From: Escherichia coli
Lineage (GTDB): Bacteria > Pseudomonadota > Gammaproteobacteria > Enterobacterales > Enterobacteriaceae
Length of the DNA stretch: 64,000 nt
Assembly (NCBI RefSeq): GCF_003334305.1
Contig: NZ_QOWS01000008.1
Direction: 5' to 3' (one strand)
In this document: positions 1-64,000 of the stretch, in pieces
How the letters are laid out: each line of letters begins with the position of its first letter
Numbering within the stretch: the first letter of the stretch is position 1
Notes under the pieces: generated by a model
Database searches by the model: none
Seen by the model: the letters and a program-made list of their open reading frames with translations, nothing else
Told to the model about the DNA's origin: nothing
Position numbers and translations under genes: made by a program

Positions 1-93
1 CATGGCAATAACCGCCGCCAAAAACTGCGCCAGAATGGGGATGCCGAAAAAAGTCATTACCAGCGAGGTCAAAATCCATTTTCTGTTTTGCAT
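1..93 (-). CDS. 5' part of a small ORF running off the window edge; hydrophobic N-terminus (MQNRKWILTSLVMTFFGIPILAQFLAAVIAM...)
   Basis: ATG at 93..91 on minus strand preceded by GGAAAG Shine-Dalgarno-like motif; open to position 1. May correspond to the small ORF downstream of glgP in K-12 (yzgL), not verified. Confidence 0.3.
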   Translation of the reverse strand, partial: MQNRKWILTSLVMTFFGIPILAQFLAAVIAM

Positions 94-176
94 TATTCTT
101 TCCATTCTTTCTGAATGGCGAAATTATACTCCCCGAGTCCCCTTGCCCCTTCTGGACACTTTTCCGAAATGATGGC

Positions 177-205
177 GAAAAAAACGGGACCCTTTGGCCC
201 CGTTC
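177..205 (-). terminator. Rho-independent terminator candidate downstream of glgP
   Basis: Minus-strand reading gives GC-rich imperfect hairpin (ACGGGGCC..GGGTCCCGT) followed by a T7 run, 15-40 nt past the glgP stop. Confidence 0.5.
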
Positions 206-220
206 TATTTATTAGTGAAA

Positions 221-2686
<2,466 letters not shown>

Positions 2687-4120
2687 CTATTTCAAGCGAT
2701 AGTAAAGCTCACGGTACGACTTCGCCGCGACCTGCCAGCTAAAATCCATTGCCATAGCCTGACGTTGCACAAACCGCCACAGTGAAGGACGGGACCACAG
2801 TACAAAAGCACGTCGAATAGCCCGTAACAGCGACCAGGCATTACTATCTTCAAAGACAAACCCACTGGCGACGCCATCTGCAAGGTTCTCAAGAGAACAG
2901 TCAGAAACCGTATCAGCAAGCCCACCGGTGCGCCGCACTAACGGCAGCGTACCGTACTTCAATCCATAAAGTTGCGTTAAGCCGCACGGTTCAAAACGGC
3001 TGGGCACCAGAATGACATCCGCGCCGCCCATAATGCGATGCGAAAATGCTTCGTGATAGCCAATCTGAACGCCCACCTGGCCGGGGTATTCCGCTGCCGC
3101 CGCAAGGAAACCTTCCTGCAGCACCGGATCGCCCGCGCCGAGTAGCGCCAGCTGCCCGCCCTGCTCCAGAAGGCCCGGTAAGGCTTCCAGCACCAGGTCG
3201 AGACCTTTCTGGCTGGTCAGACGGCTCACCACTGCAAAAAGCGGCACTTTATCATCAACCTTAAGCCCCATTGCGATTTGTAACTGGCGCTTATTTTCCG
3301 CTTTATCTTCCAACGTATCGCGGGTGTAGCGCGAGGCCAACAGTAAGTCCGTCTCTGGACTCCAGATTTTCTCGTCCACGCCGTTCAGTACGCCGGAAAG
3401 ACGCCCTTCACGGTGACGCTGTTGCAACAGACCTTCCATACCGTAGGCAAACTGCGGTTCGGTGATCTCGCGAGCGTAGGTTGGACTGACCGCCGTAATG
3501 TGATCGGCATAGTACAGACCGGCCTTCAGGAAAGAGATTTGTCCGTTGAATTCCAGCCCATGAATATTAAAGAATGACCATGGCAATTGGATGTCATTCA
3601 TATGATGTGCATAAAACATGCCTTGATAGGCCAGGTTGTGCACAGTAAACACCGACTTCGCCGGACGCCCGCGCGCCGCCAGATACGCAGGCGCAAGGCC
3701 TGCATGCCAGTCGTGCGCATGCACCACATCAGGACGCCAGAATGGGTCAAGCCCGCTGGCCATTTCTGCCCCAACCCACCCCAGCAGCGCAAAACGCAAT
3801 ACGTTGTCGGTATAGGCAAATAAGTTGGTATCGTGATACGGGCTTCCCGGACGATCATAGAGATGCGGCGCGTCAATCAGGTATATGCCAACCCCGTTGT
3901 AATGACCGAACAACAGCGTGATATGTCCGGCGAAGGTATCACGACGGGATACTACCTGCGCATCGGTAACGCCACGGCGAATATCGGGAAATGCAGGCAA
4001 CAGTACGCGAGCGTCAACGCCGTCTGCGATTTGTGCTGCGGGTAATGCCCCAATAACATCAGCCAGACCGCCGGTTTTAAGCAGCGGGAACATCTCTGAA
4101 CATACATGTAAAACCTGCAT
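2687..4120 (-). CDS. glgA: glycogen synthase
   Basis: 477-aa ORF starting [22 protein letters not shown], the conserved ADP-glucose binding KTGGL motif; matches E. coli GlgA. Confidence 0.96.
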
Positions 4121-5415
4121 TATCGCTCCTGTTTATGCCCTAACTTCCGTAGCATTTCGCGCGTTACCAGCACGATGCCTTCTTCTGAACGATAGAAACG
4201 ACGTGCATCTTCCTCTGCGTTTTCACCAATCACCATGCCTTCCGGAATAACACAAGCACGATCGATGACGCAGCGGCGCAGACGGCACGAGCGACCTACC
4301 CATACTTCCGGTAACAATACGGCGGAATCAATGTTGCAGAATGAATTCACGCGAACGCGCGAGAACAGAACGGACTGCACCACCACCGAACCGGAGATCA
4401 CACAGCCGCCGGATACCAGTGAGTTAAGGGTCATCCCGTGGCTACCGGAGCGATCCTGCACGAATTTCGCTGGCGGTAATGATTCATTGTAGGTGCGAAT
4501 TGGCCAATTGCGATCGTACATATCCAGTTCCGGCACCACAGAGGCCAGATCGAGGTTCGCTTTCCAGTAAGCTTCCAGCGTACCCACATCGCGCCAGTAC
4601 GGCTCGGCATCCGGGTCGGATTGTACGCAAGAGAGCGGGAACGGGTGCGCATAGGCCAGACCGGCTTCGGTGATCTTGGGAATCAAATCTTTGCCAAAGT
4701 CGTGGCTGGAGTTCTCATCACGATCGTCTTCTTCCAGCAGTTCATACAGATAGTCGGCGTCAAAGACGTAGATACCCATACTCGCCAGAGATTTGCTCGG
4801 ATCGTTCGGCATTGACGGTGGGTTAGCAGGTTTTTCAACGAATTCGATAATTTTATCGTTCTCATCAACCGCCATAACGCCAAATGCGGAGGCTTCTTCA
4901 ATCGGTACTGGCATACAAGCAACGGTGCAACGTGCGCCTTTTTCGACGTGATCGATAAGCATACGCGAGTAGTCTTGCTTGTAGATATGGTCGCCCGCCA
5001 GGATCACCACGTATTCCGCTTTATAACGGCGGATAATGTCGAGGTTTTGGGTGACCGCATCTGCGGTGCCGCGATACCAGTTTTCCCCTTTCATTCTCTG
5101 CTGTGCTGGCAGCAGATCGACAAACTCGTTCATTTCTTCATTGAAGAATGACCAGCCGCGCTGAATGTGCTGCACCAGAGTGTGGGACTGGTACTGGGTG
5201 ATCACACCCATACGACGGATCCCGGAGTTGATGCAGTTAGACAGCGCAAAGTCGATAATGCGGAACTTACCGCCGAAGTGTACGGCCGGTTTTGCTCGCT
5301 TATTGGTTAAATCCTTCAGGCGGGTACCACGTCCTCCCGCCAGTATCAGGGCAACAGATTTCAATGGCAGCTGGCGCGCCAACATTAAGTGATCGTTCTT
5401 CTCTAAACTAACCAT
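4120..5415 (-). CDS. glgC: glucose-1-phosphate adenylyltransferase
   Basis: ORF track gives 443 aa from 5451; recognised protein begins [33 protein letters not shown] at internal ATG 5415 (431 aa). Stop overlaps glgA start by 1 nt. Confidence 0.93.
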
Positions 5416-5432
5416 GACTAACTCCTTTTTTA

Positions 5433-7406
5433 TCATCTCTGGAACACACACAATCCGTGTGCAGGTCCCTGCCAGACAGCCGTAATCACTGGGTTATCCT
5501 CTCCAGCGAATGGGGGAATGGCGTGCCACTCCCCAGCAGGTAAAACAATCTCTGTTACCTCAAGCGTGGCGTTAATTGCGATCAAAAAGCGATCCGAGAG
5601 CAGAATTTGCAGCTGTTTCGGCCCGTTTTGCCACTCATCCGTGCTTAAAGGTTGAGCATATCGATTTAGCCAACGGACATTGCCGTCGCCTTCTTCCCAC
5701 CAGCGATTCTCCACCAAAGCGGGAATGCGCTTGCGCAGATGGATTAACGCGGCGGTAAATGCGGTTAAACCACTGCTTGCCTGCGACCAGTCCAACCAGG
5801 TTAATTGGTTATCCTGACAGTAGGCATTGTTATTGCCATGCTGGCTGTGACCATGTTCGTCACCGGCCAGTAACATCGGCGTACCCTGGGAGAGCAACAA
5901 CGTTGTTAACAGGGCGTGAATGCTGTCGCGCCGCCGTTCAACCAGGTCAAGAGAACCGCCTAACCCTTCTTTACCATGATTGTTACTGTAATTGTTGTTG
6001 GTCCCGTCGCGATTTTCTTCTCCGTTTGCTTCATTGTGTTTATGGTTGAAGCAAACGCAGTCGCGAAGCGTAAAACCGTCATGCGCGGTGACGAGATTAA
6101 TCGCGGCACTCGGCAGACGACCATTACGTTTAAAAACATCGCTGGAGGCAGCAAAACGCCCGGCAAACGCCCCCAGAGGCAAATCATAATGTAGCCAGAA
6201 ACGACGGGCAGCATCGCGGAAATGATCGTTCCACTCGGCAAACAGCGGCGGGAAATTTCCCACCTGATAACCACCAGGAGCGATATCCCACGGTTCAGCA
6301 ATTAACTTCACCTGCGAGAGCACCGGGCAGTTCTGGATAGCGGTAAACAACGGCGCATCCTGACGGAACTCTGGCGTACGGCCCATGACTGCCGCCAGAT
6401 CAAAGCGGAAACCATCGACGTGGCAGGTTTCTACCCAATAACGCAGGCAGGCGCTGGCATAATCCACCACCGCCGGATGACTCAAATTGAGCGTGTTGCC
6501 GCAACCGGTCCAGTTGTGATAATCGCCGTCTTCTCTTATCCAATAATAGCTACGGTTATCGATCCCACGCAGCGAGAATAACGGGCCGTCGAGGTCCAGT
6601 TCCGCACTATGGTTGAGCACGATATCAAGAATGACTTCGATACCCGCTTTATGCAGTGCTTTGATTGCATCGCGAAACTCATCCAGCGCCGTTTCTGGCG
6701 AGCAGGCATACGCCGGATGCAGCGCAAACATCGCCACCGGGTTGTAACCCCAGTAGTTACTTAGCCCCATGCGTTGCAGACGTGGTTCACTGGCAAACTG
6801 CGCCACTGGCAGCAGTTCCAGCGCGGTAATGCCCAATTGTTTCAAATAGTTGATCATCACCGGATGCCCGAGGGCTTTATAAGTGCCACGGATCTCGACC
6901 GGGATCTGCGGGTGCAAGTACGTTAATCCTTTGACATGGGCTTCATAAATGATGGTGCTGCCCCACGGCGTGCGCGGCGGGGCATCATCTTCCCAGTCAT
7001 AGTGATCAACCACCACTACGCATTTCGGCGCAATGGCGGCGTTGTCGCGATAGTCAGGTTCATTATGACCGGCGTGCAGCAGCGGGTTATCTTTAAACTC
7101 CCCGTCAATTTGCCGCGCGCAAGGATCAATCAACAACTTCGCCGGGTTAAAGCGATGCCCCTCGGCGGGTTGCCAGGGGCCATGAACGCGATAACCATAA
7201 CGCAAACCCGGGCGCGCATCCGGCAGATAACCGTGCCAAATGTCGCCACTGTGCCCTGGCAAGTCATAGCGATGTTCCTGGCCATTGGCGTCAAAGACAC
7301 ACAGTTCTACCCGCTCGGCATGAGCGGAGAAAAGTGTGAAGTTGACGCCCTGACCGTCGTAATGCGCGCCGAGGGGAGCGGGTTTGCCAATGGCGAGTTG
7401 TGTCAT
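5433..7406 (-). CDS. glgX: glycogen debranching enzyme
   Basis: 657-aa [44 protein letters not shown]13 family motifs; start ATG overlaps glgB stop (ATGA). Confidence 0.96.
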
Positions 7407-9589
7407 TCTGCCTCCCGAACCAGCCAGATAGTGGCCAGCGGTGGTAGCGTCAGGCTTAGTGAATGCTGACGACCGTGGCTGGCAATCTCATCGCTGTGTA
7501 CCGTGCCGCCATTGCCTGCATTACTGCCGTGATAGTGCATGGAATCGGTATTGAGGATTTCACGCCATTTGCCCGGCTGGTTTATGCCGAAGCGATAATC
7601 ATGACGCGGTACCGGCGTAAAGTTACTGGCAACGATGATTTCGTTACCCTCTTTATCGCGACGCACAAAGATCAGCACCGAGCGTTCTTTGTCATCCACC
7701 ACCAGCCATTCAAAGCCGTACGGGTCAAAATCCAGTTCATGCATTGCTTTATGGTGGCGGTAGGTGAGGTTCAGATCGCGCACCAGACGCTGGACACCGT
7801 GGTGCCAGTTATCGCCGCCTTCCAACAGATGCCAGTCGAGGCTGGCGTCATGGTTCCACTCGCGGCCCTGGGCAAATTCGTTACCCATGAACAGTAGTTT
7901 CTTGCCCGGGAATGCCCACATCCAGCCATAGTAGGCGCGCAGGTTCGCGAATTTCTGCCATGCGTCGCCCGGCATGCGGTCGAGAATCGATTTTTTACCG
8001 TGGACCACTTCATCATGCGACAACGGCAGGACGAAGTTTTCAGTGTAGTTGTAGAGAATCCCGAAGGTCAGTTTATCGTGATGATACTGACGATAAACCG
8101 GGTCGAGCTTCATGTAGTCCAGGGTGTCATGCATCCAGCCGAGGTTCCACTTGTACCAGAAGCCCAGACCGCCCATATCCTGCGGACGAGAAACGCCAGG
8201 GAAATCGGTAGACTCCTCAGCCATTGTCACCGCACCGGAAACCTGCTCACCAAGAATACGGTTGGTATTACGCAAGAATTCAATCGCTTCAAGATTCTCG
8301 CGCCCGCCAAATTCGTTCGGGATCCACTCCCCCTCTTTACGGCTGTAGTCGCGATAAATCATTGACGCCACCGCATCGACGCGCAGCGCATCAATACCAA
8401 AACGTTCAATCCAGTAAAGCGCGTTACCGACGAGGAAGTTACTGACTTCACGGCGACCATAGTTGTAGATCAGCGTGTTCCAGTCCTGATGATAGCCTTC
8501 ACGCGGATCGCTGTGTTCATACAAGTTCGTGCCATCAAATTCGGCAAGCGCAAAGTCATCGGTCGGGAAGTGGCCTGGCACCCAGTCGAGAATCACGTTC
8601 AGACCCGCTGCGTGTGCGGCATCAATGAAATAACGGAAGTCGTCGCGAGTACCAAAACGGCGGGTTGGTACATACAGGCCGGTTGGCTGATAACCCCAAC
8701 TGCCATCGAAGGGATGCTCGTTAATGGGCAGTAGTTCGAGGTGGGTAAAGCCCATCCATTTAGCATAAGGCACCAGTTGATCGGCCAGCTCGCGGTAGCT
8801 CAACCAGAAATTGTTATCGGTGTGGCGACGCCAGGAACCCAGGTGAACTTCATAAATAGAGATTGGCGCATCAAACTGATTCGCTTTTTTGCGCTCTTCA
8901 GTCTGTACAACCTTTTCCGGCAGCCCGCAAATAAGAGACGCGGTTTCCGGGCGCATTTGCGCTTCGAAGGCATAAGGGTCGGACTTCAGACGCAAGTTGC
9001 CATTGGCATCAATCATCTCGTATTTATAGAGCTGACCGTTATGCGCCCCAGGGATAAACAGTTCCCAAATGCCGCTCTCTTTACGCAGACGCATCGGGTG
9101 ACGGCGACCGTCCCAGTAGTTGAATTGCCCAACCACCGAGACCCGACGGGCGTTTGGAGCCCAGACAGAGAAACGCGTACCTGTGACGCCATCCATAGTA
9201 TCTGCATGCGCGCCTAAGGTTTCATACGGGCGCAGGTGAGTACCTTCAGATAATAGCCAGGCATCCATTTCCTGGATTAGCGGGCCAAAACGGTAAGGAT
9301 CATCAATCAGGTTTTGCTGACCATGCCAGACAACAGCCAACTGATAGCGGAAAAAATTCTTACGTCGCGGAATGACACCGCTAAAGAATCCCCGTGAGTC
9401 GAGACACTCCAGTTTTGCGAGTTTGCGCCCGGTTTTCGGTTCAATCACCCACACATCGGTAGCGTCGGGTAAAAGGGCACGGACTTCCAGTCCCGCGGTG
9501 GTTTTATGCATTCCCAGTACGGAAAAAGGATCCGCAAAATGGCCTGCAATTAGCGCGTTAATCACGTCTCTATCGATACGATCGGACAT
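7403..9589 (-). CDS. glgB: 1,4-alpha-glucan branching enzyme
   Basis: 728-aa [31 protein letters not shown]; matches E. coli GlgB length and sequence. Confidence 0.96.
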
Positions 9590-9861
9590 GCTTGTCTTCC
9601 TGTTTTATTGTGTCACCCCATCCAATTGGATTTTTGACTTCTGGTTGTGACATTTTTTTGACCTGAACGGCGCAGCACTCTGTGCATCCTCTCTGCGTCG
9701 TCCTCACTTCAGGTAAGGCTGTGAATACTCATGTATTCAGCCACCCTTAAAGAATAGCCAATGCTCTATTTAACTCCCGGTAAATCATGAAACATCTGCG
9801 CTTACTCCTGTATTACGCACTAACAGGGGCGGCATCGCGCCCCAGATTTAATGAATAAAGA

Positions 9862-10965
9862 TTACGCCAGTTGACGAAGCATCCGACGCAGCGGCTCCGC
9901 GGCCCCCCACAGCAGCTGGTCGCCCACGGTAAAGGCTGACAGGAACTCTGGTCCCATATTCAGCTTACGCAGGCGGCCTACCGGCGTGGTCAGCGTGCCG
10001 GTAACGGCAGCTGGGGTTAGCTCACGCATAGTGATTTCCCGATCGTTCGGAACGACTTTCGCCCACGGATTGTGCGCAGCCAGCAGTTCTTCCACGGTCG
10101 GAATAGACACATCTTTTTTCAATTTAATAGTGAATGCCTGGCTGTGGCAGCGCAATGCCCCGACACGCACACATAAACCATCTACCGGAATTACGGAAGA
10201 TGTGTTGAGGATCTTGTTGGTTTCCGCCTGCCCTTTCCACTCTTCGCGGCTCTGACCGTTATCGAGCTGTTTGTCGATCCACGGAATCAGGCTACCCGCC
10301 AGCGGCACGCCAAAGTTATCCACCGGCAGCTCACCGCTACGGGTTAAGGTTGTGACTTTGCGTTCGATATCGAGAATAGCAGAGGACGGGGTCGCGAGTT
10401 CATCTGCCACATGGCCATACAGATGGCCCATCTGGGTTAATAACTCACGCATATGTCGCGCACCACCGCCGGAAGCGGCCTGGTAGGTTGCAACGGACAC
10501 CCAATCAACAAGATCATTGGCGAATAAACCACCCAACGACATCAACATCAGGCTTACGGTACAGTTACCGCCAACAAAAGTCCTGATGCCATTATTTAAT
10601 CCGTCGGTAATGACGTCCTGATTGACGGGGTCAAGAATGATGATGGCGTCATCTTTCATGCGCAGAGACGATGCTGCGTCAATCCAGTAACCTTGCCATC
10701 CGCTTTCACGAAGCTTTGGATAGATTTCGTTGGTATAATCGCCGCCCTGACAGGTCACAATGATATCGAGGGCCTTTAGCGCCTCCAGATCAAAGGCATC
10801 CTGAAGTGTGCCAGTGGTTCCGCCAAAAGACGGCGCAGCCTGGCCAAGCTGAGAAGTAGAAAAGAAGACAGGGCGAATGGCGTCGAAGTCGCGCTCTTCA
10901 ACCATGCGTTGCATGAGAACGGAGCCGACCATACCGCGCCAGCCGATAAAACCAACATTTTTCAT
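9862..10965 (-). CDS. asd: aspartate-semialdehyde dehydrogenase
   Basis: ORF track 408 aa from 11088; recognised Asd begins [21 protein letters not shown] at internal ATG 10965 (367 aa). Confidence 0.94.
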
Positions 10966-11157
10966 AAGCGTTTTTTTCCTGCAAAGATGTGTGCTGTATA
11001 AATGTGCCGGTCTCCTCTTGGCACATCTTTCACCATACAAAAAGCAGCCAAAGTCGCAAGTGAAATTAATCAATGATAGCGAAGCCATCAGTAATGCGAC
11101 TTATCCTGCTTTGTTAGCACGCAGAAAGTCCGCGGCAATTATCAGGGAATTTGAGTT

Positions 11158-11751
11158 ATGAATGAAATCATTTCTGCAGCAGTTTTATTGATCCTGATTA
11201 TGGATCCGCTCGGAAACCTACCTATTTTCATGTCCGTACTGAAACATACTGAACCGAAAAGACGGCGGGCAATCATGGTGCGAGAGTTGCTTATTGCTCT
11301 CCTGGTGATGCTGGTGTTCCTGTTTGCGGGTGAGAAAATTCTGGCATTTCTCAGCCTGCGAGCAGAAACCGTCTCCATTTCTGGCGGCATCATTCTGTTT
11401 CTAATTGCCATTAAGATGATTTTCCCCAGCGCTTCAGGAAATAGCAGCGGGCTTCCGGCAGGTGAAGAGCCATTTATCGTGCCGTTGGCAATTCCGTTAG
11501 TCGCCGGGCCGACTATTCTCGCCACGCTGATGTTGTTGTCTCATCAGTACCCGAATCAGATGGGGCATCTGGTGATTGCTCTGCTGCTGGCCTGGGGCGG
11601 CACCTTTGTCATCCTGCTACAGTCTTCGCTATTTTTACGTCTGCTGGGCGAGAAAGGGGTGAACGCACTTGAACGCCTGATGGGATTGATTCTGGTGATG
11701 ATGGCAACCCAGATGTTCCTCGACGGCATTCGAATGTGGATGAAGGGGTAA
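11158..11751 (+). CDS. yhgN: MarC-family inner membrane protein
   Basis: 197-aa hydrophobic ORF MNEIISAAVLLILIMDPLGNLPIF; divergent from asd as in K-12. Confidence 0.9.
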   Translation: MNEIISAAVLLILIMDPLGNLPIFMSVLKHTEPKRRRAIMVRELLIALLVMLVFLFAGEKILAFLSLRAETVSISGGIILFLIAIKMIFPSASGNSSGLPAGEEPFIVPLAIPLVAGPTILATLMLLSHQYPNQMGHLVIALLLAWGGTFVILLQSSLFLRLLGEKGVNALERLMGLILVMMATQMFLDGIRMWMKG

Positions 11752-11807
11752 CGAGGAGAGTTTTTCGAAAAGAACCCGGTAGCGTCACAACTACCGGGCG
11801 AACAAAC

Positions 11808-13148
11808 TTAACTCAACAGCTGGAACGCAATCATCCCAACGATGGCACCGACAGTGCCGAGGATGGTTTCCATCATGGTCCAGGTTTTCAGCGTTTCGGC
11901 TTCGGTCGCGCCGGTAAATTTACCGAACAACCAGAAACCGGCGTCGTTAACGTGGCTGACAACAATCGAACCACCAGCGATACAAATCGACAGCGCCGCC
12001 ATTTGCGCACCGGAGTAGTTCAGTTGTTCAATAACCGGCATCACCAGTCCTACCGCCGTTAAACAGGCTACGGTGGCAGAACCCTGAATGATGCGCACTG
12101 CAGCGGCCAGCACGAAGCAGGTGATGGCTATCGGCAGGCCCATGCCAGTTAACGCTTCGCCCAGTGCCGGACCTACGCCAGAGTCAACCAGCACCTGTTT
12201 GAACACGCCACCTGCACCAATCACCAGCAGAATGATCCCCGCCGGTTGCAGCGCGTGACCGCAAATCTCCATCACTTTGTCTTTTGGCATGCCCTGACGC
12301 ATTGCCAGGCCATAAATCGCTACCAGACAAGCAACCAGAATCGCGGTAAACGGATGACCAATAAACTCGAACCATTCGTAAGCGGTAGAGCCTTCTGGCA
12401 CAAAACGCGCGGCAATGGTTTTCAGCCCCACCAGCACCAGCGGCAACAGGATCAGCGACAGGCTGAATCCGAAAGATGGCATTTTGCCTTCGCCGAGATG
12501 CGGTTCGCTGATGTCGTCAGGAATATGCAACTCCACGTAGCGGCTGATGAAATTACCCCACAGCGGCCCGGCAATAATCATTCCCGGAATTGCCGCACAC
12601 AGGCCAATCAGGATCATCCAGCCAAAATCGGCGTTCATCTGCGATGCCAGCAGCATTGGCGCTGGCCCTGGCACCAGGAACGCCGCCGCTGCCGCCACGC
12701 CTGCGAATAATGGGATTACCAGCTTCACCAGGTTCGTACCGGTGTGGCGCGCCATTGAGAAAGCAACGCTAATCAGCAGAACAATCGCCACTTCAAAGAA
12801 CAGCGGTAGCGCACAGACCAGCCCCGCAAGGCCGATGGCATAATGCGCGCGGCTGTGACCGAAGGATTTAAGCATTTTGACGGCAATCTGATCGACTGCG
12901 CCGGTTTCATGTAAGATCTTGCCAAACATAGCTCCCAGGGCGACAACCACCGCCAGGAAGCCGAGGGTGCCTCCCATCCCTTTTTCCATCGTCGCTGCGA
13001 TTTTATCGAGCGGCATACCGGAAAAAAGGCCAGCCCCCATGGACACCACCATCAAAGCCAGGAAAGCGTGCATACGCGCCTTCATGACTAAAAACAGCAG
13101 CAGTAAAACAGACCCTACTGCTGTTAAAACAAGCGTTAATGTAGTCAC
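11808..13148 (-). CDS. gntU: low-affinity gluconate:H+ symporter (GntP family)
   Basis: 446-aa polytopic membrane ORF MTTLTLVLTAVGSVLLLLFLVMKARMHAF; immediately downstream of gntK. Confidence 0.94.
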   Translation of the reverse strand: MTTLTLVLTAVGSVLLLLFLVMKARMHAFLALMVVSMGAGLFSGMPLDKIAATMEKGMGGTLGFLAVVVALGAMFGKILHETGAVDQIAVKMLKSFGHSRAHYAIGLAGLVCALPLFFEVAIVLLISVAFSMARHTGTNLVKLVIPLFAGVAAAAAFLVPGPAPMLLASQMNADFGWMILIGLCAAIPGMIIAGPLWGNFISRYVELHIPDDISEPHLGEGKMPSFGFSLSLILLPLVLVGLKTIAARFVPEGSTAYEWFEFIGHPFTAILVACLVAIYGLAMRQGMPKDKVMEICGHALQPAGIILLVIGAGGVFKQVLVDSGVGPALGEALTGMGLPIAITCFVLAAAVRIIQGSATVACLTAVGLVMPVIEQLNYSGAQMAALSICIAGGSIVVSHVNDAGFWLFGKFTGATEAETLKTWTMMETILGTVGAIVGMIAFQLLS

Positions 13149-13151
13149 TAC

Positions 13152-13679
13152 TTATTTGCCTTTTTTAATAACCTCAATGGTGCTTGCCACAACACCTTCC
13201 AGCGGTTGATCGATATCCACCACCAGTACATCAGTTTCGTCCGCACCCGGCTCCTGCAGCGTTTCAAACTGCGTCACCAACATTTGGGTTTTAAAGAAAT
13301 GGCCTTTGCGCGCTTTCAGGCGGCTTTCAATCACGTCAAAATCGCCTTTCAGGTAGATGAAAGAGAGATTCGGATTACCTTCACGCAGCAAGTCGCGATA
13401 GTGTTTTTTCAATGCAGAACAGACGATCAGTGACACTTTATTAGTGCGCTGCATAGCAAACGCGGCGTCGTTCAGCGCCTGCAACCACGGTTTGCGATCG
13501 TCGTCATTCAGCGGTTCGCCAGACGCCATTTTTTCGATATTGCGCCGTGGATGGAGGAAATCGCCATCAAGAAACGCGGCATGAAGTTGATGCGCCACTT
13601 CACTGGCGACCGCAGATTTGCCGCTGCCCGATACGCCCATCAAGACGTAAATGTGGTGATCATGGTTAGTCGTGCTCAA
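13152..13679 (-). CDS. gntK: thermoresistant gluconokinase
   Basis: P-loop GVSGSGKS; ORF track starts at ATG 13700 (182 aa) but remembered protein (175 aa, MSTTNHDHHIYVL) corresponds to TTG start at 13679; start assignment uncertain between the two. Confidence 0.88.
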   Translation of the reverse strand: MSTTNHDHHIYVLMGVSGSGKSAVASEVAHQLHAAFLDGDFLHPRRNIEKMASGEPLNDDDRKPWLQALNDAAFAMQRTNKVSLIVCSALKKHYRDLLREGNPNLSFIYLKGDFDVIESRLKARKGHFFKTQMLVTQFETLQEPGADETDVLVVDIDQPLEGVVASTIEVIKKGK

Positions 13680-13707
13680 AGTGGTGCCCCCACAATACAA
13701 GAATTAA

Positions 13708-13740
13708 AAATGTTACGGGTAACTGTTATCGGTAACATTG
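13708..13740. promoter_or_regulatory. paired LacI-type half-sites, likely GntR operators in the gntK promoter
   Basis: Sequence AAATGTTACGGGTAACTGTTATCGGTAACATT contains two overlapping TGTTAC..GTAACA palindromic units between gntR stop and gntK start. Confidence 0.55.
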
Positions 13741-13817
13741 TCCAGCCGGACAATATCAGAAGCAATATCCATCCGTGCCTTAAGTGTATAAGTGTGAGCT
13801 ACTTCAAATTTGTGGGC

Positions 13818-14813
13818 TTAAATAGATCCGCCCGGTGACAAGGTGAAACCTAAATCTAACATTTTCGGTGTCACAGATTCGCCACGAATACGCGCCAGCA
13901 GGCGTTCAGCGCCAATACTGCCCATCCGCTCACGCGGCGTCAGCACGCTCGCTAACCGCGGCTCCATCACCTGGCCAATGTCATGACCGTGGAAACCGGC
14001 AATCGCCATATCGTCAGGAACCTTCAATCCCAGACGCTGACATTCAAACGCCGCGCCGACCGCCAGGTCATCGTTGGTACAGAACACGCCATCCATCTGC
14101 GGATATTCCCGCCGCGCCTGGCGAATCAGTTCAATACCGGAAGAGTAAGAAGAAGATTGCTCAACCATCACGCTATACGGCACCAGACCTGCATCCAGCA
14201 TCGCCTGTTCGTATCCCTTCTGTTTGATGATAGTACGTTCGTCGAGACGCGCGCCGAGATAGGCAATGTGGCAATGCCCGCGAGCAATAATGGCGGTGGT
14301 CATCTGGCGTGCCGCTTCAAAGTTATCAAAACCGACGGCGATATCGAGGCACGGCGACTGGCTGTCCATGAGTTCCACCACCGGGATCCCCGCCACTTCA
14401 ATCATCTTTAAGGTGCGCGGCGTGTGGGTACGTTCGGTGAGGATCAGTCCGTCGATATTCCATGAGAGCATGGATTCGAGACGTTCTTGCTCCATTTCCG
14501 GTTTATAACCGTAGTGCGCCAGCATGGTCTGATAACCGTGCGCGTCGGTGACGCTTTCGATTCCGCGTAATACTTCCGCGAAAACCTGGTTGGTGAGAGA
14601 AGGTAACAGGACGCCAATCGCCCGGCTGGTAGCGTTAGAGAGGATATCGGGCGCACGATTGGGAATATAGCCCAGTTCATCAAGAGCGGCGGCAATCTTG
14701 CCGCGTAGAGCGACGGAAACCTGCTCCGGGTTGCGTAAAAAACGGCTGACCGTCATTTTGGTCACGCCTACACGGTCAGCCACATCCTGAAGTACGGGTC
14801 TTTTCTTTTTCAT
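13818..14813 (-). CDS. gntR: gluconate operon repressor (LacI family)
   Basis: 331-aa ORF MKKKRPVLQDVADRVGVTKMTVSRFLRNPEQV with N-terminal HTH; matches E. coli GntR. Confidence 0.95.
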   Translation of the reverse strand: MKKKRPVLQDVADRVGVTKMTVSRFLRNPEQVSVALRGKIAAALDELGYIPNRAPDILSNATSRAIGVLLPSLTNQVFAEVLRGIESVTDAHGYQTMLAHYGYKPEMEQERLESMLSWNIDGLILTERTHTPRTLKMIEVAGIPVVELMDSQSPCLDIAVGFDNFEAARQMTTAIIARGHCHIAYLGARLDERTIIKQKGYEQAMLDAGLVPYSVMVEQSSSYSSGIELIRQARREYPQMDGVFCTNDDLAVGAAFECQRLGLKVPDDMAIAGFHGHDIGQVMEPRLASVLTPRERMGSIGAERLLARIRGESVTPKMLDLGFTLSPGGSI

Positions 14814-15036
14814 CGTCCTGAAGGTACAAAAGAGATAGATTCTCTTAGTTTAACACGGACGCATCAGAACCTTCCCGGGGAAAACAGTGCTTGTTTACAA
14901 TTATTAGATATACACTAAATCAATTGCATCGCATTGTGCTAACGACGCGGCAAAACCCCGGAAGCGTGCATCAGCACGCGACCGGAGCGAGCGAGGAAGC
15001 CTGCAAAAAGGCAGGCTTCAAAGATGCCGTTGAGTT

Positions 15037-15732
15037 TTAAACCGGCGGCAGATCGAACAGTAACACTTCGCTGTCGCTATCCGCATGGATGGAGATTGCC
15101 TGCTCATCCCAGATTGCCAGACCATCGCTGGTCGAGGCTTTCACGCCGTTAATGGTGACATTGCCTTTCACCACCTGGATCCAGACGCGGCGTTCAGCGG
15201 CAATCTGATGCACCGACTGCTCATCTTTCAGCAACGCCCAACGATACAGTTCCATATCCTGATGCACTTTCAGCGAACCATCTCGCGCATCCGGCGAGAG
15301 CACCAGCTGTTTGCCCTGCACGGCATCGAAGCGACGCTGTTCATAACGCGGCGTAATGCCATTTTCTTCAGGCATGATCCAGATCTGATACAGATGCAGA
15401 CGCTCGGTGCTGTTTGGGTTGTACTCTGAGTGACGAATACCCGTACCCGCACTCATAATCTGGAACTCACCCGCCGGAACCTGCTCTTTATTGCCCATGC
15501 TGTCCTGATGCTCAACAGTACCTTCCAGCACGTAGGTCAAAATTTCCATATCTTTATGCGGGTGAGTGCCGAAGCCCTGTCCTGCTTCAATCACGTCGTC
15601 GTTAATCACGCGCAGCGCGGAGAAGCCCATAAAGTTCGGATCGTAATAGTTGGCAAAAGAGAAAGTATGCCAGGAGTCCAGCCAGCCATGATTTGCATGA
15701 CCACGTTCATTTGCTTTGCGTAAGTAGATCAT
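15037..15732 (-). CDS. yhhW: pirin-like quercetin 2,3-dioxygenase
   Basis: 231-aa cupin ORF MIYLRKANERGHANHGWLDSWHTFSFANYYDP; His-rich metal site HPH..H. Confidence 0.93.
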   Translation of the reverse strand: MIYLRKANERGHANHGWLDSWHTFSFANYYDPNFMGFSALRVINDDVIEAGQGFGTHPHKDMEILTYVLEGTVEHQDSMGNKEQVPAGEFQIMSAGTGIRHSEYNPNSTERLHLYQIWIMPEENGITPRYEQRRFDAVQGKQLVLSPDARDGSLKVHQDMELYRWALLKDEQSVHQIAAERRVWIQVVKGNVTINGVKASTSDGLAIWDEQAISIHADSDSEVLLFDLPPV

Positions 15733-15854
15733 TTGTATTCGCCCCCTGAATGATTTCGATGGGCTTAGTGTGGACCCGATCTGCCTGGGATGATAGAGGG
15801 TGAAAATTGACCCCTCTGTTCAAAAAAATTGAACTATTCGAGGGGCCATCAAAC

Positions 15855-16892
15855 TTACTTAGCGAGAGTTACTGTGGAGGGAGAGGCTTGCTCAAATCCG
15901 CGTTCAAGGATTTCCAGATTGGTAAGAACTTCAGATTCCTTGACGTAATTTGGCGCACCGTGGGTGATGGTTTGATACAACGCATCATAAACGCGCCCGT
16001 AATCGCCCATCTCCGGCTTCATCTCTTCTCTGACCGTCACGCCCTCGTCATTGACATACTCCAGCACACCGACCGAATCATCCGCTGCGAATCCCGGTTC
16101 GCCCGGCATAATATTAGCCTTCAGGCTGGTTTCCTGCTGGTCGATACCGTATTTAATAAACGAACCTTTCTTACCGTGAACGATAAATTTCGGATAATCG
16201 ATTTTCACCAGATGGCTGGTTTTGACGATGGCTTTCAGGTCGCCATAAAACAGTTGCGCTTCAAAGGTGTCGTCAGGATTGGCTTTATTACGCAGGCTGC
16301 GGATGTCATAAGCGACGTGATCCGGGCGACCGAACAGAGAAATAATCTGGTCCATCGTATGCACACCAAGGCCATAAAACGCGCCATCCTGCGGCAGCCC
16401 AGGTTTGGTTTCTGCCACCGGGCGGTAATAGTCAAAATGGCTTTCCACTTCAACAATCTCTCCCAACTTGCCACTTTCAATCGCTTTTTTCGCTGTCAGG
16501 AAGCAGGAGTCAAAGCGACGATTCTGATACGGCGTGACGGTCAGCCCTTTGCTTTTCGCCAACGCAAACAGCTCCTTCGCCTGGGCAAGCGTCGGGGTGA
16601 ACGGTTTTTCGACCAGCACATTTTTCCCGGCTTCCAGCGCGCGTTTCGCGTACTCGAAATGGCTGTCCGCGTGGGTGCAGACAACAACCAGCTTAACATC
16701 GGGATCGTTTAGTACTTCGTCGAGATCGCTGGTGAAATGGATATGGGAATAAATGGGAGCCTGTTCTTCCGGCTTCGCATGGCGACGAAAAATATGCGCG
16801 ACATGCCAGCTATCCTTGCGGTTAAGTACATACGGCAGATGGTAACGGGTGGTGCTTTTGCCGAAGCCAATAAAGGCGCAGTTGATGACCAT
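15855..16892 (-). CDS. yhhX: Gfo/Idh/MocA-family NAD(P)-dependent oxidoreductase
   Basis: 345-aa ORF MVINCAFIGFGKSTTRYHLPYV with N-terminal Rossmann motif; matches E. coli YhhX. Confidence 0.92.
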   Translation of the reverse strand: MVINCAFIGFGKSTTRYHLPYVLNRKDSWHVAHIFRRHAKPEEQAPIYSHIHFTSDLDEVLNDPDVKLVVVCTHADSHFEYAKRALEAGKNVLVEKPFTPTLAQAKELFALAKSKGLTVTPYQNRRFDSCFLTAKKAIESGKLGEIVEVESHFDYYRPVAETKPGLPQDGAFYGLGVHTMDQIISLFGRPDHVAYDIRSLRNKANPDDTFEAQLFYGDLKAIVKTSHLVKIDYPKFIVHGKKGSFIKYGIDQQETSLKANIMPGEPGFAADDSVGVLEYVNDEGVTVREEMKPEMGDYGRVYDALYQTITHGAPNYVKESEVLTNLEILERGFEQASPSTVTLAK

Positions 16893-17010
16893 GATTTCGT
16901 CCTTTTTAAGGTGGTTATTTACACCTTAGCGCAAAGCGGACGTGGTTCCTACTGGAGTGCGCATAACGAACACAAGCACTCCCGTGGATAAATTGAGAAC
17001 GAAAGATCAA

Positions 17011-17103
17011 AAAAAAAGCCAGCACCCGGCTGGCTAAGTAATACTGGAAGCAATGTGAGCAATGTCGTGCTTTCAGGTTCTCCGCGAGGGTCTTCCTGAT
17101 CGC
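17011..17103 (-). ncRNA. ryhB: RyhB iron-starvation small RNA
   Basis: Reverse complement of 17103..17011 reads GCGATCAGGAAGACCCTCGCGGAGAACCTGAAAGCACGACATTGCTCACATTGCTTCCAGTATTACTTAGCCAGCCGGGTGCTGGCTTTTTTTT, the RyhB sequence with its terminator hairpin and U-tract; located between yhhX and yhhY as in K-12. Confidence 0.93.
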
Positions 17104-17105
17104 GA

Positions 17106-17132
17106 GACAATAATAATCATTCTCATTCGCAC
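17106..17132 (-). promoter_or_regulatory. Fur box overlapping the ryhB promoter
   Basis: Minus strand reads GAATGAGAATGATTATTATTGTCTC immediately upstream of the RyhB 5' end; resembles the GATAATGATAATCATTATC Fur consensus. Confidence 0.7.
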
Positions 17133-17224
17133 TTGTCCAACACTTTTTGCAAAAAAATGCATTTGACTCGCATTTGAAAGTCAATGATGTTGAAAGGGAC
17201 ATTTACCCCAAAGAGGACAAAGGA

Positions 17225-17713
17225 ATGAGTGAGATAGTAATACGCCACGCAGAAACACGGGATTACGAGGCCATCAGGCAGATTCACGCCCAGCCGGAGG
17301 TGTATTGCAACACACTACAGGTGCCTCATCCTTCCGATCATATGTGGCAGGAGCGACTCGCCGATCGTCCCGGCATCAAGCAACTCGTCGCCTGTATTGA
17401 TGGAGACGTCGTGGGCCATCTCACCATTGACGTGCAACAGCGCCCACGCCGCAGTCATGTTGCCGATTTTGGTATCTGTGTCGACTCTCGTTGGAAGAAC
17501 CGCGGCGTCGCCAGCGCCCTGATGCGAGAGATGATTGAAATGTGCGACAACTGGTTGCGGGTAGATCGCATTGAACTAACCGTGTTTGTCGATAACGCCC
17601 CGGCAATTAAGGTCTATAAAAAATACGGCTTTGAAATTGAAGGGACTGGTAAGAAGTACGCATTGCGTAATGGTGAATATGTCGATGCATATTATATGGC
17701 GCGGGTGAAGTAA
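17225..17713 (+). CDS. yhhY: GNAT-family N-acetyltransferase
   Basis: Recognised protein begins MSEIVIRHAETRDYEAIRQIHAQPEV at internal ATG 17225 (162 aa) preceded by AAGAGGACAAAGGA; ORF track start 17147 lies inside the ryhB promoter region. Confidence 0.9.
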   Translation: MSEIVIRHAETRDYEAIRQIHAQPEVYCNTLQVPHPSDHMWQERLADRPGIKQLVACIDGDVVGHLTIDVQQRPRRSHVADFGICVDSRWKNRGVASALMREMIEMCDNWLRVDRIELTVFVDNAPAIKVYKKYGFEIEGTGKKYALRNGEYVDAYYMARVK

Positions 17714-17949
17714 GATAGTGCCCTTTTTCTGAGATGGAAAAAGGGTGTCATTCAAAATCGACATACCTTCCTTTAAGGTATTTATTTGCCCAATACATAT
17801 ATTGAGATTTAACTCATAATTACTTCCTAAAGTGTAATATTTTATTTTTTAATATATACGCCTACAATTTCCTGGAGTAAATAAATAACAATTAACAAGC
17901 ATAATATTGCCATTGATAAAATAGCATGCCATAAAAGGACTTTTCAGGG

Positions 17950-19128
17950 ATGAGTAATATTGTTTACCTGACAGTAACGGGAGAACAACAAGGAAGCATC
18001 TCCGCAGGTTGTGGGACTTCTGAGTCTACAGGTAATCGTTGGCAGAGCGGGCATGAGGATGAAATATTTACATTCTCACTCTTAAATAATATTAATAATA
18101 CGGGGCTTGGTTCACAGTTCCATGGTATAACATTTTGTAAATTAATTGATAAAAGCACTCCATTATTTATTAATTCCATTAACAATAATGAACAATTATT
18201 TATGGGATTTGACTTCTATCGAATAAATAGATTTGGTAGATGGGAAAAGTATTATTATATACAACTAAAAGGCGCTTTTTTATCGGCTATTCATCATCAG
18301 ATCATTCAAAATCAACTGGATACAGAAACAATAACTGTTAGTTATGAATTTATCCTCTGTCAACATCTTATCGCAAATACCGAGTTCAGCTATTTGGCAC
18401 TCCCTGAAAATTATAACCGTTTGTTTTTACCAAATTCAAAAAACCAAACAAATAATCGTTTCAAAACGTTAAACAGCAAAGCTATTGGCAGGCTACTTGC
18501 TGCTGGTGGCGTATACAATGGGAACATTGAAGGATTCAGAGATACTGCGGAAAAACTGGGTGGAGATGCAATAAAAGGCTATGATCAAATACTAAATGAA
18601 AAAACAGCGGGCATAGCGATAGCAACAGCATCTATTCTTTTAACAAAGCGTTCTAATGTTGATACATATACAGAAATAAATAGTTACTTAGGCAAACTTA
18701 GAGGTCAACAAAAACTTCTTGATGGTATAGACATAATAGAAATAATATACATTAAGAGACCTTCAAAAGACTTAGCTAACTTACGAAAGGAGTTTAATAA
18801 AACTGTAAGAAAAAATTTTCTTATCAAACTTGCAAAAACCTCCGAAGCATCTGGAAGATTCAACGCCGAAGACCTTTTAAGAATGAGAAAGGGCAATGTT
18901 CCTCTAAATTATAATGTTCACCATAAACTATCTCTAGATGATGGTGGTACTAATGATTTCGAAAATTTAGTATTAATCGAAAACGAACCATATCATAAAG
19001 TTTTTACTAACATGCAATCACGAATAGCTAAGGGAATATTAGTAGGTGAAAGCAAAATCACTCCCTGGGCCATTCCATCTGGCTCAATTTATCCTCCCAT
19101 GAAAAATATTATGGACCACACAAAATGA
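17950..19128 (+). CDS. yhhZ: Hcp-family protein fused to C-terminal HNH (colicin-DNase-like) nuclease domain; orphan polymorphic toxin
   Basis: 392-aa ORF in AT-rich DNA; N-terminal approx 150 aa Hcp-like; C-terminus NYNVHHKLSLDDGGTNDFENLVLIENEPYHK fits the HH..N..H HNH signature. Confidence 0.85.
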   Translation: MSNIVYLTVTGEQQGSISAGCGTSESTGNRWQSGHEDEIFTFSLLNNINNTGLGSQFHGITFCKLIDKSTPLFINSINNNEQLFMGFDFYRINRFGRWEKYYYIQLKGAFLSAIHHQIIQNQLDTETITVSYEFILCQHLIANTEFSYLALPENYNRLFLPNSKNQTNNRFKTLNSKAIGRLLAAGGVYNGNIEGFRDTAEKLGGDAIKGYDQILNEKTAGIAIATASILLTKRSNVDTYTEINSYLGKLRGQQKLLDGIDIIEIIYIKRPSKDLANLRKEFNKTVRKNFLIKLAKTSEASGRFNAEDLLRMRKGNVPLNYNVHHKLSLDDGGTNDFENLVLIENEPYHKVFTNMQSRIAKGILVGESKITPWAIPSGSIYPPMKNIMDHTK

Positions 19129-19619
19129 TGACTAAAACCCAAATAAATAAATTAATAAAAATGATGAATGATTTAGACTATCCATTTGAAGCACCGCTCA
19201 AGGAATCATTTATTGAAAGTATAATCCAAATAGAATTTAATTCTAATTCAACTAATTGCCTGGAGAAGTTATGTAATGAAGTTAGTATTCTTTTTAAGAA
19301 TCAACCTGATTATCTTACTTTTTTAAGAGCAATGGATGGATTCGAAGTTAATGGATTACGATTATTTAGCCTCTCGATTCCAGAACCTTCAGTTAAAAAC
19401 CTTTTTGCCGTAAATGAATTTTATAGAAATAATGATGATTTCATAAACCCTGATCTACAAGAACGGTTAGTGATCGGGGATGATAGCATTTCAATATTTA
19501 CTTATGACATTAAAAGTAACTTTTTTGAAATTAGAGATAATATTGGCACAGAAAATATATTCAGTTCGTTTAGTGATTTCTCTTCATTCTTAAACGAAAT
19601 CATGGACAGTTGTTCATAA
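19125..19619 (+). CDS. yrhA: putative cognate immunity protein of the Hcp-HNH toxin
   Basis: 164-aa acidic ORF whose ATG overlaps the yhhZ stop (ATGA); same AT-rich composition; position corresponds to yrhA, which in K-12 is disrupted by IS1 (no IS1 here). Confidence 0.6.
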   Translation: MMTKTQINKLIKMMNDLDYPFEAPLKESFIESIIQIEFNSNSTNCLEKLCNEVSILFKNQPDYLTFLRAMDGFEVNGLRLFSLSIPEPSVKNLFAVNEFYRNNDDFINPDLQERLVIGDDSISIFTYDIKSNFFEIRDNIGTENIFSSFSDFSSFLNEIMDSCS

Positions 19620-19713
19620 TAATCAAAAGGAAACAAAAATCATTGTAAACCATGCCATCTTTTTAGAGATTACCAGCAGAAAATTCCTTGTTCGAAATTT
19701 AGCAGTGCAAGCT

Positions 19714-19869
19714 ATGGAAAAACTTACAACGGAACTACACTCCTTAAGTGAGATGGACCGAAGACATGTAGTCTCTATTTTAGCCGAAATAGCTAATGGC
19801 TATGATGATTTTAATGACATGTTGATTTATTTAGAATTTTACCCGAATCATAAGATTCTGATATCTTAA
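19714..19869 (+). CDS. small ORF (51 aa) in degenerate tail of the toxin islet
   Basis: ATG..TAA reading MEKLTTELHSLSEMDRRHVVSILAEIANGYDDFNDMLIYLEFYPNHKILIS; below ORF-track cutoff; possibly the small gene annotated yrhD in K-12, not verified. Confidence 0.3.
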   Translation: MEKLTTELHSLSEMDRRHVVSILAEIANGYDDFNDMLIYLEFYPNHKILIS

Positions 19870-20068
19870 ATAAGAAAATCCCGTTCGACGTTCTGAAAAA
19901 GAAATCATAAAATATTAGCAGATACTTATTTCGTGACTATATCTTATCCGATGAACTTTTTTCAAAACCAGCATTTAATAATATCTTTGACGAAGATGAA
20001 CGCGTCTTTGCTCAATGTATCACACAGGAATAATAATATAACACTCAACAATAATATTTATTATAATT

Positions 20069-20353
20069 ATGATTACTTATCACGACGCATTCGCGAAAGC
20101 GAACCATTACCTTGATGATGCAGATCTCCCGGTCGTCATTACTCTACATGGACGCTTTAGCCAGGGCTGGTATTTCTGTTTCGAAGCACGAGAATTTCTC
20201 GAAACTGGAGATGAGGCCGCGCGCTTAGCTGGTAACGCACCTTTTATTATTGATAAAGACAGTGGTGAAATTCATTCTCTGGGAACGGCAAAGCCGCTGG
20301 AAGAATATCTACAGGATTACGAAATAAAAAAGGCTACCTTCGGCTTGCCCTGA
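20069..20353 (+). CDS. yrhB: small heat-stable chaperone-like protein
   Basis: 94-aa ORF MITYHDAFAKANHYLDDADLPVVITLHGRFSQGWYFCFEAREFLETGDEAARLAGNAPFIIDKDSGEIHSLGTAKPLEEYLQDYEIKKATFGLP recognised as YrhB. Confidence 0.88.
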   Translation: MITYHDAFAKANHYLDDADLPVVITLHGRFSQGWYFCFEAREFLETGDEAARLAGNAPFIIDKDSGEIHSLGTAKPLEEYLQDYEIKKATFGLP

Positions 20354-20360
20354 CAAAATA

Positions 20361-20382
20361 GCCCTCTTCCCACGAAGAGGGC
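20361..20382. terminator. bidirectional hairpin between convergent yrhB and ggt
   Basis: GCCCTCTTC-CCAC-GAAGAGGGC perfect 9-bp stem between the two stop codons. Confidence 0.55.
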
Positions 20383-20390
20383 CGCTAACC

Positions 20391-22133
20391 TTAGTACCCC
20401 GCCGTTAAATCATCCACCGAGCGCGGGTCGGATGCGCCGTACAACTCACCGTCCGGCCCAACCATAATGCTTTGTGTACTGCCCATCGCCTCTTTCAGCG
20501 CCACTTTCTGACCTTTTGCTTCCAGCAGCTTGAGCGTATCCGGGCTAAACCCTTTTTCGACACGCAGCTCGTCCGGCAACCACTGATGGTGGAAACGCGG
20601 CGCATTGGTCGCTTCGGCGACGTTCATGCCATAATCGATGCTATTCACCACCATTTGCAGCACTGTAGTGATGATCCGGCTACCGCCTGGGCTACCGGTA
20701 ACCAGCCAGGTTTTACCGTCTTTCACCACAATGGTCGGCGACATCGACGACAGCGGGCGTTTGTTCGGCCCGACGGCGTTGGCATCACCGCCCACCAGCC
20801 CGTAAACGTTCGGTACGCCCGGTTTGGCGGAGAAATCATCCATCTGGTTATTAAGCAGAATACCGCTCTCGCCCGCGACAATGCCCGTACCGAAGGTGGT
20901 GTTCAGCGTATAGGTCACCGCCACCGCGTTACCATCTTTATCCACCACTGAGTAATGGGTAGTTTGATTACTCTCATAAGGCGCAAGCTTGCCGGGGCGA
21001 ATTTCGCTGGATGGCTTCGCTTTATTGATATCAATTTGATCGGCAATAGATTTGGCATAGGCTTTATTGGTCAGCGCCTGCCACGGTACTTTGACAAAAT
21101 CCGGGTCGCCAAGATATTCCGAGCGGTCGGCGTAGGCGTATTTCTCCGCTTCTGCCATGATTTGCATCGCATCGGCGCTGCCAAAGCCGTATTTCTTCAT
21201 ATCGAAGTTTTCCAGAATATTGAGGATTTGTACGATATGGATCCCGCCGGAGGATGGCGGTGGCATGGAGTAAACCTGATACCCGCGATAATCGCCGCTT
21301 ATCGGAGTGCGTTCGACCGCTTTATAGGCTGCTAAATCTTCTTTAGTGATCAAGCCACCGTTTTTCTGCATCTCCTGGGCGATCTGTTCCGCAATCGTGC
21401 CTTTATAGAATTCGTCCGGGCCGTTTTCAGCAATCATCTCCAGGCTCTTTGCCAGGTTCGCCTGCACCAGCGTGTCGCCCTTTTTCAGCGGCTCGCCCTC
21501 TTTCCAGAAGATAGCTTTACTGTTTTCGTGATTCGGCAACACTTCGCTACCGTAGGTTTTGAGATCGTCAGCCAGCGCGTCGTTAACGATAAAACCATCG
21601 CGTGCCAGTTTAAACGCGGGCTGCACGACTTTGTTCAGCGGCATGGTGCCGTATTTATCCAGCGCCAGCGAGAAACCTGCTACCGTACCCGGTGTGCCGG
21701 AAGCCAGATGCGAAGTGAGTGATTTTTTGCTGTCCGGGTTGCCCTGATCATCGAGGAACATATCGCGGGTCGCTTTGGCGGGTGCCATTTCGCGGAAATC
21801 GATAGCCGTGGTATTGCCATTTTTCGAGCGGATTAACATAAAACCACCACCGCCCAGATTCCCTGCCTGCGGATGCGTTACCGCCAGCGCGTAGCCCACC
21901 GCCACGGCGGCATCAACGGCATTCCCGCCCTCCTTGAGAATATCCACCCCCACCTGAGTGGCAGTGGCGTCCACAGACGCTACCATTCCCTGTTTCGCGC
22001 GTACCGGGTGGAAGACATCTTCCTCCACACCATACGAGACGGGCGGCGCAGGAGGCGCGGCGGCGGCGCTAAAACAACTTCCTGAGAGCAGAGCAGCAAT
22101 GGCCACCCGGCGTAAAAACGTCGGTTTTATCAT
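20391..22133 (-). CDS. ggt: gamma-glutamyltranspeptidase
   Basis: Recognised protein starts MIKPTFLRRVAIAALLSGSCFSAAAAPPAPP (signal peptide) at internal ATG 22133 (580 aa); ORF track extends to 22160. Confidence 0.94.
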   Translation of the reverse strand: MIKPTFLRRVAIAALLSGSCFSAAAAPPAPPVSYGVEEDVFHPVRAKQGMVASVDATATQVGVDILKEGGNAVDAAVAVGYALAVTHPQAGNLGGGGFMLIRSKNGNTTAIDFREMAPAKATRDMFLDDQGNPDSKKSLTSHLASGTPGTVAGFSLALDKYGTMPLNKVVQPAFKLARDGFIVNDALADDLKTYGSEVLPNHENSKAIFWKEGEPLKKGDTLVQANLAKSLEMIAENGPDEFYKGTIAEQIAQEMQKNGGLITKEDLAAYKAVERTPISGDYRGYQVYSMPPPSSGGIHIVQILNILENFDMKKYGFGSADAMQIMAEAEKYAYADRSEYLGDPDFVKVPWQALTNKAYAKSIADQIDINKAKPSSEIRPGKLAPYESNQTTHYSVVDKDGNAVAVTYTLNTTFGTGIVAGESGILLNNQMDDFSAKPGVPNVYGLVGGDANAVGPNKRPLSSMSPTIVVKDGKTWLVTGSPGGSRIITTVLQMVVNSIDYGMNVAEATNAPRFHHQWLPDELRVEKGFSPDTLKLLEAKGQKVALKEAMGSTQSIMVGPDGELYGASDPRSVDDLTAGY

Positions 22134-22252
22134 CGTTATTCTCCAGAGATTAAGGGGCAACCCCAGCTAAGCCTGGTATATAACTCTGAATTAATCATCG
22201 TTTTGTCGGGAAGCGAGTAAACTTAAAGGATATCTTCAGAGGAGGATACGCG

Positions 22253-22693
22253 ATGAAACGACTTCTGATTCTTACGGCACTCCTGCCGTTTGTCGGCTTT
22301 GCACAGCCCATTAATACTCTGAACAACCCTAACCAGCCGGGGTATCAGATACCCAGCCAGCAGCGGATGCAAACCCAGATGCAGACTCAGCAAATCCAGC
22401 AAAAAGGGATGCTGAATCAGCAACTGAAAACGCAAACTCAGTTGCAACAGCAGCATTTAGAAAACCAGATAAACAATAATTCTCAGCGGGTGTTGCAGTC
22501 ACAGCCGGGGGAGCGAAATCCCGCCCGGCAGCAAATGCTGCCCAACACCAACGGCGGGATGTTAAACAGCAACCGTAATCCGGATAGTTCGTTGAATCAG
22601 CAGCATATGCTGCCGGAGAGGAGAAACGGCGACATGCTGAATCAGCCCAGCACGCCGCAGCCTGACATTCCGTTGAAAACTATTGGGCCGTAA
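22253..22693 (+). CDS. yhhA: Gln/Asn-rich secreted protein (DUF2756)
   Basis: 146-aa ORF with signal peptide [17 protein letters not shown] followed by Q/N-rich low-complexity sequence. Confidence 0.88.
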
Positions 22694-23423
22694 AGTTCGG
22701 ACCAATCACGTCAATCGCATCGGTACAGATGCAATCCACGCCCCAGCGCAGCAACTCTGCCGCGCGCTGGGGTTTATTGACGGTATAAACCAGAATCCGC
22801 AGTCCGGCGTCTTTCAACTGCATCACTCGCACTTTATCGAGTAACTTATGATTGAGATGAATAGAGACGCAGCCCAGCCGCGCGGTCAGTTCGCGCCAGT
22901 CGTCGCGCCACTCATCAAGCAATAAACCACGCGGCAGTTCCGGTGCCGCCAGCTGTGCAGCTTCTAAAGCATCAATCTCAAACGATGACAGCAGCGGCGG
23001 CGTCATACCGGCCCACAGTTGGCGTGCCGCCAGCGCCACCATTTTGCCCGTTAATGGTCCAGTGCCAGTGGTGGGTTTGATTTCGATATTCGCCATCATC
23101 CCGTGTTCGCGACAGCGTTCCGCCACCTGCGAAAGCAACGGCAGCGGCTCACCTTTAAACGCTTTGCTGTACCAACTGCCCGCATCCACGCGCAGTAAAT
23201 CCTGCCAGTTCAGTTCACCCGCGACGCCCCAGCCGTTGCTGGTGCGTTCGAGATTGTCGTCATGGAGCAGGAAGATCTCGCCATCTTTCGATAACTTCGC
23301 GTCAAATTCGATCATTTTATGACCGTATTTTGCCCCGACGTCGATTGCCGCCAGGGTGTTTTCCGGGGCCAGCTTACCGCCGCCACGATGAGCGACGATG
23401 CGGGGATAAGGCCAGTTACTCAT
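22680..23423 (-). CDS. ugpQ: glycerophosphodiester phosphodiesterase (cytoplasmic)
   Basis: 247-aa [33 protein letters not shown] with GDPD motifs; last gene of ugp operon; 3' end overlaps yhhA 3' end convergently. Confidence 0.94.
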
Positions 23424-24490
23424 ACTCGTTGTCCTGTTTCACCATCAAAAAGATGCAGCTGATTTTCCGCCAGATGCAGCCACAGCGTGCTGCCTGCCGT
23501 CGGGCGCTCCTGATGCGCCAGTCGCACCACCAGCTTCTGCTCGCCCCAGCGTCCGTGCGCCAGGTTATCTGCGCCGAGGATCTCCAGCGTGTCCATCACC
23601 AGCGGTACGCCGCCTTCTGCCTGCGAGCTTAGCGCAATATGTTCCGGGCGAATGCCGAGAGTCATTTTACGCCCGGCATACTGACGGTAGCCACCGTTTA
23701 GCGGCAGCTCAATACCGCCGTCCAGTTCGAAATGCGTGCCTTCGTTATTCACGCGGCCTGTCAGCAGGTTCATCGCCGGACTGCCGATAAAACTCGCTAC
23801 AAACAGGCTGGCGGGCTTTTCGTAGACTTCAACTGGTGTGCCAATCTGTTCGGCAACGCCGCCGTTCATCACCATTACTCGCTGGGCGAGCGTCATCGCT
23901 TCAACCTGATCGTGAGTAACGTAGAGTGAAGTCGTTTTCAGGCGACGGTGCAGCTGTTGCAGCTCAAGGCGCATCTGCACGCGCAGCTTGGCATCGAGGT
24001 TAGAGAGCGGCTCATCAAACAGGAACACCGCCGGATCACGCACAATCGCGCGACCCATCGCCACACGCTGACGCTGACCGCCGGATAGCTCGCGCGGGCG
24101 GCGCTTAAGCAGGCCATCCAGCTCCAGAATGCGCGCCGCTTCTTTAACGCGCTCGGCTATTTGCTGCTTGCCCATGCCGCGAATTTTCAGCCCCCACGCC
24201 ATGTTTTCTTCGACGCTCATATGCGGATAAAGCGCGTAGTTCTGGAACACCATCGCAATCCCGCGATCTTTCGGCTCCATTTCGGTCACGCGCTGGTCGT
24301 TGATCCAGATATCGCCTTCCGTCACCCGCTCCAGCCCGGCAACCATGCGCAGCAGCGTCGATTTTCCGCAGCCAGACGGCCCGACCATCACGATAAATTC
24401 GCCATCCGCCACATCAAGGGTCAGTGGTTTAATCACCTGGGTTTTGCCATCCCAGCTTTTGGTTACTGCCTGTAATTTCAGTCCTGCCAT
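23420..24490 (-). CDS. ugpC: sn-glycerol-3-phosphate ABC transporter ATP-binding protein
   Basis: Recognised protein starts [15 protein letters not shown] at ATG 24490 (356 aa); Walker [10 protein letters not shown], signature LSGGQRQR. Confidence 0.94.
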
Positions 24491-24491
24491 C

Positions 24492-25337
24492 TTATTTCTC
24501 ACTATCGACCAGGCCGCGCACGAAGGCACGCTGCATCACTAAAACAATCACCACCGGAGGGATAAGCGTTAACAACATCGCCGCCATTACCGAGTTCCAT
24601 TCCGTGGTGCCTTCGCCAGTGGCGATCATCCCTTTGATCCCTGCCACGGTGGTGCCGAGATCAACGTCGGTAATAATCAACAACGGCCACAAATACTGAT
24701 TCCAGCCGTAGATAAAGGTGATCACAAACAGCGCCGCCAGATTAGTTTTGGAGAGCGGAAAAACGATGTCGCAAAAGAAGCGCATTGGCGATGCGCCGTC
24801 GATCCGCGCGGCTTCCACCAGCTCATCCGGCAGCGTCATAAAGAACTGGCGGAACAGGAAAGTAGCGGTCGCCGAGGCCATCAGCGGCAGCGTTAAACCG
24901 GCGTAGCTGTCGAGCATCTGCAGGTTGGCGATGACTTCCACCGTCGGGAAGATACGTACTTCAACCGGCAGCATCAGGGTGATAAAAATCATCCAGAAGA
25001 AGAGGTTACGTAGCGGAAAACGAAACCAGACAATGGCAAATGCCGAGAGCATCGAGACGGTAATTTTGCCGAGCGTAATGCTGAACGCCATCACAAAGCT
25101 GTTAAGCAACATCCGCCAGAACGGCGCGCTATTCGTGCCTACCCCGTTCACCCAGATGTTGTGGATGTTTTCCAGCAGATGTGTGCCGGGGATGAGCGTC
25201 ATCGGCGCGGCATAGACGGCCTGTTTATCCAGCGTCGCCGCGACAAACGCCACGTACAGCGGGAAGAGGATCACCGCGATCCCGAGGATCAGCATGGTAT
25301 GGCTGAATATCGTCAGCCACGGACGGTTCTCAATCAT
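24492..25337 (-). CDS. ugpE: sn-glycerol-3-phosphate ABC transporter permease
   Basis: 281-aa membrane [34 protein letters not shown]. Confidence 0.94.
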
Positions 25338-26221
25338 TGGTAACGCACCTTGCTTTCAACATAGCGGAACTGCACCACCGTCAGCACGATGACGAGGAAC
25401 ATCAACACCACCGACTGTGCGGCAGACGAAGCCAGATCCAGTCCGGTAAAACCTTCGCGGTAGATCTTATAAATCAGCGTCGTGGTGGCCTGAACCGGCC
25501 CGCCGGACGTGGCGGCGTCGATCACCGGGAAGGTGTCGAAGAAGGCATACACCAGGTTCACTACCAGCAGGAAGAAACTCACCGGGGCGATAAGCGGCAT
25601 CGCAATCTTAAAGAAGCGGCGAATCGGCCCTGCACCGTCGATGGCTGCGGCTTCGATCAACGAACGGGGAATGGATTGCAGCGCGGCATAGAAGAACAGG
25701 AAGTTGTAGCTGATTTGCTTCCATACTGAGGCAAACACCACCAGAAACATTGCCTGACCGCTGTTTTGCGCGTGGTTCCAGTCGTAGCCGAACTCCGCGA
25801 GAAAATGGGTGATCAGCCCGCGACCGGGGTTAAACAGGAAGATCCACAATACGGCGGCAACGGCGGGAGCCACGGCGTAAGGCAGCAACATTAAGGTTTG
25901 ATAGAAACGGCTGCCGCGCACGATGTACTCCACCAGCGCCGCGAAGAACAGCGACACCAGCAAACCGCTGACGGTGACAAAGGTGCTGAATTTTATCGTC
26001 GTCCAGAAGGAGTCGAGATAGTAGCTGTCATGAAACAGCGCGACGAAGTTATCCAGGCCGACAAACTGGCTGGAGAAACCAAACGGATCGACGCTTTGTA
26101 GCGAGTACCACAACGCTTCGCCCGCAGGCCAGATAAAAAAGATAACGGTGATGATGAGCTGCGGCGCGACCAGCAGATAAGGCAGCCAGCGCGAGCGGAA
26201 CACCGGACGGGATGATGACAT
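25334..26221 (-). CDS. ugpA: sn-glycerol-3-phosphate ABC transporter permease
   Basis: 295-aa membrane [32 protein letters not shown]; 4-nt overlap with ugpE. Confidence 0.94.
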
Positions 26222-26241
26222 TACGGTTAATTCCTGAACTG

Positions 26242-26310
26242 TGCCGGATGCGCTTCGCTTATCCGGCCTACACGCGATGCCAGGTCAGATAAGCGAAACG
26301 CATCCGACAT
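26242..26310. repeat. REP (repetitive extragenic palindromic) elements between ugpB and ugpA
   Basis: TGCCGGATGCGCTTCGCTTATCCGGCCTACA and a second inverted copy GCGATGCCAGGTCAGATAAGCGAAACGCATCCGACAT. Confidence 0.7.
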
Positions 26311-26318
26311 TACACTGA

Positions 26319-27635
26319 TTAAGACTTCGTCGATTTCTCAAAGCGGCGCAGCAACTGATTTCCACGCTCAACGGCGGTATCCAGTGCCTGCTGTGGTGTC
26401 TTCTTACCGGTCCACACGCTCTCCAGCTCTTCATCCACAATCACGCGGATCTGCGGCATGTTGCCCAGACGCAGCCCTTTGGTGAACGGCAACGGCGGCT
26501 TGTTCAGCATCTGACGCGTCGCGGTATCCGCCCCTGGGTTTTTCTCATAAAAGCCCTGCTCACGGGTCAGGTCATACGCTGCTTTGGTGATTGGCAGATA
26601 ACCGGTTTTCTGATGCCACTCGGCAGCGTTTTCTGGCTTCGCGAGGAAGTCGAGGAACTTCGCCACGCCGGTATACGTTTCTTTATTTTTGCCCTGCATC
26701 ACCCACAGGCTGGCCCCGCCGATAATGGCGTTTTGCGGTGCATCTTTCGCATCGGCGTCGTAAGGCATCATGCCTACGCCATAGTTAAATTTGGCGTACT
26801 CACGAATATTAGCGAGAGAACCGGAAGAGGCGGTGGTCATCGCGCAATCACCGTTATAGAACTTCTCGGTGGATTCATCCTTACGACCGACGTAGCTGAA
26901 GTCGCCCTTCTTGTTCATCTCCTCGAGCATGGCGATGTGTTTCACCTGCTCCGGCTTGTTGAACTCCAGCACCGCGTCCGTGCCGTCAAAGCCGTTGTTT
27001 TTGCTGGCAAACGGCAGACCGTTCCAGGCGCTAAAGTTTTCCAGTTGGATCCAGCCCTGCCAGCCGCTGGCGTAGCCGCACTTCATACCGGAGGCTTTCA
27101 GTTTCGCGGCATAGTCCGCCAGATCCTGCCAGGTTTTCGGCGGTTGTTCCGGGTCTAATCCTGCTTTCTTGAAGGCGTCTTTGTTGTAATAGAGAACGGG
27201 GGTCGAGCTGTTGAATGGCTGGGAGAGTAAGTGGCCCGTTTTGCTGTCGGAGTAGTAACCGGAAACCGTCGGCACAAACTGCGACTCATCGAATTGAATC
27301 CCCGCCTCTTTAAACACGTCATATACCGGTTTAATGGCTTTCGATGCCATCATGGTGGCGGTGCCAACTTCATAAACCTGCAAAATAGCCGGAGCGTTGC
27401 CGGTACGAAATGCGGCAATCCCCGCGCTTAAATTCTGTTCGTAGTTGCCTTTATAGGTCGGTACAATTTTGTAATCCGGATTTTCGGCGTTAAAACGTTG
27501 GGCCAGAGAATCCACCTCTTTACCCAGTTCCCCTTCCATAGAATGCCAGAACGGAATGGTCGTCACTGCCTGTGCATTCCCCATTAACGCCAGTCCGAGC
27601 GCCAGTGCTGAAGCTGTATAATGTAACGGTTTCAT
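26319..27635 (-). CDS. ugpB: sn-glycerol-3-phosphate periplasmic binding protein
   Basis: 438-aa ORF with signal peptide [23 protein letters not shown]. Confidence 0.95.
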
Positions 27636-27749
27636 CGTTTATCTCTCTTGTTGTACCGAATGCGCGAATTCACGCGTTTTATGCTCGCGGGGTAACATGA
27701 CATGCTCGAATTACAGAAAAATAACTTTTTTGTTACATTTGTAAGATAG

Positions 27750-27776
27750 TAAGGTGTCAGAAAGATGACAAGGCGG
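27750..27776 (-). promoter_or_regulatory. Pho-box-like element in ugpB promoter
   Basis: Minus strand reads CTTGTCATCTTTCTGACAC, resembling the CTGTCATA(A/T)A(T/A)CTGTCAC PhoB consensus; ugp is a known Pho regulon operon. Confidence 0.5.
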
Positions 27777-27870
27777 TGACGGCGTGGGTGAGGGAAAATG
27801 GGAGATGGGGCACGGATAAGCGGAAAAATAGAAGGTCTGAATCAAACTCTACAGATTACTCATCGTTTCA

Positions 27871-27962
27871 TGCCGGATGCGGCGTAAAGGCCTACAAGAT
27901 CGTGCAAATTCAATATATTGCAACTCACCCAGTAGGCCTGATAAGCGCAGCGCATCAGGCAA
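27871..27962. repeat. pair of inverted REP elements (BIME-like) between livF and ugpB
   Basis: TGCCGGATGCGGCGTAAAGGCCTACA ... GTAGGCCTGATAAGCGCAGCGCATCAGGCAA. Confidence 0.7.
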
Positions 27963-28021
27963 TTTTACATTTGTCACCTGTCTCAAAGGAGTCTTTTGAC
28001 TCCTTATCAATCAACGTGTTA

Positions 28022-28735
28022 TTACCCGCCTAAATACGCACTTCTCACCGCTTCATTCGCCAGTAGTGCATCACCAGTATCGGAGAGCACCACATGGCCG
28101 TTTTCCAGCACGTAGCCGCGATCCGCCAGCTTTAGCGCCTGGTTGGCGTTCTGCTCGACGAGGAAGATAGTCATCCCCTGCTCGCGCAGCTGCTCGATGG
28201 TGTCGAAAATTTGCTGGATGATAATCGGCGCAAGACCGAGCGATGGCTCATCAAGTAGCAGCAAACGCGGGTTGCTCATCAGCGCGCGACCAATCGCCAG
28301 CATCTGCTGTTCACCGCCGGACATGGTGCCCGCCCGTTGAACACGGCGCTCATGGAGACGTGGAAACAGCTCATACACCCACTTTATGCGCTCCTGAAAC
28401 TGATCACGTTCGGCAAAAAAGCCGCCCATCGCCAGGTTCTCTTCCACCGTCATCCGCGAGAAGACGCGACGCCCTTCCGGGACAATCGCTACCGCTTCGC
28501 GCATGATTTTCGCCGTTTGCCAGTCGGTAATGTCTTTATCATCAAACACAATTCGCCCGCTGGTGGCACGCGGATCGCCGCATAACGTGCCGAGCAAGGT
28601 GGTTTTCCCCGCCCCGTTCGCGCCAATGAGGGTGACAATCTCGCCCTGATTGATATGCAGGCTCACCTCATGCAGCGCCTGGATTTTGCCGTAGTGGGCG
28701 CTGACTTTGTCAAAGGACAACATGACTTTTTCCAT
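28022..28735 (-). CDS. livF: branched-chain amino acid ABC transporter ATP-binding protein
   Basis: Recognised protein starts MEKVMLSFDKVSAHYGKIQALHEVSL at ATG 28735 (237 aa); Walker A GANGAGKTT. Confidence 0.93.
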   Translation of the reverse strand: MEKVMLSFDKVSAHYGKIQALHEVSLHINQGEIVTLIGANGAGKTTLLGTLCGDPRATSGRIVFDDKDITDWQTAKIMREAVAIVPEGRRVFSRMTVEENLAMGGFFAERDQFQERIKWVYELFPRLHERRVQRAGTMSGGEQQMLAIGRALMSNPRLLLLDEPSLGLAPIIIQQIFDTIEQLREQGMTIFLVEQNANQALKLADRGYVLENGHVVLSDTGDALLANEAVRSAYLGG

Positions 28736-28736
28736 C

Positions 28737-29504
28737 TTATGCCTCACCTAAATAGGCACGGATCACGTCCGGGTTATTACGGATTTGCTCCGGCGTACCG
28801 TTTGCCAGTGGCGTCCCCTGATTGACCACGTAAATTCGGTCCGAAATTCCCATCACCAGCTTCATATCGTGTTCAATCAACAAGATAGTGGTGTTGTGAT
28901 GATTGCGCAGTTCGGCAATCAGCTCATCCAGCTCTTTCGTCTCTTTCGGGTTAAGACCTGCCGCCGGTTCGTCGAGCATTAAAATCTCCGGCTGCGTCAC
29001 CATGCAGCGGGCAATCTCCAGACGGCGTTGGTCACCATAGGCCAGGTTACTCGCCTGACGGTTGGCGTGTTCCAGCAAACCAATGCGCTCAAGCCAGGTG
29101 GCGGCGCGGTCGAGCGCTTCGCTCTGGGCGCGACGGAAAGATGGCGTTTTCAACAGGCCAGAGAACAGCCCGGTTTTCAGTTGCTGATGCTGCGCCACCA
29201 GCAGGTTTTCAATTACCGTCATTTCACGGAACAGACGCACATGCTGGAAGGTACGCACCACGCCCATGCGGGCAATTTGCTGCCCCGGTAAACCTTCCAG
29301 ATGCTGATCACGCAGTAAAATAGTGCCGCCGGTGGGTTTGTAGAATCCGGTCAGGCAGTTAAAAACCGTGGTTTTTCCGGCACCGTTAGGGCCGATTAAC
29401 GAGACGATCTCCTGCGGGTACAGTTCAAGATTGACGTTGTTCACCGCCAGCAAGCCGCCGAAGCGCATCATCAGACCGTTAACAGATAATAATGGCTGAC
29501 TCAT
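28737..29504 (-). CDS. livG: branched-chain amino acid ABC transporter ATP-binding protein
   Basis: 255-aa [33 protein letters not shown]; Walker [10 protein letters not shown]. Confidence 0.95.
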
Positions 29505-30778
29505 GCCTGCTCTCCTTTCGCTGCGCCGTTTTTCAGCTTCAGTTGCGGGCGCGTCATGGGCAGCAAGCCCTGCGGACGCCAGATCATCATCAGCACCATC
29601 AAACCACCGAGCATTAACATGCTGTATTCGTTGAAATCACGCATCAACTCGCGCGACACCACCAGCAAAATTGCCGCCAGAATCACCGCAAATTGCGAGC
29701 CCATACCGCCGAGCACCACTATCGCCAGCACAAACGCCGATTCGGCAAAGGTGAAGGATTCCGGGCTGACAAAGCCCTGACGCGCAGCAAACAGCGTTCC
29801 GGCAAAACCGGCAAACGCGGCACTGATGGTAAAAGCGGTCAGCTTGATACGACGCGGGCTTAAACCCAGCGAACGGCAGGCGATCTCGTCTTCACGCAAC
29901 GCTTCCCACGCACGCCCCAGCGGCATCCGCAGCAGGCGGTTAATGACAAACAGACTTAATACCACCAGCAGCAACGCCACCAGGTAGAGGAAGATGACAC
30001 GATCGGAGGGATCGTATTTCAGGCCAAAGAAATTACTGAACGTGTCCCAGCCGCCTTCACGAGCGGTACGGCTGAACTCGAGTCCGAAGAGTGTCGGTTT
30101 CGGGATCTGACTGATTCCGTTCGGGCCGCCGGTAATTTCGGTATTATTGAGCAACAATATGCGCACAATTTCGCCGAAACCGAGGGTAACGATCGCCAGA
30201 TAGTCACCGCGCAAGCGAAGCACCGGAAAGCCGAGCAGGAAGCCCGCCGCCGCGGCCATTAACCCGGCAATCGGCAGACAGGTCCAGAAGCCCAGGCCGT
30301 AATAGTGATTGAGCAGCGCAAAAGTGTAAGCGCCGATGGCGTAAAAGCCGCCGTACCCCAGCACCAGCAGACCAGAAAGACCAACAACCACGTTCAGCCC
30401 GAGACCGAGAATAATGTAGATCATGGTCAGGGTGGCGATATCCACCGTCCCGCGCGACACCATAAACGGCCACGCCACCGCAAGCACCAGCAGCGCCACG
30501 AGGAACAGCTTTTGCTTCACCGTGGAGCCATCAATTGCAGGCAGAATAAACTTCGGTCCGGAAACGCTTTTCAGCCCTTTCTGGAAAGCAGGTCGCAAAA
30601 GCTGAAAGAAAAAGACCACCGCCGTGCCGATAAACACCCACTGCCAACGGATGTCTGAAGCCGTGTCGACCACCAGTTTGGTGCCATCCAGCTCCAGTTG
30701 TACGCCCATAAAGACGCCCGCCAGGACAAAAAACATCGCGGCAGAGAGCAACGCCATTGCAATATGCATCGGTTTCAT
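29501..30778 (-). CDS. livM: branched-chain amino acid ABC transporter permease
   Basis: 425-aa membrane ORF; 4-nt overlaps with livG and livH. Confidence 0.94.
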
Positions 30779-31701
30779 ACTTTCTCTACCTCCGGGCGAC
30801 CCAGAATACCGGTCGGCATCACCAGCAGCACCAGAATCAGCAGGGCAAATGAAACCACATCCTTATATTCCGTACTCAGATAGGCAGAAGAGAGCGCCTC
30901 CGCAATCCCCAGAATCAGCCCGCCAATCATCGCCCCCGGAATACTGCCAATCCCACCGAGCACCGCAGCGGTAAAGGCTTTCATCCCGGCCATAAAGCCG
31001 ATGTAGGGGTTAATCACACCGTAGAACTGACCGAGCAGTACACCGGCCACCGCCGCCATTGCCGCGCCAATCACAAAGGTCAGCGCAATCACCCGGTCGG
31101 TGTTGATGCCAAGCAGGCTCGCCATTTTCAGATCTTCCGCGCAGGCACGACAGGCGCGCCCCATACGGGAATAGCGAATGAAAATCGTCAGCGCCAGCAT
31201 GGCGAGGAAAGTAACAATCCAGATCACCGCCTGCATGGTGGTAATAGAGGCAGAGAAGTTTTCGCTATGGCCCACCACCCACTGCCCGTTAAACAGGCTC
31301 GGCAGCGCCACGTCGCGCGAACCTTCGGTCAGGCTGACATAGTTTTGCAGGAAGATGGACATACCGATTGCCGAGATGAGCGCAATCAGGCGCTTGGAGT
31401 TGCGCACCGGGCGATAGGCCACCCGTTCGATACTCCAGCCGTAGGCGCTGGCGATGACGATTGCGCCGACGAATCCCGCCGCCACCAGCAGCCAGCCGGT
31501 ATCAATGCCCATCATCATCAGCGCGGCGATGATCATAAATGAGACATAGCTGCCGATCATATAAACCTCGCCGTGGGCGAAGTTGATCATGCCGATAATG
31601 CCGTAAACCATGGTGTAGCCGATGGCAATCAGCGCGTAGGTACTGCCCAGCGTGACGCCGTTAAACATCTGCTGCAAGAAATATAAAAACTGCTCAGACA
31701 T
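30775..31701 (-). CDS. livH: branched-chain amino acid ABC transporter permease
   Basis: 308-aa membrane [37 protein letters not shown]. Confidence 0.95.
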
Positions 31702-31748
31702 AAGGTAACCTTTCTAAACCCGCCCGTTTTTCACGGGCGGTGGGATGA

Positions 31749-32858
31749 TCACTTGGCTGCCGTGGATGAACCGTCGGCGTGCCACTGGAAGACACCAAAA
31801 TCAAATCCCTTAAGATCGCCTTTTTCATCCCAGTTCAGCGGCCCAATCACGGTGTTTGCACCGTTTGCTTTTAAATCTTTCACCAGCGCCAGCGGCTCAT
31901 CGCTGCCGGTACGCTCAAGGGCTGTTGCCAGAGATTGCACCGCCGCGTAAGTGATCCAGACATAAGGCCCGGACGGATCTTTCTTGTCTGCTTTCAGCGC
32001 ATCAACGATGCCCTGGTTTGCCGGATCCTGGTCATAGCGTTTTGGCATGGTGACCAACATGCCTTCGGCAGCATCGCCAGCAATATTCGACAGCGACGCA
32101 TTACCCACACCTTCCGGCCCCATAAACTGGGTTTTCAGGCCAACGGAACGGGCCTGGCGCAGCATCTGCCCCATTTCCGGGTAGTAACCGCCGTAGTAAA
32201 CGAAGTCGATGTTTTCTTTTTTCAGGCGGGCGATCAGCGCGGAGAAATCTTTCTCGCCAGCGGTAATGCCGTCGAAGAAAACAACATTGGCGTTAGCCGC
32301 TTTCAGCCCGTCCTGCACCGAACGTGCCAGCCCTTCGCCATATTGTTGTTTGTCGTGAATGATGGCGATGCGCTGGGGCTTCACCGTCTCAAGAATGTAT
32401 TTTGCCGCCGTTGGCCCCTGGGAAGAGTCCAGCCCGGCAGTACGCATAATGTGTTGATAACCGCGTTGGGTCAGCTCCGGGTTGGTCGCTCCCGGCGAGA
32501 TCATCAGAATACCTTCGTCTTCATAGATATCTGACGCAGGCTGGGTAGAAGAAGAACACAGATGACCAATAACGTATTTAATGCCGTCATTAACGATTTT
32601 GTTGGCGACCGCAACGGCTTGTTTCGGGTCGCAGGCGTCGTCATATTCCACGCCAACCAGCTTGTCGCCCTTAATTCCCCCTTTGGCATTAATGTCTTTA
32701 ATCGCCTGACGCGCGCCGTTAAATTCCATATCACCCCACTGGGCAATCGGGCCGGACATCGCGCCGACAACGGCGACTTTAATATCGTCAGCCATAGCGG
32801 TGTGTGAAATTGCCAGTGCAATCATCCCTGCGATGATAGTTTTCGCATTCCGTTTCAT
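31749..32858 (-). CDS. livK: leucine-specific periplasmic binding protein
   Basis: Recognised protein starts [23 protein letters not shown] at ATG 32858 (369 aa); paralog of livJ. Confidence 0.94.
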
Positions 32859-33281
32859 AGTCAAAAATCCCCATTCGTGATGTTGTGTTGCTTTGTTTTT
32901 ATGTGTTAACAAATCAGACTGTTCTTTTTTTATACTGCACTGTTTTTGCCTGTCTGATTAAGGGTTTAGCGCAGTATTTTGTGATAATAGCGATTAAAAT
33001 CCCTATTTTTCAGTCGATTAAGAACAGATAATATTCTGAATTTATTGATAGATAAACAGAAAAAAGTGCCTTTGTCAGCATAAAATAACGGCACAAAGGG
33101 CGGAATAATTCACTACCATTCAGGGGATTATGCTGGGTATTTTTCATTCTCTAATGTTTTAACTTTGTAATTATTGCTGTTAAAAAATTAATCACCTGCC
33201 AAAAGAAATAAAAAAGAGAAAGCCTCCGATTAAATTATTTCGCTACACTGGTTCCACTTTTGTGATTTACACGGGTTACCC

Positions 33282-33665
33282 ATGAAGCTGACCATCATTC
33301 GATTAGAAAACTTTAGCGACCAGGACCGGATTGACCTGCAAAAGATCTGGCCGGAGTATTCCCCTTCCTCTTTACAGGTTGACGATAACCACCGTATCTA
33401 CGCCGCGCGTTTTAACGAGCGCCTGCTCGCTGCCGTACGGGTAACCTTAAGCGGCACCGAGGGAGCACTGGATTCCCTGCGTGTGCGGGAAGTCACCCGA
33501 CGTCGCGGTGTGGGGCAATATCTGCTGGAAGAGGTTTTGCGTAACAATCCTGGCGTTTCATGCTGGTGGATGGCGGATGCAGGCGTGGAAGATCGCGGTG
33601 TGATGACGGCGTTTATGCAGGCACTGGGATTTACGGCACAGCAGGGCGGCTGGGAGAAGCGTTAA
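33282..33665 (+). CDS. panZ: PanD maturation factor (GNAT-like)
   Basis: 127-aa ORF MKLTIIRLENFSDQDRIDLQKIWPEYSPSSLQVDDNHRIYAARFNERLLAAVRV; position between livK and livJ. Confidence 0.9.
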   Translation: MKLTIIRLENFSDQDRIDLQKIWPEYSPSSLQVDDNHRIYAARFNERLLAAVRVTLSGTEGALDSLRVREVTRRRGVGQYLLEEVLRNNPGVSCWWMADAGVEDRGVMTAFMQALGFTAQQGGWEKR

Positions 33666-33706
33666 TCGTCAAGTTTGATTTCAAAAGTGATGACCAACGA
33701 GAAATT

Positions 33707-33806
<100 letters not shown>

Positions 33807-33864
33807 TGAAGCAACGTACTCGATATTAGCAATTTGGCGGCAACCCAAAGTTGCCGATTAATGA

Positions 33865-34968
33865 TTACTTCGCATCGGTTGCCGTGCCGTTGGCGTGCCA
33901 GTCAAATACGCCGAACTCAAAGCCTTTCAGATCGCCTTTCTCATCCCACGTCAGCGGCCCCATCACGGTATCAACCGAGTTCGCTTTCAGGTATTTGGCG
34001 ATTTCAGCCGGATCGTCAGACTGATTCAGGCCCGCCTGCAAAGATTGCAGCGCGGCGTAGGTGGTCCAGACGAACGCGCCACTTGGATCCTGTTTTTTCG
34101 CTTTGATGGCGTCAACAATGGGTTTGTTCGCCGGAACCTGATCGTAGTTCTTCGGCTTGGTCACCAGCAGCCCTTCCGCTGATTCGCCCGCAATGTTAGA
34201 CAGCGAAACGTTAGCCACACCTTCCGGCCCCATAAACTGAGTTTTCAGCCCTGCCGCGCGTGCCTGACGCAGGATTTGCCCCATTTCCGGGTGATAACCG
34301 CCGTAGTAAACGAAGTCGATATTCTCTTTTTTCAGACGCGCCACCAGCGTTGAGAAATCTTTTTCCCCGGCGGTGATACCATCAAAGAACACCACGTTAG
34401 CATTGCCTTTCTTCAGGCCGTCCTGCACCGCTCGCGCCAGACCTTCGCCGTATTGCTGTTTGTCGTGAACGATAGCAATACGCTGCGGTTTCACTTTCTC
34501 AAGAATATATTTCGCCGCCGTCGGCCCCTGGTCGGAGTCCAGGCCGGTGGTGCGCAGGATCAGCTGATAGCCACGGGCGGTCAGCTCCGGCGCGGTTGCC
34601 GCTGGGGTGATCATTAAAATGCCTTCGTCTTCGTAGATGTCAGACGCAGGCTGCGTTGATGAAGAACAGAGGTGACCAATCACATATTTAATGCCGTCGT
34701 TAACGACTTTGTTCGCCACCGCAACCGCCTGTTTCGGGTCACAGGCATCGTCATATTTTACGATTTGCAGTTTGTTGCCTTTAATGCCGCCTTTAGCGTT
34801 GATATCCGCAACCGCCTGCTCTGCGCCGGTAAACTCCTGGTCACCGTACTGCGCAACCGGACCGGACATTGCGCCCACGACCGCGACTTTAATATCTTCT
34901 GCCAGAGCCATATTGCTGAATGCCAGCGCGATACATCCTGCCAGTAACGCTTTACCCTTTATATTCAT
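33865..34968 (-). CDS. livJ: Leu/Ile/Val periplasmic binding protein
   Basis: Recognised protein starts [23 protein letters not shown] at ATG 34968 (367 aa); ORF track extends to 35025. Confidence 0.94.
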
Positions 34969-35187
34969 CCTGAGAATCCCCATTCTTCTGGTTATTACGT
35001 GTGTTGTGGTGTTGTGATTCAGCACTTTATTTCGTTTTATGCATGACTACCCGTGCTTTAGCAGCATACTCTGCTAAAACATACCCCATTTTTATGATAT
35101 TGGAATAGCTATTTTGACAGTTTATTAACAATCTGCGTGGGGATTGACGTTTTGCCGGAGGGGGAATTGATTATTGTAGAGGCCCAA

Positions 35188-35218
35188 AAAACAAAAACCC
35201 CGGACTCTCATCCAGGGT
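35188..35218 (-). terminator. Rho-independent terminator of rpoH
   Basis: Minus strand: CCCUGGA-UGAGAG-UCCGGGG hairpin followed by UUUUUGUUUUUU, 20 nt after rpoH stop. Confidence 0.7.
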
Positions 35219-35238
35219 TCTCTGCTTAATAGCGGAAA

Positions 35239-36093
35239 TTACGCTTCAATAGCGGCGCGAAGTTTTTTCATCGCGTTCTTTTCCAGTTGGCGCACACGTT
35301 CAGCGGAAACACCGTAACGGTCAGCCAGTTCCTGCAACGTGGACTTGTTGTCTTCGTCCAGCCAGCGCGCACGGATGATGTCCTGGCTGCGTTCGTCCAG
35401 ACCCTGCATCGCGTCGGTCAGACGGTTTGCCGCCTGCTCTTCCCAGTTATCATCTTCGATGCCGTCGGCAAAGTTAGATGATTTATCCTGCAGATAGAGC
35501 ACCGGTGCCATCGGCTGGCTGTCGGAATCGTCGTCGGAAAACAGGTCAAAGGTCATGTCCTGTGCCGCCATACGTGATTCCATCTCACGTACGTCTTTGC
35601 TGGTTACGCCCAGTTCACGGGCCACCATTTCAACTTCATCCTGATTAAACCAGCCCAGACGCTGCTTGGTTTTACGCAGGTTGAAGAACAGTTTGCGCTG
35701 CGCTTTGGTAGTCGCAACTTTGACGATACGCCAGTTACGCAGAACGTATTCGTGGATCTCTGCTTTGATCCAGTGGACGGCGAAGGAGACCAGGCGCACA
35801 CCCACTTCCGGGTTGAAACGGCGCACTGCTTTCATCAGGCCGATGTTACCTTCCTGAATCAAATCCGCCTGTGGCAGGCCATAGCCCGCATAATTACGAG
35901 CAATATGAACAACAAACCGCAGGTGAGACAGGATCAGCGTTTTAGCTGCTTCCAGATCGCCATGGTAATGCAGCTTTTCAGCCAGCGCCCGCTCCTCGTC
36001 AGCCGACAACATCGGCCACGCGTTAGCTGCCCGGATGTAGGAATCCAGGTTGCCAACTGGGGCTAAAGCTAAACTTTGCATTTTGTCAGTCAT
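35239..36093 (-). CDS. rpoH: RNA polymerase sigma-32 (heat shock sigma factor)
   Basis: 284-aa [76 protein letters not shown]. Confidence 0.97.
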
Positions 36094-36186
36094 TCAAATC
36101 CTCTCAATCGATATCTTCTGGCGCTTCAGTGGTAGCAACAACTGTGCCAGAGCTTAAGAGCAACGAGGTTATCATTCACTGTTTTA

Positions 36187-36213
36187 TCAGACCGTGATTT
36201 TATCCACAAGTTC
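36187..36213 (-). promoter_or_regulatory. sigma-E-type promoter (rpoH P3) overlapping a DnaA box
   Basis: Minus strand reads GAACTTGTGGATAAAATCACGGTCTGA: -35 GAACTT, 16-nt spacer, -10 TCTGA; a perfect TTATCCACA DnaA box lies at 36200..36208 on the plus strand. Confidence 0.65.
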
Positions 36214-36336
36214 AATGCAAGCTTGTGAATAAATTACGCACAAAATGTGACATAGAGATGAAATACCGGGAAGAGACAACGGGATCTCTTTCCCTGCTAC
36301 GGAACCCATTGCAGGGAAGAGTATAACACGCTTTTA

Positions 36337-37395
36337 TTATTCAGGCGTAAAGTGGCGTAAATGTTGTACCGTGGCAAGCCACGCTGCCACCCAGCCAATC
36401 ATCGAGCATACCAGCAGCAATAGCAGGCATTCATCGAACGATAAGCCATTGATATCAAACTTCGTTCCGAAAACCTGTGCCACTTCTGCAACCGCCGATG
36501 ACAAACGCAGTACCAGAATTTCTGACAAAATTAATGACAGCAATGCGCCAGAAAATCCCAGCAGTGCGCCACCATACAGGAACGGGCGAAGGATGAAACC
36601 ATCCGTCGCACCAATCAGTTTCTGCACGTTGATGGAGTCACGGCGAGCAAAGATGCTCAGACGTACGCTGTTGCCGATGACGAGGAACACTGCCGCCACC
36701 ATCAACACGCCGATCATCGCCGAAACGCGCCCGACCAGCCCGGTCAACGCCGCCAGACGGGCAAACCAGCTGTCATCCATCCGCACTTCGTCAATGCCGT
36801 TAATCTGCGTGATACGATCACGCAGCGTATTGAGTGATTCCGTCCCCTGAAAATCGAGTTTCGGGATCACCACCGCCACTGCCGGAAGCGGGTTTTCTTC
36901 CAGCATATCCAGCGCACCACCAAAACCAGACCAGTTACGGAACTCGCCCAGTGCGTCTTCACGAGAAAGATAGTTCACTTTCTCCACGCCTTGCTCGGCC
37001 TGCAACTGTGCCACCACGCCCGCAGCGGCGTCATCGTCCAGCGTTTTTTGCAAGTAAACAGTGATTTGCGGTGACGGATAATACTGCGTCGCCGCCTGAT
37101 TAACGTTTTTGTACACCATATAACAGACGCTGGGCAGCGTCAGGGAGATGGCGATAACCATCACCGTTAAAAACGTGGCGAACGGTTTGCTTTTCAGATC
37201 CTGCAATGCGCCGTGGAAGGCATAGCGCACCTGTTCGTTGAAAACGTTGGTTTTACGATTTACCGGTTTTGGCGAGGATTTCGCGCGTTTCGGGGCGTTA
37301 CGACCGCCGTCGCCAGAGCCGCCGACCGATTTACGGAAGCGATCAAGACGCCCGCCAAACTGCCGAATATGATTGATTGCATCGCGCTTATTCAT
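36337..37395 (-). CDS. ftsX: cell division ABC-transporter-like permease
   Basis: Recognised protein starts [26 protein letters not shown] at ATG 37395 (352 aa); overlaps ftsE 3' end by 8 nt. Confidence 0.94.
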
Positions 37396-38056
37396 GGCCC
37401 ACGCCTCCATGCAAGTGACCATCGCTCAGGGTGAGCATGCGATAGGAACGCCGTGAAATCAGGTTGATGTCGTGCGTTGCCATCAATACGGTTACCCCAA
37501 CGCGGTTAAACTCTTCAAACAGACGTAGAATCCCTTCCGACAACGCGTCGTCCAGGTTACCGGTCGGTTCGTCCGCCAGCAGTACCGCGGGCTTATTCAC
37601 CACCGCGCGGGCAATGCCAACACGCTGTTGTTCACCGCCGGAAAGCTGAATAGGGAAGTTCTTCGCTTTGTCCAGTAGCCCGACTTTATCCAGTGCCGCC
37701 GACACCCGGCGACGAATATCGTCACCGCTGGCACCAGCGATAATCAGCGGGATCGCCACGTTATCGTAGACAGTACGGTCCATCAGTAGATGGTGATCCT
37801 GGAAAATCATGCCAATCTGGCGGCGCAGAAACGGAACTTCACGGTTTTTCAGACGCGTGATGTCATGGCCGCTAAACCAGATTTTCCCGGCGCTGGGCCG
37901 CTCAATCCCACAGATCAGCTTCAGGAGGGTACTTTTCCCTGCGCCGGAATGACCGGTCAGAAACGCCATCTCACCCGGCTGCATATGGAACGTAACGCCC
38001 TGCAGCGCCTGTCTCCCACCGAGATAAGCCTTGCTGACATGTTCAAAGCGAATCAT
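37388..38056 (-). CDS. ftsE: cell division ATP-binding protein
   Basis: 222-aa [50 protein letters not shown]. Confidence 0.96.
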
Positions 38057-38058
38057 TG

Positions 38059-39552
38059 TTAATCCTCTCGGGCAAAAAGTGCCTCTATAAAGTCGTCCGC
38101 CTTAAACGGACGCAAATCCTCAATACGTTCGCCGACACCAATGTAGCGGATAGGGATACCAAACTGGTCAGCCACCGAGAAAATTACCCCGCCTTTCGCC
38201 GTGCCGTCCAGTTTCGTTAGCGTGATGCCGGTTAAGCCAACAGCTTCGTGGAACAGTTTGGCCTGGCTTACCGCGTTCTGCCCGGTGCTGGCATCAATAG
38301 TCAGCATAACTTCATGCGGCGCTTCAACGTCGAGTTTCTTCATCACGCGGACGATTTTCTTCAACTCTTCCATCAGATGCGATTTGTTCTGCAGACGTCC
38401 GGCGGTATCGGCAATCAGGACGTCGATATTACGCGCTTTAGCTGCCTGAATGGCGTCGAAGATAACAGAGGCGGAATCCGCACCAGTATGCTGGGCAATC
38501 ACCGGAATATTGTTGCGCTGACCCCAGACCTGAAGCTGTTCAACCGCTGCTGCACGGAAAGTATCGCCCGCCGCCAGCATCACCGATTTACCCTGCTGCT
38601 CAAACTGACGCGCCAGCTTACCAATCGTCGTGGTTTTACCCACACCGTTGACGCCCACCATCAGGATCACGAACGGCGTTTTACCTTCAACATTCAGCGG
38701 CTCATCGACTTTCGCCAGAATCTCGCCCATCTCTTCTTTCAGCAGGCCATAGAGCGCCTCGGCATCACGAAGCTGCTTGCGGGATGCGCCTTCCGTCAGA
38801 TTGGTGATAATTTTACGTGTGGTTTCCACGCCCACATCGGCGATCAACAGCTGTTCTTCCAGCTCCTCAAACAGATCATCGTCGATTTTTTTACCGCGGA
38901 ACAGGCTGATAAATCCGGAACCGAGATTTTCTTTGGTTTTTAACAGGCTGCGTTTCAGGCGCGCGAAGAAACCTTCTTTGGTCGGTTTTTCCTGCTCCTG
39001 AGCGATTTCTTCCACCGGCTGCTCTTCTACCGGAGGAACCACCATCACCGCCTCTTCTGCCGCTTCGGCAGCCAGCGCCTGTGCTTCCAGCTCTTCGTCG
39101 GTGATTTCTTCTTTAGCCGCTTCTTCTTCCGCCGCTTCGACAATCTCTACGGTTTCCGCTTCAGCCTGCCACTCTTCTGGCGAAACCTCTTCGGCGTTGA
39201 CGTCTTCCGGCAACGGCAGCTCTTCACGCTCGATAGCCACTGGCTCCGGCGTTTCTTCTACGACCGGTTCCGGCTGTGCAACGACTTCCGCTTCAGGCTG
39301 CGCTTTTTCACTTTCAGCAACCTGTTCAGTGACTTCCACAACGTCGGCAGCAAAAGTTTCCGCCTCGGCTTCAGTATGCGCCTGCGGCTGCTCTTCGACG
39401 GCTTGTTCAGAAGCCTTCACAGGCTCTTGCGCCTGAACGATTTCTTCTACAACCGGTTGTTCATTCTGAACTTCTGTCTCTTTTTCCGGGGTCTGCTCTT
39501 TTTGACCAAAGCCCAGCCAGGAAAAAAAGCCACGTTTTTTTTCTTTCGCCAT
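38059..39552 (-). CDS. ftsY: signal recognition particle receptor
   Basis: 497-aa ORF; acidic repetitive N-terminal A domain followed by SRP-GTPase NG domain (GVNGVGKTT, DTAGR). Confidence 0.96.
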   Translation of the reverse strand: MAKEKKRGFFSWLGFGQKEQTPEKETEVQNEQPVVEEIVQAQEPVKASEQAVEEQPQAHTEAEAETFAADVVEVTEQVAESEKAQPEAEVVAQPEPVVEETPEPVAIEREELPLPEDVNAEEVSPEEWQAEAETVEIVEAAEEEAAKEEITDEELEAQALAAEAAEEAVMVVPPVEEQPVEEIAQEQEKPTKEGFFARLKRSLLKTKENLGSGFISLFRGKKIDDDLFEELEEQLLIADVGVETTRKIITNLTEGASRKQLRDAEALYGLLKEEMGEILAKVDEPLNVEGKTPFVILMVGVNGVGKTTTIGKLARQFEQQGKSVMLAAGDTFRAAAVEQLQVWGQRNNIPVIAQHTGADSASVIFDAIQAAKARNIDVLIADTAGRLQNKSHLMEELKKIVRVMKKLDVEAPHEVMLTIDASTGQNAVSQAKLFHEAVGLTGITLTKLDGTAKGGVIFSVADQFGIPIRYIGVGERIEDLRPFKADDFIEALFARED

Positions 39553-39701
39553 TTGCGACTACACTCCTCGCTGTTGCTTCATGGCACAGCGTTAACGCTA
39601 TGTACATAGCAGCTAAAAAAATGATGAAATAGTCTATCACTTAACTTAATTCACATCACCGCCTGCAAGTATGTGTTATCTGGCGGATTGAGCAATTTAT
39701 C

Positions 39702-40298
39702 ATGAAAAAACCGAATCATTCCGGCAGCGGCCAAATCCGCATTATTGGCGGGCAGTGGCGAGGCCGTAAACTCCCGGTTCCTGATAGCCCAGGTCTGCGC
39801 CCCACCACCGACCGCGTACGCGAAACGTTGTTTAACTGGCTGGCTCCGGTCATTGTTGACGCCCAATGTCTGGATTGCTTCGCCGGGAGCGGCGCGCTGG
39901 GGCTGGAAGCGTTATCGCGCTACGCTGCGGGGGCCACGTTGATTGAGATGGATCGCGCAGTTTCTCAGCAGTTAATTAAGAATCTGGCGACACTAAAAGC
40001 AGGCAATGCACGCGTGGTGAACAGCAACGCAATGTCATTCCTGGCGCAAAAAGGCACACCGCATAATATCGTGTTTGTCGATCCACCGTTCCGCCGTGGC
40101 TTGTTAGAAGAGACGATAAATTTACTGGAAGATAACGGCTGGCTGGCTGACGAAGCCCTGATTTATGTCGAAAGCGAAGTCGAAAACGGTCTGCCCACTG
40201 TTCCGGCAAACTGGTCATTACATCGGGAAAAAGTGGCGGGTCAGGTGGCTTATCGGCTGTATCAACGCGAAGCACAAGGAGAAAGTGATGCTGATTAA
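39702..40298 (+). CDS. rsmD: 16S rRNA (guanine966-N2)-methyltransferase
   Basis: 198-aa ORF MKKPNHSGSGQIRIIGGQWRGRKLPVPDSPGLRPTTDRVRETLFNWL; DPPF motif. Confidence 0.94.
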   Translation: MKKPNHSGSGQIRIIGGQWRGRKLPVPDSPGLRPTTDRVRETLFNWLAPVIVDAQCLDCFAGSGALGLEALSRYAAGATLIEMDRAVSQQLIKNLATLKAGNARVVNSNAMSFLAQKGTPHNIVFVDPPFRRGLLEETINLLEDNGWLADEALIYVESEVENGLPTVPANWSLHREKVAGQVAYRLYQREAQGESDAD

Positions 40299-40557
40299 TA
40301 TTGGTCGTTTGTTAATGCTCTGCGTTTGGGGATTTTTAATCCTCAATCTGGTGCATCCCTTCCCGCGCCCGCTGAATATTTTCGTTAACGTGGCGCTGAT
40401 TTTTACCGTGCTGATGCATGGTATGCAACTGGCGCTATTGAAATCCACTTTACCGAAAGATGGCCCGCAGATGACCACCGCCGAAAAGGTGCGGATTTTC
40501 CTTTTCGGCGTGTTTGAACTGCTGGTCTGGCAGAAGAAATTTAAAGTTAAAAAATAA
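40288..40557 (+). CDS. yhhL: small inner membrane protein (DUF1145)
   Basis: 89-aa hydrophobic ORF MLINIGRLLMLCVWGFLILNLVHPF starting at ATG 40288, overlapping the last 11 nt of rsmD in another frame. Confidence 0.8.
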   Translation: MLINIGRLLMLCVWGFLILNLVHPFPRPLNIFVNVALIFTVLMHGMQLALLKSTLPKDGPQMTTAEKVRIFLFGVFELLVWQKKFKVKK

Positions 40558-40559
40558 CC

Positions 40560-40919
40560 TTATTGTTCGCCTACAAAGCTGACAAAGCGCGTTCCTTTAT
40601 AGCTCAGCGTACCTTTATCGCCCACTGTCAGGGCGTGGTACTGCTGGGCGTCGAGGCGAAACGTCTGCTCCATTCCTCCGCTTTGCGGTTTGAAGCTTGC
40701 CTCATAGCGCATACTGGTGCCTGCCGGAGTCACTTCCTGCTGGCGCGAACGGCGATCGTTAATCGGTTTTTCCCGCTTGTTGCTCACCACCACCAGCTTT
40801 TGCTGGAGCGGAGCCATATCATTATCAGCTTTTTCCCGTCGCTGTTGCATAAAACGAAACGATGCGGCGACGACAATTAAGCCAATGATAACAATAAAGA
40901 AAAGAGGTGGTTTGCTCAT
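40560..40919 (-). CDS. yhhM: membrane-anchored protein (DUF2500)
   Basis: 119-aa ORF MSKPPLFFIVIIGLIVVAASFRFMQQRREKADN. Confidence 0.88.
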   Translation of the reverse strand: MSKPPLFFIVIIGLIVVAASFRFMQQRREKADNDMAPLQQKLVVVSNKREKPINDRRSRQQEVTPAGTSMRYEASFKPQSGGMEQTFRLDAQQYHALTVGDKGTLSYKGTRFVSFVGEQ

Positions 40920-41059
40920 CTTTATCCCTCATCGGAAAATGCGGAAATAAGCATACCCTGCCAGTTATGGTGTTGTCATCCGTCCACCCTCGCCACTAAA
41001 CTGGAAGCAAGACCGTAGGCATTCCGCTTACGAAAAAATAACGAATTCAAGGAACTAAG

Positions 41060-41686
41060 ATGCTTTGGTCGTTTATCGCTGTCTGTCTTTCCGCATGGCT
41101 ATCTGTGGATGCATCGTATCGTGGGCCAACCTGGCAACGCTGGGTGTTTAAACCGTTAACCCTTCTTCTCCTGCTGTTACTGGCCTGGCAAGCGCCGATG
41201 TTCGACGCCATTAGCTATCTGGTGCTGGCAGGGCTGTGCGCCTCACTGCTGGGCGATGCGCTAACCCTGTTGCCACGTCAACGTCTGATGTACGCCATCG
41301 GCGCGTTTTTCCTCTCGCACCTGCTGTACACCATCTATTTCGCCAGTCAGATGACGCTCTCTTTCTTCTGGCCTCTGCCACTGGTGTTGCTGGTTCTGGG
41401 TGCGCTGCTACTGGCGATTATCTGGACGCGGCTGGAAGAGTACCGTTGGCCTATCTGCACGTTTATCGGCATGACGCTGGTGATGGTGTGGCTGGCAGGT
41501 GAACTGTGGTTCTTCCGTCCGACCGCTCCGGCGCTCTCTGCGTTTGTTGGCGCTTCGTTGCTGTTTATCAGTAACTTTGTCTGGCTGGGGAGCCACTATC
41601 GCCGACGCTTCCGTGCGGATAACGCGATTGCTGCGGCCTGCTACTTTGCCGGTCACTTCCTCATCGTCCGCTCGCTGTATCTCTGA
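41060..41686 (+). CDS. yhhN: YhhN-family (TMEM86-like) integral membrane protein
   Basis: 208-aa polytopic membrane [47 protein letters not shown]. Confidence 0.9.
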
Positions 41687-41692
41687 TAAAAC

Positions 41693-41724
41693 TTGACTCT
41701 GGAGTCGACTCCAGAGTGTATCCT
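41693..41724 (+). promoter_or_regulatory. zntA promoter with ZntR (MerR-type) operator
   Basis: TTGACT -35 overlapping a perfect 22-bp palindrome ACTCTGGAGTCGACTCCAGAGT, with a TATCCT -10-like hexamer 20 bp downstream of the -35; long-spacer MerR-family architecture 35 nt upstream of zntA. Confidence 0.75.
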
Positions 41725-41759
41725 TCGGTTAATGAGAAAAAACTTAACCGGAGGATGCC

Positions 41760-43958
41760 ATGTCGACTCCTGACAATCACGGCAAGAAAGCCCCTCAATT
41801 TGCTGCGTTCAAACCGCTAACTGCGGTACAGAACGCCAACGACTGTTGCTGCGACGGCGCATGTTCCAGCTCGCCAACGCTCTCTGAAAACGTCTCCGGC
41901 ACCCGCTATAGCTGGAAAGTCAGCGGCATGGACTGCGCCGCCTGTGCGCGCAAGGTAGAAAATGCTGTGCGCCAGCTTGCAGGCGTGAATCAGGTGCAGG
42001 TGTTGTTCGCCACCGAAAAACTGGTGGTCGATGCCGACAATGACATTCGTGCACAAGTTGAATCTGCGGTGCAAAAAGCAGGCTATTCCCTGCGCGATGA
42101 ACAGGCCGCCGAAGAACCGCAAGCATCACGCCTGAAAGAGAATCTGTCGCTGATTACGCTAATCGTGATGATGGCAATCAGCTGGGGTCTGGAGCAGTTC
42201 AATCATCCGTTCGGGCAACTGGCGTTTATCGCGACCACGCTGGTTGGGCTGTACCCGATTGCTCGTCAGGCATTACGGCTGATCAAATCAGGCAGTTACT
42301 TCGCCATTGAAACGTTAATGAGCGTAGCCGCTATTGGTGCGCTGTTTATTGGCGCAACGGCTGAAGCTGCGATGGTGTTGCTGCTGTTTTTGATTGGTGA
42401 ACGACTGGAAGGTTGGGCCGCCAGCCGCGCGCGTCAGGGCGTCAGCGCGTTAATGGCGCTGAAACCAGAAAACGCCACGCGCCTGCGTAACGGTGAGCGT
42501 GAAGAGGTGGCAATTAACAGCCTGCGCCCTGGCGATGTGATTGAAGTTGCGGCGGGTGGGCGTTTGCCTGCCGACGGTAAACTGCTCTCACCCTTTGCCA
42601 GTTTTGATGAAAGCGCCCTGACCGGCGAATCCATTCCGGTGGAGCGTGCGACGGGCGATAAAGTTCCTGCAGGCGCCACCAGCGTAGACCGTCTGGTGAC
42701 GTTGGAAGTATTGTCCGAACCGGGAGCCAGCGCCATTGACCGGATTCTGAAACTGATCGAAGAAGCCGAAGAGCGTCGCGCTCCCATTGAGCGGTTTATC
42801 GACCGTTTCAGCCGCATTTATACGCCAGCAATTATGGCCGTCGCCCTGCTGGTAACGCTGGTGCCGCCGCTGCTGTTTGCCGCCAGCTGGCAAGAGTGGA
42901 TTTATAAAGGCCTGACGCTGCTGCTGATTGGCTGCCCGTGTGCGTTAGTTATCTCCACGCCCGCGGCGATTACCTCCGGGCTGGCAGCAGCGGCACGTCG
43001 TGGGGCGTTGATTAAAGGCGGAGCGGCGCTGGAACAGCTGGGTCGTGTTACTCAGGTGGCGTTTGATAAAACCGGTACGCTGACCGTCGGTAAACCGCGC
43101 GTTACCGCGATTCATCCGGCAACGGGTATTAGTGAATCTGAACTGCTGACACTGGCGGCGGCGGTCGAGCAAGGCGCGACGCATCCACTGGCGCAGGCCA
43201 TCGTACGCGAAGCACAGGTTGCTGAACTCGCCATTCCCACCGCCGAATCACAGCGGGCGCTGGTCGGGTCTGGCATTGAAGCGCAGGTTAACGGTGAGCG
43301 CGTATTGATTTGCGCTGCCGGGAAACATCCCGCTGATGCATTTGCTGGTTTGATTAATGAACTGGAAAGCGCCGGGCAAACGGTTGTGCTGGTAGTACGT
43401 AATGATGACGTGCTGGGTATCATTGCATTGCAGGATACCCTGCGCGCCGACGCAGCAACTGCCATCAGTGAACTGAACGCGCTGGGGGTTAAAGGAGTGA
43501 TCCTCACCGGCGATAATCCACGCGCAGCGGCGGCAATTGCCGGGGAGCTGGGGCTGGAGTTTAAAGCGGGCCTATTGCCGGAAGATAAAGTCAAAGCGGT
43601 GACCAAGCTGAATCAACATGCGCCCCTGGCGATGGTCGGTGATGGTATTAACGACGCGCCAGCGATGAAAGCTGCCGCCATTGGGATTGCAATGGGCAGT
43701 GGCACAGACGTGGCGCTGGAAACCGCCGACGCAGCATTAACCCATAACCACCTGCGCGGCCTGGTGCAAATGATTGAACTGGCACGCGCCACTCACGCCA
43801 ATATCCGCCAGAACATCACTATTGCGCTGGGGCTGAAAGGGATCTTCCTCGTCACCACGCTGCTAGGGATGACCGGACTATGGCTGGCGGTGCTGGCAGA
43901 TACCGGTGCGACCGTGCTGGTAACAGCGAATGCGTTAAGATTGTTGCGCAGGAGATAA
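41760..43958 (+). CDS. zntA: Zn/Cd/Pb-exporting P1B-type ATPase
   Basis: 732-aa ORF; N-terminal GMDCAACARKVE metal-binding motif, membrane CPC motif, DKTGT phosphorylation site, GDGINDAPA. Confidence 0.96.
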   Translation: MSTPDNHGKKAPQFAAFKPLTAVQNANDCCCDGACSSSPTLSENVSGTRYSWKVSGMDCAACARKVENAVRQLAGVNQVQVLFATEKLVVDADNDIRAQVESAVQKAGYSLRDEQAAEEPQASRLKENLSLITLIVMMAISWGLEQFNHPFGQLAFIATTLVGLYPIARQALRLIKSGSYFAIETLMSVAAIGALFIGATAEAAMVLLLFLIGERLEGWAASRARQGVSALMALKPENATRLRNGEREEVAINSLRPGDVIEVAAGGRLPADGKLLSPFASFDESALTGESIPVERATGDKVPAGATSVDRLVTLEVLSEPGASAIDRILKLIEEAEERRAPIERFIDRFSRIYTPAIMAVALLVTLVPPLLFAASWQEWIYKGLTLLLIGCPCALVISTPAAITSGLAAAARRGALIKGGAALEQLGRVTQVAFDKTGTLTVGKPRVTAIHPATGISESELLTLAAAVEQGATHPLAQAIVREAQVAELAIPTAESQRALVGSGIEAQVNGERVLICAAGKHPADAFAGLINELESAGQTVVLVVRNDDVLGIIALQDTLRADAATAISELNALGVKGVILTGDNPRAAAAIAGELGLEFKAGLLPEDKVKAVTKLNQHAPLAMVGDGINDAPAMKAAAIGIAMGSGTDVALETADAALTHNHLRGLVQMIELARATHANIRQNITIALGLKGIFLVTTLLGMTGLWLAVLADTGATVLVTANALRLLRRR

Positions 43959-43964
43959 GGCAAA

Positions 43965-44028
43965 CCGATCGCAACATTGAGCGCGATCGGTCCCCTCGCT
44001 CCTCTGGGGAGAGGGTTAGGGTGAGGGG
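43965..44028. repeat. GC-rich hairpin plus inverted-repeat element in zntA-tusA spacer (probable convergent terminators / dispersed repeat)
   Basis: CCGATCGC-N10-GCGATCGG 8-bp stem hairpin followed by CCCCTCGCTCCTCTGGGGAGAGGGTTAGGGTGAGGGG with internal CCCCTC/GAGGGG symmetry. Confidence 0.45.
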
Positions 44029-44059
44029 AAAAGGCGGCATCGAAGCCAATCTTTCCCCA

Positions 44060-44305
44060 TCAACCGCCTTTACGAATCAAATAACGATAAGGCAGTCCAT
44101 CCGTCTCTTTCGCAACCAGTTCGTGTTCCATAAAGGTACAAAACCCAGGAATATCGCGGGTCGTCGCCGGATCGTCGGCGATAATCAGTAAAGTTTCGCC
44201 AGGCTGCATATTGCGCACGGTTTTGCGCACCATCATCACCGGTTCCGGGCAGCGCAGGCCAAGCGCGTCGAGTGTGTGGTCAGGGCTGGAAAAGAGATCG
44301 GTCAT
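44060..44305 (-). CDS. tusA: sulfur carrier protein TusA
   Basis: 81-aa [36 protein letters not shown] with the CPxP active-site motif. Confidence 0.95.
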
Positions 44306-44525
44306 TTTCTTCTCATCACTTAAAAAAACGGCGCTAGTTTACGCCCTGTGAGTCCGTAAGCAAACCAGGTTAACGATTGCGTGAAAATTAACCATTGCAT
44401 TGTCAACGTAAAGCAGTATCATGCGGCGGCTCGAAAAAAGGGTAAGCACGTTATTATGTTAAGATAACAGACGTGTCGTACGTATTGGGTTCCCTCACCC
44501 CAATGGTTAATCAAAAAGGTACAAT

Positions 44526-45191
44526 ATGAACGTTTTCTCGCAAACTCAACGCTATAAGGCGTTGTTCTGGTTATCGTTATTTCATCTGCTGGTGATCACC
44601 TCCAGTAACTATCTGGTCCAGCTTCCGGTCTCCATTTTTGGTTTTCATACCACCTGGGGCGCGTTTAGTTTTCCGTTTATCTTTCTCGCGACCGACCTGA
44701 CCGTGCGTATTTTTGGCGCACCGCTGGCCCGACGCATTATCTTCGCGGTAATGATCCCTGCGTTATTAATCTCCTATGTCATCTCGTCGCTGTTCTATAT
44801 GGGTTCATGGCAGGGATTCGGCGCACTCGCCCACTTCAACCTGTTTGTCGCCCGTATCGCCACCGCCAGTTTCATGGCCTACGCGCTGGGGCAAATCCTC
44901 GACGTGCACGTTTTTAACCGCCTGCGTCAAAGTCGCCGCTGGTGGCTGGCACCGACAGCGTCCACACTGTTCGGTAACGTCAGTGACACGCTGGCCTTTT
45001 TCTTCATTGCCTTCTGGCGTAGCCCGGATGCCTTTATGGCTGAACACTGGATGGAAATCGCGCTGGTCGATTACTGTTTCAAAGTGTTAATCAGTATCGT
45101 TTTCTTCCTGCCAATGTATGGCGTATTACTCAATATGCTGTTGAAAAGACTGGCAGATAAATCCGAAATCAACGCTTTGCAGGCGAGTTAA
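44526..45191 (+). CDS. yhhQ: queuosine-precursor transporter (YhhQ family)
   Basis: 221-aa membrane ORF MNVFSQTQRYKALFWLSLFHLLVITSSNYLVQLPV. Confidence 0.9.
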   Translation: MNVFSQTQRYKALFWLSLFHLLVITSSNYLVQLPVSIFGFHTTWGAFSFPFIFLATDLTVRIFGAPLARRIIFAVMIPALLISYVISSLFYMGSWQGFGALAHFNLFVARIATASFMAYALGQILDVHVFNRLRQSRRWWLAPTASTLFGNVSDTLAFFFIAFWRSPDAFMAEHWMEIALVDYCFKVLISIVFFLPMYGVLLNMLLKRLADKSEINALQAS

Positions 45192-45263
45192 AGGTTCGTT
45201 ATCAGAGTTGTGATAAGATGGATGAATGAGCCGTTATGGCCGTTTATCGAAAGGAAGAAGTCA

Positions 45264-45821
45264 ATGCGCAATCTGGTTAAATATGTCGGAATTGGCCTGC
45301 TGGTTATGGGGCTTGCGGCCTGTGATGATAAAGACACTAACGCTACGGCGCAGGGTTCGGTCGCGGAAAGTAACGCTACCGGGAATCCCGTCAACCTGCT
45401 TGATGGCAAGTTAAGTTTCTCGCTGCCAGCGGATATGACCGACCAGAGCGGTAAGCTGGGAACGCAGGCCAATAACATGCATGTCTGGTCCGACGCCACC
45501 GGGCAGAAAGCAGTCATCGTCATCATGGGCGATGATCCGAAAGAAGATCTGGCGGTGCTGGCGAAGCGTCTGGAAGATCAGCAACGTAGCCGCGATCCGC
45601 AGCTGCAAGTGGTAACCAATAAAGCCATTGAGCTGAAAGGTCACAAAATGCAGCAGTTAGACAGTATTATCTCCGCGAAAGGCCAGACGGCGTACTCTTC
45701 CGTTATTCTGGGTAACGTGGGTAATCAACTGCTGACCATGCAAATTACGCTGCCCGCTGACGATCAGCAAAAAGCGCAGACCACCGCAGAAAACATCATT
45801 AATACGCTGGTTATTCAGTAA
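45264..45821 (+). CDS. dcrB: periplasmic lipoprotein DcrB
   Basis: Recognised protein starts [24 protein letters not shown] (lipobox LAAC) at ATG 45264 (185 aa), preceded by AGGAAGAAG. Confidence 0.9.
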
Positions 45822-45824
45822 GTT

Positions 45825-47042
45825 TTAAGATGATGAGGCGGCCTCAGGGACGTGTTCCGGAGGCCGTTTTTTTAATCGCCACGTCAGTAATAACGCGATT
45901 GCGACCAGTCCCGCCGCCGCCAGATAAATCACCGGTACGCCCGCCCAGCTCATCACCAGCCCAGCCAGTGGTCCAGTCACGCCAAGCGATAAATCCATAA
46001 ATACGGTGTAAGTTGCCAGCGCCGCCCCCTGATTTTGCTGCGGAACCGCTTTTACCGCCACTACACCCAATGCCGGGAACACCAGCGAAAACCCGGCCCC
46101 CGCCAGTAAGACGCCGATTTTCGCCATCCACGGCATAGTCGCCACGCCAACCAGTAGCAGGCCGATTATCTCAACGCTAAAGCAAATCATCGCTACGTTT
46201 AAGCCACCGATACGGTTAATGCCGTTAGGGAATAACAAACGCGTACCGACAAACGCACAGCTAAACAGCGTCAGCGCGAAAGCCGCACCGTCCCAACCTT
46301 TAGCGTCATAAAACAGCGTGATAAAGGTGGCGATGACGCCAAATCCGGCGGAAGCCAGTGCCAGCGCCATACCGTACAGCCAGACGCTCCCAAGCACCGC
46401 GCGAAACGGCAGCGGTTTGCCTTTACTGGCTTTTACCGTCGGACGCGGGATCGCCAACAAAATGGCCACCAGCGCCACGCCCATAATGATTAACGCTAAC
46501 GCCTGCAAGCCGCCCCAGTGATAAAACACGACGCCTAACGGCGCACCCATCGCCATCGCCCCGTAAGTGACAATGCCGTTCCACGAAATCACCCGCCCGA
46601 TATGCAGCGAGCCAACCACGCCAACGCCCCACAGGGTCGATCCCGTTCCGGCAAAACTTTGCCCAATCCCAAGGATGACGCGCCCCAGGCAAAGTAATAA
46701 CAGGCTGATGACAGGCAGACTGGCGGTTAATCCTGCCGTCAGATACCCCAGACCGCTCAAAAAGCAGCCGCATAAACCGAAGACGACAATCTTTTTGGGT
46801 CCCAGCAAATCGGCATAACGTCCGGCATGAGGGCGGCTCAGCAAGGTGGCGAAATATTGCAGGCTGATAACCAATCCTGCCCAGAAAGCGCTAAAGCCCA
46901 TCACATCATGGACATAGCCCGGTAATACAGCGAGCGGCAACCCGATGGTGAGGTAGCTGGCGAAGTTAAACATGACAATGGAGACAATGCGCAAATTCAG
47001 GCGCAATCCGTTTAGCGCGGGTTCGGCTACGGGTTCGGGCAT
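45825..47042 (-). CDS. yhhS: MFS transporter
   Basis: Recognised protein starts MPEPVAEPALNGLRLNLRIVSIVMFNF at ATG 47042 (405 aa); 12 predicted TM segments by eye. Confidence 0.9.
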   Translation of the reverse strand: MPEPVAEPALNGLRLNLRIVSIVMFNFASYLTIGLPLAVLPGYVHDVMGFSAFWAGLVISLQYFATLLSRPHAGRYADLLGPKKIVVFGLCGCFLSGLGYLTAGLTASLPVISLLLLCLGRVILGIGQSFAGTGSTLWGVGVVGSLHIGRVISWNGIVTYGAMAMGAPLGVVFYHWGGLQALALIIMGVALVAILLAIPRPTVKASKGKPLPFRAVLGSVWLYGMALALASAGFGVIATFITLFYDAKGWDGAAFALTLFSCAFVGTRLLFPNGINRIGGLNVAMICFSVEIIGLLLVGVATMPWMAKIGVLLAGAGFSLVFPALGVVAVKAVPQQNQGAALATYTVFMDLSLGVTGPLAGLVMSWAGVPVIYLAAAGLVAIALLLTWRLKKRPPEHVPEAASSS

Positions 47043-47173
47043 GAGGATCACCACATTTTTACAACAGTGTTTCATTTTTACCATGTGCTGACGTGAAAAT
47101 CAGCAGTAAGAATCAGAATATTGCTGGCGTGACTCCCGCTACACTTAATACAAAAAGTCACAAGGAAGCCCCA

Positions 47174-48223
47174 ATGGAAACCCCTCAACCCGATAAAACG
47201 GGCATGCACATTCTGCTCAAGCTGGCCTCGCTGGTAGTGATCCTCGCGGGCATTCACGCAGCGGCAGATATCATTGTGCAGCTGTTACTGGCGCTGTTTT
47301 TTGCCATCGTCCTCAACCCGCTCGTCACCTGGTTTATTCGTCGGGGAGTACAACGCCCCGTTGCCATTACGATTGTAGTGGTGGTGATGCTGATCGCACT
47401 AACCGCGCTGGTCGGCGTACTGGCGGCATCGTTTAACGAATTTATCTCTATGCTGCCGAAGTTTAATAAGGAGCTGACGCGCAAACTTTTTAAATTGCAG
47501 GAGATGTTGCCTTTTCTTAATTTGCATATGTCGCCGGAGCGAATGCTGCAGCGGATGGACTCGGAAAAAGTGGTTACCTTCACCACAGCGCTAATGACCG
47601 GGCTTTCCGGGGCAATGGCGAGCGTGCTTTTGCTGGTGATGACCGTAGTTTTTATGCTGTTTGAAGTGCGCCACGTCCCTTACAAAATGCGTTTTGCGCT
47701 GAATAATCCACAGATTCACATCGCGGGATTACACCGCGCACTTAAAGGCGTTTCGCACTATCTTGCATTGAAGACGCTACTCAGTTTATGGACAGGTGTC
47801 ATCGTCTGGCTGGGGCTGGAGCTGATGGGGGTACAGTTTGCGCTGATGTGGGCAGTACTGGCGTTTTTGCTTAACTACGTGCCCAATATCGGCGCGGTAA
47901 TTTCCGCCGTACCGCCAATGATTCAGGTGCTGCTGTTTAATGGTATTTACGAATGTATTCTGGTCGGCGCATTGTTTTTAGTTGTCCATATGGTCATCGG
48001 CAATATTTTAGAGCCACGGATGATGGGCCATCGCCTGGGGATGTCCACCATGGTGGTATTTCTTTCATTGTTAATCTGGGGATGGCTGCTCGGCCCGGTA
48101 GGGATGCTACTTTCGGTGCCATTAACCAGCGTGTGTAAAATCTGGATGGAAACGACGAAAGGTGGCAGCAAACTGGCGATTTTACTGGGGCCGGGCAGAC
48201 CGAAAAGTCGGTTACCGGGATGA
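47174..48223 (+). CDS. yhhT: AI-2E / PerM-family membrane transporter
   Basis: Recognised protein starts METPQPDKTGMHILLKLASLVVILAG at ATG 47174 (349 aa). Confidence 0.9.
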   Translation: METPQPDKTGMHILLKLASLVVILAGIHAAADIIVQLLLALFFAIVLNPLVTWFIRRGVQRPVAITIVVVVMLIALTALVGVLAASFNEFISMLPKFNKELTRKLFKLQEMLPFLNLHMSPERMLQRMDSEKVVTFTTALMTGLSGAMASVLLLVMTVVFMLFEVRHVPYKMRFALNNPQIHIAGLHRALKGVSHYLALKTLLSLWTGVIVWLGLELMGVQFALMWAVLAFLLNYVPNIGAVISAVPPMIQVLLFNGIYECILVGALFLVVHMVIGNILEPRMMGHRLGMSTMVVFLSLLIWGWLLGPVGMLLSVPLTSVCKIWMETTKGGSKLAILLGPGRPKSRLPG

Positions 48224-48277
48224 GGCGACAAGTGATACGATACGCACTTTCATTTTCCATTAAACGTTGGCCCTGAT

Positions 48278-48865
48278 ATGTATCGGATAGTTCTGGGGAA
48301 AGTTTCGACCTTAAGCGCAGCTCCACTGCCACCGGGTTTACGCGAGCAAGCACCGCAAGGTCCACGACGCGAACGCTGGCTGGCGGGGCGTGCATTGCTT
48401 TCGCACACGCTTTCCCCGCTACCGGAGATCATCTATGGCGAACAAGGCAAACCTGCATTCGCGCCGGAAACGCCGCTATGGTTCAACTTAAGCCATAGCG
48501 GTGACGATATCGCTCTGCTGTTGAGTGATGAAGGCGAAGTCGGCTGCGATATCGAAGTGATTCGCCCGCGCGCCAACTGGCGCTGGCTGGCGAACGCCGT
48601 ATTCAGCCTCGGGGAACACGCTGAGATGGACGCCGTGCATCCTGATCAGCAACTGGAAATGTTCTGGCGCATCTGGACGCGCAAAGAAGCCATCGTTAAA
48701 CAGCGTGGCGGCAGCGCCTGGCAAATCGTCAGCGTAGACAGCACCTATCACTCCTCGCTGTCAGTCAGCCATTGTCAGCTTGAAAATTTAAGCCTGGCGA
48801 TCTGCACCCCCACCCCCTTTACGCTCACCGCCGACAGTGTGCAATGGATCGATTCAGTTAACTGA
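48278..48865 (+). CDS. acpT: 4'-phosphopantetheinyl transferase
   Basis: 195-aa ORF MYRIVLGKVSTLSAAPLPPGLREQAPQGPRRERWLAGRALLSH; FNLSHSGD and W..KEA motifs. Confidence 0.92.
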   Translation: MYRIVLGKVSTLSAAPLPPGLREQAPQGPRRERWLAGRALLSHTLSPLPEIIYGEQGKPAFAPETPLWFNLSHSGDDIALLLSDEGEVGCDIEVIRPRANWRWLANAVFSLGEHAEMDAVHPDQQLEMFWRIWTRKEAIVKQRGGSAWQIVSVDSTYHSSLSVSHCQLENLSLAICTPTPFTLTADSVQWIDSVN

Positions 48866-48910
48866 TCCGCCCACCCGACTGCCCATCTATTGATCCAGAA
48901 CAGGTAATCA

Positions 48911-48938
48911 GTATGACGAATACTTAAAATCGTCATAC
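48911..48938 (+). promoter_or_regulatory. NikR operator in nikA promoter
   Basis: GTATGA-N16-TCATAC dyad (GTATGACGAATACTTAAAATCGTCATAC) 38 nt upstream of nikA start. Confidence 0.8.
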
Positions 48939-48975
48939 TTATTTCCGCCATCTATTTTAATCCATTGGGGTTACC

Positions 48976-50550
48976 ATGCTCTCCACACTCCGCCGCACTC
49001 TATTTGCGCTGCTGGCTTGTGCGTCTTTTATCGTCCATGCCGCTGCACCAGATGAAATCACCACCGCCTGGCCGGTGAATGTCGGGCCACTAAACCCGCA
49101 CCTTTACACGCCTAACCAGATGTTCGCCCAGAGCATGGTTTATGAACCATTGGTGAAATATCAGGCAGACGGTTCGGTGATCCCGTGGCTGGCAAAAAGC
49201 TGGACTCATTCAGAAGATGGTAAAACCTGGACCTTCACCCTGCGTGATGACGTGAAATTCTCCAACGGTGAACCGTTCGATGCCGAGGCGGCGGCAGAAA
49301 ACTTCCGCGCAGTGCTCGATAACCGTCAACGTCACGCCTGGCTGGAGCTGGCAAACCAGATTGTTGATGTTAAAGCACTCAGTAAAACAGAGCTGCAAAT
49401 TACCCTGAAAAGCGCCTACTATCCTTTCCTGCAAGAACTGGCCCTGCCCCGTCCTTTCCGTTTTATCGCTCCCTCGCAGTTTAAAAACCATGAAACCATG
49501 AACGGAATTAAAGCGCCGATTGGCACCGGACCGTGGATTTTGCAGGAATCGAAACTGAATCAGTACGATGTCTTCGTCCGTAACGAAAACTACTGGGGCG
49601 AAAAGCCGGCGATTAAGAAGATCACTTTTAACGTCATCCCGGACCCGACTACCCGCGCGGTGGCGTTTGAAACTGGCGATATCGACCTGCTGTACGGAAA
49701 CGAAGGGTTATTACCGCTCGATACCTTCGCCCGCTTTAGCCAGAACCCGGCTTACCACACCCAACTGTCACAGCCGATCGAAACCGTGATGCTGGCACTC
49801 AATACCGCCAAAGCCCCCACCAACGAGCTGGCAGTACGGGAAGCTCTTAATTACGCGGTGAACAAAAAATCGCTGATTGATAACGCGTTGTATGGCACCC
49901 AGCAGGTCGCCGACACCCTGTTTGCCCCTTCTGTGCCCTACGCCAACCTCGGCCTGAAACCGCGCCAGTACGATCCGCAGAAAGCGAAAGCGTTGCTGGA
50001 AAAAGCCGGTTGGACGCTGCCTGCGGGCAAAGACATCCGCGAGAAAAATGGTCAGCCGCTGCGCATTGAACTGTCGTTCATCGGCACCGATGCGTTAAGC
50101 AAATCGATGGCGGAAATCATTCAGGCTGATATGCGCCAGATTGGCGCAGATGTCTCGCTGATTGGCGAAGAAGAGAGCAGTATCTATGCTCGTCAGCGCG
50201 ACGGTCGTTTTGGCATGATTTTCCACCGCACCTGGGGCGCGCCATACGATCCACACGCCTTCCTCAGTTCAATGCGCGTACCGTCACACGCTGACTTCCA
50301 GGCACAGCAAGGATTAGCCGACAAACCGCTGATTGATAAAGAGATCGGCGAAGTGCTGGCGACCCATGACGAAACGCAACGTCAGGCGCTGTATCGCGAC
50401 ATTCTGACCCGTCTGCATGACGAGGCGGTTTATCTGCCTATCAGCTACATCTCGATGATGGTGGTATCAAAACCGGAGCTGGGTAATATCCCCTACGCGC
50501 CGATCGCCACCGAAATTCCGTTCGAACAGATTAAACCGGTGAAACCTTAA
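48976..50550 (+). CDS. nikA: nickel ABC transporter periplasmic binding protein
   Basis: 524-aa ORF with signal peptide [27 protein letters not shown]. Confidence 0.96.
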
Positions 50551-51490
50551 TGTTGCGTTACGTATTACGCCGCTTTCTGCTGCTGATCCCGATGGTGCTC
50601 GCCGCCTCGGTGATCATTTTTCTGATGCTGCGCCTCGGTACCGGCGACCCGGCGCTCGATTATTTGCGTCTGTCTAACCTGCCGCCGACGCCGGAGATGC
50701 TGGCCTCTACCCGCACCATGCTGGGACTGGATCAGCCGCTGTACGTCCAGTACGGCACCTGGTTGTGGAAGGCGCTGCATCTTGACTTTGGTATCTCATT
50801 CGCCAGCCAACGCCCGGTACTGGACGATATGCTGAACTTCCTGCCCGCCACGCTGGAACTTGCAGGTGCGGCGCTGGTATTAATTCTGCTCACTTCCGTA
50901 CCGCTCGGTATCTGGGCGGCGCGCCACCGCGACCGTCTGCCGGATTTCGCCGTGCGCTTTATCGCGTTTCTTGGCGTGTCGATGCCTAACTTCTGGCTGG
51001 CGTTTTTACTGGTGATGGCGTTTTCGGTGTATCTGCAATGGCTACCCGCGATGGGTTACGGCGGCTGGCAGCACATCATTTTGCCTGCGGTTTCCATTGC
51101 CTTTATGTCGCTGGCGATTAACGCGCGTTTACTGCGCGCCAGTATGCTGGACGTCGCCGGTCAGCGTCACGTCACCTGGGCGCGTCTGCGCGGCCTGAAC
51201 GACAAACAGACCGAACGTCGCCACATCCTGCGCAATGCCTCGCTGCCGATGATCACCGCCGTGGGGATGCACATCGGCGAACTGATCGGCGGGACGATGA
51301 TTATCGAAAACATCTTTGCCTGGCCGGGCGTCGGGCGCTATGCGGTGTCGGCGATTTTTAACCGTGACTATCCGGTGATCCAGTGCTTTACGCTGATGAT
51401 GGTGGTGGTTTTTGTGGTCTGTAATTTGATTGTCGATTTGCTCAACGCCGCGCTGGACCCGCGCATTCGTCGTCATGAAGGAGCGCACGC

Positions 51491-51494
<4 letters not shown>
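50550..51494 (+). CDS. nikB: nickel ABC transporter permease
   Basis: 314-aa membrane [32 protein letters not shown]. Confidence 0.96.
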
Positions 51495-54298
<2,804 letters not shown>

Positions 54299-54329
54299 GT
54301 TATTTCTGAAACGAGGAAAGAAAAGATAT

Positions 54330-54362
54330 TAACTGAACTTAATTTATAAAATTAAGTTCAGT
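54330..54362. terminator. perfect 33-bp palindrome (15-bp stem, 3-nt loop), bidirectional terminator candidate between nikR and the hicB-like gene
   Basis: AACTGAACTTAATTT-ATA-AAATTAAGTTCAGTT read directly from sequence. Confidence 0.55.
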
Positions 54363-54417
54363 TGCATAGATAGATCCTGTAAAGGCAGATATTCTGCGTA
54401 ATGTACGCCGCTAAAAT

Positions 54418-54777
54418 TTATAAATGATTCAAACGCTCATTCAGTGTTTCAATAATATAGGTATTAACAGAGACTTGTTGCTGCGCAGCCGCATTATTAA
54501 GGCGTTCACTCAGCGATTCTGGATAGCGTAACGTAAAGGTCTTAATCTTTTCTGTACGCGCATACGGCTCAATACCCGCAGCTTTACAATCCTCAAGATA
54601 CTCTCGCAGGGAAAGTTCCCCTTCTTTTTGCAGCCCCTGAATGCTGTCAGAGACAAAATCACAATAACCTGACAAGCCCAGGAATTTGCCACGAAATGCA
54701 TTCAGTTCTGGCACGTAAGTGATAACTGCAGGTTGCCCGGCAATCTCCATAGAGTTTGGCGTCTTCAGTTTGATCAT
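54418..54777 (-). CDS. HicB-family antitoxin candidate with C-terminal ribbon-helix-helix DNA-binding tail
   Basis: 119-aa ORF; RHH-like C-terminus TFTLRYPESLSERLNNAAAQQQVSVNTYIIETLNERL; 4-nt ATGA overlap with upstream HicA-like ORF. Confidence 0.6.
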   Translation of the reverse strand: MIKLKTPNSMEIAGQPAVITYVPELNAFRGKFLGLSGYCDFVSDSIQGLQKEGELSLREYLEDCKAAGIEPYARTEKIKTFTLRYPESLSERLNNAAAQQQVSVNTYIIETLNERLNHL

Positions 54778-55049
54778 GGTTTTACCCCTATACTTAGTAA
54801 CCAGTCACGCACGCTTTCTACAGCGCCTTTATCGGTATCTGGCGACGGATGAGGCCGATGGAAACACGCAACGCTCATATTTAGTATGAACTTACAACGC
54901 GAACCTCTTCCTTCCTTAATTTCTCCGCCTAATGCTTTAACCAGTGACTCTATATCAGACCACTTGATCCCTTGAGGAACAGGAGTTTTAAATATTTGAT
55001 CCAATGTATTTTTTTGTTTCTTCCGTAAAGCCTGTACCTTGGTTCTCAT
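54774..55049 (-). CDS. HicA-family (YcfA-like) mRNA-interferase toxin candidate
   Basis: 91-aa basic ORF MRTKVQALRKKQKNTLDQIFKTPVPQGIKWSDIESLVKALGGEIKEGRGSRCKFILNMSVACFHRPHPSPDTDKGAVESVRDWLLSIGVKP with the conserved His-Pro core; toxin-first order typical of hicAB. Confidence 0.6.
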   Translation of the reverse strand: MRTKVQALRKKQKNTLDQIFKTPVPQGIKWSDIESLVKALGGEIKEGRGSRCKFILNMSVACFHRPHPSPDTDKGAVESVRDWLLSIGVKP

Positions 55050-55050
55050 G

Positions 55051-55102
55051 GCATGTCCTTATGACTTCACTTTATGACATCAATAGTATGACATCACAGT
55101 AT
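55051..55102 (-). promoter_or_regulatory. operator-like repeat cluster upstream of the hicA-like gene
   Basis: Direct repeats TATGACATCA (55062..55072 and 55077..55086) nested within inverted repeat ATGACTTCA ... TGAAGTCAA, directly 5' of the toxin start. Confidence 0.45.
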
Positions 55103-55121
55103 GAAGTCAAGTTTCCCTTCC

Positions 55122-56249
55122 TTACGCCATTGTCCCAATCGTCTTCCTGAATCGCAGCAGCGCGATGGTGAAAAACGCGCCGCCAATTGCCATCAGCGTC
55201 AGGAACTGCGGCCAGACGATTTCGAATCCGGCACCCCGGTAGAGAATGGCCTGCGCGAGGCTAACAAAGTGTGTCGTCGGCATGGTCAGCATAATGTCCT
55301 GCACCATCTGCGGCATACTTTCGCGCGGCGTGGATCCACCGGAAAGCATTTGCAGCGGCAGCAGCACCAGAATCACCAGCAGCCCCAGTTGCGGCATTGA
55401 ACGCGCTATCGTCCCCATAAAAATGCCGATTGACGTGGTGGCAAACAGACTGAGCGCCACGCCCAGCATAAACAGCGGGATCGAGCCTTCAATCGGTACA
55501 CCCAGCACGCCTTTCACCATCAGCACCAGTGATAATCCCGACACCACCAGCACCACCAGCCCCATCGACCAGACCTTTGCCATCATGATCTCAAACGGCG
55601 TTATCGGCATCACCAACAAGTGTTCCACCGTGCCGTGTTCACGCTCGCGGATCAGCGCCGATCCGGTCAATACAATCGCCAGCATGGTAATGTTGTTGAT
55701 GATTGCCATCACCCCGCCAAACCACGCGGGATCAAGGTTCGGGTTAAAGCGCATCCGGGTTTCCAGCGATACCAACGGTTCGCTGTTATCACGGTAGCGC
55801 GCGACAAAGCTGTTCACTTCACCGTTGATAATATTCTGGATATACCCATTGCCGGTAAATGCCTGGCTCATGCGCGTGGCATCGACGTTCACCTGAATAT
55901 CCGGCTGGCGTCCGGCGAGGACATCACGCTGAAAATTAGGCGGAATATTTATCGCAAAGGTATAACGCCCGGCGTCCAGTCCGGCATCCATCTCATCGGC
56001 GGTGATCATCTCCGGTGGCAAAAACCACGGGCGATAGAAGCTGTTAACGATCCGGTTCGATAACTGCGATTGATCCATATCGGCAATGGCGATCGGCGCG
56101 AGGTTCAACGATCCTGGCGTAACGGTCGCTGACGAATACACCGACACCGTAAACGAGAAGACAATCAGCGTCAGCATCGCTTTATCACCGAGCAGACTGC
56201 GCAACTCTTTGATACCCAGATTAAAAATATTGCGTAAATGGCGCATCAT
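55122..56249 (-). CDS. yhhJ: ABC-2 family transporter permease
   Basis: Membrane [34 protein letters not shown]; start taken at ATG 56249 overlapping rbbA stop (ATGA); the adjacent ATG 56246 is an alternative; ORF track extends to 56330. Confidence 0.9.
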
Positions 56250-58981
56250 CCCTCCTGTTTTTTCAGCAGCAGGATACTTAAGCCCATCACCAGCGGGATG
56301 GCTATCAGCAACGGGATAAAAAGTTGCCACAAATCAGTCAGATCCAGCGCCTTCGAGAACGTCCCGCGGGCGATAGTCAGAAAATGACTGGTCGGGTAAA
56401 CCTCGCCGATCCAACGTCCAGGCCCTTCCAGCGAAGCTACCGGATCGATCATCCCGGAAAACTGTGTCGCCGGGATCAACGTGATAATCGCCGTTCCGAA
56501 AATGGCGGCAATCTGGCTTTTCATAAAGGTGGAGATCAGCAGCCCCATTCCGGTGGCAATGATGATATACAGCAGCGCCGCCAGGGTGAGCGTCAGGAAA
56601 CTGCCTTTATGCGGTACGCCAAACACAAACACCGACAGGCCGCAGAGCAGGAAAAAGTTCAGCATCCCCAGCGCGATGTATGGCAACTGTTTACCAAGCA
56701 AAAATTCACTACGCGTGGTGGGGGTCACGTAAAGGTTGATAATCGACCCAAGCTCTTTTTCCCGCACCACGCTAAGGGCGCTTAGCATTGACGGGATCAT
56801 CATCAGCAGAAGCGGGATCACCGCCGGAACAATCGCTGGCAGGCTTTTTACGTCCGGGTTATAGCGATAGCGCGTCTCAATATTCATCAGCCCGCTTTGG
56901 CTGGCGGGTGTGGATTGTCGGCTCGCCACATCCTGTAGCCAGCTCTGGTGCATGGCCTGCACGTAACCTTTTACCGTTTCGGCACGGCTCGGCATCGCTC
57001 CGTCGATCCAGACGCCGAGTTCCACAGGCGTACCACGCGCGATATCGCGCCCGAAATTGGGAGGGATCTCAATTGCCACCGTTATATCGCCCGCACGCAT
57101 CCGACGATCAAGCTCGTCATAACTGGTGAGCGGCGGCTGTTCGATAAAGTAACGGGAACCGGAGAGATTGAGCGTCCACGCCTGGCTACTGACGGTCTGG
57201 TCGCGGTCGAGCACCGCAAAGCGCAGGTTTTCCACATCCATACTGATGCCGTAACCCATTATCAGCATCAGGATCACTGTTCCCATCAGCGCCAGCGTCG
57301 AACGTACCGGATCGCGTCGCAGTTCCAGTGCTTCGCGGCGGCTGTAGCTAAACAGACGGCGCAGGCTAAATCCCTGACGCGGCGCGTGGGTGGTGTCGTG
57401 TATCACGGGCGGCGCTTCGGCTTCGTTGCTCTGTCCTGCCGCTTCCTGCAAATAGGCGATAAATGCCTCTTCCAGACTGGCGGCTCCGCGTTTCTCAACC
57501 AGTTCCTGCGGTGTACCGCTGGCGAGCACTTTTCCGGCGTGCATCAGTGAGATGCGGTCGCAACGTTCCGCTTCGTTCATAAAGTGGGTGGAGATAAAAA
57601 TGGTTACTTTGTCCTGGCGCGAGAGATCGACCATCAACTGCCAGAACATATCCCTCGCCACCGGATCGACGCCAGAAGTAGGTTCATCGAGGATTAACAT
57701 CTCCGGGCGATGAATCACCGCCACCGCCAGCGAAAGCCGCTGGCGAATGCCGAGCGGCAATGACTCCGGCAGAACATCTTCAACGTCGTTGAGCTTAAAA
57801 CGCTCGCTCATTTCAGCCACTCGCGCGGGAATTTCCGCTTCCGGGATGTGAAACAAACGGGCATGTAACTCAAGGTTTTGCCGCACGGTGAGTTCGTTAT
57901 AGAGCGAAAACGCCTGCGACATATAGCCCACCCGACGGCGGGTATCGATATCTTTTGGATCAACCGGTTGCCCAAACAGCCACGCCTCACCTTCGCTGGC
58001 GGGCAGCAGTCCGGTGAGCATTTTCATGGTGGTGGATTTACCGCAGCCGTTCGATCCAAGAAAACCAAAAATCTCCCCGCGTGGAATGCGGAAATTGACG
58101 TGATCAACGGCAACGAAGGAACCAAAACGCATGGTCAGATCGCGCGCTTCGATGGCAATCTCTGCATTTTCAGGTTGATACGGTGGGATCACTACCGCCT
58201 GATGCGCCTGGCGTTGCGCTTGCGGTAACAGATTTATAAACGCCTCTTCCAGCGTGGCGCTTTGCGTTTGCTGCCGCAGCTCTTCGGCGCTGCCAGTTGC
58301 CAGCACTTCTCCGGCATTCATCGCTACCAGCCAGTCGAAGCGTTCGGCCTCTTCCATATAGGCGGTGGCGACCAGCACGCTCATATTGCTCTGCCGCTGG
58401 CGAATACTGTCGATCAGATCCCAGAACTGGGCGCGGGAGAGCGGGTCAACCCCCGTTGTTGGCTCATCAAGGATCAACAGTTCCGGGTCGTGGATTAACG
58501 CGCAGCACAGCCCCAGTTTTTGCTTCATCCCGCCGGAGAGTTTACCTGCCGGACGATCGCGAAACGGTGCTAACCCGGTGCTGGTCAGCAGCTCATTAAT
58601 TCGGACTTCCCGCTCCGCTTTATCGTGACCGAACAAGCGAGCGAAAAAATCGACATTTTCATACACCGATAAGGTGTGGTAGAGATTTTTGCCCAGCCCC
58701 TGCGGCATCCAGGCGATGCGCGGGCAGACGTCGCGGCGATGCTTCGGGTCGCGCATATCGCCGCCCAGCACCATCACATTGCCCTGTTCAATGACGCGGG
58801 CACCGGAAATCAACGACAACAAGCTCGACTTCCCGACGCCGTCCGGGCCAATCAGCCCGACCATGCAACGGGCCGGAATATCGAGTGTGATATTGTTCAG
58901 CGCAACGGTTTTTCCATAATGCTGGCTCACGCCCGCCAGTTGCGCGACAGGCGGGACGGGAACCAGTTCCAGATGCGTCAT
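56246..58981 (-). CDS. rbbA: ribosome-associated ATPase; fused tandem ABC ATPase plus ABC-2 permease
   Basis: 911-aa ORF with two Walker A motifs ([18 protein letters not shown]) and a C-terminal multi-TM domain. Confidence 0.94.
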
Positions 58982-60045
58982 TGCGGCAACCTCACCACGA
59001 GGTCGTCAGGCCACGGAAGTTCTTCATTCACCCGCACCCACGCTACGCCCGGTAAACCGGTTTTGACATATTCCAGATGCTGCTGGAGTAATTCCGGTGG
59101 GATACGCGCTTTGACGCGGAACATCAGTTTCAGCCGTTCATCGCTGGTTTCGACGGTTTTTGGCGTGAACTGGGCGACACTGGCGACAAAACTGATGGTT
59201 GCAGGAATACGCAGATCTGGCGCGGCATCGAGGATCAGCCGGGCTTCACCGCCCAGTTTCAGCGTGCCCGCCTGTTCGGTTGGCAGGAAGAAAGTCATAT
59301 AGACGTCGCTGAGATCGACCATATTCAGCACCCGACCGCCTGCCGCCAGCACTTCGCCTGGCTCGGCAACCCGATACTGCACGCGTCCGTCACGCGGGGC
59401 TTTCAGTTCGCTGTCATCGATATCTGCGGCAATGCGCCGTTCAGTGGCTTGTGCGGCTTCGACGCGAGTTTGCGCCTGAATGATATTGGTGCGTGCCGCT
59501 TCTATAGCGGCTTTAGAAGCCGAAACCTGAGCTTTTGCCGATTCCAGCGCAGCTCGGGCGCTCTCAGCGGCGGCGCGGTCGTCATCCAACTGTTGCGCAG
59601 AAATAGCCCCACGATGGGCGAGCGAGCGGGAACGGGTATGACGTTTGGCTACGGAGTCCAGTTCAGCTTGCCGTTGATTAACCAGCGACTGAGCGGCGCG
59701 AGTTTCACTTTGGCGTTGCTCCAGCAAAGCCTGCGCGGCAGCAACGGCGCTTTGTGCTTCTTTGATTTGCGCGATGGCTTCCAGTCGCTGTTCCTGCAAC
59801 ACGCGAGTATCCATCTTCGCCAGCACTTCACCTTCTCGAACAAACTGGCCTTCTTTCACCAGAATGGTGTCAATACGCCCGGCAATTTTGCTGGCGATAT
59901 CCACTTCCGTCGCTTCAATGCGCCCATTGCTGACAGCAAAGCCTTCCGGCACACCTGCCGGGCGCAACAGCCACCACGCCACGATAGCCGCCACCGCCAG
60001 TAACCCGACAACCCACCACGCCAGATGGCGCTTACTCTTATCCAT
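58978..60045 (-). CDS. yhiI: HlyD-family membrane fusion protein
   Basis: 355-aa ORF with N-terminal TM anchor and long Ala/Gln-rich coiled-coil segments; 4-nt overlap with rbbA. Confidence 0.92.
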
Positions 60046-60410
60046 AATCGACCCGCCATAATCCCTGTAAGCAAACGACGCGTGTTACAACTGCCGCCGA
60101 ACGACGTTCAGCGGATTCTTCCATCCGGGATAAGAAGGAAACGGCAAATACGACCAGCGCGCAGAGCATTGAGCGCCAACGGGGAAGGCTTAGTGAAAAC
60201 GGGTAGTAATGTTGTCATCATCAGCATTCCTGGCCGTAAATGAAACACGCATACTCATAAGTGTGATCTATAAAACTGGCTGACAAAACGGTATCCATCC
60301 TGTTGGATAGCGTTTCACGCCTGTTCAGTTGCAGGAACAGAGCATTCCTTTTTACGTTTTATCAACAGTCTCAACCAGATAGTAACATTAATATTCATGT
60401 TGTCTATGGT

Positions 60411-64000: not shown

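Follow-up and report, generated by a model that had tools for sequence, protein, structure and literature searches.

The 64,000-nucleotide stretch of Escherichia coli DNA analysed here (the window) contains, between the genes yhhN and zntA, a perfect 22-bp palindrome. Is this palindrome the operator of a metal-responsive promoter, an RNA hairpin that ends or stabilises a neighbouring transcript, or a symmetry without regulatory role? The initial annotation had favoured the first reading, placing the palindrome in a promoter of zntA controlled by ZntR (PzntA).

Anatomy and identity of PzntA

The palindrome ACTCTGGAGTCGACTCCAGAGT is made of two arms of 11 nt with no central spacer (ACTCTGGAGTC|GACTCCAGAGT) and occupies positions 41696-41717, with no strand assigned; its length, perfect symmetry and location in the zntA promoter are as the initial annotation had described them. 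It is the sole copy in the 64-kb window, in which no near-match is found at up to three mismatches. From 5' to 3', the order of elements is the TGA of yhhN, TAAAAC, TTGACT, CTGGAGTCGACTCCAGAGTG, TATCCT, TCGGTTAATGAGAAAAAACTTAACCGGAGGATGCC and the ATG of zntA. The -35 hexamer is TTGACT (41693-41698, plus strand) and the -10 hexamer TATCCT (41719-41724, plus strand). Direct counting of the bases that separate them (41699-41718, plus strand) gives the 20-bp spacer previously claimed for these two hexamers, 3 bp above the 17-bp optimum. The palindrome had also been placed between the hexamers: this holds for its position in the promoter but not strictly, as it shares 3 nt (ACT) with the -35 and ends 1 nt short of the -10, and strict containment is impossible because 22 bp exceed a 20-bp spacer. 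The operator begins 64 nt ahead of the zntA start codon.

MerR-family promoters are marked by an over-long spacer (19-20 bp, against 17 +/- 1) and by a dyad-symmetric operator within the -35/-10 spacer; PzntA has 20 bp and such an operator, in partial overlap with the -35. A standard promoter scan of positions 41300-42100, with spacers of 16-18 bp, found no promoter in that interval, as expected at PzntA from the over-long spacer. Judging by where the -10 lies, transcription probably starts at the A at 41731 (plus strand), 7 nt past the -10 and 29 nt ahead of the zntA ATG. This start reportedly accords with the published primer extension and with the EcoCyc zntAp entry. The SMRT-Cappable-seq supplements hold no entry for zntA or yhhN start sites, and the Cappable-seq supplements none at K-12 positions 3606421-3606423 or 3604444-3604446.

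The genes on both sides are readily identified. A 701-bp query (41400-42100) has a match in each of the 5426 complete E. coli genomes, with 100% identity in strain AMSHJX01, and by this match the window is E. coli chromosome. The yhhN coding sequence (lysoplasmalogenase/YhhN family; 41060-41686, plus strand) was taken from the list of open reading frames and from the RefSeq annotation of the strain matching over the 701 bases; it is co-oriented with zntA and its stop codon lies 6 nt before the -35 hexamer. The open reading frame at 41760-43958 (plus strand; 732 aa) scores 1447 bits over positions 1-732, i.e. full length, against the NCBIfam model of ZntA, NF033775 (cut-off 1240 bits). It is thus zntA, encoding the P-type ATPase that exports Zn(II), Cd(II) and Pb(II), in agreement with the RefSeq annotation. 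In AMSHJX01 the annotated order is rpoH, ftsYEX, rsmD, yhhL, yhhM, yhhN, zntA, tusA, yhhQ, dcrB ... nikABCDER, and the yhhN-zntA-tusA synteny is the same as in K-12. Between nikR and yhhJ the same strain carries a GntR/PTS/FGGY-kinase/aldolase cluster and hicAB; the RyhB sRNA is found at 17010-17074, on the minus strand of the window.

The regulator gene zntR is absent from the 64-kb window. In AMSHJX01 it is found some 155 kb away, flanked by yhdN and arfA, and its product exceeds the cut-offs of the two ZntR equivalog models (247 bits for NF007069 and 206 bits for TIGR02043); the same protein scores weakly on the CueR, MerR and CadR models and reaches 104 bits on the CadR-PbrR model. We infer that the source genome of the window also carries zntR.

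PzntA and ZntR were characterised in strain K-12. The initial annotation had proposed an alignment to characterised zntA promoters as a check; window positions 41678-41768 prove identical, base for base, to positions 3606369-3606459 of K-12 MG1655 (NC_000913.3) over promoter and leader. The identity extends over at least 91 nt and includes the -35, the palindrome, the spacer, the -10, the leader and the start of zntA. No difference appears in the promoter, while in the surrounding coding DNA E. coli strains differ from one another by a few percent. The K-12 PzntA/ZntR operator was reportedly the subject of work by Brocklehurst et al. and by Outten et al., both in 1999; summaries are given in PMC1526738 and PMC3431237. 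The operator has thus been known since 1999, and nothing in the operator itself is new.

The literature consulted describes the same element. Precisely ACTCTGGAGTCGACTCCAGAGT is given as the consensus bound by ZntR, in a spacer of 20 bp (PMC1526738). The laboratory that described ZntR names TTGACT as the -35 of PzntA, presents the ZntR promoter with its 20-bp spacer as an exception among the 19-bp promoters of the MerR family, and reports DNase I protection by ZntR over the -35, the spacer and the -10 (PMC3431237). A 20-bp spacer is also given in PMC7911910. On PzntA reporters, zinc turns weak repression into roughly 10-fold activation (PMC9189660). That paper states the spacer as 19 bp, a value that we did not adopt since direct counting and the three other papers all give 20.

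Conservation of the operator and of its spacing

How improbable is the palindrome taken by itself? The operator is the only palindrome with arms of at least 8 nt in the 64-kb window, and arms of at least 11 nt appeared in 6 of 200 random windows generated by a first-order Markov model, i.e. in about 3% per window. By itself it is therefore only moderately improbable. Chance is ruled out by its position within a -35/-10 pair directly upstream of zntA, and by its conservation.

Within the species, the 76-bp segment made of promoter and leader (41687-41762), a single-copy sequence, is found at 99% identity or more in 5365 of the 5426 E. coli genomes; the 701 bp around it (41400-42100, mostly coding) reach this level in just 257 of the same 5426. 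Conservation is thus stronger in the non-coding promoter than in the genes that flank it, and on this sequence comparison promoter and leader are under purifying selection.

Outside the species, the operators of Citrobacter werkmanii and of an Enterobacter sp. are identical to that of E. coli. Those of Photorhabdus (ACTCTGGAGTAGGCTCCAAAGT / TTGACTCTGGAGTAGGCTCCAAAGTgTAGAGT) and Vibrio bivalvicida (ACCTTGGAGTAGGCTCCAAGGT / TTGACCTTGGAGTAGGCTCCAAGGTtTACACT) carry changes in both half-sites. Both nevertheless retain the dyad, its overlap with the -35 and the 20-bp spacer, and both lie upstream of ZntA homologues. A search of genome contigs with ZntA gave at least 79 loci, and five of those listed are close gammaproteobacterial ones; the remaining loci among the matches listed are distant P-type ATPases, at which no ZntR-type site was found.

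A broader sample came from a DNA-pattern scan of metagenomes with TTGACYYTGGAGTNNNCTCCARRGT, which returned at least 120 stretches, reduced to 108 distinct sites. These were picked solely on the -35 and the operator, the -10 lying outside the pattern, so that the position of a -10 motif constitutes an independent test of the architecture. Among the matches listed, TANNNT stands 1 nt past the palindrome, i.e. at a 20-bp spacer, in 76% of the 108 distinct sites, vs 0-3% of them at each of 14 other offsets; the TATCCT of PzntA occupies exactly the enriched offset. The half-sites have two variable positions, and these show symmetry in 65 of the 108 sites, against about 32 expected under independence (our estimate from the marginal counts), which agrees with recognition by a symmetric dimer. 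Downstream of many of these sites are genes for P-type ATPases or genes whose start encodes a MerR-type N-terminus, as read from the sequences. The survey makes the 20-bp spacer a fixed property of the ZntR-type class of operators across many lineages, a modest addition to what was known.

Function of the palindrome

Taking these results together with the literature, we consider the site to be PzntA of E. coli, the promoter through which ZntR controls zntA, the gene of the zinc/cadmium/lead efflux ATPase, with a probability of about 0.95. The distortion-activated MerR-family architecture under ZntR control put forward by the initial annotation is borne out by the K-12 identity, the ZntA match and the published site, and nothing in our data contradicts it. 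For ZntR binding, metal dependence and DNA distortion we rely on the literature on the identical K-12 sequence, from which the following scheme would apply. A dimer of ZntR, a MerR-family protein whose gene is located elsewhere on the chromosome, would bind the 22-bp palindrome that takes up the spacer from TTGACT to TATCCT. With 20 bp between them, the hexamers would be too distant and out of phase for sigma-70 RNA polymerase; a spacer of 20 rather than 17 bp implies a promoter that is nearly silent, and apo-ZntR would repress it slightly. ZntR bound to Zn(II), Cd(II) or Pb(II) would kink and underwind the centre of the operator, and the distortion would realign the -35 and the -10, allowing the open complex to form and zntA to be transcribed, probably from about 41731.

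Could the palindrome serve chiefly as an RNA hairpin, ending or stabilising the transcript of yhhN or an antisense RNA, its position in a promoter being secondary? With yhhN ending 6 nt before the -35, a separate terminator would not fit in between; folded as RNA or DNA, the palindrome is predicted to reach -14.9 kcal/mol (z = -3.6), and a consensus terminator scan reports it on the minus strand, with CAAGTTTTAT after it. On the plus strand, however, which is the sense of yhhN, the hairpin is followed by GUGUAUCCUUCGG, which contains no U-tract, and the scan made no call; no minus-strand gene runs toward the palindrome. For lack of a plus-strand U-tract or terminator call we rejected termination as its main function. 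Moreover, the same operator with the same -35/-10 geometry lies upstream of unrelated genes in many lineages, whatever precedes it, and is found at the Vibrio and L188 loci, where yhhN is absent; protein binding to the operator has been shown (PMC1526738, PMC3431237). We therefore hold a mainly structural function to be very improbable, although the palindrome may have a secondary structural role alongside that of ZntR operator.

Even less probable, to the point of being negligible, is that the palindrome serves another MerR-family regulator such as CueR or SoxR, or that it plays no part in regulation and is a product of chance or a palindrome resembling a restriction site (GTCGAC core). E. 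coli does have several MerR paralogues, ZntR itself receives weak scores from the models of its relatives, and a perfect palindrome of this length turns up somewhere in about 3% of random 64-kb windows. But the published CueR site, ACCTTCCC-N5-TGGAAGGT in a 19-bp spacer, is different, the exact sequence found here is the published ZntR site (PMC1526738 for both), and strong conservation together with a fixed offset of the -10 is incompatible with chance.

As a ZntR operator, the site can be set beside other promoters of the family. PmerT/MerR of Tn501/Tn21 shares with it a dyad operator in an over-long spacer and a TTGACT -35 (PMC3431237), as well as activation through metal-induced distortion of the DNA, a mechanism reviewed in PMC9909328. 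It differs by a 19-bp spacer, by a 7-4-7 dyad of another sequence and by its response to Hg(II); in addition merR is adjacent to PmerT and divergent from it, whereas zntR is unlinked to PzntA. PcopA/CueR of E. coli is likewise a MerR-family promoter of a P-type efflux ATPase with the regulator bound in the spacer, but this spacer is of 19 bp, the operator is the CueR site given above (PMC1526738) and the response is to monovalent Cu, Ag and Au. The CadR/PbrR promoters of Pseudomonas and Cupriavidus are controlled by related divalent-metal MerR regulators, and many of the metagenomic operators of the form ACYYTGGAGT...ACTCCARRGT precede ATPase or merR-like genes. The characterised CadR/PbrR promoters nevertheless have 19-bp spacers, in contrast to the 20 bp of the ZntR-type sites recovered here.

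PzntA/ZntR is a textbook case of how a metal sensor of the MerR family distorts DNA allosterically, and is widely used in biosensors of zinc, cadmium and lead. Here the value of the site is that of a positive control, a characterised regulatory element with the correct architecture having been recovered from raw sequence.

A second inverted repeat between the -10 and the Shine-Dalgarno

The only lead with possibly new content concerns the segment just downstream, where a conserved hairpin joins the -10 to the ribosome-binding site, and the missing terminator between yhhN and zntA. This second inverted repeat (41718-41758, plus strand) has a 15-bp stem and an 11-nt loop. Its left arm (41718-41732) includes the -10, and its right arm (41744-41758) includes the Shine-Dalgarno GGAGG (41750-41754). 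The predicted RNA fold of 41718-41758 reaches -21.1 kcal/mol (z = -5.8); by contrast, a transcript starting at 41731, without the left arm, shows no unusual predicted structure (z = 0.1).

The stem is kept in 16 distinct enterobacterial leaders, in which 94.6% of the cells are paired vs 26-53% in slid controls. Compensatory changes appear at two stem pairs (U-A to G-C and G-C to A-U), in a covariation test whose statistical power is low since these 16 taxa are close. Three more distant loci of Enterobacterales (L125, L165 and L098) also form predicted hairpins in this position; their sequences are quite different, and their z values lie between -2.5 and -6.1. The predicted hairpin is conserved in Enterobacterales; none is found at that place in the Vibrio-type loci or at L188. 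A Rfam scan of 41500-41950, with E-values up to 10, gave no family, only miRNA-like matches that we rejected as chance, and the hairpin is apparently undescribed so far.

The occurrence of the hairpin can be compared with that of yhhN. At every orthologous locus of Enterobacterales examined YhhN is directly upstream, and at all loci with a strong hairpin yhhN is on the same strand and ends 6-32 nt before the -35. In Photorhabdus yhhN lies 189 nt upstream and the hairpin is weak (z = -2.0). There is no terminator between yhhN and zntA, and in a microarray study of Y. pestis yhhN-zntA appears in the list of co-expressed units. For the region of the Shine-Dalgarno and ATG, the predicted probability of being unpaired is 0.12-0.40 in read-through RNAs, about twofold lower than the 0.37-0.61 in promoter-started RNAs; the rows of L098 and L165, for which the Shine-Dalgarno had been picked within the -10 region, were disregarded.

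These predictions would be consistent with a translational gate on zntA that depends on the start site. Transcripts from the ZntR-activated start, which lies inside the left arm, would be without this arm and would leave the ribosome-binding site free. Read-through transcripts from yhhN would contain both arms, so that the Shine-Dalgarno would be buried and the RNA left untranslated, then perhaps terminated by Rho inside zntA. The hairpin may in this way silence the translation of read-through transcripts, as we infer from the predicted folds. That it is a functional gate of this kind we regard as a tentative and rather unlikely proposal. If it were true, ZntA synthesis would be strictly zinc-dependent despite transcription from upstream.

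A further repetition was seen at the start of the coding sequence. There, in the first codons of zntA, the sequence GTCGACTCCTGA (41762-41773) agrees in 11 of its 12 nucleotides with GTCGACTCCAGA (41704-41715), the right half of the operator. In several orthologues the copy at the start of zntA matches the operator half better than the 11/12 of E. coli.

Promoter spacing and the yhhN-zntA junction

In the zntA promoter the -35 hexamer TTGACT (41693-41698) and the -10 hexamer TATCCT (41719-41724) are separated by 20 bp, as the initial annotation had stated and as was counted directly. The spacer is given as 19 bp in PMC9189660, but the count on the identical sequence is 20 bp, with which PMC1526738, PMC3431237 and PMC7911910 concur. 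The promoter lies against the preceding gene: only 6 nt separate the yhhN stop codon from the -35 hexamer (41684-41698), a distance of 6–32 nt in other Enterobacterales loci. The two genes are co-oriented and, given this proximity, there is therefore no separate terminator between them. In Yersinia pestis, a microarray study gives yhhN-zntA as a single co-expressed unit (PMC2231364).

A hairpin spanning the -10 region and the Shine-Dalgarno

In a second inverted repeat (41718-41758, + strand) the -10 region, GTATCCTTCGGTTAA, is complementary to the Shine-Dalgarno region of zntA, TTAACCGGAGGATGC. The predicted RNA fold of this repeat has an energy of -21.1 kcal/mol (z = -5.8). Sixteen enterobacterial leaders retain the stem, two of its pairs showing compensatory change, and in more distant Enterobacterales hairpins of other sequence stand in its place; the Rfam search returned no family matching this hairpin. 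An RNA beginning at about 41731, the probable start site as placed from the -10 position, would not contain the left arm. The hairpin may keep read-through RNA from yhhN translationally silent.

Operator half-sites and related operators

In its opening codons (ATG TCG ACT CCT GA) zntA repeats, at 41762-41773 and in direct orientation, the ZntR operator's right half-site (41704-41715), 11 of 12 positions being identical (GTCGACTCCAGA versus GTCGACTCCTGA). Several orthologues match the half-site more closely than the window does, e.g. the metagenome loci L144 (GTCGACTCCAGAG) and L113 (GTCGACACCAGAGT). This copy could reflect shared codon ancestry or could be an additional half-site.

Operators of the type TTGACYYTGGAGT-N3-CTCCARRGT followed by a -10 at 20-bp spacing are widespread among environmental bacteria; the scan of metagenome contigs with the operator pattern gave at least 120 stretches (L082-L201). 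Among the matches listed they often lie immediately 5' of genes encoding a MerR-type N-terminus (e.g. MTIGQLAK), in some cases with a leader that is nearly absent; others lie upstream of distant P-type ATPases.

Other features of the window

The only Rfam family to exceed its own gathering score in the window is RF00057, RyhB, a known iron-responsive small RNA (17010-17074, - strand, 83.1 bits).

Between nikR and yhhJ (about 54500-60800), the matching strain AMSHJX01 has a gene cluster (positions 33098-39388 of its annotated locus, L001) encoding a GntR-family regulator, galactitol-type PTS IIA/IIB/IIC, an FGGY kinase, an HPr-like protein, a class II aldolase and a hicAB toxin-antitoxin pair. 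It is probably a strain-variable island, since K-12 has an rhsB-associated region at this position.

Follow-up and report, generated by a model that had tools for sequence, protein, structure and literature searches.

A BoxC repeat between zntA and tusA in Escherichia coli: identity, unit boundaries, copy number and strain polymorphism

The zntA-tusA spacer and its stem-loops

The window analysed here is a stretch of 64 kb of Escherichia coli DNA. In this window zntA and tusA are convergent and leave a spacer of 101 bp, 43959-44059, as delimited from the sequence and the ORF list. The gene names were taken from annotated E. coli records with identical DNA. In brief, the spacer is a composite, and its centre, approximately 43972-44031, is a single copy of the enterobacterial repeat BoxC. 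The features are listed in Table 1.

Table 1. Features of the zntA-tusA spacer and its borders, in window coordinates.
Feature	Position	Strand	Description	Basis
zntA CDS (732 aa)	41760-43958	+	left border; stop TAA 43956-43958	ORF list
Hairpin left arm	43964-43972	.	ACCGATCGC; locus-specific flank except for the last base, which is the first base of the BoxC unit	sequence, folds
Whole BoxC unit, approximately 60 nt	43972-44031	+	21-nt 5' extension, 36-nt core and GAA	alignment with ten K-12 copies
BoxC 5' extension (degenerate)	43972-43992	+	CAACATTGAGCGCGATCGGTC here; family consensus approximately YAAWAnnGnGCACGGACGGTC	
Hairpin right arm	43983-43991	.	GCGATCGGT; inside the BoxC 5' extension; aligns with family consensus GCACGGACGGT	
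36-nt core	43993-44028	+	CCCTCGCTCCTCTGGGGAGAGGGTTAGGGTGAGGGG	sequence; genome-wide copy count
Core C block	43993-44001	+	CCCTCGCTC	sequence
Core loop	44002-44006	+	CTCTG	sequence
Core first G block	44007-44015	+	GGGAGAGGG	sequence
Core loop	44016-44018	+	TTA	sequence
Core second G block	44019-44027	+	GGGTGAGGG	sequence
Core final base	44028	+	G	sequence
Third stem-loop	44025-44058	.	GGGGAAA (44025-44031) pairs with TTTCCCC (44052-44058); inner GGC/GCC stem	folds
tusA CDS (81 aa)	44060-44305	-	right border; stop TGA 44062-44060	ORF list

A preliminary description of this DNA had pointed to a structured, GC-rich gap of 101 bp between convergent zntA and tusA. The sequence is as described there, and inspection and folding reveal three stem-loops in the spacer. 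The 121 nt around it fold better than all 200 dinucleotide shuffles on each strand, with z-scores of -3.65 on the plus strand and -5.05 on the minus strand. The term GC-rich holds in a relative sense only: the G+C content of the spacer is approximately 59% and no higher than that of the adjacent zntA coding sequence, 56-62%.

The first stem-loop is a perfect hairpin of 9 bp, with a loop of 10 nt between ACCGATCGC and GCGATCGGT. It had been described with an 8-bp stem (CCGATCGC..GCGATCGG); the hairpin is there, and one base pair has to be added to its stem. The predicted RNA energy is -14.8 kcal/mol on the plus strand and -17.6 kcal/mol on the minus strand. The 38 nt that hold the hairpin, 43955-43992, are single-copy in 4571 of 5426 complete E. 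coli genomes, and the hairpin is identical in 4560 of these 4571. This near-invariance may reflect selection or merely recent common ancestry. The left arm is missing from strains that carry a BIME at the locus. Each arm of the hairpin contains CGATCG (43965-43972 and 43983-43990), so that two Dam sites (GATC) are present at a distance of 18 nt. In the right arm, GCGATCG resembles the cyanobacterial HIP1 palindrome, probably by coincidence.

The sequence that follows the hairpin had been noted for its internal symmetry and G-tracts, and this was correct. It includes the string CCCCTCGCTCCTCTGGGGAGAGGGTTAGGGTGAGGGG, located at 43992-44028, in which the C block of the core pairs imperfectly with the first G block. 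The third stem-loop is absent from the preliminary description. Its GGGGAAA consists of the end of the core plus flank, and its TTTCCCC lies just before the tusA stop codon. It is locus-specific and only partly conserved in K-12, where CAGCCCCT replaces the CTTTCCCC of the window.

Within the 64-kb window there is a single occurrence of the 22-nt G-rich part and a single one of the 26-nt hairpin (chance expectation 0.00 each), and this BoxC copy is the only one in the window. The REP palindromic-unit consensus (e.g. CCTTATCCGGCCTAC) was not found in the spacer at up to 2 mismatches, and we reject membership of the spacer in the REP/BIME family on this ground. REP palindromic units are present elsewhere in the window, with matches at 26257-26271, 27932-27946 and 33721-33786, those at 33721 and 33772 forming an inverted pair.

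Identity, unit boundaries, copy number and strain polymorphism of the BoxC copy

Holder et al. (2015) define the TMECO motif by the consensus CCCTCNCCC-N3-6-GGGNGAGGG-N3-GGGNGAGGG[G/T/C] (PMC4666352). Positions 43993-44028 fit this consensus except for one base, T for C at 44000, and the K-12 orthologue fits it exactly. Entry no. 16 in Table 1 of Holder et al. (2015) is CCCTCGCCCCTCTGGGGAGAGGGTTAGGGTGAGGGG, at 3,608,684-3,608,719 of MG1655 (PMC4666352). In NC_000913.3, zntA ends at 3,608,649 and tusA occupies 3,608,751-3,608,996. The element thus begins 35 nt past the zntA stop in K-12, exactly as in the window (43958 + 35 = 43993), and is therefore orthologous to TMECO no. 16. Member 40 of the HPG1 family of Kaplan et al. 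(2016) is also located between zntA and tusA (PMC5100583).

The TMECO motif was formerly named BoxC and PIT (PMC4666352). The BoxC family has thus already been described under four names, and the zntA-tusA copy itself has been catalogued twice. We regard the identification of the element as BoxC, taken alone, as virtually beyond doubt. The spacer needs no new explanation, since both the family and this copy have been in the literature since 1992-2016.

Like BoxC (Bergler et al. 1992), the element is a G+C-rich imperfect palindrome, intergenic and dispersed, and belongs to the same sequence family. One of the aligned K-12 copies adjoins fabI (envM), where BoxC was first described. The unit of approximately 60 nt found here agrees with the published 50-56 bp (PMC2267715), and nothing essential differs from BoxC, the window copy carrying T for C at one position of the C block when compared with K-12. 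The K-12 orthologue is a TMECO element of type A, with TTA as second loop and one mismatched triplet. Copy number and strain-to-strain instability match the published descriptions of PIT elements (Hoyne et al. 2000; Hoyne and Maher 2002) and of TMECO motifs (PMC4666352). The strict regular expression of TMECO is missed by one base (CCCTCGCTC versus CCCTCNCCC), and the PIT and TMECO papers define the triplex part of 34-37 nt only, without the 21-nt 5' extension. HPG1 comprises the same G-quadruplex-forming tract with the C-rich region upstream (PMC5100583). Kaplan et al. (2016) see in it a putative regulatory switch, whereas none of our tests supports regulation.

Like BoxC, the REP/BIME elements of E. 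coli are short repeats with secondary structure that occur in 3' untranslated regions and between convergent genes, but their sequence is unrelated to BoxC. REP elements have transposases of a known family as partners, and roles in mRNA stabilisation and protein binding are documented for them. To our knowledge, BoxC has neither a partner transposase family nor such roles.

The change from C to T at 44000 is the sole difference between the window core and the K-12 core, and it weakens one pair of the stem formed by the C block and the G block. The T-bearing core has an exact match somewhere in 3363 records. In the one case that we checked, an O157:H7 genome, it sits at the zntA-tusA locus.

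The boundaries of the unit were drawn from an alignment of the window copy with ten K-12 copies, i.e. the K-12 orthologue and nine further single type-A copies from MG1655. In this alignment of eleven copies the motif C..GTC beside the core is invariant, and partial conservation extends over approximately 21 nt. GAA directly 3' of the core is common to the window copy and the ten K-12 copies. The 5' extension is too degenerate to be detected by BLAST. The left boundary, at approximately 43972, is also the point where B2-type strains regain similarity after a BIME.

Since the unit is approximately 60 nt long and includes the 21-nt 5' extension, BoxC supplies both the loop and the right arm of the hairpin, and all that is locus-specific is the left arm of 8 nt. 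The similarity of B2-type strains resumes exactly at CAACATTG, and the hairpin is therefore best seen as an accident or local refinement, produced where BoxC meets a complementary flank, and not as an independent module. The preliminary description had proposed a 64-bp element, hairpin plus G-rich part, as the repeat unit. This has to be abandoned: the left arm is single-copy flank, and the loop and right arm lie in the degenerate extension. The hairpin, eye-catching as it is, should not be taken as a separate terminator module, and the spacer can now be annotated as BoxC with defined unit boundaries.

We queried the spacer in three parts, the left 38 nt, the 36-nt core and the right 36 nt, against the 5426 complete E. 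coli genomes. The core was found in 5409 of them at E <= 0.01, with a median of 14 places per genome, 25 at most, and 22-23 in the closest complete genomes. In 4975 genomes the right flank is single-copy; it varies among strains. These counts bear out the earlier suggestion of a boxC-like dispersed repeat, for which a genome-wide copy count had been proposed: the core is multi-copy, matches the BoxC/PIT/TMECO consensus and is catalogued at the same locus, and the flanks are single-copy. Holder et al. (2015) list 23 TMECO copies in K-12 (PMC4666352), and surveys of the Petrillo type recover BoxC as a family of 50-56 bp with 22-32 copies (PMC2267715). In later surveys it figures as a family of 56 bp with about 32 copies.

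All ten type-A copies fetched from MG1655 are intergenic. Six of these ten single copies, the zntA-tusA copy included, lie between convergent genes, and all ten are within approximately 50 nt of a stop codon.

Among complete E. coli genomes we found five configurations of the spacer. The first is the 101-bp form with hairpin and BoxC, present in approximately 4571-4956 genomes (about 84-91%). In the second, found in B2-type strains such as GPEC1031 and CEA601S, a BIME precedes BoxC and the spacer measures 260-268 bp. The third, in strain UPEC 536, is BIME plus BoxC with IS1397 in the BIME. The fourth is a decayed core that has lost 8 nt of the third block, in strain CEA601S, and the fifth, in strain STN0717-11, consists of a small ORF and a BIME with no core.

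In strains GPEC1031 (positions 221-489 of the fetched locus) and CEA601S (221-481), three REP palindromic units, the BIME, take the place of the left arm of the hairpin. The similarity to the window restarts after the BIME at CAACATTG, i.e. at the left boundary of BoxC. In strain CEA601S the core (420-455 of the fetched locus) has changed from GGGTTAGGGTGAGGGGAAAAGG to GGGTAAGGGAAAGG, which accounts for the loss of 8 nt, and the flank carries extra substitutions. In strain UPEC 536 (1-360 of the fetched locus) an element of the IS1397 family interrupts the loop of the third palindromic unit and adjoins BoxC; zntA lies outside the 400 bp fetched leftward. IS1397 is known to target REP palindromic units, and the insertion in strain UPEC 536 agrees with this.

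The locus of strain STN0717-11 (250-810 of the fetched locus) has a terminator-like hairpin, GCCTGATAGCC-TCTG-GCTATCAGGC, after zntA. This is accompanied by an ORF for a hypothetical protein of 102 aa (WP_000385056.1) on the minus strand and by a BIME. The 5' extension of BoxC (CAAAATTGAGCGCGATCGGTC) is kept, the core is absent, and the 3' end of tusA has also diverged. Taken together, the zntA-tusA locus is a compact example of how BoxC, BIME and IS1397 pile up in convergent gaps.

Termination, plasticity and structure

Three alternatives to a copy devoid of dedicated function were weighed. In order of likelihood these are a bidirectional terminator or RNA stabiliser, a selected hotspot of variation and a triplex or quadruplex switch.

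The spacer resembles an intrinsic terminator in that G+C-rich stems lie right past two stop codons and that the tail of the hairpin is partly U-rich on the minus strand. It differs in having no U-tract on the plus strand and a hairpin loop of 10 nt, and in not being called by a pattern scan. On the plus strand no T run follows any of the three stems, and the combination of G+C-rich stem-loop and U-tract that defines an intrinsic terminator is therefore missing. The only terminator-like feature is found on the minus strand, where the hairpin is followed by TTTGCCTTATCT (UUUGCCUU) and could serve tusA. By the same definition this is a borderline case, with TTTGCCTT after the hairpin and the long loop. 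A pattern scan for promoters and terminators gave no site within the spacer.

A search against Rfam at permissive thresholds gave no family above its gathering threshold. The best match was Hrs13, with 19.7 bits against a threshold of 52, and it aligns the minus-strand hairpin and its tail to the Hrs13 terminator, a likeness of shape only. We reject membership in Hrs13, as the match is far below threshold and can be put down to a terminator-like hairpin of a generic kind on the minus strand.

At MG1655 3,608,5xx-3,608,8xx no curated 3' end is listed in the Term-seq data of Adams et al. (2021); this is one data set, in which low expression of zntA and tusA could hide such an end. The TERMITe supplements mention neither zntA nor tusA. 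Neither the pattern scan nor this Term-seq set gives evidence of a terminator in the spacer, in keeping with the preliminary description, which had preferred a dispersed repeat to a simple terminator. Adams et al. (2021) also list a Rho-dependent region on the minus strand at MG1655 3,607,955 (approximately 43264 in the window); it is antisense to zntA and lies approximately 800 nt beyond the tusA stop. Such a position would fit read-through of the spacer by tusA transcripts. A second Rho-dependent region in the same study, at MG1655 3,606,645 on the plus strand, falls inside zntA (approximately 41954 in the window). Hoyne and Maher (2002) are cited as having detected neither promoter nor terminator activity in reporter assays of PIT elements.

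It could be argued that the three stem-loops act as a bidirectional terminator, or as a barrier to exonucleases protecting zntA and tusA transcripts in the manner of REP, and that BoxC has been retained for this reason. The spacer does lie between two stop codons and folds significantly on both strands when compared with shuffles, and the minus-strand hairpin is followed by UUUGCCUUAUCU and bears a weak likeness to the terminator of an Rfam sRNA. The K-12 type-A copies are all near gene 3' ends, 6 of 10 between convergent genes, and Kaplan et al. find it plausible that copies located within an operon, between its genes, act as terminators (PMC5100583). On the other hand, the pattern scan is empty in the spacer, no curated Term-seq 3' end falls there, and the Rho-dependent region on the minus strand lies some 800 nt further on. 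Strains that lack the left arm of the hairpin or the core are, moreover, common. The missing U-tract on the plus strand, the missing 3' end in the one Term-seq set and the negative PIT assays of the literature make the terminator reading weak, though less so for tusA. We consider it unlikely that BoxC is retained in the spacer for such a role.

The polymorphism of the locus could also be read as a function, BoxC being kept as a selected hotspot of plasticity that promotes local recombination, slippage and insertion. At least five configurations of one spacer within E. coli are consistent with this. Holder et al. found local variability raised at motif sites compared with control intergenic regions, mostly in the form of small deletions and mutations of the motif (PMC4666352). 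Any structure-prone repeat, however, would be expected to give rise to such variability as a by-product just as well, and selection for evolvability is hard to sustain. Between about 84% and 91% of the genomes retain the 101-bp arrangement, and the BIME and IS1397 events affect REP sequences next to BoxC and not BoxC itself. A selected hotspot is therefore, in our opinion, improbable.

The core was folded with RNA and with DNA parameters. RNA parameters predict a hairpin of -19.7 kcal/mol on the plus strand and -12.2 kcal/mol on the minus strand, and allowing G-quadruplexes leaves this minimum unchanged. When DNA parameters are used, the isolated G-rich strand of the core is predicted to be most stable as a quadruplex. 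Holder et al. (2015) demonstrated an intrastrand triplex in vitro for single strands by CD and NMR (PMC4666352), and Kaplan et al. (2016) an ion-dependent switch between quadruplex and hairpin by CD (PMC5100583). It should be noted that these published data were obtained with consensus oligonucleotides and not with the T variant of the window.

From such data one may picture a regulatory structural switch, in which the G-rich strand alternates between duplex, hairpin, triplex and G-quadruplex and locally modulates transcription or replication. The core has four G3 tracts with 3-nt loops and a complementary C block upstream, and both the in vitro structures and the quadruplex predicted with DNA parameters favour the idea. 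Against it, in vivo DMS footprinting gave no evidence of a triplex, and the double-stranded form was an ordinary duplex (PMC4666352). Neither promoter, terminator nor polymerase effects were seen in vivo, and no functional class is enriched among the neighbouring genes (PMC4666352). RNA parameters favour the hairpin over the quadruplex, and the C-to-T change of the window copy weakens the C block. We give very little credence to a switch at this locus.

What we favour, with some reserve, is that the element is a BoxC copy, orthologous to that of K-12, which has no dedicated function here and whose minus-strand hairpin is a weak terminator of tusA at most. Identity, copy number, unit boundaries and polymorphism among strains are shown by the data above; that the copy serves no purpose of its own here, and that it may weakly help to end tusA transcripts, we infer.

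BoxC would accordingly be a dispersed, non-coding repeat of approximately 60 nt, lacking an associated gene or a known means of spread. In the 3'-to-3' gap between zntA and tusA its insertion would be harmless to promoters, and the copy would be transcribed only as part of 3' untranslated regions. The C block would pair with the first G block into an imperfect hairpin, in place of which G-rich oligonucleotides may, according to the literature, adopt a triplex or G-quadruplex in vitro. Eight flanking bases would happen to complement the BoxC 5' extension and so create the 9-bp hairpin. On the minus strand this hairpin, followed by UUUGCCUU, may contribute weakly to the ending of tusA transcripts. 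The main consequence of the copy would be local structural instability, in the form of the deletion, decay and neighbouring insertions seen in other strains.

Some observations speak against a copy without dedicated function. The core is very strongly conserved within E. coli. The position of all ten K-12 type-A copies near gene 3' ends would also fit a role in 3' untranslated regions, and it may be for no other reason than weak expression of zntA and tusA under the conditions sampled that a Term-seq 3' end is missing. For the zntA-tusA locus itself, the identification matters little.

The motif beyond E. coli and on mobile elements

Holder et al. report the motif class from more than 260 prokaryotes (PMC4666352). 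We scanned one genome per species for CCCTCNCNC-N3-6-GGGNGAGGG-N3-GGGNGAGGG and obtained at least 120 loci in at least about 21 genomes; no Enterobacteriaceae are among the matches listed. These include Verrucomicrobia, Thermodesulfobacteriota, Neisseria, Pseudomonas, Sphingomonas, Chloroflexi and Ignavibacteriales, an assembly of Gracilibacteria and one of Methanomicrobiaceae. The three-block core is thus multi-copy in many phyla, with at least 138 copies in the 120 or more loci and with lineage-specific flanks. By our own estimate, chance matches to 23 specified bases would number at most a few over the entire collection, and the enrichment across phyla is therefore real.

The box beside the core is alike in Pseudomonas (CgaTCaGnC) and E. 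coli (CGGACGGTC). In the Thermodesulfobacteriota assembly Yes70-41, many copies have a fourth block, CCCCTCACCC, upstream, and this makes a full palindrome of two C and two G blocks. The three-block form may accordingly have arisen by truncation of a longer hairpin. In assembly GL140_5 the core is embedded in a unit of approximately 106 nt, TTAGTGCCTTACG...ATAAAAAGAACGTTGTTGCCC-core-TTGCGGGCTCCGCCCGCGTTAG, of which there are two subtypes. The end of a contig is often no more than a few hundred bases away from these units, which is what one would expect of a repeat numerous enough to break assemblies.

We clustered every ORF of 100 aa or more located no further than 2 kb from a motif copy (at least 138 copies in at least 120 loci of at least about 21 genomes). 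Among the matches listed, and at the level of clusters spanning more than four genomes, no protein family or transposase-like partner recurs next to the motif. The only cluster spanning six genomes looks spurious, produced by reading through the repeat: of the four members listed, three overlap a motif copy.

The many copies in very distant lineages are hard to square with pure neutrality and therefore suggest active spreading or selection on structure. The core and the short 5' box may be the cis-recognition site of a spreading or copying mechanism shared across distant prokaryotes. This idea is based on the near-identical multi-copy cores from Verrucomicrobia to an archaeal assembly and on the similar box in E. 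coli and Pseudomonas. We think it improbable. If true, the zntA-tusA copy would be a fossil or a still-active substrate of that mechanism. The wider question, not first raised here, is why a near-identical motif of 33-36 nt is multi-copy in unrelated phyla.

The BoxC unit matches 3 of 50,697 phage records. Of the 72,556 plasmid records, 196 match; among them are E. coli entries as large as a chromosome (4.8-4.9 Mb) and many from Sinorhizobium, Azospirillum and Rhizobium. The unit being nearly absent from phages and rare on true plasmids, we reject mobile elements as the usual vehicle of BoxC. The records of the Campylobacter phages A18a and A11a (174 kb) have three places each that match the unit, the best with 94% identity; the host is an odd one, and contamination or misassembly may be involved.

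Follow-up and report, generated by a model that had tools for sequence, protein, structure and literature searches.

The NikR operator of the Escherichia coli K-12 nikA promoter was reportedly described by Chivers and Sauer in 2000, and the structure of the NikR-operator complex deposited as PDB 2HZV is said to be the work of Schreiter et al. in 2006. Ni(II)-loaded NikR of E. coli binds with nanomolar affinity to the palindromic sequence GTATGA-N16-TCATAC in the nikABCDE promoter, and in the crystal complex of NikR with its operator (2HZV) antiparallel beta-strands of the tetramer's two ribbon-helix-helix domains fill the major groove at each half-site (PMC7055735; PMC4486848). The half-sites are located within an imperfect 16-6-16 inverted repeat (PMC4486848). 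For enterobacteria in general, the NikR signal has been given as GTATGAT-N13/14-ATCATAC (Rodionov et al., cited in PMC545781). The nikABCDE genes were furthermore found to be directly activated by FNR, with a single ChIP peak at position 3,611,605 of the MG1655 genome and a site at -40.5 (Myers et al., 2013; PMC3688515).

The window, i.e., the whole 64-kb stretch of E. coli DNA that was analysed, contains the sequence GTATGACGAATACTTAAAATCGTCATAC, an exact 28-bp GTATGA-N16-TCATAC dyad that ends 37 nt before the ATG of nikA (Table 1). This dyad is interpreted as the NikR operator within an FNR-dependent promoter of nikABCDE(-nikR), with an estimated probability of about 97%. A preliminary description of the same DNA had reported an exact match to the NikR recognition dyad just upstream of nikA, between 48905 and 48975, and both the sequence and the location proved correct. 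The motif scan that had been suggested there retrieved a single exact match in the 64 kb, whereas the chance expectation for 12 specified bases is about 0.004 per 64 kb and the exact dyad was absent from all of 100 dinucleotide-preserving shuffles. The next-best matches in the window have two mismatches, and a relaxed scan permitting up to three mismatches returned 21 matches versus 18.3 +/- 3.8 expected, so that no second NikR site was detected in the 64 kb. Perfect inverted repetition extends beyond the GTATGA/TCATAC hexamers noted at first, to 9-nt arms (GTATGACGA and TCGTCATAC) separated by a 10-nt spacer, and this perfect repeat is part of an extended imperfect repeat with 17-nt arms, which corresponds to the published imperfect 16-6-16 repeat. 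Comparison with the published NikR operator, also proposed in the preliminary description, revealed the same sequence (PMC7055735, PMC4486848, PMC545781). For the identical sequence of K-12, the literature reports that NikR binding depends on Ni(II) and that repression in vivo depends on nickel (PMC7055735, PMC4486848, PMC8487243). The operator is an already known and fully described textbook NikR site.

Table 1. Features of the nik locus in the window (coordinates refer to the 64-kb stretch; "." marks features without strand assignment).
Feature	Coordinates	Strand	Basis
FNR-type box TTGATccagAACAG (putative)	48890..48903	+	8/10 matches to TTGAT-N4-ATCAA, centre 48896.5
Extended imperfect inverted repeat holding the operator	48903-48919 / 48930-48946	.	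17-nt arms, 88% complementary, 10 nt between (repeat search)
NikR operator core	48911..48938	.	Exact, unique in the window; conserved; published as operator
Left half-site GTATGA	48911..48916	+	Mean pairwise identity 0.96, 70 distinct promoters
-10-like hexamer TAAAAT	48925..48930	+	TAnAAT conserved at fixed position; -10 function suggested by conservation and spacing
Right half-site TCATAC (GTATGA on - strand)	48933..48938	+	Mean pairwise identity 0.95, 70 distinct promoters
Probable nikA transcription start, inside right half-site	48937..48938	+	FNR centre 48896.5 plus published -40.5; ~7 nt after -10
Shine-Dalgarno-like GGGG	48967..48970	+	5 nt before nikA ATG, read from sequence
nikA, periplasmic nickel-binding protein	48976..50550	+	TIGR02294, 840.6 bits vs cut-off 393
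nikB, permease	50550..51494	+	NF007677, 643 bits
nikC, permease	51491..52324	+	NF007738, 537 bits
nikD, ATPase	52324..53088	+	TIGR02770, 351 bits
nikE, ATPase	53085..53891	+	NF007739, 511 bits
nikR, Ni(II)-responsive ribbon-helix-helix repressor	53897..54298	+	NF002815 and TIGR02793

The genes downstream of the dyad were identified by NCBIfam equivalog models, with all scores far above the curated cut-offs. The six open reading frames nikABCDE-nikR are located on the + strand and overlap or nearly abut each other, and the NikR sequence matched over its full length (E = 2e-85) the E. coli NikR chain common to PDB 1q5v, 2hza, 2hzv, and 3od2. The operon identity that the preliminary description regarded as confirmed by the dyad is thus correct, but it is established by the protein families and not by the dyad itself. 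On the 5' side nikA is preceded by yhhT and acpT, the latter with its stop at 48865. The region 48200-49600 was found in all 5426 complete RefSeq E. coli genomes, where it is annotated as yhhT / acpT / nikA. Over the 44 bp at 48903-48946, 5155 of these 5426 genomes, including K-12 MG1655, match at 100% identity and the remaining 271 at 95-99%. In the three variant strains that were sampled (CFSAN018748, E1, and KTa008), differences occur at 48882 (C>T), 48889 (A>T), 48906 (A>T), and 48920 (A>G), and no changes were seen in the hexamers or in the TAAAAT -10 of these three strains. Of these positions, 48920 falls within the GAAT that is conserved in the extended left arm.

As had been stated initially, nikR occupies the distal end of the cluster, being the last gene and following nikE on the same strand after a gap of 5 nt; the same arrangement, with nikR after nikE, was observed in 57 of 80 related loci (see below). 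A scan of 53500-54500 detected no terminator-like site in the nikE-nikR gap and no consensus promoter candidate on the + strand just 5' of nikR. Since nikR follows nikE so closely and no terminator-like site separates the two genes, transcripts running on from the nikA promoter would bring a portion of nikR expression under the control of NikR. According to De Pina et al. in 1999, nikR reportedly also has its own weak constitutive promoter, in which case autoregulation would be only partial. The autoregulatory logic proposed in the preliminary description is therefore retained in a weakened form: the gene order agrees with it, and partial negative autoregulation of nikR is plausible, but full autoregulation would not be expected if the weak promoter exists.

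Directly downstream of nikR, a pair of hicA/hicB-type toxin-antitoxin genes was observed on the - strand (54418-55049; open reading frames 54774-55049 and 54418-54777). Strain 503025 carries rhsB-yhhH-ISEc1 in place of this pair, as does K-12. The segment 54250-58250 is covered to at least 80% in one piece in only 2074 of the 5426 complete E. coli genomes; a variable junction adjoins the nik operon. According to a block comparison, the window is collinear with NZ_CP025892.1 only for about 28-54.3 kb. Between the convergent ends of nikR and hicB, a perfect palindrome with 15-nt arms (AACTGAACTTAATTT-ATA-AAATTAAGTTCAGTT) occupies 54331-54363 and was classified by the scan as terminator-like on the - strand.

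Conservation beyond E. coli was assessed by a NikA-anchored scan using one genome per species, which yielded 80 loci (numbered with the prefix L below) with a total length of 1.04 Mb. The set comprises loci from Escherichia, Citrobacter, Klebsiella, Raoultella, Enterobacter, Kosakonia, Kluyvera, Edwardsiella, Atlantibacter, and other genera, and also includes several alpha-proteobacteria, a Halomonas, a Desulfovibrio, and two Bacillota. In these 1.04 Mb, 75 dyads with at most one mismatch were found, exactly one per locus and all of them upstream of nikA; none was detected elsewhere in the 80 loci. One additional locus (L024) has a dyad with two mismatches, and a one-mismatch site with a spacer of 15 instead of 16 nt was found in Stappia (L071). 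Accordingly, the spacer is N16 in 76 and N15 in one of the 77 loci whose best site has up to two mismatches. For most sites, the distance from the end of the dyad to the start codon is 19-41 nt. A lack of the dyad in orthologous nikA promoters would have refuted the initial reading; however, 76 of the 80 loci carry it upstream of nikA with up to two mismatches, and this outcome supports the reading. It is missing only from L077, L078, and L080, which contain the most distant NikA homologs (49-51% identity) and in which nikR was not found nearby either; L077 is the Desulfovibrio locus, where no GTATGA dyad precedes the NikA homolog. The N-terminal strand of NikR, QR[VI]T[ILV]T, is kept in every nikR found beside a dyad, and the related loci also share the N-terminus of the NikR encoded in the window.

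In four alpha-proteobacterial loci (L067, L068, L069, and L072) nikR is divergent from nikA and the dyad is located in the shared intergenic region. A -35-like element, TTGAC, takes the place of an FNR box upstream of the alpha-proteobacterial dyads, and these four loci thus combine the same operator with a different promoter wiring. A further variation was observed in Enterobacter, Lelliottia, Pluralibacter, and related genomes, where ten distinct sequences (L014, L015, L016, L020, L025, L038, L047, L052, L056, and L059) have an asymmetric site with the right half-site TCACAC and a retained left GTATGA.

A gap-free comparison of 70 distinct enterobacterial nikA promoters, anchored on the dyad, revealed four conserved blocks: TTGATCC (48890-48896) with an additional conserved CA (48901-48902), GTATGAyGAAT (48911-48921), TAnAAT (48925-48930) inside the dyad spacer, and TCrTCATACT (48930-48939). 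The mean pairwise identity of TAnAAT is 0.93 and thus close to that of the two hexamers (Table 1), whereas the flanks (from 29 to 84 nt before and from 1 to 28 nt after the dyad) show identities of 0.27-0.33, which is the random level. In over 70 species, what has been kept is confined to the half-sites of the repressor, the -10 embedded between them, and the box of the activator, in an intergenic region of otherwise random-level identity. In all 70 distinct promoters TTGATCC occurs without change at the same distance from the dyad; it belongs to an FNR-type box 8 nt upstream of the operator, which is the putative activator site in an anaerobic promoter of class II. If the centre of this box corresponds to the published position -40.5, transcription would start at about 48937, at the distance of 7 nt from TAAAAT that a -10 would be expected to have, and the operator would then span approximately -27 to +1 and cover both the -10 and the start site. 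The spacing between TAAAAT and the FNR-type box agrees with a class II promoter. A sigma-70 consensus scan of 48700-49100 detected no promoter and no recognisable -35, and the assignment of TAAAAT as -10 element is thus derived entirely from conservation and spacing. Class II activator-dependent promoters usually have no recognisable -35. The blank scan fits an activator-dependent promoter and gives no positive support for it.

Other interpretations of the conserved block were considered. The inverted repeat could form an RNA hairpin and act as intrinsic terminator of acpT, instead of or besides being a protein binding site. Indeed, the + strand RNA of 48895-48955 folds at -16.6 kcal/mol with a z-score of -6.1, and the stem of the hairpin is followed by UUAUUU. 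However, such folding is expected of any palindrome, the terminator scan of 48700-49100 called nothing, the loop being 10 nt long and the stem AT-rich, and the arms are conserved in their sequence instead of their pairing: the observed changes break base pairs (A/C at pair 3-26 in 10 sequences and C/T at pair 6-23 in 5), and compensatory double changes were found at no pair among the 70 distinct promoters. Moreover, acpT is located upstream in only 8 of the 76 dyad-bearing loci, and in the alpha-proteobacteria the dyad lies between the divergent nikR and nikA, where there is nothing to terminate. A terminator function is consequently regarded as very unlikely, and this candidate was rejected owing to the missing covariation and the inconsistent presence of acpT upstream.

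The conserved TAnAAT inside the spacer could also indicate that the block mainly represents the core promoter (-10 and discriminator) together with the site of another regulator such as NarL, NikR binding being incidental. NarL has been reported to regulate (repress) nikA, but a NarL site at nikA has neither been identified in that literature (PMC2718512) nor could one be assigned here. Conservation is highest in the two symmetric hexamers and not only in the -10, and the alpha-proteobacteria and Halomonas keep the dyad in another promoter context, with the TTGAC -35-like element, along with the same NikR recognition strand. As the published biochemistry also assigns the sequence to NikR (PMC7055735, PMC4486848), a merely incidental role of NikR is extremely improbable. 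Finally, short palindromes are common, and the intergenic DNA is AT-rich, so that a functionless chance palindrome might be considered; but with no match in 100 shuffles, the same location in 76 of 80 orthologous promoters between flanks of random-level identity, and no other site with up to one mismatch in 1.04 Mb, the likelihood of this explanation is practically nil, and it is refuted by the conservation data.

The interpretation as NikR operator is compatible with a simple mode of control, for which Ni-dependent NikR binding, the NikR-DNA crystal complex, and FNR occupancy at -40.5 are taken from the literature. At a sufficient intracellular level of Ni(II), the NikR tetramer, encoded 5 kb downstream by the last gene of the cluster, would bind the DNA by inserting its two ribbon-helix-helix domains into the major grooves of the GTATGA half-sites, which are two helical turns apart. 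Because the operator overlaps the -10 and the probable start site, directly downstream of the FNR box, bound NikR would be expected to exclude RNA polymerase, and repression would thus occur by promoter occlusion. Synthesis of the nickel importer would be shut off whenever nickel is sufficient, FNR would restrict nikA expression to anaerobiosis, and read-through from the nikA promoter into nikR would also be repressed, leading to a partial negative autoregulation. The site would thereby function as a control point that joins nickel status (via NikR) and anaerobiosis (via FNR) to nickel import for [NiFe]-hydrogenase synthesis. The window itself gives no hint of anything other than the textbook operator, and the importance of the result lies in the correct annotation and not in new biology.

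Two Escherichia loci carry insertions, presumably of mobile repeats, between the operator and nikA. In Escherichia sp. E1V33 (L001, 5532-5950), the intact operator is directly followed by an insert of about 430 bp, built from tandem units of roughly 98 bp that contain GC-rich palindromes, so that operator and promoter have been moved about 470 bp from nikA; after the insert, the region of the right half-site is present a second time in degenerate form, AATCGTCGCCATACTTATTTCGCC. In Escherichia sp. MOD1-EC7003 (L003, about 5880-5990) the operator is unchanged, and a 112-bp insertion is present between it and the nikA Shine-Dalgarno sequence, in the presumed 5' leader. Judging from the ERIC/IRU consensus (AAGTAAGTGACTGAGGTG...), this insertion is a putative ERIC/IRU-like repeat. 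Each of the two insertions gives nikA a longer and restructured 5' leader and leaves the NikR/FNR control module untouched. The idea that they add post-transcriptional control or uncouple nickel repression is highly speculative and considered improbable.

Compared to the nikA operator of K-12, the site in the window shows no difference: the 44 bp, the half-sites, the 16-bp spacing, the position before nikA, and the repressor protein are the same, and the strain differs only elsewhere, e.g., by the hicAB pair instead of rhsB after nikR. The consensus derived from the 70 distinct promoters, GTATGAyGAAT-N6-AwTCrTCATAC, represents the same signal as that of Rodionov et al., although positions 7 and 22 are C and G in E. 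coli, whereas most genera have T with G or A. Class II FNR-activated promoters, such as those of dmsA, narG, and yfiD, carry their FNR site at -40.5 or -41.5. The nikA promoter resembles them in its TTGAT-N4-ATCAA-like box, which would be placed at -40.5, and in the absence of a recognisable -35, but differs in the degenerate right half of the box (AACAG) and in the overlap of the core promoter with the operator of a metal repressor. NikR of H. pylori is pleiotropic and binds without a clear consensus, unlike the situation at the E. coli operator (PMC545781; PMC4486848). Delta-proteobacterial NikR sites (GTGTTAC-N13/14-GTAACAC) have half-sites whose sequence is unlike the GTATGA of E. coli, but the operators of both the delta-proteobacteria and H. 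pylori share the architecture found here, with half-sites about two helical turns apart that are recognised by a tetrameric ribbon-helix-helix repressor (PMC545781).

Follow-up and report, generated by a model that had tools for sequence, protein, structure and literature searches.

The closest described relatives of the locus analysed here are the HicAB toxin–antitoxin (TA) systems, one of them in Escherichia coli K-12. There, hicAB (hicA b4532/hicB b1438) lies at 1,509,286–1,509,924, between yncJ and ydcR, and encodes, from genes 45 bp apart, a 58-aa HicA with catalytic His23 and a 138-aa HicB with an HTH domain (PMC11594946). A second group, comprising Yersinia pestis HicA3B3 (4p78, 4p7d), Burkholderia pseudomallei HicAB (6g26) and Streptococcus pneumoniae HicBA (5yrz), combines RHH-type HicBs of about 135 aa with HicAs of 58–66 aa that depend on His28, His24 or His36. 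A histidine at the start of β2 is needed for toxicity/RNase activity in the HicAs of E. coli K-12, Y. pestis, B. pseudomallei, S. pneumoniae and Neisseria gonorrhoeae, and the catalytic residue of the characterised proteins is His23, His24, His28 or His36 (PMC12297915; PMC11594946). The HicA studied in S. meliloti likewise has the canonical histidine, and an expression paper on O157:H7 uses 'hicA/hicB' for the generic E. coli system, citing K-12 studies. In Y. pestis and B. pseudomallei, inverted repeats flanking the hicAB promoter serve as operators (PMC11594946).

The window, that is, the whole 64-kb stretch of DNA that was analysed, carries a pair of this family between nikR and yhhJ. As nikR ends at 54298 and the stop codon of yhhJ begins at 55122, the region 54299–55121 is exactly the complete 823-bp intergenic interval, and it is filled by hicA, hicB, a predicted promoter and a predicted terminator, without any recognisable mobility gene. 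The initial annotation had described two overlapping minus-strand ORFs of 91 and 119 aa that form a compact, toxin-first operon between two core genes. This description holds in full: both ORFs are in the ORF list, hicA lies upstream of hicB, the two share a 4-base ATGA overlap, and nikR and yhhJ flank them. Both CDSs are also present in the RefSeq/PGAP annotation, where they are named as HicA/HicB family members. The features, in order of position, are as follows.

53897–54298, plus strand: nikR, left core flank; homology to K-12 ends at 54304.
54321–54363, minus strand: intrinsic-terminator-like hairpin (terminator scan; inverted repeat 100% complementary).
54418–54777, minus strand: hicB-like gene for a 119-aa antitoxin; RefSeq WP_000593555.1 is the identical protein.
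54774–54777, minus strand: ATGA, 4-base overlap of the hicA stop and hicB start codons (read from the sequence).
54774–55049, minus strand: hicA-like gene for a 91-aa toxin; RefSeq WP_001259385.1 is the identical protein.
55056–55060, minus strand: Shine-Dalgarno motif AAGGA (read from the sequence), 6 nt upstream of the hicA ATG (55049).
55060–55109, no strand assigned: four TATGAnnTCA repeats, forming a putative operator array for HicB (direct/inverted repeat search).
55083–55110, minus strand: predicted sigma-70-like promoter, TTGACT-16 nt-TACTAT (consensus scan, 9/12 matches).
55122–56246, minus strand: yhhJ, right core flank; its stop codon (55122) is the exact point at which homology resumes, both in K-12 and in strains that carry only the sugar island described below.

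We consider it probable that this locus is a type II TA operon of the HicAB family, intact and acquired horizontally, for which we infer toxicity, an RNA target, neutralisation and operator binding. Established here are the structure of the genes, their assignment to family and fold, their conserved pairing, the mobility and population distribution of the cassette and the alternative contents of the locus. The cassette belongs to a known family, of which it is an ordinary and uncharacterised example, already annotated by RefSeq in ~2,000 genomes, and finding a recognised, annotated TA cassette in a variable region of E. coli is by itself of little weight. The unusual point is its toxin subfamily, which appears from alignment to have an arginine in place of the usual catalytic histidine.

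In the proposed operon, a single promoter by the yhhJ stop codon would give rise to a transcript carrying hicA and then hicB, with translation of the two coupled, as the ATGA overlap suggests, and a strong hairpin would terminate the transcript. The predicted promoter starts 12 bases past the stop codon of yhhJ. At the other end, the terminator-like hairpin, with a perfect 15-bp stem and a 3-nt loop (54331–54363) followed by a T-rich tail, lies 55 bases past the stop codon of hicB and shortly after that of nikR (RNA fold z-score −3.5); an Rfam scan of 53800–55400 at E ≤ 1 returned no RNA family. HicA would most likely halt growth through action on RNA. HicB, in turn, would most likely neutralise it through an N-terminal partial RNase-H-like domain and, as an RHH dimer or as a tetramer of the kind formed by RHH-type HicBs, repress the operon from the four TGAnnTCA repeats. 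The copies of TATGAnnTCA begin at 55060, 55073, 55087 and 55100 (spacing 13/14/13), and each contains the small palindrome TGAnnTCA, the outer two copies being reverse complements of one another. Together they span the −35 hexamer and the −10, up to the Shine-Dalgarno motif. TATGANNTCA matches the window five times, four of them within this array, against 1.45 matches expected in the window as a whole, a degree of clustering far above chance. HicB may bind at these repeats, and the putative operator is comparable in this respect to the inverted repeats that serve Y. pestis and B. pseudomallei HicAB.

The 119-aa protein, mildly acidic (pI 5.44), had been proposed to be HicB-like with an RHH tail, and profile and structure searches bear out this placement in the HicB family (PF05534/COG1598–COG4226). 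It matched Pfam HicB (PF05534, E = 3.5e-15, residues 60–112) and, in PHROGs, the 'HicB-like antitoxin' phrog_9151 (6e-13, residues 8–118), as well as phrogs of Arc-like repressors (down to 1.3e-6). Weak RHH matches covered residues 76–116 (Arc, 0.018; CopG_antitoxin, 0.022; FitA-like). In the AlphaFold2 model (pLDDT 85), four strands and a long helix occupy residues 9–67, and the C-terminus folds into two helices (87–99 and 104–117) preceded by a β-prone segment. The best Foldseek matches were the HicB structures 6g26_B, 4p7d_B, 6u0i_B and 4p78_A, with Arc (1b28) matching the tail; for the N-terminal part the E-values were weak (6g26_B, E = 0.02 at probability 1.00; 4p78_A, TM 0.59 over 64 columns). 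[quoted passage not shown] A phmmer search against PDB sequences gave chance-level matches plus Arc repressor at E = 0.27.

For the 91-aa protein, a HicA-like assignment and a basic character had been suggested, and both stand (pI 9.95; K+R 17 versus D+E 9). On profile evidence it is a member of the Pfam HicA superfamily (COG1724): it matched HicA_toxin (PF07927, E = 3.7e-9, score 37.0) over residues 30–80 and model positions 1–52 of 58, nearly all of its homologues carry a precomputed PF07927 flag, and PHROGs returned 'toxin' (phrog_8887). The predicted model contains the dsRBD-like α1-β1-β2-β3-α2 fold expected of HicA and matches solved HicA structures in Foldseek. This α-β-β-β-α core (residues 30–86) follows an N-terminal helical extension (~1–29) that is conserved among more than 200 full-length homologues. 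G49-S50-R51 sits at the β1/β2 turn, and H64-R-P-H67-P comes after β3. Searches of the PDB were less productive: phmmer found no HicA and nothing at E ≤ 10, and a profile search recovered only HicA 9svk, marginally (E = 0.096). Neither protein matched an NCBIfam model, nor any family at E ≤ 1 among the PADLOC-DB v2 defence-protein models, so that neither a curated equivalog nor a known defence system is supported.

The pair is not the K-12 hicAB, as had been stated from the outset, since the K-12 pair lies elsewhere in the chromosome and shows no credible similarity. Compared with their K-12 counterparts, the nikR–yhhJ HicA is longer, at 91 aa, with a 29-aa N-terminal extension, and has Arg at the catalytic position; the HicB is shorter, at 119 aa, with an RHH in place of an HTH domain; and the genes overlap by 4 bp instead of being separated. 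An hhalign comparison of the two HicBs gave nothing. That of the long-HicA alignment with K-12 HicA (as a single sequence or within an alignment of 28) gave only a 13-residue match of α2 to α1 ('R-WLES-GV'), and we rejected a homology register or circular permutation based on it as an artefact of helix composition. For both models, the best structural matches are the RHH-type HicABs of Y. pestis, B. pseudomallei and S. pneumoniae, with sequence identity of just 8–20% in the structural alignments. From these the locus differs in its shorter HicB and in a HicA that has Arg51 and an extra N-terminal helical segment.

The HicA hallmark G-x-H is altered almost throughout the long-HicA subfamily: the glycine (G49) is kept, and the histidine position is taken by Arg51 in 142 of 147 representatives. 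H64 and H67 are equally conserved (145/147 and 143/147), and G49, S50, R51, H64, P66 and H67 are each present in at least 142 of the 147. R51 falls on the catalytic-histidine position in three independent alignments, namely to PDB 9svk HicA, to K-12-type HicAs and in the register of the Pfam match, and lies at the predicted start of β2 in the structure model, although the alignments to canonical HicAs are weak (E = 0.1 for 9svk; 0.002 for K-12-type, in a 28-sequence database). The sole representative with His at position 51 (P0319) has Tyr at position 67, a hint of coupling between the two positions. Given an essential histidine replaced by a near-invariant arginine, together with near-invariant H64 and H67, the catalytic arrangement of this subfamily may differ from that of textbook HicA, and the present toxin, while a member of the Pfam superfamily, is at most a putative member of the class of His-dependent HicA RNases.

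Taken further, these observations suggest a TA operon of the same architecture whose toxin would not be a canonical His-dependent RNase, acting either through a relocated R51/H64/H67 site or by non-cleaving binding to RNA or ribosomes, with the basic N-terminal extension aiding target binding. RelE-type toxins cleave RNA via Arg, Lys and Tyr and not a His–Glu pair, so an Arg-based RNA-cleaving site would be chemically plausible. Besides the conservation pattern and the His51/Tyr67 pairing in P0319, this reading draws on gonococcal HicA, in which the histidine after β3 is spatially near the catalytic one (PMC12297915). However, the H40A mutation of the same protein is without effect on toxicity (PMC12297915), so that its PxH histidine has no catalytic role, and the low scores of the alignments that define the position of R51 also count against it. 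We regard a non-canonical toxin as possible, and hold it only tentatively. Our literature search found no experiment on the nikR–yhhJ pair or on any member of the long-HicA subfamily, its phage and plasmid relatives included. The locus is thus a second E. coli HicAB system, apparently untouched experimentally, with a toxin that lacks the histidine deemed essential in all characterised HicAs, and the role of R51, H64 and H67 bears on whether HicA chemistry is more plastic than assumed.

A wider form of the same idea would make the long HicAs a mechanistically distinct branch of HicA, using Arg51/His64/His67 or non-cleaving RNA/ribosome binding, and serving also as the C-terminal warhead of giant secreted polymorphic toxins; we find this doubtful. 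Such a branch would be marked by its size (1,000 or more clusters at the 50% identity level), a length of 84–91 aa, a helical extension at the N-terminus, G-S-R instead of G-S-H, and an invariant H-R-P-H-P motif. The domain was found in 1,017 clusters at 50% identity (E ≤ 1e-10), and this number, with the six residues that 142 or more of the 147 representatives share, indicates that it is under purifying selection. On a single metagenomic contig, the same domain forms the end of a 2,052-aa protein with a weak Fil_haemagg_2 match. This layout is typical of polymorphic toxins and appears supportive only of use as a toxin module. We set it aside as strong evidence of toxicity, given the single contig, the weak Fil_haemagg_2 match and the absence of a HicB-like gene downstream on that contig.

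At the population level, the interval proved highly variable. It had been proposed that K-12 carries rhsB here and that the site is a hotspot exchanging accessory cargo; comparison of nikR–yhhJ intervals across E. coli agrees on both points. The K-12 order is nikR-rhsB-yhhH-yrhC-yhhI-yhhJ, and its homology to the window stops at 54304 and restarts at 55122, with breakpoints at the nikR and yhhJ stop codons. Four alternative occupants were counted: hicAB, rhsB, a PTS sugar island (alone in ~1,056 genomes), and the island together with hicAB (~583 genomes). Among 5,426 complete E. coli genomes, 2,074 (38%) carry the hicAB cassette. None of the loci examined held both rhsB and hicAB, and the counts of locus states add up to ~5,247 of the 5,426 genomes, consistent with the two excluding each other at this site. 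Like hicAB, the RhsB element (rhsB-yhhH-yrhC-yhhI) is accessory cargo of the toxin/immunity type in the same interval; the two are unrelated in sequence as well as mechanism, and the RhsB element is far larger (6.7 kb versus 0.8 kb). A single chromosomal site with four alternative cargoes is a good subject for work on the exchange of accessory modules. The G+C content of the interval (41%, versus 57% in the flanks) and its presence in 2,074 of 5,426 genomes mark the cassette as probably of foreign origin.

Many carriers no longer encode an intact toxin. In 787 of the 2,074, hicA has a stop at codon 2 together with deletion of one 14-bp unit of the operator repeat (the ACN001-type allele), and the HicB protein beside it is intact and identical. 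Another null allele has a 1-bp frameshift within the GSR codons, again with hicB intact, and further truncated hicA products were found. Recurrent, independent hicA knockouts with hicB kept are as expected if loss of the toxin is tolerated and the antitoxin retained; frequent null alleles could equally reflect neutral decay of the cassette in E. coli. These alleles, and the absence of the cassette from 62% of complete genomes, are what one would see if it were a selfish or decaying passenger without a cellular role in E. coli, maintained by addiction or by hitch-hiking in the hotspot, with perhaps only the HicB repressor in use. We think this unlikely, since hicA in the window is intact and its protein identical to that of O157:H7 and many other lineages, ~1,280 genomes are without the ACN001-type allele, and the domain is strongly conserved across phyla. 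As a passenger status would concern biological role and not molecular mechanism, it is compatible with the TA-operon explanation. With hicB invariant and hicA present in both intact and null forms, the locus offers natural material on whether the toxins of chromosomal TA systems are maintained or purged.

Relatives outside E. coli retain the organisation of the TA operon. Homologues of 50–60% identity on Azospirillum-like and other metagenomic contigs adjoin a PF05534 HicB, and the distant pairs L015–L017 share the 4-bp hicA/hicB overlap. The same pairing occurs on plasmids of many genera (e.g., Legionella, Vibrio and Rhizobium) and in Burkholderia and Ralstonia phages, with further relatives in prophage-like context, and the toxin precedes the antitoxin in distant relatives on plasmids, phages and metagenomic contigs alike. 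The phage and plasmid pairs (phrog_8887/phrog_9151; e.g., Burkholderia phage ST79 and Ralstonia phage Dina) show ~50% identity over ~92% of the toxin, with HicB adjacent, and their long HicAs resemble the present one in length (84–91 aa) and in the GSR and HRPHP motifs. They reside on mobile elements, whereas the nikR–yhhJ copy is chromosomal, between core genes. The distribution of the cassette and its relatives (38% of genomes, plasmids, phages, low G+C) is patchy and mobile, as in type II TA modules.

Defence against phage is a function of several type II TA systems, and variable hotspots comparable to nikR–yhhJ are places where defence genes gather. An abortive-infection module, in which infection would deplete HicB and thereby free HicA, would also sit well with the relatives in temperate phages and prophage-like regions and with the PHROGs class of moron/host-takeover genes. 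No PADLOC model matched either protein, however, and the neighbours are nikR and yhhJ, with no adjacent defence genes; we judge such a putative anti-phage role improbable.

Finally, that the ORFs are chance or misassigned and the interval a non-coding spacer, a reading to which only the empty NCBIfam and PADLOC searches lend anything, we rejected outright in view of the significant Pfam and PHROG matches of both proteins, the confident predicted folds and the conserved synteny of the pair. Each protein is conserved from end to end in more than 200 homologues, RefSeq annotates the same CDSs, and both ORFs are, on comparative evidence, real genes.

The nikR-yhhJ interval (54299-55121) is exactly the gap between the stop codon of nikR (54298) and that of yhhJ (55122), and ORF calls together with the sequence confirm that, as initially annotated, it is filled by two overlapping minus-strand ORFs of 91 and 119 aa, joined by an ATGA overlap and flanked by the signals listed below.

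Features of the hicAB cassette
55110-55083, minus strand: sigma-70-like promoter, TTGACT-16-TACTAT, starting 12 bases past the yhhJ stop codon
55060, 55073, 55087 and 55100, overlapping the promoter: four copies of TATGAnnTCA, found by repeat search
6 nt upstream of the hicA ATG, minus strand: AAGGA, read from the sequence
54774-55049, minus strand: hicA-like ORF, 91 aa
54418-54777, minus strand: hicB-like ORF, 119 aa
54363-54321, minus strand: terminator-like hairpin (perfect 15 bp, T-rich tail), closing the hicAB operon

With a pI of 9.95, and 8 K+R vs 1 D+E in residues 1-29, the 91-aa product is basic; the pI of the 119-aa product is 5.44. G+C content is 41% in the interval vs 57% in the flanks, as would be expected of acquired DNA; no Rfam family matched the nikR-yhhJ region. 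Each TATGAnnTCA copy contains the palindrome TGAnnTCA, the outer two copies are mutual reverse complements, and the array accounts for four of the five matches to this pattern in the 64-kb window, against 1.45 expected. It is a putative operator for the ribbon-helix-helix (RHH) domain of HicB; in Y. pestis and B. pseudomallei, HicBs of the RHH type bind to inverted repeats that surround their own promoters (PMC11594946). On the neighbouring gene, the mechanical yhhJ ORF extends to a GTG at 56330 (window 55122-56330, 402 aa), while the RefSeq protein of 374 aa ends at 56246, where the rbbA stop overlaps it; this start difference is trivial and marks no feature.

The HMM search proposed in the initial annotation assigned the 91-aa protein to Pfam HicA_toxin (E = 3.7e-9, residues 30-80) and the 119-aa protein to Pfam HicB (E = 3.5e-15, residues 60-112); weak matches to Arc, CopG and FitA at residues 76-116 agree with the RHH tail noted there. 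The HicA/HicB-like reading of the pair is further upheld by PHROGs ('toxin' phrog_8887, 7e-27, for the 91-aa protein; 'HicB-like antitoxin' phrog_9151, 6e-13, and Arc-like repressor families for the 119-aa protein) and by the RefSeq labels of identical proteins, 'type II toxin-antitoxin system HicA family toxin' (WP_001259385.1) and 'HicB family antitoxin' (WP_000593555.1). NCBIfam and PADLOC searches gave no match for either protein. The predicted HicB structure (pLDDT 85) consists of a four-stranded sheet and long helix (residues 9-67) followed by two C-terminal helices; its top Foldseek matches were HicB chains of B. pseudomallei, Y. pestis and E. coli, and its tail matched Arc repressor, all with weak E-values. 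The cassette belongs to a known, already annotated system type, as an uncharacterised HicAB-family member and no new type.

It is also distinct from the canonical K-12 hicAB, as had been claimed. The latter lies between yncJ and ydcR (1,509,286-1,509,924) and encodes a 58-aa HicA and a 138-aa HicB, compared with 91 and 119 aa here; K-12 HicB carries an HTH domain (PMC11594946). Profile comparisons of the cassette pair with K-12 HicA and HicB found no credible similarity. The cassette is a second HicAB system, distantly related to the first.

All characterised HicAs require, for toxicity or RNase activity, a histidine that follows a conserved Gly and lies where beta2 begins (His23 in E. coli, His24 in B. 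pseudomallei and N. gonorrhoeae, His28 in Y. pestis, His36 in S. pneumoniae; PMC12297915, PMC11594946). The motif at this site in the cassette's HicA is G49-S50-R51, and four lines of alignment and prediction place R51 at the canonical His position: the Pfam HicA_toxin match; the solved HicA 9svk, aligned by profile ('RGSH' against 'rGsr'); collinear HMM alignments with K-12-type HicAs, equating R51 with His23 and H67 with His38; and a predicted beta2 beginning at residue 51. Searching 1.84 billion representative proteins returned 1,017 clusters of homologues (E ≤ 1e-10). Among the best 147 representatives, Arg51 was conserved in 142, His64 in 145 and His67 in 143. The N-terminal extension shows conserved positions as well (L16, F20, P23, W30). 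The cluster number and these conserved residues therefore define a large, coherent 'long HicA' subfamily, whose conserved set, judged from the alignments, differs from that of characterised HicAs. PF05534-type HicBs accompany long HicAs on plasmids, in phages of Burkholderia and Ralstonia, and in metagenomic contexts that resemble prophages. The only representative with His51 (P0319, GSH) has Tyr for His at position 67 (HRPYP), so that the two positions may co-vary, an anecdotal case of a single sequence. No experimental study of any long HicA member was found in the literature searched.

Taken together, the cassette is probably a functional type II HicAB-family module. Its anatomy, family and fold assignment, conserved pairing, mobility and distribution are shown by the analysis, while toxicity, target, neutralisation and operator binding are inferred. 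HicA, of dsRBD fold, would be a toxin with RNA as its most likely target, the N-terminal domain of HicB would neutralise it, the RHH domain would repress the promoter via the TGAnnTCA array, and the two genes would be co-transcribed and translationally coupled. Nested in this toxin-antitoxin model is a non-canonical chemistry, with a relocated R51/H64/H67 site or a non-cleaving mode, which we regard as possible though the less probable case. Since the catalytic histidine is missing, we place the protein in the HicA superfamily and withhold a place among the His-dependent HicA RNases. The locus itself would not surprise a specialist; the active-site difference poses a modest, directly testable question.

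The comparison of nikR-yhhJ intervals suggested earlier was made by junction-specific searches in 5,426 complete E. coli genomes.

Contents of the nikR-yhhJ interval
hicAB present, whatever the state: 2,074 genomes
hicAB alone, nikR-hicB junction as in the window: 1,491 genomes
Island plus hicAB: about 583 genomes, by subtraction, including O157:H7 and the divergent strain TB06052
GntR/PTS/FGGY-kinase/aldolase island alone: about 1,056 genomes
nikR-rhsB junction, K-12 type: 2,117 genomes

The site occurs in at least four states, together covering about 5,247 of the genomes; the cassette was chromosomal in every case and adjoined yhhJ wherever it occurred. K-12 MG1655 has the order nikR-rhsB-yhhH-yrhC-yhhI-yhhJ, and its homology with the window ends at 54304 and restarts at 55122, in agreement with the position of rhsB given in the initial annotation. 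Junction counts and K-12 breakpoints thus show the idea of an exchange hotspot to be correct. The island, a third alternative cargo (5.9 kb, between nikR and yhhJ/hicB; L004:12601-18201, L006 and L008:3353-8962 among the comparison loci), encodes a GntR regulator, galactitol-type PTS IIA/IIB/IIC, an FGGY kinase, an HPr-like protein and a class II aldolase, its substrate being unannotated; strains such as H105 and Ecol_316 carry it alone. Directly past the yhhJ stop, ~87 bp are shared at ~91% identity by the island-only and K-12 rhsB states (L004:18223-18309, L001:8093-8179). This segment is missing in hicAB states, where the hicA promoter adjoins the yhhJ stop codon, and hicAB may therefore have replaced it, or vice versa, in one event.

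The window's hicA allele is intact and the same as in O157:H7. Two lesions recur elsewhere.

Defective hicA alleles
L009:1860-2215 (E. coli ACN001; window 54760-55125): null allele, 14-bp unit lost: TGATGTCATACTAT
L010:9001-9168 (comparison locus; window 54885-55049): frameshift allele, 55-aa product P0094

In the ACN001-type allele, codon 2 is TAA and one 14-bp operator unit is missing, the deletion recreating a -10-like TAAAGT at unchanged spacing; HicB is identical (WP_000593555.1). It was found at ≥99% identity in 787/5,426 complete genomes (38% of carriers), or roughly half of the genomes with hicAB alone if confined to that state as in ACN001. PGAP calls a 76-aa 'HicA family toxin' on it from a downstream start. 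The frameshift allele has a 1-bp deletion in the G-S-R codons, ending HicA at 55 aa (…EGRGGAVSSY), and occurs in 7 complete genomes and many drafts; it is listed in 858 blocks of the assembly collection. Truncated or chimeric products P0039, P0067, P0068, P0071 and P0072 point to further independent lesions. Repeated loss of hicA with hicB kept fits a truly toxic or costly protein, with neutral decay as the alternative. That the cassette is a selfish or decaying passenger, a reading about role and not mechanism, is possible but the less probable case, and a part in abortive-infection defence is unlikely; chance ORFs at 54299-55121 are excluded.

Among the long HicA homologues, one representative makes up the C-terminal end of a protein of 2,052 aa that also gives a weak filamentous-haemagglutinin match (Fil_haemagg_2), encoded at L014:5001-11159 in JGI metagenome 3300036715 and ending in a complete long HicA with GSR and FHRPH motifs. 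No HicB-like gene lies downstream; a 90-aa ORF and a YafQ/ParE-type toxin come next. The layout is that of a polymorphic toxin with HicA as a warhead-like domain, a hint at most because it comes from one contig. P0301 (337 aa) likewise ends in a HicA domain (Pfam HicA_toxin, 4.5e-8). Some HicB homologues bear the database name 'DNA repair protein', and several long HicA entries, among them P0052, P0055, P0058, P0077 and H167, are named 'hexulose-6-phosphate synthase', evidently a propagated mis-annotation.

Follow-up and report, generated by a model that had tools for sequence, protein, structure and literature searches.

A perfect AT-rich palindrome between the convergent nikR and hicB genes of one Escherichia coli allele, a candidate shared RNA 3'-end hairpin

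We analyzed a 64,000-nucleotide stretch of Escherichia coli DNA (the window), in which nikR, the last gene of the nik cluster, converges on a toxin-antitoxin gene pair. The nikR gene (53897-54298, plus strand) was recognized as an ORF and from the RefSeq annotation of identical DNA. On the minus strand lie hicB, encoding an antitoxin of 119 amino acids (54418-54777; Pfam HicB PF05534, E = 3.5e-15, and RefSeq annotation), and hicA, encoding a toxin of 91 amino acids (54774-55049; Pfam HicA_toxin PF07927, E = 3.7e-9). An NCBIfam scan of the HicA and HicB proteins gave zero matches. The gene hicA is the first of the hicA-hicB operon, so that hicB is the gene convergent with nikR, and yhhJ and rbbA come next after hicA. 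The GC content of nikR and yhhJ is about 55%, and that of hicA and hicB is 42-44%. The stop codons of nikR (54296-54298, plus strand) and hicB (54418-54420, minus strand) enclose an intergenic spacer of 119 bp with 31% GC (54299-54417). Its length is constant in all contexts in which this HicB is adjacent to nikR.

The spacer contains a perfect palindrome of 33 bases, AACTGAACTTAATTT-ATA-AAATTAAGTTCAGTT, at 54331-54363, which reads the same on both strands. Its perfect arms of 15 bp (54331-54345 and 54349-54363) are separated by a 3-nt loop, ATA (54346-54348). The preliminary description of this DNA had recognized the flawless 15-bp stem and the length of 33 bp, and its coordinates (54330-54362) need only be moved one base to the right. 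The palindrome begins 32 nt past the nikR stop and ends 54 nt from the hicB stop. It is the longest perfect hairpin-type inverted repeat of the 64-kb window (the runner-up has arms of 11 bp), and arms of 15 bp appeared in 0 of 200 block shuffles. The palindrome is beyond chance. No second copy of the 15-mer arm was found in the 64-kb window with up to two mismatches allowed.

Because the repeat is perfect, RNA from either strand forms the identical hairpin, with the same 15-bp stem and 3-nt loop (-14.5 kcal/mol). With 111-141 nt of surrounding sequence, the fold is more stable than that of 200/200 shuffles (z = -4.0 and -3.6). A stable stem-loop shortly past a stop codon, as is usual for intrinsic terminators, is thus present. 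The G+C-rich stem of such terminators, especially at the base, is not: G-C pairs account for 3 of the 15 (20% GC), and the basal pairs are A-U, A-U and C-G. On the minus (hicBA) strand, the hairpin is immediately followed on its 3' side by a T-rich tail (AATATCTTTTCTTTC, 54316-54330), and a pattern scan scored the palindrome as terminator-like on this strand only (tail AATATCTTTT). The tail is interrupted (AAUAUCUUUU), with one U in the first four positions and six T in the eight positions that start 2 nt past the stem. Its proximal part is invariant across all spacer alleles seen. On the plus (nikR) strand no T tract follows the stem, where the sequence is GCATAGATAG, and the palindrome is therefore not a canonical bidirectional intrinsic terminator. 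Scanning 53800-55300 against Rfam 15 with E values up to 10 yielded nothing meaningful; the best match overlapping the palindrome was RefA5, at 14.8 bits versus a threshold of 91 (E = 7.7).

Folding of the minus strand identified two small overlapping 5-bp hairpins (54385-54408) in the interval that separates the palindrome from the hicB stop. The first is GCAGA-TAT-TCTGC (54385-54397) and the second GCGTA-ATG-TACGC (54396-54408). Both contain polymorphic sites (54391, 54392, 54395, 54404 and 54408). Two of the three polymorphisms in the first hairpin fall in its loop, and those in the second break pairs. We also identified a minus-strand ORF of seven codons (ATG CAA CTG AAC TTA ATT TTA TAA, encoding MQLNLIL; window 54344-54378, start at 54367). 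It has an AGGA upstream at 7-nt spacing, enters the hairpin arm and has its stop in the loop. It is probably a chance ORF.

We surveyed 5426 complete E. coli genomes, all with nikR, for the DNA that follows this gene. Three alleles cover 5244 of the 5426 genomes. The first, of the K-12 type, has rhsB after nikR (2118/5426 genomes). The second carries an island of about 5.9 kb with GntR and PTS sugar genes (1635/5426, including Nissle, O157 and O145), and the third has the palindrome spacer followed by hicB-hicA-yhhJ (1491/5426). Among these three common alleles, the palindrome is present in the third only. The preliminary description had held that the palindrome would be just the nikR terminator if rhsB strains carried it identically. 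The rhsB strains (e.g., K-12) lack it, and it is thus not simply the core nikR terminator. A record labelled 'DH5alpha' (NZ_CM135829.1, 4.83 Mb) does carry the palindrome and may be mislabelled; the K-12 genome that we examined (AG100) has rhsB and lacks the palindrome.

Homology of the window to rhsB-type genomes stops at 54304, and homology to PTS-type genomes at 54296, where the nikR stop codon also differs (TAA versus TGA). In the O157 type the PTS island is followed by hicB-hicA-yhhJ. Similarity to the window starts again no earlier than 54407 in this type, and hicBA thus occurs there without the palindrome; in Nissle the PTS island is present and hicBA is absent. The palindrome is carried by a segment of 30% GC (54305-54406) without counterpart in rhsB-type and PTS-type genomes. 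Given breakpoints at 54296/54304 and 54406/54407, it lies in the middle of an allele-specific segment of about 103-110 bp, 27-35 bp inside the breakpoints on one side and 43 bp on the other. The earlier placement of the palindrome exactly at the junction thus holds only approximately, as it sits on neither breakpoint. Comparison of the junction with and without the toxin-antitoxin module, as had been proposed, ties the palindrome to one spacer allele rather than to the module. The K-12 nikR and the hicB of O157 and Klebsiella are all without it, and we therefore assign it to that spacer allele.

The interval from nikR to yhhJ (window 54296-55122) is a hotspot, with rarer states that include nikR only 8 bp from yhhJ. 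It corresponds to Rhs locus 9 in a survey of Rhs elements (PMC2935791), which was the only match of a literature search on the locus (nikR, yhhJ, hicB).

Of the 1497 E. coli genomes that match the 33-mer at all, 1487 (99.3%) have it exactly. A query of 112 nt (word size 11) matched a single locus in each of 1498 genomes, apart from four extra places overall, and the allele-specific segment is single-copy, chromosomal and at the nikR locus in every carrier genome. The genome search for additional copies that had been suggested at the outset thus returned none, as the 33-mer matches the nikR-hicB locus alone. E. coli W and EPEC E2348/69, two dissimilar strains, are both carriers. Among five spacer alleles that were sampled irrespective of the palindrome, differences occur at up to four flank sites, and the palindrome is unchanged in all five. 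In total, 7 of 86 flank positions are variable versus 0 of 33 palindrome positions, a difference that is not significant (P ~0.1). The palindrome is invariant in every allele seen and therefore provides no covariation evidence for the stem. In the RS571-type allele, the substitution G54364A extends the stem to 16 bp. In E. coli A30 (locus 4040-4100, corresponding to window position 54345), IS1 is inserted exactly in the palindrome loop, and the genes from hicB to yhiN are deleted.

Outside E. coli genomes, an exact-pattern scan of metagenome contigs that allowed loops of 1-7 nt gave 33 matches, 33/33 of them in the nikR-hicB context. Viral contigs and phage records gave no match to the palindrome. 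Plasmid records contained no true plasmid copy, and the matches there were mislabelled chromosomes and a Klebsiella hicB coding sequence. A NikR-anchored scan with one genome per species provided 80 loci, among which the palindrome is confined to E. coli-type sequences. The PTS-type junction follows nikR in E. albertii, E. whittamii and two further Escherichia species. As these four Escherichia species have the PTS type and the palindrome spacer occurs in E. coli only, the spacer with the palindrome is probably a derived state within E. coli, as judged from the distribution of these junctions.

The arrangement of hicBA convergent with nikR is found more widely. Citrobacter sedlakii has nikR, a spacer of 93 bp and hicB-hicA-yhhJ, and Klebsiella aerogenes has nikR, 27 bp without a hairpin and hicB-hicA. 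In a K. pneumoniae record nikR and hicB are also 27 bp apart, and hicA was not found there. A Klebsiella metagenome-assembled genome has a gap of 33 bp between nikR and hicB-hicA, and Enterobacter sp. JUb54 a gap of 56 bp with its own GC-rich hairpin. None of these has the palindrome. In many Citrobacter and in Salmonella arizonae/diarizonae, yhhJ directly follows nikR, with a spacer that by eye is GC-rich and REP-like. These comparisons indicate that nikR-convergent hicBA is an old arrangement, common to several genera, and hicBA is thus not simply accessory DNA. The original framing of the site as a boundary between core nikR and accessory hicB-like DNA is therefore only partly right, the more so since the O157 type has hicBA and no palindrome.

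We propose, with moderate confidence, that the palindrome is an RNA 3'-end hairpin shared by the convergent nikR (plus strand) and hicA-hicB (minus strand) units. The hairpin lies between convergent stop codons, can fold on both strands, and has a T-rich tail on the minus strand. Each of the other two alleles has a different hairpin of its own 13-14 nt past nikR (GGGTCCTTTG...CAAAGGGCC in K-12; GCGCCGT...ACGGCGC, -15.5 kcal/mol, in the PTS type). The exactness of the 33-mer and the invariance of the tail, as opposed to seven polymorphic sites in the flanks, are also consistent with this function. On the hicB side, the O157-type gene has a canonical terminator 7 nt after its end (ATAGCGGC...GCCGCTAT, about -20 kcal/mol, then ATTTTTG). 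The right breakpoint (54406/54407) cuts this terminator, of which only the arm GCCGCTA (54407-54413) remains in the window. The palindrome is thus the sole strong hairpin left downstream of hicB.

The stem and its U-rich tail on the hicBA strand could serve as an intrinsic terminator, AT-rich and rather weak. The nikR strand has no U tract, and the hairpin may act there as a pause or as a point of polymerase collision, and it would also block 3' exonucleases. The net effect would be that hicBA transcription is kept from running antisense into nikR, and vice versa. We infer that transcripts of both units end at the palindrome. Several features weigh against this reading. The 20% GC stem, its A-U base and the interrupted U tract are poor features for an intrinsic terminator, and the nikR strand has no T tract. 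The invariant palindrome offers no covariation evidence, and its lack of polymorphism (0 of the 7 variable sites) is not significant. In addition, nikR and hicB of Klebsiella are 27 bp apart without a hairpin, and insulation is therefore not essential.

The preliminary description offered three options for the palindrome, and the bidirectional terminator is the best fit among these, albeit without the T tract on the nikR strand that the canonical form would have. Bidirectional terminators of convergent E. coli genes are described as unlike intrinsic terminators, and as needing an RNA stem-loop that positions head-on polymerase collisions (Ju et al. 2019, cited in Wang, Watters, Ju and Liu 2022, bioRxiv 10.1101/2022.10.23.513370). 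The palindrome lies between convergent 3' ends and encodes a stem-loop for transcripts from both directions. It resembles these terminators in being a non-canonical stem-loop in a short convergent gap, available on both strands, with the proposed role of pausing polymerases so that they collide head-on at a fixed place. Unlike what is described there, its stem is unusually AT-rich (20% GC) and perfectly symmetrical, and it occurs in 27% of E. coli genomes.

The palindrome also resembles the Rho-independent terminator of O157-type hicB, in that both are hairpins soon after the stop codon with a T-rich run on the hicB strand, and it takes the place of this terminator, which the breakpoint has cut. 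It differs from it in its AT-rich 15-bp stem, A-U base, interrupted U tract and in the other strand being without a T-rich run. A further parallel is with REP sequences, which by eye appear to occupy the equivalent nikR-yhhJ or nikR-hicB spacer in Citrobacter and Salmonella. REPs have been reported as stabilisers of 3'UTR terminators, and their presence in convergent spacers is correlated with raised expression of the two neighbouring genes (bioRxiv 10.64898/2026.03.23.713779). In contrast to the palindrome, which is AT-rich, perfect and single-copy, REPs are imperfect, rich in GC and number in the hundreds. Its membership in the REP or BIME families was rejected on these grounds and because it occurs at one locus per genome.

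A possible but unlikely alternative is that the segment is functionless AT-rich filler of about 105 bp, left when the 5.9-kb GntR/PTS island was lost or replaced in an E. coli lineage. Strand or template switching, for example, may have perfected an inverted repeat during this event and so created the palindrome, which would persist only because the allele is young. Several observations favour such a history. The PTS-type junction of other Escherichia and the restriction of the palindrome spacer to E. coli suggest that the allele is probably derived, and its right breakpoint cuts a pre-existing terminator. The segment has no detectable relative elsewhere (E. coli genomes, plasmids, phages, viral contigs and metagenomes). 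A short-word BLAST search for its source against 92 loci returned only a 13-nt match to nikR. Diversity is low over the whole spacer, the absence of polymorphism from the palindrome is not significant, and Klebsiella copes without a hairpin. However, the flawless stem is intact in 99.3% of about 1500 genomes, across diverse strains and spacer alleles. The hairpin is also at the place expected of a terminator, and its T-rich tail is on the hicB strand, which has lost its own terminator. Moreover, a neutral origin and later use as a terminator are mutually compatible. The combined scenario, in which the palindrome arose de novo when the 5.9-kb island was removed and the hicB terminator lost, and has since been kept because it restored insulation between the toxin-antitoxin operon and the nickel repressor gene, appears improbable. 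It would be a natural example of a perfect palindrome in filler DNA taking over from a lost terminator.

The 13-nt match is an exact direct repeat, GATATTCTGCGTA, found in nikR (53996-54008) and in the spacer (54388-54400). Its E value of 0.63 is at chance level, but the repeat could represent microhomology involved in the origin of the allele.

We consider it very unlikely that the hairpin terminates a discrete minus-strand small RNA of about 100 nt (approximately 54417 to 54318) with a regulatory role of its own, either derived from the 3'UTR or independently transcribed. The usual layout of 3'UTR-derived small RNAs in enterobacteria is small hairpins followed by a long hairpin with a U-rich tail. 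The minus strand here has that order (two small hairpins, the long hairpin and the U-rich tail), and a promoter-like site, TTGAAA-17-AATCAT (54452-54424, minus strand), would place a start near the hicB stop. Such promoter-like sites are about as frequent here as chance predicts (3 found versus 2.2 expected), and no Rfam family matches, the best score of 14.8 bits being far below the 91 required. The confinement of the segment to one allele of one species also argues against this role.

Least likely of all is a site that acts at the DNA level (the operator of a dimeric regulator, a site of integration or site-specific recombination, or a cruciform that promotes rearrangement at this hotspot). 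The perfect dyad symmetry, the three-allele hotspot and the A30 insertion of IS1 exactly in the loop would fit such a site, but both pairs of breakpoints (54296/54304 and 54406/54407) lie outside the palindrome, which occurs once per genome and in no phage, viral or true plasmid record, half-sites of 15 bp far exceed the usual operator length, and the IS1 insertion happened once, in AT-rich DNA, where IS1 is expected to insert. By eye, the palindrome is unlike both the NikR operator and the repeat at the hicA promoter.

No 15-mers resembling the arms (up to three mismatches) were found in the O157 locus including the whole PTS island, in the 1.5 kb to the right of nikR in K-12, or as half-sites in the loci of other species. 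The suggestion that the palindrome is a recombination or insertion footprint is thus unsupported, given no flanking half-sites, no other copies and breakpoints outside the palindrome. We rejected an attachment site, as the breakpoints fall outside the palindrome and no half-sites flank the alternative islands. Membership in a repeat family or mobile element was rejected because all copy searches return the nikR-hicB locus alone. A MITE or IS remnant was rejected because the palindrome is single-copy and by eye has no flanking direct repeat. It also does not contain the GTATGA-N16-TCATAC motif of a NikR operator.

Hairpins in convergent spacers are ordinary signals, and the palindrome is most likely a further case. 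The import beyond annotation is small: in about one in four E. coli strains, the palindrome marks the probable 3' boundary of hicA-hicB and nikR. Our comparison also corrects how the locus is viewed, in that the adjacency of nikR and hicBA is old, whereas the palindrome is part of just one of the three common alleles at this known Rhs hotspot. Should its function be confirmed, nature would have supplied a clean case in which to test hairpin-only termination of convergent genes, as the stem is the same on both strands and the U tract is on one side only.

Other repeats were identified in the window. An imperfect inverted repeat, TGACTTCACTTTATGACATCA / TGACATCACAGTATGAAGTCA (window 55062-55109), overlaps a promoter-like site upstream of hicA (55110-55083, minus strand). 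This probable HicB operator includes a direct repeat of TATGACATCA. In a common allele (e.g., FDAARGOS_401), one copy of the TATGACATCA repeat has been lost via a 14-bp deletion. The hicA gene is often damaged while hicB is 100% identical (seen at six loci). Some genomes have a hicA shortened to 76 amino acids, that of RS571 is interrupted by an internal stop, and in several contigs the gene is not called.

A perfect 22-bp palindrome, ACTCTGGAGTCGACTCCAGAGT (41696-41717), lies within TTGACT...GTATCCT, about 40 nt upstream of an ORF of 732 amino acids (41760-43958). We take it to be the ZntR operator in the zntA promoter. Finally, AGTATGACGAATACTTAAAATCGTCATACT at 48910-48939 is a perfect GTATGA-N16-TCATAC dyad, the NikR operator, about 40 nt upstream of the nikA start (48977).

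Follow-up and report, generated by a model that had tools for sequence, protein, structure and literature searches.

What is the function of the short repeats clustered directly upstream of a hicA-like toxin gene in Escherichia coli? They lie in a 64,000-nucleotide stretch of DNA, hereafter the window, that belongs to the E. coli chromosome and whose queried kilobase is 100% identical to strain ST2350. An earlier note on this DNA described two direct repeats framed by an inverted repeat in the gap between yhhJ and hicA, likened them to the sites bound by RHH-type antitoxins for autoregulation and added that they may also serve to terminate yhhJ. On the minus strand the gene order is rbbA-yhhJ, a 72-nt gap, hicA and hicB, with nikR convergent from the other side, 120 nt beyond hicB. 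The region is delimited by the following features:

54418 to 54777, minus strand: hicB, encoding a 119-aa antitoxin with a partial RNase-H-like N-terminus and a C-terminal Arc-like RHH domain.
54774 to 55049, minus strand: hicA, a HicA-family toxin gene encoding 91 aa (Pfam HicA_toxin and RefSeq WP_001259385.1).
55122 to 55124, minus strand: stop codon of yhhJ, right-hand edge of the hicAB cassette.

The gap of 72 bp given in the earlier note is correct, the yhhJ stop being at 55122-55124 and the hicA ATG at 55049-55047 on the minus strand. The stop codon of hicA and the start codon of hicB overlap in an ATGA (54774-54777), and the pair constitutes a compact bicistronic operon in which the toxin gene precedes the antitoxin gene. 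HicA matches Pfam HicA_toxin (PF07927, E 3.7e-9, residues 30-80) and is named HicA family toxin in RefSeq. HicB matches Pfam HicB (PF05534, E 3.5e-15) and has weak Arc/CopG RHH matches at residues 76-116. The NCBIfam models gave no match for either protein. Searches of PDB sequences, with single sequences and with profiles, returned no solved relative of HicA or HicB, only weak Arc/AmrZ matches; when the HicB family profile was compared with the RHH domains of Arc and AmrZ, it was the C-terminus that aligned (E 0.018). Since solved HicB relatives are not detectable by sequence, a fold comparison was needed. The AlphaFold2 model of HicB (pLDDT 83.5) has four strands and one helix, after which comes a C-terminal domain of two helices. 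Its top Foldseek matches are the solved HicB proteins 6g26 (B. pseudomallei), 4p7d (Y. pestis), 6u0i and 6hpb (both E. coli), with probabilities of 0.95-1.0 and E-values of only about 1e-2. With its hicA-hicB order and a HicB carrying a C-terminal RHH domain, the module is a class-4 hicAB in the scheme of Gerdes 2024 (PMC10865869).

The toxin has features of its own. In a by-eye alignment, for which the sequence of K-12 HicA was confirmed against 6hpb_A, the subfamily has an invariant GSR (R51) where K-12 HicA has GSNH (His23), the catalytic motif of canonical HicA. H64 and H67 of the HRPHP motif, within an invariant F-H-R-P-H-P (residues 49-68 region), do not vary either, and about 29 aa extend the N-terminus in a conserved manner. 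Alignment of the HicA family with K-12 HicA by hhalign yielded only a spurious 12-residue match. Judging from these residues, the catalytic residue may be shifted elsewhere in this subfamily, or the chemistry may be different.

Homology with hicAB-free E. coli genomes stops exactly at the yhhJ stop, and the 72-nt spacer is missing from these genomes; therefore, the spacer is part of the hicAB cassette. For instance, K-12 does not carry the present cassette, and its site is occupied by rhsB-yhhH-yhhI. On the other side, hicB and nikR converge, and the stretch that separates their stop codons contains a perfect 15-bp A/T-rich hairpin (AACTGAACTTAATTT-TAT-AAATTAAGTTCAGTT; 54331-54363, minus strand) with a T-rich tail, which may be a bidirectional terminator; homology with hicAB-free genomes ends near 54344, within this element. 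An Rfam search of positions 54200-55400 (E up to 1) found no match.

The 51-nt repeat string reported in the earlier note, ATGACTTCACTTTATGACATCAATAGTATGACATCACAGTATGAAGTCAAG, is present exactly on the plus strand, at 55061-55111; it thus lies about 10 nt to the right of the position assigned to it (55051-55102). Its direct repeats, two copies of TATGACATCA, occupy 55073-55082 and 55087-55096, and the outer inverted repeat is perfect over 8 bp (TGACTTCA at 55062-55069 and TGAAGTCA at 55102-55109). A fuller description is that of four TATGAnnTCA 10-mers, starting at 55060, 55073, 55087 and 55100 with a start-to-start spacing of 13, 14 and 13 bp, each of which holds the 8-bp near-palindrome TGAnnTCA. 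The inverted repeat was seen because the outermost boxes, O1 and O4, differ only by their inverted central dinucleotide. The boxes and the predicted expression signals around them are as follows, box numbers of the family referring to the layout shared by homologous loci:

55105 to 55110, minus strand: predicted -35 hexamer TTGACT from a consensus scan; family box 2 contains the same element.
55100 to 55109 (8-bp core 55102-55109), minus strand: box O1, TGACTTCATA, overlapping the predicted -35; equivalent to family box 2.
55087 to 55096, minus strand: box O2, TGATGTCATA, in the promoter spacer, its last two bases within the predicted -10.
55083 to 55088, minus strand: predicted -10 hexamer TACTAT from a consensus scan; the family consensus tAtaaT is found at the same place relative to box 3.
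55073 to 55082, minus strand: box O3, TGATGTCATA, directly after the predicted -10 and over the predicted start at about 55076; equivalent to family box 3.
55060 to 55069, minus strand: box O4, TGAAGTCATA, in 5'-UTR DNA and abutting the Shine-Dalgarno sequence; equivalent to family box 4.
55056 to 55060, minus strand: Shine-Dalgarno sequence AAGGA, 6 nt before the hicA ATG; the family has 'ggaa' at the same place.

Such a cluster is not random. Four of the five matches to TATGANNTCA on both strands of the 64-kb window are the boxes themselves. The motif TGANNTCA occurs 20 times in the 64 kb, and the presence of four copies within 50 bp has a Poisson probability of about 2.5e-9; none of 300 first-order Markov simulations produced a cluster larger than 2. 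The boxes also coincide with a predicted sigma-70 promoter on the coding strand of hicA, TTGACT-16-TACTAT, that matches the consensus at 9 of 12 positions; these hexamers are consensus matches only, the scanned region containing 3 such sites for 1.8 expected. If this promoter is the one in use, O1 to O4 cover its -35, its spacer and -10, its start site and the 5' UTR, respectively.

The arrangement is conserved far beyond E. coli. Homologues of HicB with 58-84% identity are found across Enterobacterales, and a genome scan gave 49 loci, 41 of them with a usable region upstream of hicA (HicB 58-100% identical). In these 41 loci, the density of TGANNTCA is 24.8 per kb over the 120 nt that precede hicA and 0.32 per kb outside them (about 78-fold), and TGACTTCA is present in 84 copies upstream of hicA against 2 elsewhere. 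An unbiased count of 8-mers ranked TGACTTCA/TGAAGTCA first: the pair was found at all 31 non-redundant loci, with 67 copies against 7, a 411-fold enrichment. Anchored on the most conserved box, the family layout reads tgacttca-N5-TTGACTTCA-about 17 nt-tAtaaTGACtTCA-N5-TGAnnTCA-ggaa-ATG, that is, two pairs of boxes with 13 bp within pairs and 26-27 bp between pairs. The box consensus is TGACTTCA/TGACGTCA; box 2 encloses the -35, the last base of the -10 is also the first of box 3, and the information content is zero upstream of box 1. The most conserved position is box 3, equivalent to O3.

The E. coli locus differs from this layout in a few respects. It has no family box 1 because no more than 12 nt separate O1 from the yhhJ stop that precedes it. 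O2, an additional box specific to Escherichia, is part of a 14-bp unit that is missing from another E. coli allele; Citrobacter sedlakii has a degenerate TGCTGTCA at the O2 position. In addition, O2 and O3 are TGATGTCA, with a central dinucleotide that differs from the one preferred in the family, a point that counts against an operator function.

The homologous loci are found in about 20 different upstream genomic contexts. Moreover, Salmonella IncFII plasmids that encode a 50%-identical HicB carry four perfect TGACGTCA boxes spaced by 13, 27 and 13 bp. Since so many contexts, including plasmids, carry the same boxes, the boxes travel with the cassette, in which HicB is the sole protein that binds DNA. 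Two loci, one from K. pneumoniae (L071) and one from a Y. frederiksenii plasmid (L072), have a lost or truncated hicA and upstream region and are uninformative on the boxes. The former, on pC17KP0052-1, is an orphan hicB (82% identical) beside nikR, with no hicA and no upstream boxes.

The boxes also vary together with the protein. The beta-strand of the RHH domain, KTFTLRY, is invariant in 28 of 28 aligned homologues and accompanies their TGAC-type boxes without change, and a profile alignment places T80, T82 and R84 of HicB, as a likeness to Arc, on Arc Q9, N11 and R13. These three Arc residues contact bases. More distant HicB relatives (30-45% identity), obtained by a search without word index, differ at the middle residue of this strand. 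Where T is kept, TGAC boxes are kept as well: the E. coli paralogue at flhA-yafL (RLTLRV) has four boxes TGACACCA/TGACGTCA in the same four-box geometry. Where it is replaced by N (FNLR, FNVR), as at four independent loci, the boxes are GTAC-centred palindromes (GGTACC, AGTACT) spaced by 13 bp, and by 13 then 27 bp at one of these loci. One locus with S at this position has GGTAT..ATACC boxes, again at 13 bp. This co-variation, read by eye on a handful of distant loci, suggests that the box core follows the beta-strand residue, as expected if the RHH domain of HicB reads the boxes, and would be hard to fit with a shared host factor. A hicA-hicB pair is also encoded in 49 Ralstonia phage records (L076 and 48 others); its HicB shares 42% identity with the present one and has the beta-strand KFVLRV.

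The operator-like architecture for an RHH antitoxin proposed in the earlier note appears well supported by comparative evidence: the overlap with the predicted promoter, the presence of the motif at 31 of 31 loci and in about 20 contexts, and its co-variation with the beta-strand. We consider it likely that the boxes are the promoter-operator of the hicA-hicB operon, at which HicB would repress its own synthesis. Characterized HicB proteins bind palindromic operators located over their own promoters (PMC11594946; PMC10865869), and HicB forms tetramers in the Y. pestis and B. pseudomallei structures (PMC11594946). We infer that HicB binds the boxes cooperatively and represses the operon, and that HicA modulates this binding. 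Each box would be a two-fold-symmetric site for one dimeric RHH domain of HicB, and the boxes of a 13-bp pair would be filled cooperatively, probably by the two RHH dimers of one HicB tetramer, as in the solved tetramers. A centre-to-centre spacing of 13 bp places neighbouring sites on different helical faces, which counts against a tetramer spanning a pair. Occupancy of the -35, the -10 and the start region would exclude RNA polymerase and lead to autorepression of hicAB. An excess of HicA would then weaken the hold of HicB on the DNA and relieve the repression, by analogy with characterized HicAB systems.

Several known systems resemble this one in part. HicA3-HicB3 of Y. pestis shares the hicA-then-hicB order, a HicB with a partial RNase-H N-terminus and a C-terminal RHH domain, and several palindromic operators that flank or overlap the -10 of a single upstream promoter; HicB3 (4p7d, 4p78) is also among the top fold matches of the present HicB. 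However, the two HicB proteins have no detectable sequence similarity (no PDB match, E up to 1), and hicA3 and hicB3 are 174 bp apart, whereas the genes of the present operon overlap by 4 nt. The Y. pestis operators, BS1 and BS2 (Bibi-Triki et al. 2014, as summarized in PMC11594946), are two 15-bp inverted repeats instead of four 8-bp boxes with a 13-bp phasing. The HicAB system of B. pseudomallei (6g26, 6g1n) is the best structural match (Foldseek probability 1.0), although the sequence identity is only about 10%. Its HicB is likewise an RHH protein; it forms a tetramer and is freed from DNA by excess HicA (PMC11594946). A single palindrome over the -10 is reported there, in contrast to the four boxes, in two 13-bp pairs, found here. 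HicAB of E. coli K-12 comes from the same species and the same toxin-antitoxin family, and its HicB represses through an inverted repeat (hicO), but it is a separate cassette, with a HicB of the helix-turn-helix instead of the RHH type and with two promoters, P1 and P2 (PMC10865869).

The proposed mode of binding also has counterparts among repressors that, unlike HicB, have no toxin-binding domain. In Arc, MetJ and omega, one RHH dimer binds each short palindromic or pseudopalindromic subsite, and repeated subsites lead to cooperative binding. For MetJ, the box is the 8-bp palindrome AGACGTCT, which closely resembles TGACGTCA. The subsites are spaced by 11 bp for Arc, 8 bp for MetJ and 7 bp for omega, compared with 13 bp for the hicAB boxes.

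We found no paper on this locus in literature searches with the motif, the protein accessions and the combination of yhhJ and hicA. A 2024 review lists operators for five systems only (Y. pestis HicB3, B. pseudomallei, E. coli K-12, S. meliloti and S. pneumoniae) and indicates that each HicB recognizes a different site (PMC11594946). Hence, the putative operator is most likely an element of a known type that is previously undescribed for this HicAB subfamily.

Could the boxes act at the RNA level instead? Transcripts reading through from rbbA-yhhJ would contain them and could fold as a hairpin, starting 12 nt after the yhhJ stop, that terminates or stabilizes the yhhJ 3' end. The minus-strand RNA from 55135 to 55040 is indeed stable (-31.1 kcal/mol, z -4.6; 200 shuffles gave no fold of equal stability). 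Nevertheless, its stem is A/U-rich with G-U pairs and is followed by AUAAGGACAUGCC, not by a U-tract, and a terminator scan does not report it. Most boxes of other genera are arranged as direct repeats, and the region there folds no better than shuffles (z +0.4 to -4.4). The spacer is hicAB cassette DNA that is missing wherever hicAB is missing; moreover, adjacent near-palindromic boxes give such a hairpin as an automatic by-product. The suggestion in the earlier note of a yhhJ terminator is therefore not upheld: the hairpin lacks a U-tract, is not called by the scan, is not conserved in other genera and lies in cassette DNA. An RNA-level role as the explanation of the boxes seems very improbable to us, and the hairpin may have a minor role in read-through transcripts. 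Another terminator-like stem, with GCGCGTTTTT, lies inside the yhhJ coding sequence (55181-55198, minus strand), 57 nt before the stop, and is probably a chance match.

The boxes could also be bound by a conserved Enterobacterales transcription factor of the host in place of HicB, one candidate being NikR, an RHH protein with GTATGA half-sites whose gene is located 120 nt beyond hicB. Two boxes do contain the half-site on the plus strand (55086-55091 and 55099-55104), but the dyad required for a NikR operator, GTATGA-N16-TCATAC, is absent from the boxes, and we rejected this candidate. The only match to this dyad in the window, at 48911-48938 upstream of nikA, is an exact NikR operator (GTATGACGAATACTTAAAATCGTCATAC) in front of the nik operon. 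The 8-bp core has variable flanks in other genera, and nikR is not a neighbour there; boxes are present on plasmids as well, and a shared host factor would not explain why the box core varies with the HicB beta-strand. To our knowledge, no enterobacterial regulator has the consensus TGACTTCA. The probability of a host factor as the main ligand appears as small as that of the RNA-level role. More improbable still is that local tandem duplication and promoter-like sequence gave rise to inert repeats without a regulatory role. O2 and O3, which are 14 bp apart, are the same 10-mer, and E. coli alleles differ by the gain or loss of a 14-bp unit, as replication slippage produces. Yet the motif and its spacing are kept down to about 43% protein identity, in unrelated contexts and on plasmids, and four boxes in 50 bp would arise by chance with a probability of the order of 1e-9.

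Of 5426 complete E. coli genomes, 2071 have the cassette at this site. About 1250 genomes, including O157:H7, O145 and O55:H7, have the four-box allele, that of O157:H7 being identical to the one in the window. A three-box allele, found in about 790 genomes (about 38% of hicAB carriers), is missing exactly one 14-bp unit, TGATGTCATACTAT, and retains a promoter-like TTGACT-16-TAAAGT. In the three-box genomes sampled, codon 2 of hicA is TAA (ATG-TAA) and HicB is identical; RefSeq annotates hicA of this allele as a 76-aa product from a CTG start. From its sequence, the three-box allele looks like one in which the toxin is inactivated and the antitoxin kept.

Premature stops or frameshifts in hicA also occur in other taxa (loci L006, L015, L023, L045 and L040). 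The gene is broken at codon 26 in a Citrobacter/Escherichia MAG, at codon 4 in Photorhabdus heterorhabditis, at codon 30 in Brenneria alni and at codons 29 and 62 in Enterobacteriaceae bacterium B14, and the boxes and hicB persist in these loci. Furthermore, some hicAB-free E. coli keep a relic of O1 next to yhhJ. E. coli HS-02 (L056) has no hicAB; the ISEc1 transposase gene yhhI is adjacent, and GGAAGGGAAACTTGACTTCATATTGTG after the yhhJ stop is an O1 relic. This relic indicates that one breakpoint of the event that replaced the cassette fell within the operator.

E. coli strains can also harbour a second hicAB (flhA-hicA-hicB-yafL; L057 and L075), whose HicB is 43-45% identical and whose promoter has the four-box layout, built from pairs of the form TGACACCA-N5-TGACGTCA. 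It is conceivable that each of the two HicB paralogues recognizes the boxes of the other. A joint reading of these data, possible but in our opinion rather doubtful, is that residue 82 of HicB (T versus N or S) sets the box core (TGAC versus GTAC) with the phasing fixed, and that E. coli retunes or repurposes the system through the number of boxes. As parts of this reading, the 13-bp (and 26-27-bp) phasing is constant from E. coli to distant metagenomic relatives, and the rule may be general to a large clade of HicB proteins with RHH domains; in three-box strains, HicB may be a toxin-less regulator acting on a rebuilt promoter, and cross-talk with the flhA-yafL hicAB (TGACGTCA/TGACACCA boxes) may be possible.

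These data provide a testable operator, with a defined motif, number of sites, spacing and position relative to the promoter, for a widespread and unstudied HicAB subfamily. Among complete E. coli genomes, about 38% have a member of it, O157:H7 being one of them, and it also occurs in Citrobacter, Serratia, Pectobacterium, Photorhabdus, Xenorhabdus and Pantoea as well as on Salmonella IncFII plasmids. The three-box and four-box alleles can be viewed as a natural experiment on operator dosage and toxin loss. The general understanding of toxin-antitoxin regulation is unchanged by these results, which are of interest chiefly for the clean motif, for the 13-bp phasing and for the co-variation of the boxes with the beta-strand of the antitoxin.

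Follow-up and report, generated by a model that had tools for sequence, protein, structure and literature searches.

Among the described exporters, the CecR-regulated ybhGFSR operon encodes an adaptor (YbhG), a double ATPase (YbhF) and two permeases (YbhS and YbhR), and the same gene order is found in yhiI-rbbA-yhhJ. Tripartite pumps of the MacAB-TolC type are also alike in having an inner-membrane ABC transporter with large periplasmic loops and an HlyD-family adaptor with an N-terminal anchor. Two further groups resemble parts of this locus: the ABC-F factors (EttA, Uup, YbiT, YheS), which have in common with RbbA two tandem ATPase domains per polypeptide and published reports of ribosome binding, and the uORF-dependent Rho attenuators (mdtU-mdtJI; toiL-topAI), in which a translated short uORF lies within a long 5′ leader, as it does upstream of yhiI. 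The biochemical literature found on RbbA treats it solely as a ribosome-stimulated ATPase (PMC12096078), and no substrate or transport assay for YhiI-RbbA-YhhJ was found reported in the literature. From the analysis given here we consider it probable that yhiY-yhiI-rbbA-yhhJ form one transcription unit, with a sigma-70 promoter of its own a short way past the yhiJ stop codon, and that the most likely product of this unit is a YbhGFSR-type ABC-2 exporter that depends on an adaptor. The operon genes, yhiY and the promoter are all annotated or published already and no new element is added.

The window, that is, the whole stretch of 64,000 nucleotides that was analysed, is E. coli chromosome with 100% identity to strain H15, in which RefSeq names yhiY, yhiI, rbbA and yhhJ (Table 1). 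The initial annotation had placed the operon at 58978-60045, which is the span of yhiI only; the operon occupies 55122-60045 and reaches about 60221 or 60406 if yhiY and the promoter are counted.

Table 1. Positions of the operon genes, leader elements and neighbouring genes in the window.
Feature	Position	Strand	Description and basis
yhhJ	55122..56246	-	Stand-alone ABC-2 permease, 374 aa; ORF and RefSeq annotation
rbbA	56246..58981	-	Two ATPase domains fused to ABC-2 permease, 911 aa; ORF and RefSeq
yhiI	58978..60045	-	Periplasmic adaptor (membrane fusion protein), 355 aa; ORF and RefSeq
9-bp hairpin	60094..60114	-	Centroid fold of leader
yhiY	60108..60221	-	37-codon upstream ORF, first cistron of transcription unit; RefSeq b4790
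Conserved leader block	60200..60260	-	Cross-genus near-invariance
Structured insert, 103-107 nt	60272..60378	-	Between promoter -10 hexamer and conserved leader
Sigma-70 promoter of yhiY-yhiI-rbbA-yhhJ	60379..60406	-	TAGACA-16-TACTAT, pattern scan
yhiJ	60411..62033	-	DUF4049, 540 aa; neighbouring islet gene, outside operon
yhiL	62295..63884	-	yhiJ paralogue, pseudogene in window

The three genes had been described as linked by 4-nt ATGA overlaps, which holds for one of the two junctions. The yhiI/rbbA junction reads GCAATGACG and is a true 4-nt ATGA overlap. An ATGA is also present at the rbbA/yhhJ junction, which reads GGATGATGCGC, but here RefSeq and the orthologues favour the next ATG. The RefSeq YhhJ start is this second ATG (MRHL..., 374 aa), which gives a 1-nt overlap with rbbA. 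Citrobacter has GTGATG at the same position, and in distant orthologues the yhhJ start lies anywhere from 1 nt ahead of the rbbA stop codon to 3 nt past it, these starts aligning to residue 1-6 of the 374-aa form. Also, the AGGAGG at this junction is only 1 nt from the first ATG. The genes rbbA and yhhJ are tightly coupled, but a second ATGA overlap is probably not the means. A single 4-nt overlap is ordinary, since such overlaps are common in the same window (for example nikB/C, nikD/E and hicA/B). The coupling can nevertheless be taken to be under selection because 57-66 of 77 orthologous loci retain the overlap at the adaptor/RbbA junction; between RbbA and YhhJ, 76 of 80 loci have a spacing of no more than 20 nt. 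Such tight stop/start coupling would keep YhiI, RbbA and YhhJ in proportion.

The domain calls of the initial annotation (a membrane fusion protein, a fused double-ATPase-plus-permease and a second ABC-2 permease) match the Pfam and NCBIfam assignments. YhiI matches NCBIfam RND_mfp TIGR01730 at 118 bits (cut-off 94.9) and the Pfam families HlyD_3, HlyD_D23 and Biotin_lipoyl_2, and it has the N-terminal membrane anchor of an HlyD-family adaptor in the form of a transmembrane segment at residues 8-26. RbbA matches the NCBIfam equivalog NF033858 at 1597 bits (cut-off 1050), and its layout is NBD1 at 28-176, NBD2 at 293-436 and an ABC-2 permease at 569-903 (Pfam ABC_tran twice and ABC2_membrane_3). 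Both NBDs carry Walker A, Walker B and signature motifs that are conserved in 81 orthologues, in which one consensus and one degenerate ATP site are also invariant. In NBD1, Tyr replaces the His of the H-loop in all 81 sequences and also in YbhF, and the NBD2 signature, LPLGxRQ in all 81 sequences, is shared with YbhF in the form LPLGxKQ/LPLGxRQ. YhhJ matches Pfam ABC2_membrane_3 at 25-364 (E 3e-34), and its hydropathy shows one N-terminal transmembrane segment, a loop of ~140 aa that is predicted to be extracytoplasmic and five more transmembrane segments. By Pfam and hydropathy both ABC-2 permease domains, in RbbA and in YhhJ, have six transmembrane helices with a large loop after the first helix. 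The nearest NCBIfam families of the RbbA ATPase are DrrA- and NodI-type exporters and not ABC-F proteins. A search of solved structures gave none of RbbA itself but only relatives, the nearest to its ATPase being exporters of the ABCA and ABCG groups; Rv1218c ranks lower. With the PADLOC defence models, RbbA gets generic ATPase matches only.

The paralogy to YbhGFSR is collinear. YhiI is 30% identical to YbhG (E 5e-30), RbbA NBD1 and NBD2 are 40% and 41% identical to the corresponding domains of YbhF, the RbbA permease is 32% identical to YbhS, and YhhJ is 24% identical to YbhR, its closest E. coli paralogue; the best reciprocal assignments between the two sets are consistent. The asymmetric ATP sites are common to RbbA and YbhF. 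We sampled 80 orthologous loci from Alpha-, Beta-, Gamma- and Deltaproteobacteria, Verrucomicrobia and Planctomycetes, and the adaptor-RbbA-YhhJ order is retained wherever the sequence allows. The operon is ancient and widely conserved. In 24 of the 80 loci the gene immediately upstream, in the same orientation, encodes a NodT-type outer-membrane factor (TIGR01845, 412 bits, cut-off 210); the RefSeq annotation of the E. coli operon locus contains no outer-membrane factor gene. That the layout resembles an efflux system, as had been noted from the gene order, is thus borne out by the domains, the YbhGFSR paralogy and the NodT-type neighbours. A TetR (CecR-like) regulator was found beside the operon in only 4 of the 80 loci, and the idea that it is a conserved feature was dropped. 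The median RbbA identity across the sampled bacterial classes is ~69%. That RbbA of E. coli and of distant classes should be so alike is unusual for a drug pump and may point to a housekeeping substrate or to another function under constraint.

In the exporter that we propose, RbbA would provide both ATPase domains and one six-helix permease domain and YhhJ the second permease domain, the membrane core being pseudo-heterodimeric, and one ATP site would be catalytic and the other degenerate. YhiI, anchored in the inner membrane, would connect an outer-membrane channel with the large periplasmic loops that RbbA and YhhJ have; in E. coli this channel may be TolC or another unlinked factor, and in ~30% of orthologous loci a dedicated NodT-type protein. 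Export activity and the use of TolC in E. coli are what we infer from these comparisons.

The main competing reading takes RbbA to be primarily a ribosome-bound elongation factor that releases E-site tRNA, with the membrane domain, YhiI and YhhJ merely tethering or regulating it and the efflux-like layout misleading. [quoted passage not shown] PMC12096078 itself (2025) reports modest in vitro translation effects of 1.3-2.1-fold, but the protein used was a truncated RbbA, minus the membrane domain. The only in vivo paper that tied RbbA to ribosomes and YhjD, and the main one behind the "ribosome-associated ATPase" label, was retracted in 2025 (PMC12169533). ABC-F proteins were recognized here by an inter-domain linker of ~80 aa that contacts P-site tRNA (Pfam ABC_tran_Xtn) and by being soluble, with no membrane domain. 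The RbbA linker has only ~35 aa (residues 241-275), is poorly conserved (48%) and has no match to PF12848, that is, RbbA lacks the PtIM/ABC_tran_Xtn linker, and in 81 of 81 orthologues the protein carries a six-helix permease as a fused domain. Its ATPase domains share 40-41% identity with the exporter ATPase YbhF as against 26% with EttA. The membrane and periplasmic parts of RbbA are conserved to a comparable degree as the ATPase domains (62-70% for the permease and extracytoplasmic loop vs 73-78%), and RbbA is always flanked by the adaptor and second permease and often by an outer-membrane channel. By these features RbbA is not a member of the ABC-F family, "ribosome-associated ATPase" as its main role is unsupported by the sequence evidence, and we regard the elongation-factor reading as improbable.

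The initial annotation had also described a 365-bp AT-rich gap upstream of yhiI. The length is exact, as 365 nt separate the yhiJ stop (60411) from the yhiI start (60045), but the gap with its GC of 0.46 is not strongly AT-rich; it forms an intermediate step in the composition change that was correctly recorded, from 0.566 in the operon to 0.377/0.34 in yhiJ/yhiL. Nor is the gap gene-free, since it holds the annotated yhiY, the sigma-70 promoter and the conserved leader, all of which had been overlooked. A genomic SELEX study (PMC3946193) lists hexamers identical to those of the pattern scan as a constitutive RpoD promoter of yhiI-rbbA-yhhJ, and a homologous ATAGACA-N17-TAGTAT is found in Citrobacter, Pseudocitrobacter and Kluyvera. 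The leader block, TTATGAGTATGCGTGTTTCATTTACGGCCAGGAATGCTG followed by ATGATGACAACATTACTACCCG, spans the ribosome-binding site and start of yhiY and is nearly invariant in E. coli, E. albertii, Citrobacter, Pseudocitrobacter and Kluyvera; leader and uORF start are conserved across five genera, the full extent of the comparison. Further downstream a hairpin, CCGCUGAAC-GUC-GUUCGGCGG, has the yhiY stop codon within its 5′ arm and is among the few helices that survive in the leader's centroid fold. In the comparison (8 sequences, 4 genera) 97% of its cells are paired and 2 pairs are compensatory; 55 of 500 shuffles equal this, so that covariation support for the hairpin is weak at this divergence, and the hairpin is missing in Kluyvera. 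The fold of the whole leader is of no significance (z = -1.4), and no credible RNA family came out of a permissive Rfam scan of 54300-64000, in which the one lncRNA match (E 0.57) is put down to chance. The insert between promoter and leader block is specific to the islet-bearing haplotype, being absent from islet-free E. coli and from Citrobacter, and folds at -35.6 kcal/mol (z = -3.9). It occurs once per genome in 4283 of 5426 genomes, and since no carrier has more than one copy the idea that the 107-nt insert is a MITE or other repeat element was rejected.

The yhiY frame, which ends 62 nt before yhiI and remains with the operon in islet-free E. coli, is translated according to ribosome profiling data (bioRxiv 10.1101/511675). 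In rho R66S, expression of a yhiI fusion rises more than 2-fold, and 3′ ends map less than 200 nt downstream of yhiY (10.1101/2020.07.18.207399); the scan gave no intrinsic terminator in the 365-nt gap. Expression of the operon is probably set in the leader, where the yhiY uORF and its stop-codon region would control how often Rho terminates transcripts prematurely, ahead of yhiI, and we put this forward as a candidate attenuation mechanism. That it would depend on translation of the uORF is hinted at indirectly by the conserved uORF start and the hairpin at the stop codon. The premature 3′ ends past yhiY and the higher downstream expression in the rho mutant (10.1101/2020.07.18.207399), together with the cross-genus conservation of the uORF start and flanking RNA, are points of likeness to mdtU-mdtJI and toiL-topAI; a difference is that the yhiY peptide is not conserved beyond the first seven residues. 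Between genera only the first codons are kept (MMTT in all, MMTTLLP except in Kluyvera, in which the frame ends after four codons), and Citrobacter reads the conserved 3′ DNA of yhiY in a different frame. A search with the 46-aa Citrobacter homologue gave Citrobacter proteins and one partial Salmonella match only. This cross-genus pattern suggests that what is constrained is the RNA, or translation as such, and not the peptide. It also counts against YhiY being a functional small protein, such as an AcrZ-like pump-associated peptide, instead of a cis-acting regulatory uORF; although YhiY is translated, annotated, covered by a Pfam family (PF23514) and 86-92% conserved within Escherichia, it has no hydrophobic segment, and we hold this alternative to be quite unlikely. 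Going beyond the attenuation model, yhiY could be a ribosome-sensing leader at which pausing or altered termination, caused for example by translation stress or a specific metabolite, blocks Rho loading and turns on YhiI-RbbA-YhhJ as an exporter. On this view the earlier observations of RbbA on ribosomes and its efflux-like architecture would both belong to a single response to translation stress, and the islet-linked 103-107-nt insert would rewire the leader in most E. coli. This we offer as a speculation with little likelihood of being right.

The yhiJ/yhiL islet next to the operon had been thought to be a separate acquisition, and the distribution of both agrees with this. On counting complete E. 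coli genomes, the operon is present in 5417 of 5426 and yhiJ in 4281 of 5426; in ~1160 E. coli genomes the islet is absent and yhiM directly adjoins yhiY-yhiI, and at 78 of 78 non-Escherichia loci the triad is present with no YhiJ/YhiL homologue. The operon without the islet is the decisive direction of this co-occurrence check. For the other direction, yhiJ-family genes at unrelated loci, every yhiJ-bearing Escherichia genome examined has yhiJ beside the operon; this test is uninformative, since the adjacency within Escherichia is one inherited insertion and not independent co-occurrence. Three distant DUF4049 relatives lie elsewhere, one beside bioB/bioD, another on a Rep3 plasmid and the third on a short contig, which counts against a functional link. 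The DUF4049 family (yhiJ, E 4e-177) is essentially confined to Escherichia, and the identity between E. coli and E. albertii is 98-99% for RbbA, YhiI and YhhJ but 57% for YhiJ, a sharp difference in rates. The yhiL frame, recovered by tblastn with the intact 529-aa YhiL (88% identity), has an in-frame stop at codon 42 and is a RefSeq pseudogene, as it is in K-12. Between yhiJ and yhiI the operon has a promoter to itself, and yhiJ has another, a marked H-NS site (PMC3946193). YhiJ has no signal peptide and no transmembrane segment. ABC-dependent protein secretion, moreover, is carried out by HlyB-type transporters and not by ABC-2 permeases. That yhiJ stands directly upstream of the operon in the same orientation in all these Escherichia genomes, including E. 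albertii, and that no intrinsic terminator was detected in the gap between yhiJ and yhiY would fit a functional link, for example export of YhiJ/YhiL or their product with the adjacency selected, but against the above this is very hard to believe. On this distribution the islet is an independent Escherichia-specific unit, separable from the operon, and the only plausible link would be in cis, by H-NS spreading or read-through transcription. A clean-deletion model for the islet was rejected: at the islet-free site there is an AT-rich stretch of ~280 bp that is unrelated, and the yhiM allele is only 78% identical, so both the islet-bearing and islet-free haplotypes are old and complex. NCBIfam has no family for YhiJ, YhiL, HicA or HicB, and a defence-island reading was dropped as the PADLOC models give nothing for YhiJ or YhiL.

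Taken together, the ~69% median RbbA identity, the invariable linkage and the frequent outer-membrane channel neighbour say that the triad would be a conserved envelope exporter. A corrected RbbA label and a known substrate would be of consequence for the annotation of thousands of genomes, and the yhiJ/yhiL neighbours can be left aside in studies of the operon. On comparing this exporter with the known systems, type I secretion (HlyB/HlyD/TolC) does not apply: its HlyB-type transporters have the ABC_membrane fold, in many cases together with a C39 or C39-like domain, whereas RbbA and YhhJ have no ABC_membrane or C39 match in Pfam and the permeases are ABC-2. From ybhGFSR it differs in that a YbhF-like double ATPase is fused to a YbhS-like permease in RbbA, in the linker between the ATPase domains (~35 aa in RbbA vs ~95 aa in YbhF) and in regulation, yhiI-rbbA-yhhJ having a uORF leader and no adjacent TetR regulator whereas ybhGFSR has CecR. 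As against pumps of the MacAB-TolC type, the permease here is of the ABC-2 family (Pfam ABC2_membrane_3) and not of the MacB/FtsX family, both ATPase domains of RbbA are on one chain, and the E. coli locus is without a dedicated outer-membrane factor. In the 24 of 80 orthologous loci with the NodT-type gene, the likeness to these tripartite pumps extends to an operon-borne outer-membrane factor.

The initial annotation described the yhiI-rbbA-yhhJ genes as an efflux-like, translationally coupled operon acquired separately from the adjoining AT-rich yhiJ/yhiL islet. Our analysis supports this interpretation of an already known operon and confirms the underlying observation in part; the coordinates, the second gene overlap and the supposedly empty gap need correction. 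The span 58978-60045, under which the entire operon was described, is that of yhiI alone, as seen from the gene map (the E. coli H15 chromosome is 100% identical to the window over 54300-62100). It was also stated that 4-nt ATGA overlaps are present at both junctions. At the yhiI/rbbA junction, GCAATGACG, the overlap is genuine. The rbbA/yhhJ junction, GGATGATGCGC, does contain ATGA, yet the evidence favours the next ATG, which is the RefSeq start of YhhJ and leaves an overlap of 1 nt: no more than 1 nt separates AGGAGG from the first ATG, the Citrobacter junction reads GTGATG, and the starts of distant yhhJ orthologues fall between 1 nt before and 3 nt after the stop of rbbA. Since 4-nt overlaps are common in the window (nikB/C, nikD/E and hicA/B), the yhiI/rbbA overlap is by itself ordinary. 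Across loci, the adaptor/RbbA 4-nt overlap is kept in 57-66 of 77 and the RbbA/YhhJ spacing is at most 20 nt in 76 of 80. A hicA/hicB toxin-antitoxin pair (54418-55049) lies between yhhJ and nikR, while the same site holds rhsB-yhhH-yrhC-yhhI in K-12 and a PTS/aldolase cluster in other strains, which makes the downstream side of the operon another variable insertion site.

Genes and leader elements of the operon region, in window coordinates
Feature	Coordinates	Strand
hicB	54418-54777	minus
hicA	54774-55049	minus
yhhJ	55122-56246	minus
rbbA	56246-58981	minus
yhiI	58978-60045	minus
yhiY, small gene	60108-60221	minus
structured insert in leader	60272-60378	minus
promoter, TAGACA-16-TACTAT	60406-60379	
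yhiJ	60411-62033	minus
yhiL, pseudogene	62295-63884	minus
in-frame stop, yhiL codon 42	63759-63761	

Of 5426 complete E. coli genomes, 5417 carry the operon and 4281 have yhiJ, which is always chromosomal and single-copy. In about 1160 genomes the homology extends to about 55 nt upstream of yhiY and no further, with yhiM coming next; therefore yhiY is part of the operon and not of the islet. All 78 non-Escherichia loci lack a YhiJ/YhiL homologue within 8 kb, and together with the islet-free E. coli genomes this bears out the separate acquisition of the islet. A search of 1.8 billion representative proteins showed the DUF4049 family, to which YhiJ and YhiL belong, to be essentially Escherichia-only, the exceptions being three distant singletons at unrelated sites (beside bioB/bioD, on a Rep3 plasmid and on a short contig). 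The functional linkage that had been raised, such as export of YhiJ by the operon, is very unlikely, because the operon also occurs without the yhiJ family, the two parts have diverged unequally between E. coli and E. albertii (98-99% identity for the operon proteins, 57% for YhiJ), neither a signal peptide nor a membrane segment was found in YhiJ and ABC-2 systems are not known protein secretors. The adjacency in Escherichia is one inherited arrangement. A putative effect in cis is possible, since H-NS could spread out of the AT-rich islet and reach the promoter close to it, or transcription could read through from yhiJ, no intrinsic terminator having been found in the yhiJ-yhiI gap.

In E. 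coli CUVET18-1475, IS903B and a pco copper-resistance island stand in place of most of yhiJ, of which a 69-bp remnant is left, and yhiY-yhiI-rbbA-yhhJ is intact despite this replacement. When one islet-free E. coli locus (L007, positions 7500-8500) is compared with the locus L001 just past the right end of the window, the haplotypes differ beyond a simple insertion: about 280 bp at the islet-free site are unrelated sequence with 32% GC, and yhiM is only about 78% identical. This suggests that islet-bearing and islet-free E. coli represent two old, divergent haplotypes. As for the islet proteins, YhiJ and YhiL carry the motifs GDTDG, GDQTGDR, GNHE and HHG, with core residues invariant or nearly so in an 11-sequence family alignment, and Pfam gives weak WipA_Phos and Metallophos matches. 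With an AlphaFold model (mean pLDDT 65, core 80-95) as query, Foldseek matched nothing in the PDB except WipB and WipA, effector phosphatases of Legionella (E 2e-5 to 7e-4, TM 0.38-0.45), and both YhiJ and YhiL look like divergent PPP-fold metallophosphatases. The stop in yhiL interrupts what is an intact 529-aa form in other E. coli; K-12 yhiL is likewise a pseudogene.

The 365-bp AT-rich gap and composition change noted initially are correct in that the yhiJ-yhiI spacing is exactly 365 nt and GC is 0.566 for the operon, lower in the gap (0.46) and lower still in yhiJ/yhiL (0.377/0.34), but the gap is not empty, as it holds a promoter, yhiY and a conserved leader. The hexamers found by our pattern scan are the same as those of the RpoD constitutive promoter of yhiI-rbbA-yhhJ listed in a genomic SELEX study, which also gives yhiJ its own promoter, flagged there as an H-NS site (PMC3946193). 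RefSeq annotates yhiY, a gene found by ribosome profiling to be translated (10.1101/511675). On aligning E. coli, E. albertii, Citrobacter, Pseudocitrobacter and Kluyvera, we found a stretch of about 60 nt with almost no variation, which includes the yhiY ribosome-binding site and first codons, and the homologous promoter is conserved too. Beyond codon 7 the YhiY peptide is not conserved, in Citrobacter the conserved 3′ DNA is in another reading frame and in Kluyvera the ORF has four codons, all of which points to a cis-acting uORF and not a functional peptide. A 9-bp hairpin that takes in the yhiY stop codon occurs in all but one of 9 sequences, and two of its pairs are compensatory, the statistics being weak. 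By published 3′-end mapping, yhiY-yhiI is among the uORFs with nearby premature 3′ ends, and a yhiI fusion rises more than 2-fold in a rho mutant (10.1101/2020.07.18.207399). From these reports and the conserved leader, the most likely regulatory mechanism is a putative uORF-linked Rho attenuation, as already suggested in print. Between the -10 hexamer and the conserved leader there is also an insert of 103-107 nt with a very stable fold (-35.6 kcal/mol, z = -3.9, 0 of 200 shuffles); 4283 E. coli genomes carry one copy of it (yhiJ matches 4281), and it is present in E. albertii too but absent from L007 and from Citrobacter.

When each species was represented by a single genome, the scan yielded 80 loci, which belong to Alpha-, Beta-, Gamma- and Deltaproteobacteria, Verrucomicrobia and Planctomycetes, and the adaptor-RbbA-YhhJ order is preserved in each locus with enough sequence (identity to E. 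coli 65-90% for RbbA, 52-88% for YhiI and 58-94% for YhhJ). No neighbouring gene is conserved except one for a NodT-family outer-membrane factor (TIGR01845, 412 bits), which in 24 of the 80 loci sits immediately upstream in the same orientation. Within RbbA, the permease and extracytoplasmic loop (62-70%) are conserved about on par with the ATPase domains (73-78%), which argues that the membrane part is functional.

RefSeq still propagates the "ribosome-associated" product name for RbbA. A retraction was issued in June 2025 (PMC12169533) for the main in vivo study, by Babu et al. (2011), which had tied RbbA to both ribosomes and YhjD; a 2025 study used truncated RbbA without the membrane domain, with in vitro effects of 1.3-2.1-fold (PMC12096078). 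Microcin C resistance has been associated with rbbA SNPs by GWAS (PMC10926693). RbbA fails both defining features of the ABC-F translation factors that we checked, namely the linker domain, which was not detected in it, and the absence of a membrane domain; its ATPase domains may have a moonlighting activity, though this is unlikely to be what RbbA primarily does.

YhiI is an HlyD/RND-type periplasmic adaptor with a single N-terminal membrane anchor, RbbA (1597 bits to the NCBIfam RbbA equivalog) carries an ABC-2 permease after two ABC ATPase domains, and YhhJ is a second ABC-2 permease. With these domains, the conserved order, the NodT-type neighbour and the paralogy to YbhGFSR, the efflux-like reading is supported: the gene set has the anatomy of an adaptor-dependent, envelope-spanning exporter, from which we infer transport activity and a substrate, with TolC as the presumed partner in E. 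coli. The closest PDB relatives of the ATPase domains are the exporters ABCA and ABCG, followed further down by Rv1218c, and the closest NCBIfam families are DrrA and NodI, whereas the ABC-F factor EttA has only 26% identity. NBD1 has Tyr in place of the H-loop His and NBD2 has the signature LPLGxRQ in all 81 sequences; by standard ABC dimer geometry, one of the two ATP sites is thus degenerate and the other is a consensus site, and YbhF has the same asymmetric pattern. The E. coli paralogues YbhG, YbhF, YbhS and YbhR match the operon set part by part in identical order (YhiI to YbhG 30%, NBD1 and NBD2 to those of YbhF 40% and 41%, the RbbA permease to YbhS 32%, YhhJ to YbhR 24% identity), and RbbA is therefore the equivalent of a YbhF-YbhS fusion.
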